NCBI GenBank assembly: GCA_020536535.1
Contig: JAHLWZ010000922.1
Span: 1-47,104, forward strand
Source of the DNA: Pelomyxa schiedti
Taxonomy: Eukaryota; Protista; Evosea
DNA length: 47,104 bases
Direction: 5' to 3'
This document shows positions 1-47,104 of this stretch, one piece after another. The translations under genes were made by a program, and so were the position numbers. Under the pieces are notes generated by a model. That model saw only the letters and a list, made by a program, of their open reading frames with translations, did no database searches and had not been told where the DNA came from. Positions within the stretch are counted from its first letter, which is position 1; each line of letters starts with the position of its first letter.

Positions 1-360
1 CTTGCCTCTGCCCCCAACCCCCAGCCCCCCGCCCCTGCCCGCCGCCGCCGCCTCCTCGTCGCCCGCCGCCCGCCCCTCCTCCCCCTCCACCCCCGCCGCC
101 TCGGCCTGTGTCTCCTCCGTACCCCCCACTGTCCCCGCTATTGTAGTCGCCCACGGTACCGGCGGGAGTGGCGGCGGCGGCGGCGGCGGCGGCGGAACCG
201 TGGCGCCCCCGGGGGACGTAGATGAGGAGGAAGGGGGAGGCGTGGTGGGGCGGGCGACAGAGGGAGCCCCCTGGGGGTGGGTGGGGCCGAGGCCCGTCGC
301 AGCCGCTGCCGTTTCCAACGGCACGCTGTTGGACATGTTTTTTTGGTTTTTGCTCATCAT
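1..360 (-). CDS. 5' end of a gene running off the window; Pro/Ala/Gly/Glu low-complexity N-terminus
   Basis: The reverse strand is open from ATG at 360 (MMSKNQKNMSNSVPLETAAAATG...PPPPPPPP...EEAAAAGRGGG) to the window edge. GC-rich sequence follows an A-rich upstream tract, as at other gene starts here. Confidence 0.5.
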   Translation of the reverse strand, partial: MMSKNQKNMSNSVPLETAAAATGLGPTHPQGAPSVARPTTPPPSSSSTSPGGATVPPPPPPPPPLPPVPWATTIAGTVGGTEETQAEAAGVEGEEGRAAGDEEAAAAGRGGGLGVGGRGK

Positions 361-500
361 TTCAGCGAAATTCTCATGGAGGGGGATGAAAGAGTTACGG
401 AAGCACTCGAAAAGAAATCACCGGTGCCAGGGCCAGGTGACGATAAAAAAAAAATGTGATCGAAGCACATCAGAGAAAAAAAAAACGAAACTAGGTGCCT

Positions 501-3500
501 TCACAGCGATTGGAGTGTGAGTGCATGACGAGAAGTCAGCATTGGCACAGCTTGACTCCACAACAAACAGCCTGTTACAGCATTGATGAGGTTGACACGA
601 CGGAATCCTTGGAGTGCCATCAACCCATTGTCTACCATGCACTCAGAATCTGAGCTCCACTGGTAAACACGGCAAGGGGTGTCAGTACTGTTTGCAGAAA
701 AAATGTTCAGAGCCCCAGTGGAAGAAACCTCATAGAAGTGGCTGTCATCAATCTTTCCTCCCAACAAGTTGAAACGCCTCACAACTTGTTTTGTGTCAAT
801 GTCAATCATGAAGTTCGGCCGTGAGGACCAGTGGGGTAGTGGTTGAGTCTGCGGTGCCCCAATGATTCCGTACGTGGATGACCAAAAAATACCGGAGACA
901 CTCAGAAGTAGCTCTTGAAGGATTGAAAGCTCACCCTGCTGATATGTTTTCTCCAAGTCAACAATCCACAGCGCCTGCTTGTCTCTCTTCCGCACTGAAA
1001 ATGCAACAATGTTATCATTACTGCCGCCCAGATTTGCGTCGATCCACTGCACATGTTCCACCTCTTTGATAACCACACTTCTCACAAAATCTGCTCTCCC
1101 TGAAGTTGTGCTGTTGGTTGCCTGCAGTTGTTGTTTTGGCCACATTGCAACCGTGTCCGTCCCATAAGTGTTGTACACCAACTGCCACCGCGTGTTACTC
1201 ACCACAACTGTACGAGAGGTGGCAAAGGCCCCATCCCAGCGAACCACAGTCATCATTTTGGTTGTCTCCACAATCACAGAAGTGGTCGCCGTCGCCTGGT
1301 GCAGCTCCTCGCACATAGCCACGTGGTGGCGGCCAACCCATCCATAAATGCACGCGCTGCTCTTTCTGTAGTCAGATTGGATCGAAAGCACACCCTGTGT
1401 GTGCGAGAGACAGACAAACCACAGTGCATCATTGTACCCCTTGGAGCCTTTTCGCGAGGTCACAACCACGCTCCTTGCCACACCCATGATCCAGTTTCTG
1501 CCGATTTTGTGGCACAACACTCGTTGGGGCAGCAAGCGCAATGGAGAAACCGAGGCGCAGCGTCCCACAATTCCCCCAGCACACAACGCCACAAATTGGT
1601 ACTCTGCCCACGCAACGTTGTCGGGTGTTGGCATCGCACCACCCCAAGCCGGAGCTGCTTCTGCAGAAGTTCCGGGCAGGTTCTGGTCTGGGATCGGCGA
1701 GTTTGATGGGGACACTGGGGGTGCCATTGGTGAAGGTGGACGTGATGAGGGTGGCTCGGAATATGAAGATTCCAATGTGGGGGCTGCACAACAGGTGAGG
1801 TTCACAGTTGTTGCGGTTGATGCTGAAGTTGAAGTCGTTATGCTTGTGGGGGTGGTTGTGGTGGCCTCCTCTGGTGCTTCACCAATGATATGTAAGGTCT
1901 TTGCCCCTGTTTCCAAGACAACCTCACAAGAGCAGGCACCCAAATCATCATTGAATTCCACGTCACTGTAGCCACACCTCGCCTCTTCTTCACCATATCC
2001 GAAATCCAAAACTTCTACAGCAGTGCAGGAGGATGAACCCGACGCGGTGGATGCCGCTGCCGTGCTTGAGCTTGTGCTTGTTGTTGAAGTGGAAATGGGG
2101 ACAATATCTTCAAAACGGGGAAGCTCAGGTAGTTGTGTTTGGTGTTGCTGCTGGTGCACCTGCTGTTGCAATTGTTCCTGTTGCTGTGGGCTTGCGGTTG
2201 TGCTTGGGCTTGCGGTTGTGGTTATGGTTGAAGTGGATACGGGAACGACATCTTCAAAGCGAGGAGGCTCGGGTACTAGTTGTGGTGGAAGCTGCTCCTG
2301 CTGTGCGGGATGTGAGTGTTGCTGCTGTGGGTCCAGTTGATGTGTGTGTGGCTGTGATTGTGCCAGATGTTGAACCGCTTGTGGCTGTGGTGGGGCTAAC
2401 TGTGGCGGATAGGTCAAGATGGGTCCCCTGGTATACAGTCCCAAGGGGAGCACCCAAAAAGGCTTAGTCTGGACAGCACCATTTGCACCCCTCACTTGAA
2501 CAGACATCCTCCTTGGAGGTTCGTGCTCGGCTGAACGCAATTGCAGCCACCAATTTTGAAGCTTTTTTACAGTCCTATTGAGTGAGTATTGTTAGAGAGA
2601 GTACTTTGGCTTATGCTAATTATGTTGATAAGGATTCATGCAGCTAATACCCATATTCTTGGAGCTTTGCCCTGATGTCTTCGATAGCTGCACCTTTTGG
2701 GATCCCAACAATTGACCGGAACAGGTATAGTTGGTGGTTGCTCTTGGCTTCCTCAAATAGCTTTTTCGGCTTGAAATTGTTGTACTCGAGAGCCACTCTC
2801 GTGAATCTTAGTCTGCCTCTCTTTCCTGTGAGTCCCCCCCCTCCTCGTCCCCGTTCCCCCCGTCCCCTGCCTACTCCTACTCCTACTCCTACTCCTGGTC
2901 CTGGTCCTGGTCCTGGTCGACTCCATCCCACTTGGGTTGGTGGTGCTCCTCCTCCTCCCGTTGGGCATCCCCATCCACTTACGCTTCCGCTTCCGCTTCC
3001 ACTTACGCTGCCCCCGGGCCACTGTTGTTGTGCCTGCTGCAAACCAAAACCTCGTACTACCCCTGGTCCACCCCAGCCACCCCATGCTACTTGTGTTGGT
3101 GCCCCTCCGCCTCCTCCTGTTGCCCATCCACATCCCCATCCCCATCCCCATCCCCCTCCGCTTCGGCCCCACCATTGTTGAGCCTGTGGTTGCTGTTGGA
3201 GCTGTTGCAGGCCAAATCCTCGTCCTTGCCCTCGCCCTGCTTGGTATTGTGGGTCCGGCGCAGGGGTTACGTTAAGCGAAAGCGCTCTTGCGTCGGCCGG
3301 GGTGTGGAACTGGACAAAAATGTTTCGTTCAGTGTTCGGCTTACTTGGTGTTTCCATGATGAGTTTCCTGTTTTTGGGGTTAATTGCTTCGAATGACATT
3401 TATGGGAAAAACCACTCAAAAAAAACTCACGGTCGAGGTGTAAGTGCTTCGAACAGAGCTGCGAGCGTCATCTGTTGCGAAACTCCCCACGCCTTGAGAA

Positions 3501-3621
3501 TAGTGTCATCGTCGTACTGTACCCATCTCTGAAACCCCCCGTCCTCCGCCTCGTCGCCGCTCTCGTCGTCTTCCGCCATTTCCTTCACGATCTCTCCCTC
3601 CTCCCCATTTTTTTCAGCCAT
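501..3621 (-). CDS. Spliced hypothetical protein: tandem RRM-like N-terminal module with a Gly/Trp-rich insert, Q/P/T-rich linker, and a lineage-specific C-terminal domain
   Basis: ORFs 3427-3621, 2644-3399 and 501-2540 can be joined by GT-AG introns (donor gtgagt near 3429). The joined pieces align collinearly with the 5349-7273 protein: IFVQFHTPADA/AFATFSTPGAA, SIVGIPKGAAIEDI/SVIGVPRTASRDDV, FWVLPLGLYTRGP/IWALPAGLYYTRRP. Confidence 0.7.
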
Positions 3622-5054
3622 CTCTGCACTCGTGCAGTGCGTATCACCTCACACTGGCGTTTTTTTTCCTCTTTCTTTCTTTCTTTTTTTTCCCCGCCTT
3701 TTATTTCCAAATCTCTCCTGCAAATCCCCAGGCTACGTAAGGGCACACCTAAAATGAAAATCTTTGTGTTCTTGTGGGAGCGTGGGGGAGAGCACCATTG
3801 GAAGAATTATGGGATGGTGGAACCAGCAGCCACTCAAAGAGTAAATGGGGCAGCTGGTAGAAACAATAAACAAACAATCTTGCCCAGTTCAATGCGAGAG
3901 ATACCCTGTTACCTGTTGATACGGAAATGCTTAGACTGCAAATCTCTCAAACTCCACTCAGAGCTGAAGCCAAGCCAGTCTGGCTCCTTGTCATTCCTGG
4001 TCTCCAGGTATTAGGTGCTTTAAAAGACAACTGCATGAAAAAGGGAATGAACTACACAAGAGAAGACTGAAGACTGAGGCCTGAGGGGGGGCACTTCAGA
4101 AAAGTCCCGTAATATTTCTTGATGAAGGATACCAAAGAAAAACCCCTGAGAAAACTTGGCATCGTGCACGCAAGCACGCACTCCCTCACTCCTGTAGAAA
4201 ATGCACAGAGTAAACTCTGTGTCTCCGAGAGAACCTTGCCAACCTTGCACCCCCCTGGGTTCATCAAGGCACACAACACAAAACACGGGAAGTGTGGAAT
4301 GTTATATCAGAAAGTCTGTCTGGAGACACGAGCCGCGGGGAAGTCGTATTTTCCTTCCACACTCACAGGTAACCACTTTCCTTTCTTCTGTGGCATTTTA
4401 CTGACCTCTTCTAGTTGACAACTAGTCTCCAGGTGGTTTCTTTGTGAACTCTGGTCCTATGCATTTCTCTCAGTCACTCTCCCTCCCTTAATAATAATTG
4501 CCCATCCACATGCCATGCACTGTGAGAGCTTGGAGTTATAAACCGGCACCGCACCCACTGGCGGTACCACCCAAAAAGGTCAGGCAACATCCTTCAGCCT
4601 GGGTTTTTTTCAGAATCATCCACCTGCACTCTTTCTTCATCCAGAATTCATGAACATACATTGTACAACAACTCTTGCACCACCATGGATGGAGTGGTAG
4701 TTCCGCTGGCTTCTGCATGTCGTTTTCGTGTGAGTTGAGTCAGCTTCCAACCACAGCACAGAATAAAAACACTTTTAAGAATGAAAAAGGTATTTCTTTT
4801 TTCTTTGTTTAAGAAGAAAGAGTCTGAATTCAGACGCGTTGTATTTCCATGGCTGGAGTCCTTTAGAATTGATACCAAGAAGAATTATGGTGCTTCTGCT
4901 GTGGTGTGGGAAGCACAAGACACCTGAAAAAGATTTAGCAAGTGAATATTTGTTGAGTAAACTGACCTGTTGGTTCTTGCGGGGAGTGAAGAAAGAGAGC
5001 CTCAAGAAATTACAAAAGTTCCTGGTAATTTTTAATTGGGTAGTTGCTTCATCA

Positions 5055-5165
5055 TTCCACCAAGTCTCATTGATTAAATTAAGGAAATTGCTTGCTTGGC
5101 ATTCCACCAAGTCTTATTAATTAATTAAGGAACTTGGCATTCCACCAAGCTCATCAATTAATAAA
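5055..5165. repeat. Three tandem ~40-45 bp repeats (cattccaccaagtctcattgattaaattaaggaa-like)
   Basis: cattccaccaag begins at about 5055, 5100 and 5138, each followed by an AT-rich attaattaagg-like tail. Confidence 0.85.
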
Positions 5166-5348
5166 GGGGAACCACACGCTATAACCATTGCAGTATCAGT
5201 CTTTTTCTTTGACCCTGGTCATTTAAGTGGAAGTCTTCCAGTCTTTTCAAAAAAAAAGTAAAGTGTCTACAGAAAATTGGAATGACTCAATTTAACTTTT
5301 TCGTTAGTATTAATGGCCACATATGTCAAAATGTCAAAATTAAAAAAA

Positions 5349-7273
5349 ATGGCGCATATAATCGATGACGAGCCACTACGAGTACAGTTCCCGGTGGACG
5401 TGCAACTTGTACGCCGGATCTTACGTGTTCCTCAAGGGATGAGTTGGCAGGAACTTATTGACGCAATGCCTCTTTTCGTGTCGTGACTTCGTCTTTTTTT
5501 CCCCTTCGCTCTCGTTCTCGCAACAAGCACAACCTTGATTTGATCGTTTTTTGACTCACAACAAACCAACTCGTCTTGTTCTTACTGGAAAACTGCAGCA
5601 CCTCCATCACTGTCTTACAAGGAAAGAAGGGCTGGGCGTTCGCCACCTTCTCCACACCGGGCGCAGCGTGGCAGGCGGATCTTCATGGAATTGACATAGC
5701 AACGCCACACAACGGACCGCACCGTTTGGGTTTCGCGCAACTGGCGCCGGCATACACACAGAACGGGGAACCAGCAGAGTTTACCCTTCAGGGGGGTTTA
5801 TACAGTGTCATTGGAGTTCCTCGCACCGCATCGCGCGACGATGTGGCTGATCACTTCAACTCCGTATGCAACCTATCTCCACACCCGCATCCGTGCGTGT
5901 TGTTGTCCCGAGCGATGGATGGATTGCGGTTTGTGAAATTGATGCATCCACCACTCAAAGTCTCGGACTGGAGAGTGGGCGGCAATAAGATTTGGGCCCT
6001 GCCAGCTGGTCTATACTACACCAGACGCCCCCCCCTACTGTACACTCGAACTCAGCAACTAGCTCCTCCTCCTCCTCCGCCTCCATCCAGTCAGCCGGCT
6101 CCGCTCCCTATGCCCGATACTCATACGCAGCAACTAGCACCAGCACCACCATGTCACCCAGCACCGCAGCCCCTTCACTCACTTCAGCAGTCAATACAAC
6201 TGCCACAACAACATCAACAGCAGCAACAACAAATATCACAACCAGAAGCGCCAATTCCGGCACAAGAACAGGAAGAAACCCAATCAGTCCAAATACAATC
6301 ACAACAGATACAAACCCAAGCGCAGGCAGAAGCTCAACGTCAAACAAACTCGCCAATACTACCAAATCAAGACTTGTCAATTCAACCACTGCAAATGCAA
6401 ACACAGACAACAGAAATCCTATCTGATGTGCATTCGAAGTCACCAGTACCACCAAATCAAGAGGTTCTTCAAATCCAACCTCCACAAACACAAGTCCAAT
6501 CACAACTTCAAATAAACGGGCAACCAGAGCCACACCAAACTGAACAAGATGCAACAACAAGAGACTCTCTAATGCTTAACTTAGAAGAAGAGGCTGAAGC
6601 GGAAGCTCCGCTCCCTATGCCCGATACTCATACGCAGCAACTAGCACCAGCACCACCATGTCACCCAGCACCGCAGCCCCTTCACTTACTTCAAGACTCG
6701 TCAATTCAACCACCGCAAATTCATACAGCAGAAAGCTTATCTGATACACAATCGAAGTCACCAGTACAACCAAATCAAGAAGTTCTTCAAATCCAACCTC
6801 CACAAACACAAGTCCAACCACAACTTCCAATACACATGCAACCAGAGCCACACCAAACTGAACAAGATGCAACAACAAGAGATTCTTTAATGTGGAACTT
6901 ACCAGAAGAAGAGGCCGAAGCGGAAGCCCCGCTCCCGATGTCAGACAATTACTTGCTTGAGCCACGCAGGCCAACCCAAGGCAGTGCAAATGTAGTAACA
7001 GCACGACCCACAGTTGACGCTCCACAACACCCCCGCTCCCCAACACCACCCCTTTGTTCGCCCTCGCCCTCCCCCCCGCCGTCGCCCCTGCCCCCGCCCT
7101 CACCCTCACCCTCTCCATCACCCCCCTCCTCACCTGAGGTCCCTCAGCCGCGCTGCGGGTGCACCGCGTCCCCGTGCTGTAAAACGAACAGATGCGGATG
7201 CAGAAGGAATCATCGTTCTTGTACGGCGAACTGTCAGTGCCACGAGTCTAACAATAAATGCTGGAATACATAG
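5349..7273 (+). CDS. Spliced protein: RRM-like N-terminal module, duplicated Q/P-rich linker, C-terminal tesmin/TSO1-like CXC cysteine cluster
   Basis: ATG at 5349 (MAHIIDDEPLRVQF...RVPQGMSWQELIDAM), intron to about 5598, then ORF 5576-7273. It has an RNP1-like KGWAFATF and ends RCGCTASPCCKTNRCGCRRNHRSCTANCQC...CWN. Confidence 0.75.
6098..6941 (+). repeat. Intragenic tandem duplication in the Q/P linker
   Basis: APLPMPDTHTQQLAPAPPCHPAPQPLH...PNQEVLQIQPPQTQVQ...PEPHQTEQDATTRDSLM...EEEAEAEAPLPM occurs twice (about 6098-6604 and 6605-6941). Confidence 0.9.
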
Positions 7274-8404
7274 TGCACCCAAACCCAAATCCATATCACC
7301 CACCACCCAAAAATGGGTCTCCTTGAATTTGTCAACAGCTTTGGTGTTTCTCAGAACAGTAGTTCTTTTCTTTTTGAATCGGGTCACCGGACAACGACTA
7401 CGAAATGACGTCTCTGTTGGAACACGACTGGGCGTTGGTGCAGGACGAGGGTGCGGTGGCCAAGTTCGGCGTCGTCGGCGCCGTCCAAGGACTCGCCGTT
7501 GACAGAGTCGTACGACACCGTCACGGCGTCAGAGTTCAATCCTGAGGGTCAATCAGCAGCACCCACGGGAAAACAAGGATGTACTTACTGTTGAAACAAG
7601 CCAAAAGGTGTCTGGGATTAGTTATTCTTAAAATCTCTTCCTGTTATTGCCACCCATACTCACATCACTCAACAAAACTAAACTATGCAAGGTGTCAGCC
7701 TCCTGACTGTAAGGCGCCGTCCAATAGAACAAGTAGAAGAGGTCTCCACCATCATGACAACATTTGTGGGCAGGACCACACTGTAATGGCACAGAGCTAC
7801 GCTTCGCTGCTACCCATTTGTGTTATACACCAGATTATTATGAAGGCCTGATTTATCGGGGTGTGGAATTACAGTGTTTGGTCCTGCTCACTGTTAAATG
7901 CATCCCTGCATTCAAAGCCGAGCTGGTTGGATTGTATTCCCACCTCTGGAATCAGTGCTCAGTGTCCCCATAGGAGCCACCATGTTTATTAAATTACTGG
8001 TGGGTAGACAAAAAGTGAATTGAGGAGTTCCTGAGTCTTTTCTTTTTCAAACAAAGGGATAGTGGAGCGGAATGTTGTTTGGGTGGCTTGTTGGCTGTGA
8101 ATTGATGATAACATGGATGGTTGGTAATCATTATTGGTTGCCTGTGGTATGATGGAATGGCTCAGAGCACATGGGGGATCCACACTGTACCTGAAAAAAG
8201 GTTAGTTAAAGGTAGTGAGAATATGAGGATACTTTTTATGAGCCAAGCCGGCGACCATTAAAGCAACAGAAAGCCAGCGGCACTGAAAAAAAAGATCAGT
8301 GCCAATAAAAGTTGGAATTTTGAAAGCAAACCTAATAATTTCTGCCACGTTCCAACTTTGTAATTCATCCAGATAATCATGATGATCCATTTATCGCTTT
8401 GGTA

Positions 8405-8917
8405 TCGCAGCCCGCCCAGAATGGGCGTGCACATCGTGAGTGCGTGAGTACTCACGGGCAAGAGCTGGCTATATTATATTCAAGTGTATTTGTTGCTGGA
8501 ATAACATTGTCGGGGCCTTCGCAGCCCGCCCAGAATGGGCGTGCACATCGTGAGCGCGTGAGCACTCACGGGCAAGAGCTGGCTATATTATAGTTAAGTG
8601 TATTTGTTGCTGGCTGGAATACCATTATCGAGGCCTCGAGTATTAATTCATCATCCCAGATAATTATCGCAGCCCGCCCAGAATGGGCGTGCACATCGTG
8701 AGCGCTTGAGCACTCACGGGCAAGAGCTGGCTATGCAATCAGTATTTGAAATATAGTACCAGTACCTATGATATGACGGAGACCTAAAGTTGTTGTTCTT
8801 GTTGTTGGAATTAGGATTAATCAGTAAATGCAATCAGTCCCATAATTCGCGGCCCGCCCAGAATGGGCGTGCACATCGTGAGCCGGGGAAACTGCGTGGC
8901 TCACGGGCCAGAGCCGT
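8405..8917 (+). repeat. Array of four ~68-nt structured repeats with variable spacers (copy A)
   Basis: tcgcagcccgcccagaatgggcgtgcacatcgtgag..ctcacgggcaagagctggctat at 8405, 8519 and 8667, with a variant unit at 8847. Confidence 0.95.
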
Positions 8918-8994
8918 ACCTAAGTAAGTTGTGTATCCGGAGGAGCTATACATACAGTAAACGCAGCTTGCGGCGAGAGTCTCTGCTATAGTAG

Positions 8995-9160
8995 CGGAGA
9001 GGGTGAACGTTGAGGCCCAAGACAGCGGGCAGGCCGTGCCGTATTCCTCTCAGCCCCCGGAGGGGTTCGTGCGGGCAGTCGAAAGACAGTGCAGTGATCT
9101 GCCAGGTCAGGCCCGTTGCTGTCCAGGCTGTCTTGGGGGCGCCCACCCGCCCGTCGGTGT
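8995..9160 (+). ncRNA. Putative structured RNA of unknown class (long stem with multibranch head)
   Basis: cccaagacagc (9016-9026) pairs with gctgtcttggg (9127-9137). There is an outer gggtg/caccc pair and internal hairpins agcccc-cgga-ggggtt, gtc-GAAA-gac and tgatct-gcc-aggtca. G-U pairs favour the + strand, and a U-rich tail follows. The core is essentially identical in copy B. Confidence 0.5.
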
Positions 9161-10743
9161 TGTTGTTGTTGCTTTGTTGTTTGTTATTTTTTATGACTTT
9201 GTTATTCTTTCTTATCACTTTTACCAATGATGACTGGGAGATCTTCTCATTGTTTTGCGCGGCGATTTTCACCAATTGGTTCCCAGGAGCAATTGGATTT
9301 CCTGCGAATTTGGACCATCATTGGGGGATCTTCATGCCTCTCTGACTGGCACCGGTGCCCTGCATGTTACTGGATCATAGAAAGGACAGAAAATCAGGGT
9401 GGTTGAGATCGGATGCATTTTTTCGATGATACTACGAAGGAGCTTTACAACCGGTTCCTGGACAAACAGCACCACAACACCACATGTATGTCTGGATCTT
9501 GCATCTCAATTACACTACTCATGTCTTTCTCCCGAGATCCCTCTTCGTTATTTTGAGTGACGGCGTAACATGCGAAGAGCATGGTGCATGTGAAAAGCAT
9601 GGTGTGGTTCTTCTTCTTATTATTGGTTTTGGGGCATGCATCTGATGCAAATAGTCACCTCAGCTGGGAACTGGACGTGGAGGTCCCCCTCTGTTTGTGG
9701 CGCAAATATTTCACAGTATCGAGCTTCAGCCCTCACATTATGTTCTGAATAACTCAATTGTAGTTGCACTTAACTAGCTCATAACTGTCACTGTCAAGTT
9801 AGACTGTCATAGTATTGCCAACAGGCGCGGAAATTAATGCCTTTGGTCACGCAGTGACTGGAACTTCAGAGTAAGGTTTGCATTCTCTGGGAAGACTCCC
9901 TTGAGCGTAGTGGCCCCACAAGTGACTGTGTCATGAAATCTGGTGGTGATCCAGGTTTATACTACGATGAGTCAGGATTGTGAGCATGAGGCTGTGTTCC
10001 AAGGTTAGTATGTGTGGGTAACTATCTAACTAATTTATTGTCCCTTGCATGCCTTAAGAACGCAGAACCTGACTTCATTGGGCTCGATGGACTTATTTCT
10101 TTCTTTGATCACCCTGAGTATGGAATCAATCTTTTCTACAGGTCTCAACCCATCACTAGACTAAAAGTACTCTGCCAGTACACCTGCTACTGCTGGAAAC
10201 ACACTGTTGAGTGTTATTCGAATCTCTGTCTCTCAACACAGATGATTTCTTCCCTTGTTCAGCTATAAAAGAAATAGGGGTGAACCAGATTTAGTAACAC
10301 TACGCAGAAGCTTTCAAAGACTACTGGACTGTTTTCCCTATTTTACTCCATGTCTAATAATGAACCTTATTCAGGCTATATTTACCAGTCCCGGCATTCA
10401 AAAGAGGTCTAGTACAGTATTACATACACTACTATACTCCTCGAGTGAAGTTAAACTTCTTGGTCGTCTTGATCCCATGGCTCGCAGTTTCTGTTTTCCA
10501 GGTACCTAGCATTGCATAAAATAGACTCTTTTTGTCAACAGGGATTGTCTTTCAGTGCCTACCTCACCAATAACAAAAAAGCAATTGTATGACTACAGTA
10601 ATGCCTCTTTTGGTAATAACCATACCATGAGAGACACCAGTTACTCTGCCCTGAGGGTATTTAGCCAAGGAAACACAGTACCCAATCCTTTTTTTTTTCC
10701 CAACTTGGTGTTCCGAAAGCTGTTAAAAAAAACCGCACCTCTA

Positions 10744-12195
10744 ATGGAGAAGGTCACCACGACGCGCCCAACAACACCCTGCAGCAGCGACATCGTGGGG
10801 AATCAGACGCTAGCAGGTCGCAAGAGACCAAGGGAACCAGATGTGGAGGTGGTTTGCACCCCAACCACGACAACGAACACGGTGTCGTCATCGTGGTTGC
10901 TTCCCCAACCCCATTCCATCCCCACACCACAACGACGTAGGTTGCCCCGCGTGCCGTCACAGAAAGGAAGCAAGTCCCACAAAAAACCCAAGCAGATTCC
11001 CTTGGCTGTGTCATTGATAAAGAAGAAGCATGTGGCCTCCCCAACTCCATCAGCAGTAGAAGCGGCAACAGACACGAATGTTGATGCGTCTCCAAAGGCA
11101 CCAAAGCGCAAAAGGTGCCAGCATCGCAAGAACAAGGCGCAGCAGCCACAGCCACAACCGCAACCGCAGCCGCAGCCGCAGCCACAGGCCCACGTGGACC
11201 CCCAACCCCTGCCAAATGGTTTGTTGTCCCTTACTGTTTTGTTTACTTGTGTGGCTTTTTGTTCTGTTCATTTCATTGGTCGGTTCATTTACTCGTTGTT
11301 GGTTATCTAAATATGGTGGGATTATTTGTTACTCTGTAGCTACAAACTCGTTTCCTCTTCTTTCTTTTTGCAGACCGCATCCACATTACTGTTCTTGGAT
11401 GGCGTACAGACCACCTGCCATGGGCGCCTGATGTCAAACATAGATTCCGAGAGTATAAACAGGTTCAAATATTCGATGCACAGACCCCCATGTCAGCAAG
11501 AATGTAAGCACGGAACACGTTTTTATGTGCAAGGCTAAATTTACTCCAGGGCACCAGAAGGTGATAGAGAGTATGAGAAGCAAATTGCTCAGTACGGAAA
11601 TGAGATAGGCTTAGCCCCTGATGAAGTCAAGTATGCGGTCTATCCGCTCCCTCCTACTTCCTCACCAATGCTTTAGGTTAACTCCGTTCTGGCTCCAGCA
11701 ATTTTTGGAAAAAAAGCCACACGCAAACAACAGCAAAGCAGTTGTGATATCCGCGGACGGCCCAGCGAATGACCCAGGAACCTGTTATTGGGGTGGATCA
11801 ATAAAAGAGAACATACCCATTGAGAAGATCATTACGGACACTGCAGTCTACTTTCCCAGTTGTCAGCTGTTTATTCTGAGTTGTTGCTTTGGTTTTGGAG
11901 ACCCTCGGAGAGTTGCTTCTATCCGTAAGGCACTGCAAAAAGTTGCGAACAACAGGAATACCCCAATCTGGGCAGCGGGCTACCATTCTGAGGTGGGATG
12001 GCTAGAGGGAAACCAAGAACTAGACCTCCTTGCTTCATTCATAAGGTAAACTGACCCCACCTTCCACGTTCCTTTTTAATTCTCCTGACTTATCTTTGCA
12101 GGTACTGTGGAAATATGACGCCGGACCTGGAACTCCCAGACACTGCCGTTGATATGGTGTTACTCAAAGCCACCCCTTCTTCCCGCCGTCGATAA
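10744..12195 (+). CDS. Spliced hypothetical protein: basic disordered N-terminus with (QP)n, and a C-terminal caspase/CHAT-like alpha/beta domain
   Basis: Five exons join in frame by GT-AG from ATG 10744 to TAA 12193-12195. Motifs: VVISADG...LFILSCCFG...AAGYHSEVGWLEG..LDLL. Confidence 0.55.
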
Positions 12196-12411
12196 CAACC
12201 CAAGTCGTCATCATATGGGGTAGTGGGTAACAAAAGGCCACTCCAACTTGCACCAATAGAATTTCGTCTCGTTTTTTGTGGCTTCCTGTTTCCAAAAAAA
12301 AAAGGAGAAGAATTTTGGGTGTGTATCTTAATCCCGTTGATAGAACATAATGTAGGAGTAGCTCATGTGTTGTTATTCGAAACCAAAAGGGCTTATCAGG
12401 AGGAGGAGCTG

Positions 12412-16245
<3,834 letters not shown>

Positions 16246-17082
16246 TAGAGAACAGCCGAAGTTTAAACCAGGGACAATTTTATGGTTGGAAAAGTTACCT
16301 TCCCATAAGCCTGGCTCTGCAGTCTGTTTTCCCTGAAAACTGTGGGAGAGGATTGCAAGAGCTGTGCACTCAGGGGAAGAGTGGGCTTCAGTGAGCACCA
16401 AATTGGTGGGGGATCTGTAACAATTTTCCTACTCAAATTGTTCTGTGTCTACCACCTATTTGTCATGAGCTAGAAATCTTTTTTTTTGCAACTACAAGGA
16501 GTGAGCCAAAAAATGTTATTTTTTACTTCCCTTCTTTAGATCAACATCTCACCAAAAATACAAAAGGATATTGGGACTCACACTAAAAAATTTGTTTGGG
16601 GAATTAGAGTGTTAAACACATGCAGTAGGAGTGGACATTAAATGTGCATGGCAATGTTGTTGTAGTCACCCATAACAAGCTGTACTGGTGTCTCTCTGGA
16701 GGTGACTTGTCCTCAGGGTGACAATGTCTCAATACCTTGGTTTTCAATCATTACTGTTGCTGGTTGTGACAATAATATTTAGTTGTCCAGCAACAGTTCC
16801 TTGTGAGTCCCAGCTATGGTGTTTGAGTGATGCTTCTTTGAAAAGAGCCTTGAGCAAGTTCCAGACAATGTGAGAGAATTGTGAGAAGCCCAAGAAGGCA
16901 CCATTCGGGCCTGTCATTGACGAACCACGAGACTGAGTGGCTAGAATCAGAATGGAGGAAGGGCACTTGCGTCGGAATTCTTCAGATAAGAGCACAGTCC
17001 TTCCAAGTTTGAGCATTTCCAGTAAAAAAAAACGCGTTGTGGGTAACGTTACGGCTGAGAGATCTCAGTGTCGAGTTCAAAC

Positions 17083-20000
17083 ATGGATGAAGAAGAAAGA
17101 TCTGACGACAGTGCCACGGGAAAGAGAAGGAACAAAGGCCACAACAAGCACTCGCGCAGTGGCCGCAGCGACACACGCAGGCACCACTACGAAAGCAGTC
17201 ACGGCGGATTGTCGACGTACAGTGATTCCTCACCGTTGCGAGAAGAGTCACCTTCTTGCGAACGCGACGGGAGGCACGATGATTCGCAGTCCAGGCTGCA
17301 CGTCGAAGTAACCACGACGCATACGATTGTTCACGATGACGGCGAGACGCCACCGCCAAACGAAATCAGCTCTGCGAAAGCAGAATCTCCCTCCCCTGAG
17401 TCCCTTGCAGTGCAACAACCCTCACCTTCCGAGGAATGTTCAACGCACCAAGTGCTTGCATGTGCCACTGCCCCTCCGATTGTTGTTGTCGTGCCCCCAC
17501 AGCCATCAACTAAATCGCTGCCTCCTTCGGCAGCACCCCCTCCCATACCAGTTGCAGCTACAAGTTCACGGACAGCGACACCTGCCACTGTTACCAGTGT
17601 AGCTAGGCCGCAGTCACTCAAGGCGTTTACCTTAACAATCCCAATGTCACCCATCTCTGATCAGTCATCTTCCACGGTTTCACCAGAGCGATTCAGTGCT
17701 TTTATTTCAGGCCCGCTGACGGATTTTGTGACAAGAACGTTTGGCACTGCTCTGGTTAGCATATACTTATAGTGATGCCTTGAAATAACAAAAAAGGAAG
17801 GCTTTTGACAAGAGCAATTCTGCTACTTTAAACCAAGAGTACAGTGCACTTGAAAAACAATGCAGTGAAATGCTGAAAGAATTTTTCCAGCCCGAGTTGC
17901 AGGTTGCCCACGAACAGGAGCAACTTGTGCAAAGACAGAATCACCGCCAAGCTGTTGTAGAGGAATTGTATACTACTGGTAAAAGCCACTTCTTTTTTTG
18001 TGTGTTCTTCACGTTTTTGCAGAAGAGGATTATTCAAAATCCTTGCACATAATGATGGAGGTATCTGTCTTATTTCAGTCCAAATTGATTGCTAACTGTC
18101 ACGAAGCTATGGCAACCAGAGATTACCAAGTCTGGCCTCTTGCCTCCAGCAGTATTCCCCTCTTCACATTTTTCCAATTTACATTTCGATAGGATATTAA
18201 AACGATATTTGGCAACATTGTGCAACTGGACTTATTAGCCTCGGAATTGCTGGAGGACTTCAGAACTGCCAAAAGTATGTCTTTGTACTTGTTTATGTCT
18301 CTGATATGAGGAGACAAGCCGATGAGTGACCAGAGGATTGGTGAGAGTTTTAAGAAAAGGGTAAGTGGCTACTGAATACCACGGAGCTCAGTCTAAGTCA
18401 TAACTTTCATGAAAGATACCATGGATCAAACTGTACATTGAATATGCACTTAACAGAGATCAAGCAAATGAAATCCTAAACTCTGCCCGTAAAAATCACA
18501 AATTTGTAGCCCTGCTTGAGGTAGGAAATGAAACCTTGTGACACTTCCTTAAAAAACCCTGTAGAGGATGCGACAACACCCACAGATCGGGAAGCACGAT
18601 TTACCAGATTTTCTTATTAAGCCGACACAACGAATAGTCAAATACCCTTTACTCTTGAGAGATCTCATAAAAGACACCGACACTGGTAACACAGCCTTCT
18701 CCAAGAGTGTTTCTTTATTTACTTGAACAGACCACCAAGACTACAATGACTTGCTCCTTGCTGAAGCTGAAATGAAAAAAGTTCTTATTAGCATCAATTC
18801 ATCAAAAAGAAATCAACTCACGGTTTCACTCTTGAGCCAGCTTCAACCAAATCTAACATGGTCCAATTTGGTAACTCCTCTCAAAGTTGTATGATACTAA
18901 AGGAACCAATATTAGGCTTATGACCTTGTTGCTTCTAAAGCTCAACTCATTTTTGAAAGTAAAGTGAAGTGCTATGTGTCCAAAAACGGTGAAGAAAGAA
19001 AGGTGAAGCAAGTCTTAATAATAACAGTATTTCTCTTTTACCCTAATACCCAGGCTAATACTGGCTATTTATTTGACTTTTTCATTTTGGTATGTCATCA
19101 TCGCTCCGGCAAATGGCAGGAAGTTGGCTTGATGCTTTTAGCCGATTGTGTAATAAATACCGGAGTCTCCTGTATGAAAAGGAATAAAACCGTAAATCCG
19201 CTCTTATGTGAGGTGTAGGTGCAGATTCATACAGGTTTGCGGTTCTCCACAAAACAAAGCAGGAAAAACTTGTTTTTGAATCACAAGATCAATATCTAAA
19301 CCAACTCTGGATAACAAATATAAATGACGCAATTAAAGTCATCCCAGCCGAAAAGGTTGAGTTCTTAACATGTTTGAAGTCTGATGCACACTAGGTTCTT
19401 GTGCCTAAAGACCAAATCAAACGAGATTCCATGACGCCCCAACTACCGTCACTGCCACAACTCACTCCATCACCATCACCACCACTGCTACAGCATCAGG
19501 TCGAGTCACAAATGCCAAGTCAAGAAGTTCAACAAGGTGAACAGGGACAGAACTCCAGCTCAACATCTTCAAAAACTTCGCAATCTTCAAGTGGCTCTAA
19601 AGATTTACGACCAAGCTCAGATGACTCTGTAAAAAAAAAGCGAAGCTGGGGAATCTTTACATTTCGTGGAAAGAAGGCAGATGAAGAAAGTGAAAGGGAC
19701 TGTGAACCTAACAGTGACGAACCAAGCAGCCAAGAAAAAGATATTGTGGGCAATCAAGTTGAAGTAACCCATTTTTCCTTAGTGGAATACTAACTCACCT
19801 TAGTCTGTTCCTCCATCATCTCCTGAAAATGATATACCGCCTCCCAATGAAGTGCAAAAAGGCTCGACTGAGGGGGAGAAAAATTCCAATTCTGGTACAT
19901 CTGAGAACTCAGTAACAGGTCTCCCAGCATATGTTGATGATATAAAGCCGCCGCCGCCAGAGCAACAGCCTTCAGCAGGCGCAGAAATACCCATTCCACC

Positions 20001-20530
20001 TCCTCAAGCATCAATGTCTAACCCACCAACCGTCAGTGAAGATAAGAGTGTGGAAGTAAAGCAGAAAGAAATCTCCTCTGCTAATCCGGAGCCAATCCCT
20101 CCCCCAGAAGAAAAGCCAACTAATTACTCCAAAACCGGTTCCACTGAAGTCTCCATCACGATTACCCCAGTAAGTTCCCCAACCACGACGAAACCGGCCG
20201 TGCGCCCTAGGCCTGTATCCCAGCAATTTCCACCACTGGCAAAATACACTACTCCCTCCACTGCTCCATTTACAGTGAGCGCAAGCACAGACAGAAAGCC
20301 AAGTATAGTGACCAAATCCCCTGTGTGTACCCCGAAAGCAACACAAGAAACTAACCCTTTTACAGACACACTCCCTTCTGGATTCACTTCTGTTCGATGA
20401 ACCAACAGGGCCAGATATCGTTTGCCGCAACTGTGGTGCCACATCACCATTTGGTACCCATTTCTGTCGCTCCTGCAGGAAACCTTGCAGCTTTTTCGCC
20501 ACTCGTCAGACAACACTCACCAAAAGCTGA
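17083..20530 (+). CDS. Dbl-family RhoGEF (DH-PH) with disordered termini and a C-terminal zinc ribbon
   Basis: DH motifs: RQAVVEELYTTEEDYSKSL, IFGNIVQL, LYIEYALN, LPDFLIKPTQRIVKYPLLLRDLIKDT. PH-like exons at about 18915-19350. The last exon, after intron ~20323-20365, encodes CRNCGATSPFGTHFCRSC and ends at TGA 20528-20530. Confidence 0.9.
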
Positions 20531-20657
20531 AACAAATAACAGGACCGAATATAAATAAATAAACAACTACCTCTGTAGTACATACCTCTAGCAACTTTTA
20601 TTGTGTTCCTTGAACGGAACTATTTTCTCCAATAGTAAGACTTTTAAGTCGTATCTT

Positions 20658-22826
20658 ATGGCGGATATTGAGGACGGCGGCACCCAATGCACGGTGTCAG
20701 ACAACGTCGATGAGGCTCCAGACGACGACGAGGACCTCCACGCTGTGCCTGTATTGGGCGATGACCCAGAGGAGGCCGCTACAACGACCACCACGATGAG
20801 TGCAACCCATAATTGCACGAGCACCACGAGTGCCACTAGTACTAGTACGACCACTTCGACTTCGGCGCACGGGAACACGCCGACGGCGAGCGACGAGGGA
20901 AGCGCGATGTTGGGGAGGCACGGGGGAGGCGCGGGAGAGGTCGGGGGATCGAAACCGGGCGGACCCAGGGTGTTTCTGAAGACTTGGGGTTGCTCCCACA
21001 ACTTTAGCGACAGCGAGTATATGGTGTGCTTGATAAACCCCCACATTTATGTGTCGTTGTTGTTGTGGGCTTGGGTTTGATCCGCTGCAGCTTCTACCCT
21101 CCCTAAGTGTGTTAAACAAGGCAGGTGTATTAGAAGAAGCGGGATTTCAGCTGGTGCATGTATGGGACGACGCCGACATTTATGTGTTTAATAGTTGCAC
21201 TGTCAAAGGTCCCTCTCAGGTGAACCTATTCATCCATTTGTCAGCACGTTCACCGTTTTCTTAGGATACAGCACTCTCTCAAGTTCAGAAAGCAGTTGCA
21301 AGCGGGAAGCCTGTTGTCCTTGCAGGCTGTGTCCCTCAGGGCAACCCTAAAAGTGCTCAAGCAATGGAGAACGTGTCAATCATTGGTGTTGAACAGATAC
21401 ACAATGTTGTCTTGCCTTAAACACTTGAGGTTTTTCTTACACTTCATTACTGCTCCTGCAGATAGCTGAAGTTGTTACTGGTGCACTTTCTGGGACTACT
21501 GTAAAACTTCTGCAAAGGCCCACTCAACTCCACCCACTCGGTGAACTCTCTTCTTTATGGTAGATAACATAATATGGAAAGTCATTAGTGCAATATGTGA
21601 ACTAATGGTTCTTCAGCACTTCCAAAAATAAGAGAAAATGAGCTTATAGAAGTTATTCCTATATCAGCAGGCTGTTTGAATTGCTGTTCGTTCTGTAAAA
21701 CTAAGGCTGCACGGGGTCACTTGCGAAGCTGGCCTCCTGCTCAGATCATTCAACGGTGTGTGACTTGTCTGCTTTGTATCTGCTTACATAGCAGAAAGGG
21801 TGAGAACAGTCATTACTCAAGGTGTCAGGGAAATTAGAATTACTAGTGAAGATACAGGAGCCTATGGCAGAGATATTGGATATTCTCTATCCAAGTTATT
21901 ATCTGAAATCATACCGGAACTCCCGGACCATGCAAGTTCCTAGCTCCTTGGCTTTGGTAACTAACATAGTTTAGGTAATGCTGCGTGTTGGAATGACCAA
22001 TCCACCATACATCCTTGAGCAAGTCGATCAAATCACAGCCATTCTAAACCATCCCCGAGTTTTCTCTTTTTTGCATATCCCAATTCAGTCAGGCAGCAAC
22101 AGAGTAAGTAATTATCTATTTTGACAGTGGTCTTATTTTCACGAAGGTTTTGGAGCTCATGAAAAGACAGTACACAGTAGAGCAGTTTGAATGGTTAGTG
22201 GACCGATTAAAAAGGTAAATTCTAACACCCTCTACACATGAAACTAATTGTCCTTTAGAGATGTACCAGGCATCTCCATTGCTACGGATGTGATTTGTGG
22301 GTTCCCAACGGAAACCGACCAAGATTTTCAGCAAACTTTGGCTCTTATACAAAGACACAAGTTTCCATCAGTCAATATCTCACAAATGTATCACAGGCCT
22401 GGCACACCGGCATACAACATGAAAAAAAGTATTACTCATAACAATAACCATTCACTAATTTGCACTCGCCAGTTACTTCAACAGTAATTAAAAAACGCAG
22501 TAGACTGATGACCCAGCTCTTTGACTCGTAAGTAATTACAGCTTCTTTCCCCGATAATCACATGACACTACTGTAGTTACACTCCATATGAGAGCCTGAT
22601 AGGGACAGAACAGACAGTGTGGGTAAATGAGCAGGCCTCTGATGGGAAACACTTAGCCGGGCACACAAAGGCGTTTGTGCAAGTTGTATTACCCTGGTCC
22701 ATTACTTTTATTAACAATTATTCCCAGGTGATCCTTGATGAGGACACAGTTACATTGGGAAGCATGGTCAGAGCCAAAATTGTTTCTGCTGGAAAATTTT
22801 ATGTGGTGGGCAAACTTTTGCCATAG
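20658..22826 (+). CDS. CDKAL1: Threonylcarbamoyladenosine tRNA methylthiotransferase (radical SAM, e-MtaB/CDKAL1)
   Basis: [25 protein letters not shown], radical-SAM [54 protein letters not shown] and RPGTPA, with a TRAM-like end. Confidence 0.95.
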
Positions 22827-22889
22827 GACATAAGAGAAAATTTTGATCAAAGAGCTTGTATTCGTTTATGTGGTGTCCACTTTACATCC

Positions 22890-24407
22890 TCACAATCCCT
22901 GGATATTCAGCTTTCGGAACTTTTCTGCTTCCCAAGCTACATTGCGTTCACGTTCAGCATCAAGCAATCCAGATATAGTTGGCTGTGTTGGGGTCTGTGG
23001 AACTACTTGTGGTTGTGTGAGTGGGGTTTGAGGTTGATTGTACAGTATGGCATATGGAGGAGGCTGTCTTGTGGGGAGTGTTGCTTGGGGTGTTTGTAGG
23101 CCCAACGTTGTTGGTTGGGGAGAAAGAAGCACTTGGTTTAGTTGTACAGTCTGGGGTGTTGCTGTTTTATTTGAGCCGGTTTGATAGAGGTTAGCCAGGT
23201 TAGGTGTTGCGGGTGTACTGGATGCCACCAACCCCGACTTCAAATTCTGTTACCAGCAGTAAGAATTATTGTTTTAACGGTCTGACCACTAACCATTTGA
23301 GAAGAGACCTTCTGGAACATATCTGAGGCTGTTATACGTGGATCGTTGCAATCTCTTGTTGGATTTAGTGTTACGAATTTGGTATGACACGATTACTTGG
23401 TCAAAGAAGATACAGACAGCTGAAGAGTATGCGCTAGGCTTGATAAGCTATGTAAAAATGCTTGCTTGGAAATGTTCGATGCAAGAGTAATGTCTCTGTT
23501 GTATTGTTCCGTCTGTTGACGAAGAGACTGCTGTAAGCTGGACACTTGCTACAAGGAAAAGGCTTAGTTGTGGAGACAATTTAGGGTAGTTACCTGTTCT
23601 AAACCCAAATGTAAACCTTCTAATGACAAAATTTTCTGTGATTGTGCCTCCAAAACAGACTGTAGCTCCTCATTGCGGGATTGGAGTGAAACAATTTCCG
23701 TTCTTAAAGCTTCAACGAGTTGTGTTTGAGGCTGATCCAAGTCGGAAGTGGATTCCCCTGTTGTTTGTTGGGTAGTGTCTCCGTTGCATTCCCCAGATGG
23801 GTCACTGTTTGGTGCAGACGGTGCGTCAACAGAAGTGGCCGTTGGCGTTGCAGTTGTGGTAGGAGAAATAGGGGGCATTAAATTTGGGACTGTCAAAACA
23901 GGGGAGAAGAAGTTAGGGAACAATCCGGCGACAGCAGGTGTTGTAGTGGCCACAGCCTCATTTCCACTGCCACTTCCACTTGTATTTGCATTTGTGTTTG
24001 AATTGATTGGGGTAGCCACATTGGCGTTTACGAGTTCTGTTTGTCTCCCCGTTGGTCTCACAGGCGCCACGGTCGGTGCAGGGGTCAGACAAATTGAAGT
24101 TGGAGAATTTGTGGGTGGTGTCTGCGTGATAGGAGCGGTAGTTGGAGCCTTGGGTCCCATGTTAAGGAGCGCCTCTACAGCAGTCTCCAAGTCTCCATTA
24201 GTATGCTCCAGCACTTGATATATCACACTCTGCGAGAAAAAGAAAAACAAAAGAACAAAAAAAAAAAAAAAAAAGAAAAAAAAGGTGGGAATGAGAAACG
24301 GATCTCAATACGCAGAGTGAACCAACCGGATCCATTTGCTCAAACATGCCGCACAACGAACGCATGTTTTCCTCATTCACTCGCGCACTCCTCTGTGCTC
24401 CTGACAT
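22890..24407 (-). CDS. CUE (ubiquitin-binding) domain protein with a T/P-rich linker and coiled coil
   Basis: Spliced N-terminus MRSLCGMFEQMDP|SVIYQVLEHTNGDLETAVEALLNM fits the CUE consensus. Coiled coil: LVEALRTEIVSLQSRNEELQSVLE. Confidence 0.8.
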
Positions 24408-24701
24408 TTCTGGTTTTTTTCTGATTCTGTGTAAGTTGGGAGTCCGGGGCAATCAATTTACTCCTCTGGCAACTCAGCAAACTATTAATGTGTCGTGCGT
24501 CTCTTATTATCCCACCAGTCTTACAATTTGACCTGCAACAACTCGATCAAACGATCTCCAGTAAAAAGCCAAAAACCCGAAAAGAAGCGAACAGCTGTAA
24601 ACACAAAAAAAAAATAAGAAAGGAGATCTTCGATACGTTGATACGTGTCGTGTTTGGCTAGTCAAAAGCAACAAACCGCTATAACTACAACAACCACTAC
24701 G

Positions 24702-27700
24702 ATGGCAACAACTGGCGTACCTACGCGCACAGGTAGCACTCCGGCACTACTGGGCCCGCCCCCCGCAACTCCCCCTCCGATACCCCCGTCATCGCCGTCT
24801 CCATCGATCTCGGCTGCGGCCGTTCCAGTCGGCACAACGGCGGCGTCGCCGTCCTCCCCCACTTCTTCGCTGGCTCTCTCCTCGTCGCCCATCGTTACCG
24901 ACGCCGCTGCAACAACCGCTACGACGTCCACTGCAGCTGCTAATCCTTCCCCCACGGCGGTCGTTGGCCCGTTGGCTCCGGTCGACGCCGCGCCGGTTGT
25001 TAAGCAGAAGAAGCCGTGGAACAGACAGTGGACTTTGGCAGAGTTGAGGACCGAGTCAAAGGATTGGTCCCTGGGATCAGATTACGGAGTACGTGTACTT
25101 ACTTACAGTTGCCTTTTGTTTTTGACGCTGTTGAAAAAACAAACAAAAGCTCATGTCATATCTGAAAACGTTTTCCGCACAACTTATGGCTCGCACACAA
25201 GCCCTGCAAGGGGAGGTCAACGGACTTGTGCACCAGTCCCGGGTCGCTGATGTGAATTTGCACAATACTTTCAACAATTTCTTGATGCTATCCAACACGC
25301 AGTACATAGAAAATGTGAGACACAATCAATTTAGTTACTCACTTCTGAGTTACCCTTCAGCGCGTGGATGAGGACGATCCAGCTGAACTGACTGCCAATG
25401 CTGACAAACGCGCACAAGCCGAGCCCAAAGACGAAACCCCAACGCAGCAGCAAATAATGGAAAAAAATGCCTCTGCTTTAGCTTATGGCATACAAGAAAT
25501 GATTAAGTTCTATGGGTATCTATACTCCCCTTCTCATGCATACTGATGATACTAGTCCTGTATCCGTTCCACAAACTCCTGCAGCACCAGAAACTCCAGC
25601 ACAAGTAGCACCTACTCCGGATTCTGCTTCTACAGCAGCTGCACCGGCACCACCCAAGACACAGGTTCTATTGAAAATCGATAGATCCCAATAATTGAAA
25701 CCCAAAGGGGCGTGATGTTTGGTCCAATTTACCGTTACCGTGTGTCTATGGCACTGATGACTATATTAAAGATGACCATTGCGGTCTACTTGCAGGTTAC
25801 TTCCGCGCCTTTACGTCATTTAAGGATCTTACTTGTAAAATCAATTCAGAAGATGACGATGAAGATGAAGAGGAGATGGAGACTGAAATTGAAGAGCCAC
25901 CAAAAGAGGAGGAGTCTATTCTTCCAGAAGTTGACGAAACTAAGGATAAGAAGGGTGATGAATCCGACTTCAGTTCTGAAGATGAGAAACCCACTGCATC
26001 TACTACAATATCTCCTACTGATGCGGCAACAACAGCACCAACCACCAGCGAACCCATTCTTGGAAGTGAGGGTACTCTAGTAGGAATAGATAATGGCTTG
26101 CCTGAAATTGCCTTTGGAGAGAATGGCAAAGAAGACTTCTTTGATGTTCCCTTGTCTACCTTACATTACCCTACTAATGTCAAATTCAGGGTTCCCCGGG
26201 AGTTGAGAATAATTCCAATGCCACGAAATCCGCCTTTGGTGAGATTACTGCCGATGGTGGGGGCATGTTTGAGGATGACGGCATATTCTCAAGGGAGAAC
26301 AAGGTCGTAGATGAAGATGAATCTTTGTTCAAAGAGCCAGAAGCTGGAGGAAAAACTTTGGTACCTGAAATTAAACTTCACAAAAAACCTAAGGCCGTCG
26401 TAGGATGATGACTGGCTTGGTGGTGGTTCTGGTGGTGGATCCAGCTCAATTTTTGATGACCTTGATGTATCTTTTCATTGTACCGTAATTGAGGCTCAAC
26501 TGTTTATTCTAGAAACCAATGGACGCGGGAAATACTAATACTAATTCCCTTTCTGCTGGAATTCTTGGGGACGATTTAGAGGATGAAGTATTCTTGGATT
26601 CCCCAAAACCTGTTCAACCAAAAACTTCCGCTCCAACTACAACTACAACCACATCTAGTTCAACCAAAACAACAGCAATAGAACCTGTAATAGCCCCTCC
26701 ACTGGGCTTTGAGGAGGAAGATTCCATTCTTCCTACTCCAAAAGAGGACCCTGTCGCTTCTGCTGCTCCATCTTCTCTTTGGGTAAAATAGTGCACAACT
26801 CCAAAAAGCAAACGAATTAATTTCCATTTCTTTTTTAGGAAGAAGAGGATGACATCTGGGGGCCCATTGAACCAAAGAAGACTGCCACACCCAAGACTGT
26901 ACAATCCGCTCCTGTGAAGCAAACATCTGCACCAGTGAAGCAGGCAGCCCCACAACCGAAAACTCCTTCCAGTTCACTCTCCTTCCTTGGCGAAGATTTC
27001 GCGGAAGATGACCTTGGCATTGAAGAACCGGCACCAAAACAGTCTGCTCCGGTTAAAACGGCTAAGGCTCCAGCAGTGACTGAACCAAAGTCCGTAGCCA
27101 AGGTACAACCCCCACCAAAAAAAGAGAGTACATTCGACTTCCTTGGTGGGGAAGATGACGGTGACGATGACGTAATTATTGGGGTTGCTCCTAAGAAAGA
27201 AAGTACGGCGATCAAGGCACCTACAGAATCTGATTCACAAACTACGATACCTAAACCTGATGCAATCTCTGATGACGACGATGACGTCGAGTCGCCAGCA
27301 CCGAAGCAAACAGTTACTTCTACTGTAACAGACAATTCCAAATTTTCCAGCTCAAGCTTGTCCTTTGAGGGGGATACTGAAGATATTATTGGTGACCTGT
27401 TGTCAGTTGATGAAGGTTAACTTTTTCCCCTCCACAACTTCACTTAAAACTTCACAGTCAAGACCACTCCTATCATTGAGCCGAAAAAACAGAGCACTGA
27501 CGTCGGTACCACTAAAAAGTCCACTACCACCAAGAAGGCTACAACTGATGTCACTAAGAAATCAACAACTGATTCCCCTAAGAAAGCAACAACAGATGCC
27601 ACTAAGAAAGCAACCACCGACACCACAAAAAAACCTGCCGCTAAAAAAGCTACTGTGCCCAAGAAAACTGGTGCCACAACAACTACTAAAAAAGCTGCTG

Positions 27701-28807
27701 CTACCAAAAAAGCACCTACTACAGCCAAAAAGGCGGCACCCTCTGTTAAAGCCAGTACACCTTTAGACACAGAGCCACCTCCCACAGATATTTCTGAACC
27801 CATTGCGCCAATTCCGGAGGTCGTACCTGACGAGAAAGACATTCTTCCTCCGTTTTCTGAAGGTAGTAATTTGCTGTAACTTTCAACTTTAACCCTCCCC
27901 CTAAAAGAACCTGAGGATACCCCCAAAAAAGAAGCCGAGGACACATCAAAGACTGCAAAGGCTGCCAGACCGTAATTCCTTTCACCCCTCTGCTTTTTTT
28001 CTTAAACAACCAAAGCAAGAAGAAAACTGGGAGTAAAGTTGGTAATCTCCAAGCAACCCTCCATCTAGATCCTACATTGATGCTTTCTGGTCGAAGACCT
28101 ACCCACAAGAAGGAACCCGTCCCTGAAGAAGAGGGCGAGACTCCTCCAAGTACAAGCCTGGATGGACCACCTGGTGAAGGACCCCGGCTTGTTGGCGTTA
28201 CCAAGACTCGCGCCAAGCCAGCAAGAGGAAGGCATCCACCAACATTACGGAAAGCGAAAGTACAGAAAGCAGAAGGTATGGATGACGACGACGACAGTGA
28301 CCTGGGGGATGAGGACACCTTTGCAAAGCCGGCAGACCCGTCTCCTCCTAAACCAAAACCTACAACTCCCGCACAGCCGTCTGTAGACTCGTTGTTATTT
28401 GATGAGGTACATCCTTTCTGTCTCTGATTTGCACTAATCACAACCCGCAGAAACCCTCTTCGAGCGCATCCCACACTTCATTACCGGACGATTTGTTCGA
28501 TTCACCTCTCGATTTACCTACGGCAACGAAGAAAGCACCTGCAAAGCAAACAGCAACCAAGACAAAAGCCACAGTAGAAAAGGCTGTGTCTGAAAAGAAA
28601 GAAACTACCACTACTTCCGCAGCCACTGTGACGGCAGATAAAAAAGAAGAACCAACCAAGAAAGCAGAAGCTCCCACACCAGTAGCAGCCAAAAAAGCAC
28701 CCCCTCCCAAAGCAGTCACTACGGACTTGGGTGACCTGGAGGACGACCCAATGTTCTCCGCCACTAAGAAAGAGGCCAAGTCAGAGAACTTTGGTCTCTT
28801 TGACTAA
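24702..28807 (+). CDS. WASHC2: WASH complex subunit 2 (FAM21)
   Basis: Head domain: WTLAELRTESKDWSLGSD, LHNTFNNFLMLSNTQYIENRV, PLPCVYGTDDYIKDDHCGL. Long acidic tail with LF-acidic motifs, a capping-protein-interaction-like motif LVGVTKTRAKPARGRHPPT, and the end GLFD*. Confidence 0.9.
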
Positions 28808-29059
28808 AACATTAATAAAATTGTCTATTGCCTTGCTTTTAAAAAGAGAATCTTCAATTACCATTCAGACAAATCAGGAATTTCCTTCTATGAATTCAGG
28901 CACATTCCCTTTGCAAATCGCACTTTAAAAAAAACCATGAGGGGTAACCCTAGGCGTGTTGTTGGGGGTCTTTTTCTTCAGAGGTGCCATCAAACGAGGC
29001 CTCTTCCGTGTTGTTGTATGGCTCCTCCCTTTGATTAATCATACTCACTCAAGGAATGA

Positions 29060-31108
29060 ATGCATCAGTGTCTCCTTGTGCGATGGGTGGACAACACCAC
29101 TAAGAGACGCAACGTCGAACGAGAGTCTCGGAGCCGAGCCAATTTCGCCCAAGTCCAGAGGGACCTTCTGAAGTCCATCATGGAGCGGAGCTGCGCCAAT
29201 GGCGGTTGCGAGTTCGCTCGCAAGCACAAAATCATGGGTCTCGGCGCGGGCTCCTCCGGCGTGTACACAATGGAGCAATTCCGGCAAAGGGTGCCGCTGT
29301 GCACGTATTCAGATATCGCGGCTGAGGTTGACATGGTTGCACAGACTGGTTGCAAGTTTCCCAGGTGCACTGATCCAATTGAGTTCCTCACTTCCACAAC
29401 CGGTATGCTTTTCCGGTACTGAGTGGATTTAGTTGGAACTTGTTTCGTTTTCCTGTTGGTTTCTTGTGCCTGAATACCAGTCTGATGTGTAATTTTTCCT
29501 TCCTCATTTGTTTAGGCACAACCGGATCACAGAGACTTGTTCCTCTAACTCGGATAGACATGGAGAAGATGCGGAGTTACTTGAATACGTGCATTATAAT
29601 CGCTTTTTCCTGTCGATCAACACCCAACAAGGTGTCAAAAAGAGTCCTGGAGGTATCACACAGGGTGCACTTGGCCCAATGTTCTTTCTCAGGTCAAAAA
29701 AGTGGCTCCCTTTTGTTTTTGTATCTCCCTTTGAGGTCTACCAGGTATAACTTGACTTTTCATAATACATCCATGGCAATAGAGATATTTTTCTTTTAGG
29801 CTGCGGAATGGGTGGAACCAGCAATGTATCTTCATGCATTGTGGGGAATGAGAAAATACTCCGAACTCTCCCAGATTTCCGTTCCTTTTTCTGCGATGCT
29901 GCATTCCTTTTTCACAGTGATGATCCGGGACTGGGATGACCTCATATATGACGTGGAGCACGGAACCCTGCATCGCAAGGTTCCTCCTGTGCAGCTTCGA
30001 CACGAGCCAATGCCACATTACGCTTCTAGGATACTTGAAGCGGTATCCAGAGTGCCACCTGGAAAACCCGGCTGGGTAAAATCGGTGTTTCCAAAGTTGA
30101 ACTTGGTGGTATCCAACGTCATAAACCCTTCTCTGAGTTATGTATCTGACCTCAAGTTATGGCTTGGAGATGACGTGCAATTCCGGTCCTTGGTATATGG
30201 AGCATCCGAGTGTATCATCGCAATGCAAACTCCAGAGGCCACCATCGCTGACCTGAGGCGTGACATTCAGCCAAACTCGGCGTTTTTTGAATTCGTACCA
30301 TTGGACGAGGAAGAGTCCAAGAAGTGCACAGAGACTGGTGGAGCCATGCTGCCACAAGAGGCCATTGTTGGGCACATTTATGAGGTTGCTTTGACAAACT
30401 TCTCTGGGTTGTGGAGGTATCGAATGGGAGATGCAGTTCAGGTTGTTGGATTCAAGGGTCAATGCCCAGAGGTATTCGCCTTCCTCCGGACTCACATTTC
30501 CTTTTACTCAAACAATGCAGATCAAATTCGCTTACAGAGTTGGTTCGGTTCTGAACATCTTCGGAGAGAACATCAACGAGATTCACCTGCGCAAAATAAT
30601 GACAGATGTGTTTGGTGATAACATTGTCGATTTCACTGTCTTCCAGGACGATATTGAAAGCCGCTATCACGTTTACGTCGAGCCGAGGTCCCCCCTTTCT
30701 CCTGAAACTGTATGTGTCTCCCCTGTCATCCAACTTCCCACCATTCCCATTCTCTTTCTCACCTTCCCATTATGTTATCATTATCATCTCCATTCCCAAT
30801 TCCCAGGCACACCCACGCTCTCCCATAATACTCTCTTGCTCACTCTACTATCAAACCACACCGCCAACAAGGTTTCGACACTGAGCGAGGCCGTTGACGC
30901 GGCGATCAGGCAGACGGTGTATAACTACCGGCTGTATCCCTTCAAGAAGCCCCTTGTGTGTGTTGTGAGGCCGGGGACCTTCGCGTCCCTGACGTCGCAC
31001 ATTCAAAGGAGGACGCTGAGCCAGGCCAAGGTGCCCATCAAGGTCCTCAACCCCGAACACATCAAGATCCTCGTCGACAACACGCTGGAGAGGTGTTGCG
31101 CTCATTGA
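29060..31108 (+). CDS. GH3-family acyl acid-amido synthetase (ANL superfamily)
   Basis: FRQRVPLCTYSDI, P-loop TSTTGTTGSQRLVP, YGASEC, FFEFVP, YEVALTNFSGLWRYRMGDAVQVVGF, LNIFGENINE, VVRPGTF and QAKVP. The start codon is uncertain. Confidence 0.9.
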
Positions 31109-31789
31109 CACTTTTGTTGGCGCCATTTTCTACCGTTGCAACGGTGCTTCGTTGATTACGCCAGAACTGTGGAAAAAAAGATCGAAAAGGGAAAAAAATG
31201 TGCCGTCGTTACTACTCAGAACGGAACAAGCATGAGGTGGGAATTGGTAGATGTAGGTGTGTCTGTGTATCATGTAGCACCGTTTCCTTTTGGAGGCAGA
31301 AGCATGGGAATTATCTGAAGTGCGCAGCAGAGGGACCAACATAGGCCATAACAAGACTCAGCAGTGCAATTCCACAAGTGGAAAGGAGTTGTTTGAGGTC
31401 ATAGTCTTTCATCTTCATAGTGGACAGGTGTGCCACAGCACACACCACAGCTTGCCATGACAGGAAGCGGTACTTTTATAATACGTGGGTACGGTATTTC
31501 ACAACACAGAATGAACAAAAAAAAAAAAAAAAACGAACAACACGTGAGTAGCAACCGTTCGTTTCATACATTGTGTACATGTTTGGGGAAAAAAAACCTT
31601 GAGGAAGATACTCAGCATGCTGAATAACATTGCAAGGAGGGACATTGGCATAGAGAGGGCATCTACGGATTCCTCCTGCTTGTGCCAGACCGCCGACGAG
31701 TGCACATTGTCCGGTGACACAACACGTCCCTGTTGCCCTCGTGGCATCTCGGCGAATGATGGGGTTGAATGATCAGATCCTAGTTTTCC

Positions 31790-34099
31790 GGGAAAAAAGA
31801 CGAATCTGAAGCTCTTTCCTCCACGGAATCGAACATCGACAGGATAGTTGGGGTGTCGCGGGTGCTGTGGGAGTCTGTGGTGTCCCGCGGGTGGCTCGAC
31901 GACCCGTGCGACCCGGATCCCCCTTCGTCCTGCGGCCTCCGCAACGTGTCGCTGTTCAGCCTAGCCGAGGCCGCCTTCCCACTGGTGGCGCTGGTATGCT
32001 CCCGCGCGCTGCAGCCCCCCCGCGGGGGCCGCGGCGTCGGCACCTACTGCGCCATCGCCAGCGCCGCCTCCGCCCCCAGCGCCTCGTGCGTGGCCTGGAT
32101 CCTCGGGCACCGGCGGCGGCGGCTCGGCAGGGACCCGGGCCCCGCGCCCACCGCCGCAGTGGCCGTGGCCCCGGCCCCTTGTCTGCGTGGAGTCGCCGAC
32201 GAGGAGGGTCCCGTCGTGAAGGAGGTGGTCGCGGTGCTGAGGGGCCTGTGCTGTGGCGGCCATCTGGAGCTCCTGAGGAAGTTCTTTGGGCCTGCGGAGG
32301 GTGGAGACGGGCCGCCAGCCGACTGCGCTCTGCCGGCATTGTGGGATGGCCGACGCGTCGTTGGGTGGGCGAGCGCGTGCGCAGCTTTGGGCGGTGGCCG
32401 CGAGGGCTCTGGGAATGCGGCTATTATGGGTGCGACTATGCTGAGGAACAAGGTGAGGGAATACGTGAAGGCATCCTGTGGGTCTCCAATGTGCCGGGTC
32501 ATTGTCAGGGCATGCAGTTCAGGCCACCTCGATGTTGTCAGGTGGCTGGTTTCCGTGCTCGGAATCGAGCGGAATGAGGCCCAGTGGACCCTATTTGGCG
32601 AGCCGCTGTTCGCTGCTATTGGCGAGGGAAGGATGGAAGTTGTTCGGTGGATGTTTGCGGAGTTTCGATTCGCGCAGCTCCCTGTGTCGGCTCTGCTGGA
32701 GATGGTTGATTTGTGTGCAGATGGCGCTGCGCCGGGCAACTTGAAGTGGTGTGAGGAGATAATTCCGCCGGGTGTCATCAACAAGAACGAGTGCCAGTAT
32801 CTCATGTTTAGGAATGAGCACAGCACTGTGGAAGACTGCCGATGGCTGGAAGATGATATTATCAAATCAGGTGTGGAGGACTATATCTTTGAGAAAATTA
32901 AGAAGCCTGATATTGCCAAGTGGGTCCTGTCAACATTCCCAATTGCACCTGCGGCGGAGTCTTTGAATTGCCTCTGCAAGACCTTTGGAGACATAGCATT
33001 TGCAGAGTGGCTTGCAACCGAAAAGCACTTCACGCTATCTGCAGACACCTTTGTAGCAGCCTGTTCCACCTCAAAAGGAGGAGCTTCACTTGCAAGATGG
33101 CTATCGACCAGGGTTACTCTCACACAGGCTGACCTACTGAACGGCCTTAAAGAAGCAATACGCTGGAGCAATATAGACGTTGCCGATTGGTTGGAAGAAA
33201 CTTTCCACGTAATGTCTCTTGTAAACTCCGTTCCTGATACCGCTGGGAGTTTCTTGATGGCTTGCACAGAAGATGCCGACCCGAAGGACAGAGTGGAGGG
33301 GATAAAGTGGCTGATTCACCACCTCTCTGAGCCTTCGAGTATCGGGGTGGATTCAATCCTTAGCTCAATTTCTGAGGCACTTAGGTGCTTCCGGAGGCAC
33401 ACTGTTTCATACTTGCTGGAGACCTTCCCCGCATTTGAACCACAAAATCTTTTTAAGAACCTCGTGATTGAGTTCATGGAGGAAGACCTTGGTACCCTGA
33501 AGCGGATTCTCCTCCCTGTAGGTCCCTCACTCCTGTCAGGAGAGAGCACAGCGGAGTTCGTGGGCAAGTGCTTGACTTCAAAGGACTTCCAACCGTACTC
33601 AAGCAAGATTGTGAAGTGGGTGATTGGCCATTTCCAACTGCAGTACAAACATATAAAAGCACACAAAAACTCACTCCTGTTTAAGCGAAGAACCGGTGTG
33701 TGCAATGGGTTCTTGATTCCTTTGACATTCCCCTCTGTGATGTATGTATGATGTCCCCTTTCAATATTAAGTACCCAACCCCGGCAACGACTAATGGGAA
33801 CAAAAACTCAGGTGTTCGAGATGGCTGATAAGTGGTTCGCTCAGGATAGGCACGTGGACCTGTCCACGTGGCTGGTGATTCTCAGGAAGTATCCCACAAT
33901 TGACGCGGGGGTGATACGGCAACACTTCCTGCCAATCGCGGCATCATCACCCCACATTGGAGTGCACGCAATGCGGGAGTGCGGGCTCCCAGCCAAAGAC
34001 CTTCTCGACTACCTTGGGACCGAGCTTGATGACCTCCCGTTGGATCTCAAGTTGTGGAGGTACTTCTTCCAGGCACCAAATGGAGTGCAAGATACTTGA
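31790..34099 (+). CDS. Ankyrin-like repeat protein of a lineage-expanded family; apparent frameshift near 33685 (pseudogene or assembly error)
   Basis: 632-aa ORF with LCCGGHLELLR, ACSSGHLDVVRWLV, AIGEGRMEVVRWM and AIRWSNIDVADWL. It continues in another frame (KNRCVQWVLDSFDIPL) and splices to the 33811-34099 exon. The start is unclear. Confidence 0.7.
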
Positions 34100-34591
34100 A
34101 GAATCCCGCTATCATTGAACTACAGTTTTTTCACAAACAGAAACACGTGAACTCAAACAACCACTTCTGCTGGCTGCCAGCATTCCTTATGAGAGTGGTG
34201 TGTTGTGATGGGTTTGCATCACTCAGTGTTTATTTAAACAGAAAATTTGATGAGGAAAAAGAGAATTGTGTTTCTGTGTTTTAGAACAAAGGGATAGTGG
34301 AGCGGAATGTTGTTTGGGTGGCTTGTTGGCTGTGAACTGATGATAACCTGGATGGTTGGTAATCATTATTGGTTGCCTGTGGTATGATGGCGACTGTACC
34401 TGAAGAAAGGTTATTTAAAGGCGGTCAGGATCCTACATCATATGAGGTGAGGATACTTTTTATGAAGCCAAGCCAGCTTGCTGGAGAACTGAAAAAATGA
34501 TCAGTGCCAATAAAAGTTGGAATTTTGAAAGCAAACCTAATAATTTCTGCCAAGTTCCAACTTTGTAATTCATCCATTTATCGCTTTGGTA

Positions 34592-35142
34592 TCGCAGCCC
34601 GCCCAGAATGGGCGTGCACATCGTGAGCACGTGAGCACTCACGGGCAAGAGCTGGCTATATTATAGTTAAGTGTATTGAGGCCTCGAGTATCAATTCATC
34701 ATCCCAGATAATTATCGCAGCCCGCCCAGAATGGGCGTGCACATCGTGAGCGCTTGAGCACTCACGGGCAAGAGCTGGCTATTATGTATTAATTGTTGGA
34801 ATTAGGGGCATTCTAGGAAAGACCAGCTATTGAGCTGATAAAATAAACTGTGCTAAGAATCATTAGTGCCAATAAAAGTTAGAATTTTAAAGGCAAACGT
34901 TTCGCAGCCCGCCCAGAATGGGCGTGCACATCGTGAGCGCGTGAGCACTCACGGGCAAGAGCTGGCTATGCAATCAGTATTTGAAATATAGTACTAGTAC
35001 CTATGATATGATGGAGATCTAAAGTTGTTGTTGGAATTAGGATTAATCAGTAAATGCAATCAGTCCCATAATTCGCGGCCCGCCCAGAATGGGCGTGCAC
35101 ATCGTGAGCCGGGGAAACTGCGTGGCTCACGGGCCAGAGCCG
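34592..35142 (+). repeat. Array of four ~68-nt structured repeats with variable spacers (copy B)
   Basis: Units start at 34592, 34715 and 34902, with the variant unit at 35073. Confidence 0.95.
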
Positions 35143-35416
35143 GACCTAAGTAAGTTGCGCATCCGGAGGAGCTATACATACAGCAATACCAGTAGGTCTA
35201 AAGCATCAACAGTAAACGCAGCTCCAGTCCCATAATGCCCCCCCCAGCACCCGCCCACGCACCACACCACACCGCACTCCGCCTGATCACACGCTGAGGA
35301 TTGAGGCACTGTTGAAGGTGGCGTGGTTGTTGTTGTGGCGTCGTTGATGTGGCAGCGCCGGCCCCGGGGAATGCCCCCCGCTCGTCCACGCAGTGTGCAG
35401 CTGGTAGGAAATGAGC

Positions 35417-35585
35417 CGGAGAGGGTGAACGTTGAGGCCCAAGACAGCGGGCAGGCCGTGCCGTATTCCTCTCAGCCCCCGGAGGGGTTCGTGCGGGCAG
35501 TCGAAAGACAGTGCAGTGATCTGCCAGGTCAGGCCCGTTGCTGTCCAGGCTGTCTTGGGGGGCGCCCACCCCCGCGTCGGTGTTG
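35417..35585 (+). ncRNA. Putative structured RNA, second copy
   Basis: Identical to 8995-9139 apart from one extra G in the G-run. Stem 35438-35448 pairs with 35549-35559. Confidence 0.5.
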
Positions 35586-35845
35586 ATTTGTTGCTTTTGT
35601 TGCTTTGTTATTTTTTTATGACTTTGTTATTCTTTATTCCTTGACGATGACTGACTTCTCATTGTTGTGCGCGCCAATTGGTGAAACTTTTTTTCACCAA
35701 TTGGTTCCCAGGAGCAATTGGGTCTGACATTTTCCCGCGTGTGTTGCAGGCTGAATGCCATGACGGCTGTGGTAGAACAACGAAAACAAGCGAAGAAAGA
35801 CGACTTAGTTTTTTTCTCCTATTCGAACTCAGCAACAATCATGAA

Positions 35846-38800
35846 TCAAAACGGCCACTTCCAATTCCTCACTTCAGGCAAATCTTGTCCATTCTTGATG
35901 ATGTAGTTCTTGTGGTCAATGAGTTTACTCTTGAGCATTTCCTGTTGGGAAGAGGGGTGCTTAGGTTGCCGGAACGAAAGAAAAAGAACCGCGCACACAC
36001 ATAGACATAGGCACTGTTCTTGAGCTGCGGCAGACGGACAATGGCATCAGAGGCAAGAGTGTACCGATCAATCTGATTGAGCACGGCCATGTCGAAGGGA
36101 GTGGTTGTTGTGCCCTCTTCCTTGTAGCCTCTCACATGAAGGTTGGGGTGATTCTTGCGGCGATACGTGAGCCGGTGTATCAACCAAGGGTATCCATGGA
36201 ACACAAACACAATCGGCTTGTCAGTCGTGAACAGGAGGTCGAAATCCTTGTCGGCAAGACCATGTGGGTGCTCAACTGTGACAAAAGGGTAAGTGAGAAT
36301 TGTCAAGTGTGCGACAAAAGTTTACTTTGTGGTTGCAATGCCATCAGGTCAACAACGTTCACGAACCGGATGCGGATTTCTGGGAAATTCGACCGGAGAA
36401 TTTCGGTTGCTGCAAGGGCTTCCAGAGTTGGAACATCTCCACAGCTCGCCATCACCAAATCAGGCTCTGTTCCCTGATTAAGAAGTGGGCTGTTGTTCAG
36501 GTCTTGTGAAGGAGTTCTCGTGTGTGAAAGAAATACCTGGTCATTTGAAGCCCAATCCCATATTCCCAATCCTTTGGTGCAATGCCGAACTGCGTTGTCC
36601 ATGTCCAGAAACTGCAGTGATGGCTGCTTTCCTGCTATGATCAAATTCACGTAGTGCCTGCCAACGGGTGTTGTTAGCCGCCATTCTTGGCTGCTGTATA
36701 CAATCCACTTCCACTTCCACTTACTTTGAACGAAGACAATGATCAACAGTTGTCAGCAGGCAGTTTGCATCAGGGGGGAGATAGATTCGAATGACTTCAG
36801 CTTTCTTGTTCACAACGTGGTCAATGAACCCAGGGTCCTGGTGACTGAAACCGTTGTGATCCTGCGTGGAAGAACAAGCGCGCGCTAATTGAGAGAAGGG
36901 ATATGTTGATAGTTGGGACGTACCTGCCTCCACACGTGAGAGGTCAACAGGTAGTTGAGTGATGGAATTGGCCTCCGCCAAGGAATTTTCTTTGAGACTT
37001 TGAGCCACTTTGCATGTTGATTGAACATAGAATCCACGAGATGGATGAAGGCTTCGTAGCATGAAAAAAGCCCATGCCGCCCAGTGAGAAGATAACCTGA
37101 AGGAAAGAAATAAGTGGGTTGGTTACCCGCGCCAATAGTACAAGTGCAAGTGAACACAAACCTTCCAGCCATCCTTCCAGTGTATGCTCACTCAGCATTT
37201 CCATCACACGGCCGGTTCGAGAGAGGTTTTCATCCACATCCAATCTGTTCGCCATCCACGCGCAATCAGTGACCTCAAAAAGGGCACTCAGACGATTTGA
37301 AGCCGTTTCATCAGGTCCAAAGATCCGCATGTTGGAGTGAGCAGCATTTAATTGCATTGTATCACGTAAAAACCCTGCTGCAATTCTCGTTGCTTCCGCT
37401 TCCGTCGTTCCTTTCATTGTGAATTAAATCAAGAAAGAAGAATTCCGTGGAGAGGAAAACCTGGATGAGGGACTGGAAACGAGTAATCCCTGAAATCTGG
37501 CAGCCGCAAATCAAAACTCAGTTTGCCGCCGTTTGCATGCGGATTGCTCCCCATTCTTCGTGCACCCCTTTTTTGGGTTTTACTTTTTAGAGCAATCAAT
37601 TCAATTGCACTCAGTACTTTGGGGCAAGAGCTTGCAGGGAGGAAAGAAGTGTCCCATTCGAGTCAAATAAGTCTTCAGGGTGGTAAGATTTCAGCCATTC
37701 CTGCGGGGCGGGGGGGGTACAATTCAATATTGCTATTATGCGTCCAGAAAAGGACACTTGCCTCAAGCAACATGAGATGTTCGGGGTTTGTACGAACTTC
37801 CTGAAGGGGAACTTGGTGTGACCTCCAGGTGTCTTCAATTTTTTTCCCTGGCGGTGCCTGTTAAATACAGCAAACATAGGCCGTGTGGATATTTTACCAT
37901 CAACTTCCTTCGGACCAGTCCAACCCTTGGGAGTTTTCAATATTATCATGGGCCACTTTTTTGGGGTGACTTAATTGGAAGTTTCCCAGAGGAAGTGAGG
38001 TGCTTACTTGCGGTCTTGTGTTGTTGTTAGCGGCTTCTCTGGATTGCCTTTGTATCTCTCGTATCTCTTTCACTACAACCTCAAGTGTGGCAGCCATGCA
38101 TTGATGCACATGTACGGGGTCATTCCTTGTAAATGCAACAACAAGGTGACAAGAATGAAAGAAGTGTAATTGAAAAATACCCTTCCACCCAATAGGTCTT
38201 GTAACCATATCCGTAGAAAAGGGCGTCCAACTCCGCATCAGGAATCCTTGCCAATACCGCGGGGTTTGCGATTTTATATCCATTCAGATGCAAAATAGGA
38301 AGCACAGTACCTTGAAGGGGAGAAATAAAAGGAGGGAGAGGGATTTTCAGAGCTTGCTACATGATGATGGAGTTACCATCACGTGCGGGATTCAGAAATT
38401 TGTTGGAGTGCCATGAGGTTGCCAGAGGTCCCGTTTCAGCTTCTCCGTCACCGACAACGCACACCACCAGCAAATCAGGGTTATCAAAGGCGGCGCCATA
38501 CGCATGTGAAACAGAATACCTTGTTGTTAGTCAAGAATTGAAACTAAGAGGCTGAGATGAGGGGTACCCAAGTTCGCCGCCTTCGTGTATGGATCCAGGA
38601 ACTTCTGCTGCAGTGTGGGAGGGAATACCTCCAGGGAAAGAAAACTGCTTGAAGAGCTTCCTCATTCCGTCCTTATCTCTGCTGACCGTGGCATAGTGGT
38701 CTGAATAAGATCCTTCCAGATAACTTAAGAGTGTTAATCAAACTCAGTTTTGGCACCACTTTCGTAGCGTACGTGTTGGAAACCATTGCAGGACCACCAT

Positions 38801-39150
38801 GACCAGGACCACAAACGAAAATCATGTCAAGGTCATACTTAATAATCACACGATTGAGATGGGTATATATCAAATTCAATCCAGGTGTAGTCCCCCAATG
38901 ACCAAGGAGCCTTTTTCCCACGGAATTAACTTCAAGTTGAAATTTAAGATGGTTCGCACCTTGGCTTAATATGCTCAGGCTTGAGAGGTTCCAAAAGAAG
39001 AGGGTTATCCATCAAATAAATCTGCCCAACAGAGAGGTAATTGCCAGCACTCCAATAGGCGTGAATTGCCTTGAGCTCCTTATCACCCAGTATTCCATTT
39101 TTATACTCACTGACACCATCTGTTACACCAACAACTCTTTTCTCCATCAT
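35846..39150 (-). CDS. xfp: Xylulose-5-phosphate/fructose-6-phosphate phosphoketolase (TPP-dependent)
   Basis: [111 protein letters not shown] and [17 protein letters not shown], ending EVRNWKWPF*. Many short introns. Confidence 0.97.
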
Positions 39151-39563
39151 TGCGTCGACCTACACCATCTAAAAAAAAAAAAGGAAAAGAAAAACATAAA
39201 GCCCAAGTAGTCAGTTCAGACACTGCAAAAAAAAAAACTGACCGTTGAAGCGACACTGCCAACAGGAGGAAAAAAAAAGCACTGAATGGATCAGTGATCC
39301 CGTTCAAATCACAACGAGTCATAAGCAGCCTCTAGAGATCAAAGGGTATCATCACGTTACGCTCGGGCTTAAAACATCTCACGCGCCCCACCAACCACGA
39401 CACCACCGCACTTCTCAGTTGTGGGAATACAAATTGAGCGAATTGTTCCTTTTTTCTCACCCTGGAACAATCTGGCAGCTCGCTGTTTCGCACCGCGAAA
39501 TCAAATCAGAAAGCAAAACAACCGTTGTCGAATCTATCACAGAACAAAGGCGATCACTGCTAC

Positions 39564-42500
39564 ATGTTGTCGTCATCTTCATCTTCGTCACAGGGGAGAT
39601 CTTGCAGATTCCGTCCGTCGGGAGGATCGTCGTCGGCAGGCGACGAGGCGATACGCGTCGCGGCGGCGTCGGTGGAATTGATGGTGAGTGGCGCGGGAAG
39701 ATTCACGCTCACGACGGTGACGTTGGTGGCGCAGAACGTCACATCGAGCGAATTGGAGGCTGAACTTGGTTAGTGTTCTTCGTTTGCTTTGTTTTTTTTT
39801 TTTTTTTTGTTTTTTTTCTTTAACCGCTGGATTTTTTCCGTGACATTTTTAATTCCAGAATTTCCCATTGAGGACAGTATGGCCTTCTCTCATTCTACAG
39901 TTGCTGGTGTTGTATTTTGAAGTTCATCTTGTGTAAATAGATTCCACCGTTTGTAGTTATGCTGTAGATATTGGGGACAGAATGGTGTCTGCTGTTGTTT
40001 GTGGCAAGCAGGAAGCCAGGCGTGCATTTGAACAAGAAATTTTTGAACAAAAAATCGTGCACACAACAAGGACCAACCAAGTCACTACAACAACGCAAGC
40101 CACCATTCTTGAAAAAGTCCAGGGCAACTATTTTCGAGTATTTGAGCCCCCCTTGATCATGGGTTTCCTAATGGTCTCTGTAGACAAGAATATATCCAAT
40201 CCACCCTTTGGGAAGGCGTGTTGTTCAGGTACAGGCCTGTGACTATAAAACACTATCATTGTAATCTTTATTTTTTCTCCCATACAGGTTGTGTATCTCA
40301 CCGAGGTTGATACATGTGCTTTTCAAGCACACTTCAGTTTACACATTCCAACTGTCGTATCCACTTGCAGTTTTTCTGCTCAAGTATTAAAACCAGTGTT
40401 CCATATTGGAGAATTGGAGGCGCCCCTATTAGTCTGTACAGGTTCTAAACTGGATTCTCTAAGAGCAGGTTTCAAATTATTGTCACTGTGGATTTGCCAA
40501 AAATCTCAAAATATGTTCAGAACTAAAAGATTCAGGGATGCACTGGTCATCCAATTTCACCCAAAACGAAGTGACACCAGATTGGGAAATATCAGTGCTG
40601 TACCCAAAGCAGGAGTTAATATATTCCACTGAAAAGGACACCAATGGGAATAGTTTTTTCTGTCTGTCCGTGATTCCTCCACAAGTGCCTACATTCTCTA
40701 GCTCTGAAGAAGGTTGCCCATTTCTAGTAGTCAATTGTCTCTCACTTGTTTCAAGCGTCAATGAAACGAATTGGGCTATGGTGGGATTGCTCCTTATCAC
40801 AGTGCCATGATGTGCGCAGCCCACTTGGCACCAATAAGTGTTCCCTCTTGATATCGCTTGTCAAGCAAATGTGCCCTGTAGTGGTTGATGTATTCACATT
40901 CAGCAATGTTATGAATGAATATGCTACCGTGACTGTTTTAAGACCCTCTGATACAATGCATGTCACCCAAGTATTGGACAGTATAGAATACGACGGAGCC
41001 ACCAATTTTGGATGTTTGAATTTTCAACGGGCTAACAGTGCTTCTAAATATACCCTGCATGTTGTTGAGAGTGACGGCTTAGGCTCTCTTCATGGGTAGT
41101 ATAAATTTTCCATGTGGAAAATTAAATCTCACTCCCTTCCAAGACTGGACACAAGTCCTCATATTTCTCGTGATGTTCCCATTTTCACTATTGGGTGCCC
41201 AACTGTGACGGGCTTGGTTAATCATGATACCATGAAGAGGATTTCTCTGCCCAGTGGGGGTTCACACTTCAGTCTCTCGCCTACTAGTGATACAACTTCT
41301 ATTGCCCGACAGATCACATCACCATCAAAGTTTTGTCTCAGCAGAATCATTTACGAACCTTCTCACATGGCTGATGTTGTGCCATGTGCGCCTTATGTGA
41401 TTCCTTCTGGTACTGCAAGAGCAATTACACTCACTGGCAGGCTATTAACTGAGGGTGAAATAAACATAACATTGGAGTGGGGGTATCCACAAAAACCTTG
41501 CACAAGCAGAAACACATACAGACTACCAAATTCTTTTGAAGCACCAGTTTCTGCACTTTTGTGCAAGTATACTCAGAGTAAAATTTGATAAAAATATAAT
41601 GATATTATCACAAGGTTCTGGGCTAAAAAGACTATTGAAGGCCTTTATCTGGAGAATACAGAAAATTCACGAAGACGAATTGTAGAGCTGTGTTCAAACT
41701 TTGGATTTGTTTCAGACAATACCTCCCTTATATTGCTTGGTTTAAAAAAAAATTTGATACCTCTCTATCTGCCTGACAGTAGTTGTTTTAGAGTCCCTGG
41801 AACAGTACCTGAAATATAAAATCAAACCACCACCCAGTCTCCCAGAAGTTCTATCACAATGTACTTTTCATACAAAGTTTATTTCTTACTCTGCATCAGA
41901 CAACCTCAAAATGTTGGAATTTGAAGCAGAGAAGTCTAAAAAGGAAATGGAAAAGAAGGCATATGTTAATTCCCTCTGGAAAAAAAGGTCTGGTTGGTGG
42001 AAGTGCAGTTACTCTGGGTCCATGTAGGTACCCTGAAAACCTGACTAAGCTTATACTTACTTTAGCTGGCAATCCAACATACTTCATCAGTATCTTCCAA
42101 AGCCTGGCAGTGTCTGGGTGGATGAAGAATTGGTCGGCTTCATTCCTGGAAAAGAGTGCGAAGAAGCTGCTGGAGTAGTATCATTATTACTTTCTCGCTT
42201 TGACAGGTAAGAACAATAACCATTTACCTCAGCTCATCAAACAGTAGTAAAAGCCTGCTGTCTGATGTAAAATCGTCCACCACTACAGTGTCTTCTGCCA
42301 TCACTTCATTGCTTGAAAACATCCCAAAGATTAAACTTCAAATGGAGAACCCAGTGACTGGCTCGATGTCTGCTGCACTGAATGACACACTATCTGCAAC
42401 AGAAGAAGTGGTACCTCACTTCACTTCCTCCAAAACATTGCCACTTTCTCTAGATGGGTTATGCTCTCACACACAAAGTATGCCTGCCTAATATCCGGGA

Positions 42501-45500
42501 GATGCTTAAGCACTTGCATCAGTTTCTTATCACTGGACAGTGCGCCGGTAATATCTATAAACCTTTGTACATACCCACATCTTGAAATACAGTGGATAGA
42601 ACAAGAGATACTCCCCGTGACTCTGACCTCCTCTCTTCAATCGAAGAGGTACAAGTTGAATTGGAACTAGCCTTACAAAGAAGAGCCTCTGAAATCCTTA
42701 GAGAAGATAGTGTCTTAGGAATAAGTTTTGGAAGAAGTTATATTGCCGCATGTGGTATAAGACAGAAGGGAACCCAAGTTGTATGCTCCTGCTTTTTTTT
42801 TTTTTTTTTTTGTTTTTTGTTTGTTGTTTTAAAGGAAAAAGGTTACATTTCCTGATGGGTTTGAGACTCTACCAACAGTCATTTCTTTCATGGATGATGG
42901 CATTTCATTTGGTGAAATTGCTATGAAGGGGAGGCACGATAACCCCTCAAATACTGTAGACCATATTCGTGACTTCCTTGCCAAAGAGTAAACCAATGAT
43001 TTCTACATCGCAAAATAAGAGTTCCTAGAGGGTCGGATGATATTCACTCATTTCCATTTGACGTAACAGAAAAGGATGGGAACCCTGTTATATCTGTATC
43101 TGTGCGGCATGAGAGGATGACTTATCTTCCCTTGGATGTAAGTTGCCCTCCTATCATCCAAATGTGGCACCTATGGTCCTTCAGCCCAAAAAAAGTTTGG
43201 GAACTTGATGGAATTCAGGGGTTGCCCATTTATCTGTTCGTAGTACTGTCATTAAGCCATGTTCTCAGATTGCAGTGAAGCTGTTATCTCATGTTAAAAC
43301 CTCAGCGGAAAACTTTTTGTCTTGCAACGTCAAATCAAGTGTTCTTACTGTGCCTCGTATGCTGTGACACATTTTCCGACTGTTTGTTTCACTCACATTT
43401 TGTTGTCAGCATATTTTGATGATGCCCAGAGGAGAGCTTTAAAAGATGCTGGAACCTTGGCTGGATTGAATGTGCTGCGAATAATAAACGAACCTACTGC
43501 AGCTACAGTTGCATATAATCTTGGCAGCCTTCCTGGGACTACCAAAGTGCTTGTAGTTGACTGTGGGGCTACCACCACCTCAGTCACAGTTATAGTCGTT
43601 GAGGTTGTTTCTTTCAGTTTTCTTCTTTCTTACTCCTGCCAGGATGGGACATTTGAAGTAATTGGGTGGGCAAGATCTGATGTGGGCGGTTGCGATTTTG
43701 ATAAGTGTCTTGTGACGGACTGTTTGAACTACCTGTTACGGACTGAAGGCATGGACCTGTCTTCCAACAGTGAGGCAGTTCACAAGTTGACTCTTGCTTG
43801 CATTGAAGCTAAGCATGCTCTGTCATCAAGAACAAACGTATCTCAATTTTTGCAATATCTCTGATTGACCCATTGTTTCTAGACCCAAGTTTATATTGAA
43901 GGCCTTGTATCGTACAGTGATTTTAATCGTGAAATATCACGTCCATATTTTGAACACTTGTGTGCTCCATTATTTTCGAGACTACTTGAGTGAGTGGCAA
44001 GAGAATTTTTTTTTTTTTTAACTACCTGGCAGAACAATGAAGAACTCGTTAAAGGAGTCAAAAACTGAGGCTGCAGAAATTGGACATGCTGTTTTTGTGG
44101 GAGGATCCACATTGATGCCCAAGCTTGTTAATATTGTTGAGGCATGTTATTCCCTTTTTCTCCACCCCAAATAAACGTTTTCTCTCACAGACTTTTGTTC
44201 CAAAAGCGAAGCTACATAACTCTCTTAATCCTGCGCACGCAGTAGCCACCGGTGCCTGTATGCAAGCTTGTATCCTCACGGGGCACGGTCGTTCTTCTTC
44301 AAGTGGAGTCCAAGATCTGTTATTATTAGACGTCACACCATTATCGCTTGGTATAGCATGTTCTACCACCAGCTGTATTGGTAACCTGTTCTCATTCCAT
44401 CCTGTTGCATTCTTATGTGCTTTCCAGGGGCGGACTCAAACAATAGAATGGCAGTTTTAGTCCCAAGGAATACCACTATTCCAACCAAGAAATCTGCCTA
44501 TTTTCCTATCCCCCAGAATTTAGGGCAGATTAAAATCGAGGTAATTCGATATCTTGAATGGGAGGTTGTTGGTAAAACAATTTACCAGGTCTATGAAGGT
44601 GAAAGAGCAGATGTTCGCAACAACAACCGTCTGGGTGCCTTCTTTGTTGATTGTGGACATGTTGGAGGCCAAGTTGAAGTAACTTTCGATATCGATGCCA
44701 ATGGAATTCTAGTTGTAAGTGCTGTAAATCCTAGTGTTGCCAGGCGTTGTCAGATTACTATAACAAATGATAAGGGAAGGTCAGCCTCTTTCTTACTTTT
44801 TTTCTCCTAAAATGCTTCAGGTTGAGCAAAGAAGATATTGAAAGAATGGTTGCCGAGGCTGATAACTATTCGAGTTCAACTCCAAAAACCTTTTCGGCTC
44901 CGGGTACTAGGGCTCATACCCCTGTTCCTGCCGCTGCACCTGCTCCGGCTCCTAGGGCCTACTGTGGAGCTGCATCGCCCAAAATTCCGTGCAGAAAGAA
45001 GGTCCAAAAAAAAGGTGCATCTGTTGAAAAAGAGGTCCTGGAAGAAGAGGAAGGAGAAGTACCACCCCAGCAGACCCTAGGATCAGAAGACTTTCCTGCA
45101 CTATACATGGATGATGAGGAACAGAAGGATACAAGTTCATTTTCCCCCGGATTTGAACCACAATTACCCACACTAATTGCGATGGTAAATGAAAGTTCCT
45201 TTCTATACTCGTTAATAAGATTCAAGTTACAACAAAACTGTGACACAATCCCCACCACCGCCTTGGATAATCTCATGGCAATCATGGGGAAGAAGTTTAG
45301 TCCCCTGGAAATTGTTGTCCCATTCCTTTTTTTTTTTTTGACTTATCACCTTCCAGGGGAGCATTGTGTCAAAAGGAAATACCATTTCTCTCGAGGCACT
45401 GGGACAACTACTCAATCCCATACGACCACACCCTAAGCCATGCTTCAGACCATCAAAGGAAAACAGCATCTACCTTCCTCCTGCAACTGCGGGAGTGAAT

Positions 45501-46969
45501 GTTATAGTTTACCAACCACAGATACTAGGGCCTTGGTCGTATTCACTCTTCTGCTCTCCCTGTCCTTATCAGGTAGATTTGATTTACACTTCAAAACATG
45601 TGGTGTTTCTCACTGTGAGCAATGTAGACATATCTGATAATGAGAAATGATTATTCCCATGACCCTGTTTTCTTTTTTGAGTGCAGTAGCTTCTTCCAAG
45701 CGTTTCCCTCACTGGAGATGCAACAAATAGCCATCACGGTTATTTCCAACCTTGCTGAAGTATGTGTTTTGATATAATCCGAAAAAAATCTGACCTCAGC
45801 AGTTAGAGCTGGAATCTATTGAAGCAGTGCGATTGGTTGGGTATATGCTAGATTATTACGGGATGACAGAGCAAGCAGTAGAATTGTTTAAATATGCCCT
45901 TGACCTGAAACCGGAAGGTAAAGAATTTTCATTCAAGAAACCAAACATAATTTTCTCATTCCCACAAGAACCTCAATCACACCGAGACTATGCACTGGCC
46001 GTTGCTCAGAGGGGCAGGCCAGGGGATTATACGCGAGCTGTTGAAGAACTTTCCAGGGTTCTACTGGGTGATTGGAACATTAGATTCACACAAATTGAAG
46101 CTACTGCGTTAATGGTAGTAGCTGTAGGATTCATTGGCTTTGAGTAACTCTTTTTAGGAGTTAGGAAGAATAACACAGCTGGCTGAGGCGGTGGGGGAGA
46201 GAGTGGATTCAAGTGCAATCCCATTGGAATTTTGTGCCCTACCCATTAAAATGAGGGTTGTTCTCACATGGGCAACGGACTTGTCTGACCTTGAGCTTTG
46301 GGTAGAAGATGTATGCACCTCTACCCAATCCTACTTGTATTCCATCCACCACACAACAACAAAAAAAGCCATCTGGAGAAATCTGCTACCCAATGCACAA
46401 CCTTACACGACAAGGTGGGCTGCTCTCCAAGGATTTTACTCATGGCTATGGTTACCTTTCCTTTAGTTGCACTTTTCCTTAACTTATCATATAAAGGTCC
46501 CCAAGAGTTTTTGTTGCGTGAAGCGAAACTCGGGATATACAAAATCAAAGGTTTTCTTCATTCACATTACCCTCTCATTTACAAATTTGTCACAGTGAGG
46601 CACTTCTCATCATACCCGGGGCACAAGACTACTGCCGCATTTGTTCACATTTTCACCAACTTCTGTTCCCAGCGGCCCAATGAAAAGGAGCAACACCACA
46701 AGGCAGCCGTCTGGCTAGGCTGTGAGCAATCAACCACCAACAAGCCATTTACTGTGGATGTCGCAACAGTGAGGTTTGGTGACAGCACCAAAGAAATACA
46801 TGCAGAGGAAGTTAGGCTGCAGTATGAAGCACACAAGGAAAGGTCCACTTTGCTGAAACCACTCACGAATCCTATTCCAGCCAACAACAATACACCACCC
46901 CCAGCACAACGACCCACAACCGATCCGGACTATGAGGAAGTCGATCTCCCGTATGACGAAGTTGATTGA
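39564..46969 (+). CDS. Multidomain protein: VIT - vWA-like - helical - Hsp70 (NBD+SBDbeta) - TPR - DUF2135/YfaP-like
   Basis: VIT: ELEAEL|[32 protein letters not shown]. vWA-like: [39 protein letters not shown]. Hsp70: [87 protein letters not shown]2135: [55 protein letters not shown]. Confidence 0.8.
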
Positions 46970-47104
46970 GCTAAAACAAAAAGTATTGGAACAAAGTCTA
47001 GTTTTTGGGGTACGACTTCGGTGGAGACCCAATAAATCGAGTTTTCCCCAGATAACTCGAGTTATTTCTGCATGAATTCGTTTTCCACATCGAGTTTACC
47101 CCTG

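Follow-up and report, generated by a model that had tools for sequence, protein, structure and literature searches.

A CRISPR-like repeat array of Pelomyxa schiedti lies on the opposite strand, within a spliced and apparently non-coding gene

What is an array of near-identical palindromic repeats with differing spacers between them, much as in a CRISPR locus, doing in an amoeba? The window analysed here is the whole stretch of 47,104 nt (positions 1 to 47,104 of contig JAHLWZ010000922.1, assembly GCA_020536535.1), and it holds two such arrays. An earlier note, made from the sequence alone, had called them CRISPR-like and had read each unit, on the plus strand, as a three-way junction under selection for structure, as expected of tandem ribozymes, aptamers or processing signals in a polycistronic non-coding RNA. 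The array is a real structured repeat without earlier description, on the opposite strand and within a spliced gene; that observation is partly confirmed, and its interpretation partly supported.

The eight units lie where they had first been placed, four per array at two loci, starting at 8405, 8519, 8667 and 8847 in array 1 and at 34592, 34715, 34902 and 35073 in array 2. Six of the eight are A-type, 64 nt long and 95-100% identical, with variation confined to the tip of the long hairpin, where the changes are mostly C-to-T type transitions. The last unit of each array, in plus-strand order, is B-type: it is 73 nt long and differs from A-type by three substitutions and a replaced tip, and outside the tip only two sequence types occur among the units. 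Units are 64-71% GC. The spacers, correctly described as AT-rich, are 33% GC and measure 50-123 nt (about 45-120 nt by the first estimate). The units, called modules below, are as follows.

8405..8468, minus strand: module u1, A-type, 64 nt; two hairpins and a weak closing stem (predicted); starts at a TAG acceptor; in RNA contigs.
8519..8582, minus strand: module u2, A-type; its first minus-strand base is the RNA-verified exon start (joint 8582/8623, CT..AC, run X3).
8667..8730, minus strand: module u3, A-type; its exon runs on for a 44-nt tail, as far as the donor at 8622, giving exon 8730-8623 if the upstream intron is used.
8847..8919, minus strand: module u4, B-type, 73 nt; longer tip and compensated closing pair; first in transcript order; RNA contigs end at 8881.
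34592..34655, minus strand: module v1, A-type, gene copy 2; donor of the upstream intron lost by deletion.
34715..34778, minus strand: module v2, A-type, identical to u3; preceded by a candidate 45-nt intron, 34779-34823.
34902..34965, minus strand: module v3, A-type, identical to u2; preceded by a candidate intron, 34966-35000.
35073..35145, minus strand: module v4, B-type; preceded by a candidate intron, 35146-35181.

All genomic copies were collected, a check that had been asked for, by BLAST, two covariance models and a 2-mismatch pattern run against the assembly (52,367,397 bases, 5337 contigs). This gave 12 units, the eight in the window and four on another contig, C14; the covariance-model searches scored 150 of 2077 candidates, so strongly diverged copies could escape. 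The duplicated segment extends beyond the array to the whole gene of 1.25-1.8 kb (8039-9296 matches 34271-35721), and window positions 7913-9718 match C14 at 97%. Raw-data contigs confirm the second window copy, whose flank is the loose end at 8050 in run X1; in the same run, locus-2 alleles appear within the locus-1 context or haplotype. The C14 copy may be cell-specific or an amplification chimera, as the contigs from both DNA runs pass 7913 unbranched. Run X4 carries, at 8385-8496, a u2-type tip directly beside the leader, a combination absent from the assembled copies and so a further allele or copy. C14 also holds, at 17590-19130, a partial extra copy of the gene's 5′ block, with a 6-nt microhomology junction to the full copy; the joined pieces are followed by a 5′-truncated piggyBac-type transposase (DDE_Tnp_1_7) that lacks its terminal repeat.

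The strand was settled by RNA contigs (not reads) from two single-cell RNA-seq runs of one sample, of low depth and from a poly(A)-type library, in which small plus-strand RNA would therefore be invisible. These contigs span 8050-8881 and none covers 8882-9830, for which reason the 5′ third of the gene model is one that we infer. Three joints in them read CT..AC on the plus strand and are GT..AG introns of the minus strand, at 8283-8331, 8191-8232 and 8583-8622; the last sits within spacer 2, and its AG abuts unit 2. One contig, ending at 8496, runs on into reverse-oriented adapter sequence, which we take to be the reverse complement of the Smart-seq2 template-switch adapter, and this orientation places the RNA on the minus strand. 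The strand that had been folded at first was the plus strand; the RNA evidence is for a spliced minus-strand transcript. The P. schiedti genome paper cites Smart-seq2 and reports 7.4 introns per gene, 98% of them GT-AG (PMC8887013). On the minus strand each of the eight modules has TAG directly in front of it, in the same register (with two extra bases in B-type), and TAG acceptors with branch-like motifs occur in four otherwise unrelated intron sequences. Splicing of the array is incomplete, spacer 1 being retained in run X4 and spacer 3 in run X3. Three acceptors before modules have lost or shifted their own donors, and a second, donor-less acceptor lies near 8783 in the spacer before u3.

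The array is a tandemly repeated intron-plus-exon within a gene of about 1.2 kb that reads right to left on the minus strand, probably transcribed by RNA polymerase II; polymerase III units were rejected as a candidate, with no T-run terminators after the units. From 5′ to 3′ the model comprises a promoter-like end near 9290, a 145-nt core, an intron, four module-led exons and two further exons, of which the promoter, the first exon and the poly(A) site are putative.

8583..8622, minus strand: spliceosomal intron in spacer 2, 40 nt, GT..AG, RNA-verified.
8283..8331, minus strand: spliceosomal intron downstream of the array, 49 nt, GT..AG, RNA-verified in both RNA runs.
8191..8232, minus strand: spliceosomal intron, 42 nt, GT..AG, RNA-verified.
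8469..8505, minus strand: intron-like spacer 1, a paralogue of the verified intron with the homologous donor G changed; retained in run X4.
8731..8765, minus strand: candidate 35-nt intron before u3, with GT, branch-like CTGAT and TAG; retained in run X3.
8920..8955, minus strand: candidate 36-nt intron before u4, with donor GTATGT, branch-like CTTAC and TAG; outside the RNA contigs.
8995..9139, minus strand: GC-rich core, 145 nt, probable first exon; identical in both window copies; outside the RNA contigs.
9266..9296, no strand assigned: upstream end shared by both gene copies, putatively promoter-like, with two CCAAT/ATTGG palindromes.
7985..7990, minus strand: AATAAA, candidate poly(A) signal; RNA coverage stops about 60 nt short of it, at 8050.
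8044..8190, minus strand: last exon, common to both copies, from RNA contigs and copy comparison.
34229..35721, minus strand: whole gene copy 2, with AATAAA at 34234, the array, the core at 35417-35561 and CCAAT palindromes.

In both gene copies the two downstream introns (34400-34456 and 34489-34536 in copy 2) still run from GT to AG in spite of indels. Each copy also has an AATAAA about 60 nt past the last exon that they share, and CCAAT palindromes at its opposite end. Copy 2 carries a 200-nt extra block at 35222-35416. The core (8995-9139; 35417-35561) has an 11-bp closing helix, a folding z of only -1.2 to -1.4 and no Rfam match; its change G9015T is present in both DNA runs. From 9250 to 8953 the minus strand contains no ATG.

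Convergent plus-strand neighbours accompany both copies, the ORF at 5576-7273 for copy 1 and a plus-strand gene next to copy 2. The former is an intronless ORF of 565 aa with a possible RNA-binding N-terminus, a Cys-rich C-terminus and no Pfam match; it contains an internal duplication of ~320 nt, and several indels distinguish DNA run X1 at 7000-7640. On the minus strand, an intron-split phosphoketolase (XFP) gene, of a family known mostly from bacteria and fungi, occupies 35870-38290 and ends about 150 nt upstream of gene copy 2. A GH3-family (auxin-conjugating-like) gene, here in an amoeba, is found at 29812-31108 on the plus strand. Another neighbour is an ankyrin gene, whose paralogues carry Pelo_ names.

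The spliced RNA of about 1.2 kb has no credible reading frame and is apparently non-protein-coding. In any tested splice form no ORF through the array exceeds 87 codons, and none is common to both copies; for the repeated exon we found no frame shared by paralogues and no homologue or family, the spliced model being searched exon by exon. The database gene model P0015 (Pelo_14199/Pelo_258) starts within a candidate intron, reads the module in two frames and skips exon 8233-8282, which both RNA runs include. It has no homologue and no Pfam family, and its language-model score is like that of shuffled sequence; the annotated protein Pelo_14199 was judged spurious. An ancestral coding role of the repeated exon may be entertained because, in one frame of the minus strand, each of the three A-versus-B substitutions outside the tip is a synonymous change at a third position (chance about 0.04). 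The verified exon 8730-8623, of 108 nt, is open only in that frame; in copy 2, once past a single TAA, the frame reads on across two introns. Pairing is kept in the B-type tip even though this tip puts the frame out of register, and most modules are followed by stops.

Folding predictions give both hairpins, as first claimed, a pairing probability near 1 on either strand, and as predictions go they are solid. For the 4-bp closing stem the probability is 0.74-0.91 when an A-type unit is folded by itself, 0.18-0.33 for a B-type unit folded likewise and 0-0.5, mostly <0.3, in sequence context. Of the three-way junction that had been drawn for each unit, the hairpins therefore stand, and the junction itself is plausible, not established, because the stem that should close it pairs weakly both in context and when the B-type unit is taken alone. 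The replaced tip of the last unit does still pair: in a structure alignment across units 95.8% of cells are paired, versus 20-49% in slid controls. It is equally true that the closing stem changes on both sides at once in the last unit of each array, from CAGC/GCUG to CGGC/GCCG. Three pairs across the units are changed on both sides; the closing-stem change is a single event, since just two sequence types exist outside the tip, and no homologue was found in another species. Three random substitutions would include a compensatory pair with a chance of about 0.016, and the synonymous-frame signal is about as strong as this apparent covariation. For unit 2 the folding z is -3.2 (minus strand) and -2.2 (plus strand); among 112 windows of 63 nt from this contig, matched for GC, none has z <= -3. 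In five of six A-type units the tip variants give G-U wobbles when read on the minus strand; on the plus strand they are mismatches. They represent about three independent events. The GUGA hairpin loop in the original description exists only on the strand without sign of transcription, and reads UUGA in two of six A-type units. That structure rather than sequence is under selection was overstated, given the near-identity of A-type units and a covariation that comes from two types.

The fold is indeed unlike known families: Rfam gave no match at gathering score in the window and only chance matches at E up to 10 at both loci (permuted forms would escape), and a tRNA scan found none. Pattern scans of metagenomes, prokaryotic genomes and viral contigs returned only chance matches in coding DNA (<=25 bits versus 85-101 for true copies). 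Resemblances to SRP RNA, U1/U11, the TPP riboswitch, HDV, hammerhead, group II domain 5 and Dictyostelium DUSE were set aside, having no Rfam score behind them. Elsewhere in the genome there is an unrelated multicopy palindromic element of ~100 nt (about 15 or more matches). One arm of its long closing helix is rich in A and the other in T, and it also has an inner hairpin and a segment capped by GAAA; it has no Rfam match and may be MITE-like or a structured RNA.

Twister sister (RF02681), together with the TS-like 'lantern' ribozymes, is the closest ribozyme class. On the plus strand, GCACAU and GC(A/C)AG flanking the long hairpin match the L1 loop (GCUCA(U/A), GCNAG) at 9 of 10 positions, a score reached by 18 of 20,000 flank shuffles; the short strand G-C-N-A-G is present as GCAAG in A-type and GCCAG in B-type, and among the junction bases only A7, which is not conserved (it is C in OR4K15), varies. 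About ten ribozyme classes had been tried by eye before this match was picked, which puts the corrected chance near 1%; under looser rules, host DNA yields a 9-of-10 match about every 6.5 kb. Like that class, the units have a 6+5 nt internal loop and a permuted helix order, and their short hairpin resembles P5 of a natural three-way member (PMC5660989, PMC11620745). Unlike it, the long strand GCACAU has no A8-U61 pair, the highly conserved U61 being A in 12 of 12 copies. L1 is not flanked by two regular stems, P1 needing a 1-nt bulge and P2, which should have >=3 bp, consisting of one A-U pair ahead of the junction. The P4-like stem is open-ended, with SL4 and its GUGCAAG-type loop absent. Tandem ribozymes, as first suggested, thus fail on three features of the nearest class; by its defining features the units are no members, and there is a very slight chance that they might still work likewise.

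How far the modules are constrained can be judged from the copies. Among tandem copies the identity of A-type modules is 0.95-1.0, versus 0.34-0.63 for non-orthologous flanks (random 0.50), and deletions in exon tails stop repeatedly at the module edge. Between gene copies 1 and 2, the 346 nt of modules plus core contain 5 mismatches and are free of gaps, and the remaining 594 nt contain 34 mismatches and 18 gaps (p 0.001 for mismatches and 0.0003 for gaps; units alone, p 0.09 and 0.01). Selection on the module is likely from these comparisons; gene conversion can give an equal identity pattern once flanks have diverged.

Several explanations compete for these data. A repeat acting at the DNA level (enhancer-like, mobile-element subterminal repeats or a CRISPR-like memory array) would suit the dispersed copies with different flanks and the transposase after the C14 copy, but that transposase is truncated and has no terminal repeat at the junction, and other transposase copies come without an array. 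Intact relatives of its element (TTAA-CCCTT ends; C1150, C571, C1324 and C688) carry their own terminal repeat and no array, because of which a link between array and piggyBac element was rejected as incidental. Terminal inverted repeats and target-site duplications were not found at the array, and only 2-3 copies exist. CRISPR arrays belong to prokaryotic hosts with cas genes, and combine repeats of about 23-55 nt with unique spacers of near-constant length from foreign DNA; here the repeats are 64-73 nt, the spacers are mutually homologous and partly spliced introns, no cas domain was found among the ORFs scanned, and the host, the archamoeba Pelomyxa schiedti, is an intron-rich eukaryote, so the likeness first seen does not hold. 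The splicing data largely refute the DNA-level reading, which we consider highly improbable. It is quite unlikely that the transcript is instead a polycistronic precursor, from which the modules would be cut as small RNAs of ~65 nt, or would be intronic through the GUGAGU donor (leaving 13-nt micro-exons) as in a snoRNA host. Discrete, equal-sized, conserved modules within poorly conserved exons would fit this, as would the module GUGAG upstream of the three acceptors without own donor; against it, no joint at GUGAG occurs in the RNA contigs, the u3 tail joins u2 through an ordinary donor, and the stems are too short for miRNA. Guide roles for 18S were rejected: no unit has a C then a D box, C/D antisense matches to 18S are at chance level, the minus strand has no ACA/AGA tail, and neither strand gives an H/ACA or AGA-box pocket match of >=8 pairs in the 4563-nt 18S, the geometry also being unfit. 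Like snoRNA host genes and polycistronic snoRNA clusters, the locus has structured modules that are conserved inside a host that is short, spliced, non-coding and itself poorly conserved; unlike them, its modules are exonic in RNA contigs and have neither box motifs nor an 18S target. The 18S rRNA gene itself is 4563 nt long (C59:18787-23349), and the LSU gene seems absent from the assembly, save for an 80-nt match on C571. It is also very unlikely that the plus-strand unit is a circularly permuted twister-sister-like ribozyme, with P1 closed by the variable tip and P4 opened, that would cut between C and A at 8432/8433 and equivalents and, for example, end convergent read-through. Besides the features that fail and the lack of an Rfam match, there is no evidence of plus-strand RNA, and the module edges track minus-strand splice sites; a plus-strand tandem array of permuted, SL4-less ribozymes of this kind, with a variant catalytic loop and antisense to the spliced non-coding gene, is very doubtful.

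The locus could be a non-functional or decaying gene (an orphan protein gene or a chance transcript) with a duplicated exon, marked by stops, a frameshift and lost donors. Its modules would be alike through gene conversion, unequal crossing-over and GC-rich palindromes aiding homogenisation, and the apparent compensation would be a synonymous pair or palindrome-templated repair. The synonymous A-versus-B substitutions, the 108-nt exon open only in their frame, the read-through of that frame in copy 2, the C-to-T character of most A-type tip changes and the locus-2 alleles on the locus-1 haplotype all speak for this. Yet searches of the genome and of 1.84 billion representatives gave no homologue of the peptide, non-synonymous changes prevail in the A-type tips, and the B-type tip keeps pairing while shifting the frame. 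Deletions that halt at module edges, a folding z rarely matched on the contig, and the splice sites and AATAAA kept in the 3′ part of both copies despite indels count against it as well, and we hold decay to be rather unlikely. Our tentative preference, itself a possibility and not a firm conclusion, is for a long non-coding RNA whose exon-start modules serve as repeated docking sites for a protein or the spliceosome. It too meets objections: the RNA evidence is contigs from two low-depth runs of one sample, with the 5′ part outside them; gene conversion could keep the blocks identical without selection, as the locus-2 alleles in run X1 would suit; three pre-module introns with lost or shifted donors also fit decay; and the closing stem is not favoured in context. 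The earlier idea of a structured-module non-coding RNA survives as far as transcription and apparent lack of coding go, and falls short as an array of ribozymes.

If the docking-site explanation is right, the array would have been born by tandem duplication of an intron-plus-exon block, after which introns and exon tails would have drifted and reshuffled, and the first 64-73 nt of each exon would have stayed near-identical. The four modules might then offer repeated docking sites for an RNA-binding factor. The spliceosome is a candidate partner, as the module abuts the 3′ splice AG and holds a donor-like GUGAG(U/C). This consensus is found in all units, 13-15 nt into the exon, and its predicted unpaired probability is 0-0.1 in A-type. 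A donor-like site locked in a long hairpin could make splicing slow or incomplete, and slow, incomplete or switched splicing could in turn retain the RNA in the nucleus. Both the binding partner and the nuclear-retention role are speculative, the mechanism being proposed by analogy with Firre and with the chromatin retention that U1 motifs bring about (both taken up below).

Almost nothing has been described on long non-coding RNAs in Archamoebae, and our literature search for them found nothing. If the docking-site explanation holds, this would be a compact modular long non-coding RNA far from animals, each module tied base-for-base to a 3′ splice site and concealing a donor-like one. Should the plus-strand unit self-cleave, the sequence space of twister sister would widen to a eukaryotic tandem form; if the gene is decayed, exon duplications with short introns can mimic CRISPR-like arrays with apparent covariation.

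Among known systems, the locus falls with spliced long non-coding RNAs that have exonic local repeats: it is spliced, has no credible ORF and carries a locus-restricted repeat in several exons. In Firre, the exonic local repeat RRD binds hnRNPU and confers nuclear retention (PMC4820808). Like Firre, the Pelomyxa gene yields a spliced non-coding RNA with a locus-specific repeat in several exons that is rare elsewhere and possibly homogenised by non-allelic gene conversion (PMC4820808); unlike Firre, to which it has no sequence relation, it has a 64-73 nt module set at the acceptor, two strong predicted hairpins and introns of 35-50 nt. Repeated unused donor-like motifs in a non-coding transcript also recall the chromatin-retained long non-coding RNAs that depend on U1 motifs in mammalian cells (10.1101/310433), but in the A-type modules of P. 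schiedti the predicted pairing of the motif would hinder U1 binding.

Follow-up and report, generated by a model that had tools for sequence, protein, structure and literature searches.

A gene on the forward strand of contig JAHLWZ010000922.1 from the anaerobic amoeba Pelomyxa schiedti (assembly GCA_020536535.1; the window analysed is positions 1 to 47,104 of this contig, 47,104 nucleotides) carries a divergent Hsp70 in the middle of a protein whose flanks are VIT/vWA-like on one side and TPR-like/DUF2135-type on the other. The encoded protein of ~1,750-1,890 residues is almost certainly the product of one expressed gene, since its frame of 1,891 codons is open, 17 of its introns are spliced in RNA, two of its exons lack methionine, the joints outside RNA cover are intron-like and a published gene model (Pelo_14211) spans the fusion.

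A natural Hsp70 nested inside another protein is, as far as could be found, undescribed. The original prediction was made with no description of this architecture known; no description of it was found in the literature, and the database search returned no protein combining Hsp70 with VIT, VWA or DUF2135. When 1.84 billion representative proteins were searched with an Hsp70 exon, no close relative was found, and the long matches were Hsp70s in tandem or fusions of an unrelated kind (Ig, GFP, zinc finger), with VIT, VWA or DUF2135 in none of them. Protein database searches likewise found no orthologue outside this genome.

Gene model and splicing

The gene was modelled as a single frame that remains open across 34 short GT..AG introns, the sole stop being the terminal one, and the exons on either side of both Hsp70 junctions can be joined in frame as originally proposed. 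Its features, all on the forward strand, are as follows.

39564-46969 (+): complete modelled gene of 1,891 codons in 35 exons with 34 introns, stop codon 46967-46969
39940-40077 (+): central part of the VIT domain (Pfam PF08487, E 3.8e-5, 24.3 bits)
40756-41095 (+): vWA-like exon with a MIDAS-type DxSxS motif (DCSLS, 40785-40799)
41144-42023 (+): conserved post-vWA region ending in the family motif KRSGWW (41983-42000)
42066-42717 (+): N-side linker exons (42066-42206, 42248-42410, 42454-42547 and the start of 42593-42780), frame open
42411-42453 (+): inferred intron at the SATEEV|MGYAL joint, 43 nt, GT..AG, phase 0
42718-44316 (+): divergent Hsp70 nucleotide-binding domain, catalytic and nucleotide-contact motifs replaced
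44317-44851 (+): LLLLDV interdomain linker, substrate-binding beta domain and first lid residues, well conserved
44852-45572 (+): C-side linker, Pro/Ser/Ala-rich, in place of the helical lid (RNA contig X2 rec 6; composition)
45314-45356 (+): inferred intron between the Hsp70-linker RNA contig and the TPR-DUF2135 RNA contigs, 43 nt, GT..AG, phase 0
45628-46114 (+): TPR-like part of the C half
46158-46760 (+): DUF2135-type region (motifs including PQEF and GIYKIK|VRHF) with three introns inside
46931-46966 (+): doubled EEVD-type tail at the true C-terminus

The gene model itself is already known. Pelo_14211, from the 2022 P. schiedti genome paper, starts at ATG 39982, and its first ~400 amino acids are identical to our translation from that position. 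In that model the VIT-vWA exons are already fused to Hsp70; the protein was assigned to the cytosolic HSP70 clade and the fusion passed unremarked. The present analysis corrects the record: of the ten "cytosolic HSP70 paralogues" attributed to P. schiedti, one is not a free chaperone. Our modelled start at 39564 is putative: the first three exons (39564-39940) were placed by eye only, modelled exon 1 has no significant VIT similarity by sequence comparison, and a shortest-path search for the first exons was ambiguous, with thousands of equal paths, the published model fixing the structure from 39982 onward only.

Splicing was observed in single-cell RNA contigs for 17 of the 34 introns. These include 41096-41143, 41567-41614 and 41861-41899 in the post-vWA region, 42024-42065, 42207-42247 and 42548-42592 in the N-side linker, 43838-43882 in the nucleotide-binding domain (whose remaining introns are predicted from frame and homology) and all introns of the TPR-like part. 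Contig X2 rec 6 spans 44301-45303 across four introns, among them 44381-44427, 44541-44588 and 44780-44820, and so connects the exons of the beta domain with the linker that follows them. Two of the exon junctions on which the original prediction relied, CA|VDRTRD (intron 42548-42592) and PYQ|TYLIM (intron 45573-45627), are spliced in these RNA contigs. The predicted introns 41740-41779 and 46311-46368 are retained in contigs X1 rec 1 and X1 rec 4, respectively. Intron 43138-43268 (131 nt) gives the best fit to Hsp70 homology, yet it has an exon-like composition and may hide a micro-exon.

RNA contig coverage breaks at 42384-42486 and 45304-45356, and no single one of the single-cell RNA contigs crosses an entire flank-to-Hsp70 boundary. 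The third predicted junction, SATEEV|MGYAL, is in frame and intron-like but lies outside RNA contig cover; it is the one link between the N half of the scaffold and the Hsp70 to do so, and it is bridged in the published model. We scored both inferred introns for intron-versus-exon composition, with 170 GT..AG windows within exons as controls. Intron 42411-42453 scored +4.6 bits (control maximum 2.9), and intron 45314-45356 scored +8.6 bits, also above all 170 controls. Unspliced, the first of these stretches belongs to an open reading frame at 42204-42488 for which a word-based protein search gave no match; a similarity of this read-through frame to locus L011 was rejected, as it proved to be to the translated pyrimidine-rich intron of a Rab-like gene. 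There is no methionine in the first Hsp70 exon (42593-42780), which passes from linker into Hsp70, nor in exon 45357-45572. The linkers contain about 390 codons that have no homologue and stay open, for which we calculate a chance of about 1e-8.

The scaffold and its sister genes

The predicted domain order is VIT, vWA-like, KRSGWW region, linker, Hsp70, Pro/Ser/Ala-rich linker, TPR-like, DUF2135-type and tail. On single exons, VIT, VWA and DUF2135 all stay below their Pfam cut-offs: the VIT match has 24.3 bits against a cut-off of 26.5 bits, a single-exon scan with Pfam VWA gave no match on the vWA-like exon, and PF09906 has no match on single exons of the DUF2135-type region because an intron splits the domain. 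P0153, a guest-free metagenome protein with a Pfam DUF2135 match of 41.4 bits, matches 45800-46352 (tblastn, E 2.3e-14), and its VIT domain matches the VIT exon described here (BLASTP, E 1e-4). The vWA-like exon is matched by sister locus C469 at 40767-41090 (tblastn, E 4e-8). The guest-free paralogue C292, whose linker lies within one 479-aa exon, matches both flanks: the post-vWA region at 41607-41762 (E 4e-4), the KK..WW stretch (E 4e-4) and the TPR-like part (tblastn, E 1e-6), where Pfam TPR matches are weak. The DUF2135-type region is matched by both P0153 and C292 (tblastn).

The guest-free relatives P0153, P0154 and C292 bear out the earlier statement that VIT/vWA-like and TPR/DUF2135 parts occur in single proteins separated by a linker. 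Both halves in one polypeptide, with a variable linker after the R..WW motif, were seen in P0153, C292 and Pelo_6792. Judged by sequence similarity, the two flanks belong together, being contiguous in single guest-free proteins (C292; the 1,002-aa metagenome proteins). The only scaffold relatives found outside Pelomyxa are the guest-free metagenome proteins P0153 and P0154. In the Atlas, the clusters closest to the TPR+DUF2135 half are bacterial, and a look-up there with exon 41145-41564 returned weak leads alone (scores <=0.83).

In about 18 sister loci, the scaffold loop that holds Hsp70 here is occupied by another guest. The guests are ubiquitin with E2 (an E2 that lacks its catalytic Cys), Ras, Rpb1 (Pol II) CTD repeats, PRP1_N within a single exon, SKIP with KH, and pieces of actin and tubulin, which adjoin VIT or DUF2135 matches. 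Sisters include Pelo_6792 (C530), a protein named 'Branchpoint-bridging protein' (C184) and loci C757, C907, C940, C1277, C267, C919, C266 and C923. By homology, the gene appears to belong to a VIT-vWA-TPR-DUF2135 scaffold family of bacterial type that has expanded in Pelomyxa, and across this expansion the central loop, normally of low complexity, appears to hold as its guest a copy of some core eukaryotic protein. The family thus looks like one that displays copies of core cell proteins.

The Hsp70 guest and the EEVD tail

Hsp70 exons occupy 42718-44851 (+), where exon-wise matches to Pfam HSP70 (PF00012) span profile positions 28-504 (best E 1.1e-33). A nearly whole Hsp70 had been predicted at about 42710-44860; its extent and its place at the linker position hold, but the alpha-helical lid is absent, homology in both the Pfam match and the alignment ending after the first lid residues and giving way to the Pro/Ser/Ala-rich linker. 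A DDEEQK stretch in that linker (45110-45127) matches the canonical lid weakly (E 0.46) and is a possible lid remnant. In an exon-by-exon alignment with Pelomyxa cytosolic Hsp70, 201 of 433 aligned residues are identical (46%), and the guest is inferred to derive from the amoeba's cytosolic Hsp70 lineage. An identity as low as 46% to its nearest kin would make the guest old. An intron near VIT|CPAYF had seemed common to the guest and canonical Hsp70; the positions are 8 nt apart and the claim was dropped.

Conservation differs along the guest: in the beta domain about 55-65% of residues are identical to canonical Hsp70, and in the nucleotide-binding domain's first lobe about 30%. The canonical GIDLGTTY reads GISFGRSY and FDLGGGTFD reads VDCGATTTS, and other replaced segments of the guest read EIAMKG and NPAHAVATG. 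Substitutions have removed Asp10, Lys71, Asp206 and several nucleotide contacts, and the guest does not preserve the catalytic and phosphate-binding set (Asp10, Thr13, Lys71, the Gly-rich phosphate-2 loop and Asp206). It keeps Glu175 (in NEPTAA), Asp199, the VGGST adenosine motif and the interdomain linker; the linker and beta-sandwich peptide-binding motifs, including ITITNDKG, are all retained. The roles of Asp10, Thr13, Lys71, Asp206, Glu175 and Asp199 we take to be those known from Hsc70 mutagenesis. Given the substitutions at Asp10, Lys71, Asp206 and nucleotide contacts, together with the missing lid, the guest probably no longer runs an ATP-driven cycle. The well-kept motifs of the beta domain and linker are also consistent with a working holdase.

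The protein ends in an Hsp70-type EEVD tail, which is a new observation for the Hsp70-carrying member. The tail lies about 560 residues beyond the beta domain, at the end of the entire fusion. When all six frames were scanned, [DE][DE]VD followed by a stop occurred once in the whole window, at this tail. The same motif scan found IEEVD followed by a stop in the canonical Pelomyxa Hsp70 loci and an EEVD-type tail in none of the 18 sister loci.

Possible roles and comparison with known systems

We lean towards the reading that this is one gene whose scaffold presents an Hsp70 look-alike without enzymatic activity, serving as bait or adaptor. In such a protein the ATP-driven cycle would be lost while the recognition surfaces (interdomain linker, peptide-binding beta domain and EEVD tail) would still be shown; the look-alike would bait or adapt the usual binders of Hsp70, whether clients, co-chaperones or foreign factors that target it, and the vWA/DUF2135 scaffold would be the shared output part. 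TPR-clamp partners would read the EEVD tail only if it stands at a real C-terminus. The reading has an internal logic, in that the enzyme motifs have gone, the recognition surfaces remain and the EEVD tail forms the real C-terminus.

A different kind of explanation is that two neighbours were wrongly joined, a VIT-vWA gene reading through 42411 to a TAA at 42489-42491 and an Hsp70-TPR-DUF2135 gene starting at ATG 42454. That ATG is directly behind the proposed acceptor, the gap in RNA cover falls across this site, and predictors sometimes merge neighbours. However, two such genes would share 38 nt of coding sequence, with no space for a promoter or UTR, the 43-nt stretch is more intron-like in composition than every exon-internal control, the RNA contigs report no poly(A) loose ends at the site, and guest-free relatives and Pelo_6792 hold both halves (with the guest, in the latter) in one exon or protein, all of which makes a wrong join improbable. 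We give still less credence to a recent exon-shuffling accident or a decaying pseudogene that has no function in its own right, a very improbable reading that could draw on the degenerate catalytic motifs, the two introns retained in RNA contigs and the failure to find an orthologue elsewhere. Against it, the 1,891-codon frame is open, homologue-free linker codons included, the gene is expressed and spliced, conservation is selective (beta domain against first lobe), the EEVD tail is doubled and the guest, at its level of identity, is old.

The remaining alternative concerns function. The original prediction envisaged a self-contained client-capture or quality-control machine on a putatively laterally acquired scaffold, and a built-in chaperone whose Hsp70 cycles or holds clients captured by the VIT/vWA or TPR/DUF2135 parts is favoured by the kept interdomain linker, NEPTAA and VGGST; the EEVD tail could in that case recruit Hop- or CHIP-type partners. 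The idea is weakened by the replaced ATPase motifs, by the missing helical lid and by Hsp70 being one of many guests: actin, tubulin, Ras, a Cys-less E2 and CTD repeats occupy the same spot, which argues for a shared display logic and not for chaperoning. We regard a working chaperone as unlikely. Returning to the bait or adaptor reading, we put forward, tentatively and as a doubtful extension of it, that the whole family is a built-in decoy or bait system of catalytically dead hub copies on a common vWA/DUF2135 scaffold. The hubs chosen (actin, tubulin, small GTPases, ubiquitin/E2, Hsp70, the Pol II CTD and splicing factors) could be those favoured by bacterial or viral factors. If so, attacks would be detected or absorbed at the copy, the Hsp70 member, EEVD tail included, would serve as sentinel for attacks on the chaperone network, and the system would fit a cell packed with prokaryotic symbionts. 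If a scaffold family does display copies of the most conserved proteins of the cell, domain insertion would here have a new use.

Known systems offer comparisons for how such a protein might work. Integrated decoy domains of plant NLRs and the bait region of alpha-2-macroglobulin place a host-protein look-alike or bait in a larger sensor or trap. The likeness to the Pelomyxa family, whose look-alike varies between paralogues, is a pure analogy for mode of action; the Hsp70 gene has no NB-ARC, LRR or macroglobulin domain, and neither NB-ARC nor LRR appeared in any exon scan. Ssz1/HSPA14 are atypical, non-cycling relatives of Hsp70 that use the fold for binding rather than for an ATPase cycle; they are free-standing and belong to the ribosome-associated complex, and the resemblance to the guest is likewise one of working only.

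The remaining comparisons are of sequence and part order. Eukaryotic cytosolic Hsp70s (Hsc70/Ssa type), including C816, C199, C650 and C751 of Pelomyxa, share with the guest collinear nucleotide-binding and beta domains, the kept motifs and an EEVD-type C-terminus, whereas the guest is identical at under half of alignable positions, has replaced catalytic residues, is lidless and is embedded in another protein. The guest-free VIT-(vWA-like)-TPR-DUF2135 proteins of about 1,000 aa (P0153, P0154) have the same part order, with VIT, a DxSxS region, R..WW, a low-complexity linker, the TPR-like motifs SNLAE, EPQS and RF..IE and a GYGPE/DUF2135 end in common. Their linker is roughly 130 aa of Ala/Pro/Ser, in place of which the Hsp70 gene has about 900 aa including Hsp70, together with 34 introns and the added EEVD tail. 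The sister genes have the scaffold and the guest gap in common with the Hsp70 member but carry different guests, and the EEVD end, present in no fetched sister, sets the Hsp70 member apart.

Transcript evidence and gene model

Across 35 exons, the interval 39564-46969 (+) gives one frame of 1,891 codons whose sole stop lies at the end. Upstream, the model takes four introns from the published model Pelo_14211 and two placed by eye. Domains were assigned by Pfam scans exon by exon or on stop-free pieces, and the joined protein served for the frame check and motif placement:

39940-40077 (+): VIT, single exon (E 3.8e-5)
42833 to 44807 (+): HSP70, seven stop-free pieces (profile positions 28-504, best E 1.1e-33)
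45794-46144 (+): TPR, weak matches
(+): DUF2135-type motifs, including GIYKIK, legible in the sequence and split by introns

The Pelo_14211 start, ATG 39982, falls within the VIT domain; exons from ATG 39564 (39564-39981) would complete the domain by eye and have no significant similarity. Just upstream, minus-strand exons (38531-39150) read like phosphoketolase, and the two genes are oriented away from each other.

Pelomyxa schiedti, an anaerobic archamoeba, has 7.5 introns per gene (PMC8887013). Four single-cell RNA-seq runs from one study contain parts of the locus, and contigs aligned to 41000-46990 had 17 GT..AG introns of 39-55 nt removed. The predicted in-frame joining held up, as the frame is open throughout and two of the predicted joints, CA|VDRTRD (intron 42548-42592) and PYQ|TYLIM (intron 45573-45627), were seen spliced. 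One contig (X1 rec 1) extends from the vWA region to 42383 across five introns, and another (X2 rec 6) from 44301, including LLLLDV, to 45303 across four, so that the second connects the Hsp70 substrate-binding domain with the linker that follows it. The stretch 45357-46918 is covered by overlapping contigs. RNA contigs from the four runs did not cover 42384-42486, 42687-43711, 43990-44300 and 45304-45356; a single short GT..AG intron in each of these gaps would keep the frame open. The two inferred introns that matter most, 42411-42453 (the SATEEV|MGYAL joint) and 45314-45356, lie in these gaps; each is 43 nt long and in phase 0. On a simple measure of intron-versus-exon composition they score +4.6 and +8.6 bits (the median of the confirmed introns is about 4, and none of the 170 GT..AG windows tested within exons covered by RNA exceeds 2.9). 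Neither the first Hsp70 exon (42593-780) nor exon 45357-45572 contains a methionine, so each needs an upstream exon. A weak further point is that a cDNA contig beginning at 45357 is preceded by T, matching the spliced form, where the genome has G. Two introns required by homology (41740-41779 and 46311-46368) are retained in otherwise spliced contigs, suggesting that intron retention or unfinished transcripts are common in these libraries; an unspliced contig at this locus is thus no evidence against an intron. The sole long intron of the model, 43138-43268, measures 131 nt; its base composition resembles that of an exon (-6.8 bits), and it may hide a micro-exon or a different joint.

The protein ends in an EEVD-type tail, the only [DE][DE]VD-stop in the six frames of the window. 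This ending is present in canonical Hsp70 loci and in 0 of 18 sister loci (other copies of the VIT-vWA-TPR-DUF2135 scaffold in this genome), and the odds of a [DE]EVD end arising by chance are about 3e-5 by arithmetic estimate. TPR clamps read a free C-terminus, so for a loop-mounted Hsp70 the only place to keep its EEVD is the C-terminus of the complete fusion. The tail position fits one polypeptide meant to resemble Hsp70. Taken as a whole, the locus is very probably a single gene.

The scaffold and its sister loci

The original prediction named an architecture in which VIT/vWA-like and TPR-DUF2135 parts are separated by a variable linker. This architecture is real, as shown by a paralogue on contig C292 and by P0153 and P0154, two metagenome proteins of 1,002 aa. 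The C292 paralogue matches the window in the N flank (41607-41762, E 4e-4; KK..WW stretch, E 4e-4) and the C flank (45830-46111, E 1e-6; 46366-46452, E 4e-4). Its linker is Gln/Met/Pro-rich, within one 479-aa exon, and its C-terminal ORF scores 39.6 bits for Pfam DUF2135 (cut-off 22 bits). The metagenome proteins have VIT (54-163), TPR (773-828) and DUF2135 (938-985), with an RTAWW motif at 592 and, after it, a linker rich in Ala, Pro and Ser; P0153 matches 45800-46352 with E 2.3e-14. The Hsp70 lies exactly in this linker, as predicted, between KRSGWW (41983-42000) and YLIMRNDY (45628). Atlas clusters closest to the TPR-DUF2135 half are bacterial. The scaffold may plausibly have been acquired laterally. 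The best VIT match in the genome (G000:C841:30370-30693, minus strand) falls within a frame free of stops for 1,308 codons, which may represent either a VIT gene lacking introns or a contaminating contig.

The C292 C-terminal ORF matched about 18 further loci, many of them preceded at a distance of 3.5-7 kb by a VIT match in the same orientation. The guest interval, from the W(K/Q)RR..WW motif to the TPR-DUF2135 half, was scanned with Pfam.

Guests at sister loci
C757: ubiquitin and E2 (Pfam, guest interval)
C1277, C267: Ras family (Pfam, guest interval)
C907: Rpb1 CTD repeats (Pfam, guest interval)
Pelo_6792, C530: PRP1_N piece (NCBI protein of sister)
C184: SKIP and BBP-type KH domain (NCBI protein of sister)
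C919, C266: actin pieces (below VIT matches)
C923: tubulin piece (above TPR-DUF2135 matches)

In Pelo_6792 the guest is flanked on both sides by P0153-matching scaffold, all within one 1,249-aa exon. At the E2 and ubiquitin locus on C757 (L035:5996-6226 and L035:5588-5881), the E2 guest reads HPAVNSNQSLNME at the site of HPN...C of E2 enzymes, with HPA for HPN and Asn for the catalytic Cys, and the ubiquitin guest ends in LRLRGS, not LRLRGG (both read by eye). Judging by these residues, both guests look deliberately inert. In the sister gene on C1082 (L036:3545-5743), the guest exon is 733 codons long and matches no Pfam family.

The nested Hsp70 as a proposed displayed look-alike

Canonical cytosolic Hsp70 genes of Pelomyxa have long exons and an IEEVD end; their loci (G000:C816 and others) have very few introns and exons of 457-546 codons; in the nested copy there are 13 introns or more. 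Identity between the guest and Pelomyxa cytosolic Hsp70 is 51-56% in the best exons, 46% overall where alignable and close to 30% in lobe 1 of the nucleotide-binding domain. GRLSKE and the EEVD tail are marks of the eukaryotic cytosolic type. In the alignment, GIDLGTTY has become GISFGRSY, FDLGGGTFD has become VDCGATTTS, NPDEAVAYG has become NPAHAVATG, and EIAMKG and GGSTLMP stand at two further replaced motifs; motifs that are kept include NEPTAA, LLLLDV and ITITNDKG. In Hsc70 mutagenesis, loss of Asp10, Lys71 and Asp206 abolishes hydrolysis. Neither Pfam nor homology to canonical Hsp70 revealed a helical lid. Among 1.84 billion representative proteins, no closer relative of the guest was found, and no long match carried VIT, VWA or DUF2135. 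Three other places in the genome (G000:C768:1286-1447, C1080:15172-15333 and C797:86229-86336) hold short Hsp70-like fragments, some of them broken, that are 59-75% identical to the nested exon over 36-51 residues.

The gene model is already public, with the fusion unremarked. Fourteen HSP70 copies are listed in Table S2 of the genome paper (PMC8887013). The entry Pelo_14211, placed there in the cytosolic clade, begins with the VIT-vWA exons over the first ~400 residues of the published sequence, which indicates that the Augustus/PASA/EVM model already joins the N half of the scaffold to this Hsp70 and so supports the 5' joint independently. The paper's passage on HSP70 goes no further than assigning ten copies to the cytosolic clade (PMC8887013). 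In line with the expectation that the architecture lacked a known description, our literature search found no paper describing the fusion and none mentioning DUF2135.

The proposed self-contained chaperone machine is less favoured, as catalytic motifs are replaced, the lid is gone and sister loci carry other hub proteins. An apparently dead enzyme that retains its surfaces for binding, an EEVD shifted to the far end of the fusion, and sister loci with other, sometimes disabled, hub proteins together favour a displayed look-alike of Hsp70, which would serve as a bait or an adaptor, over a functioning chaperone machine.
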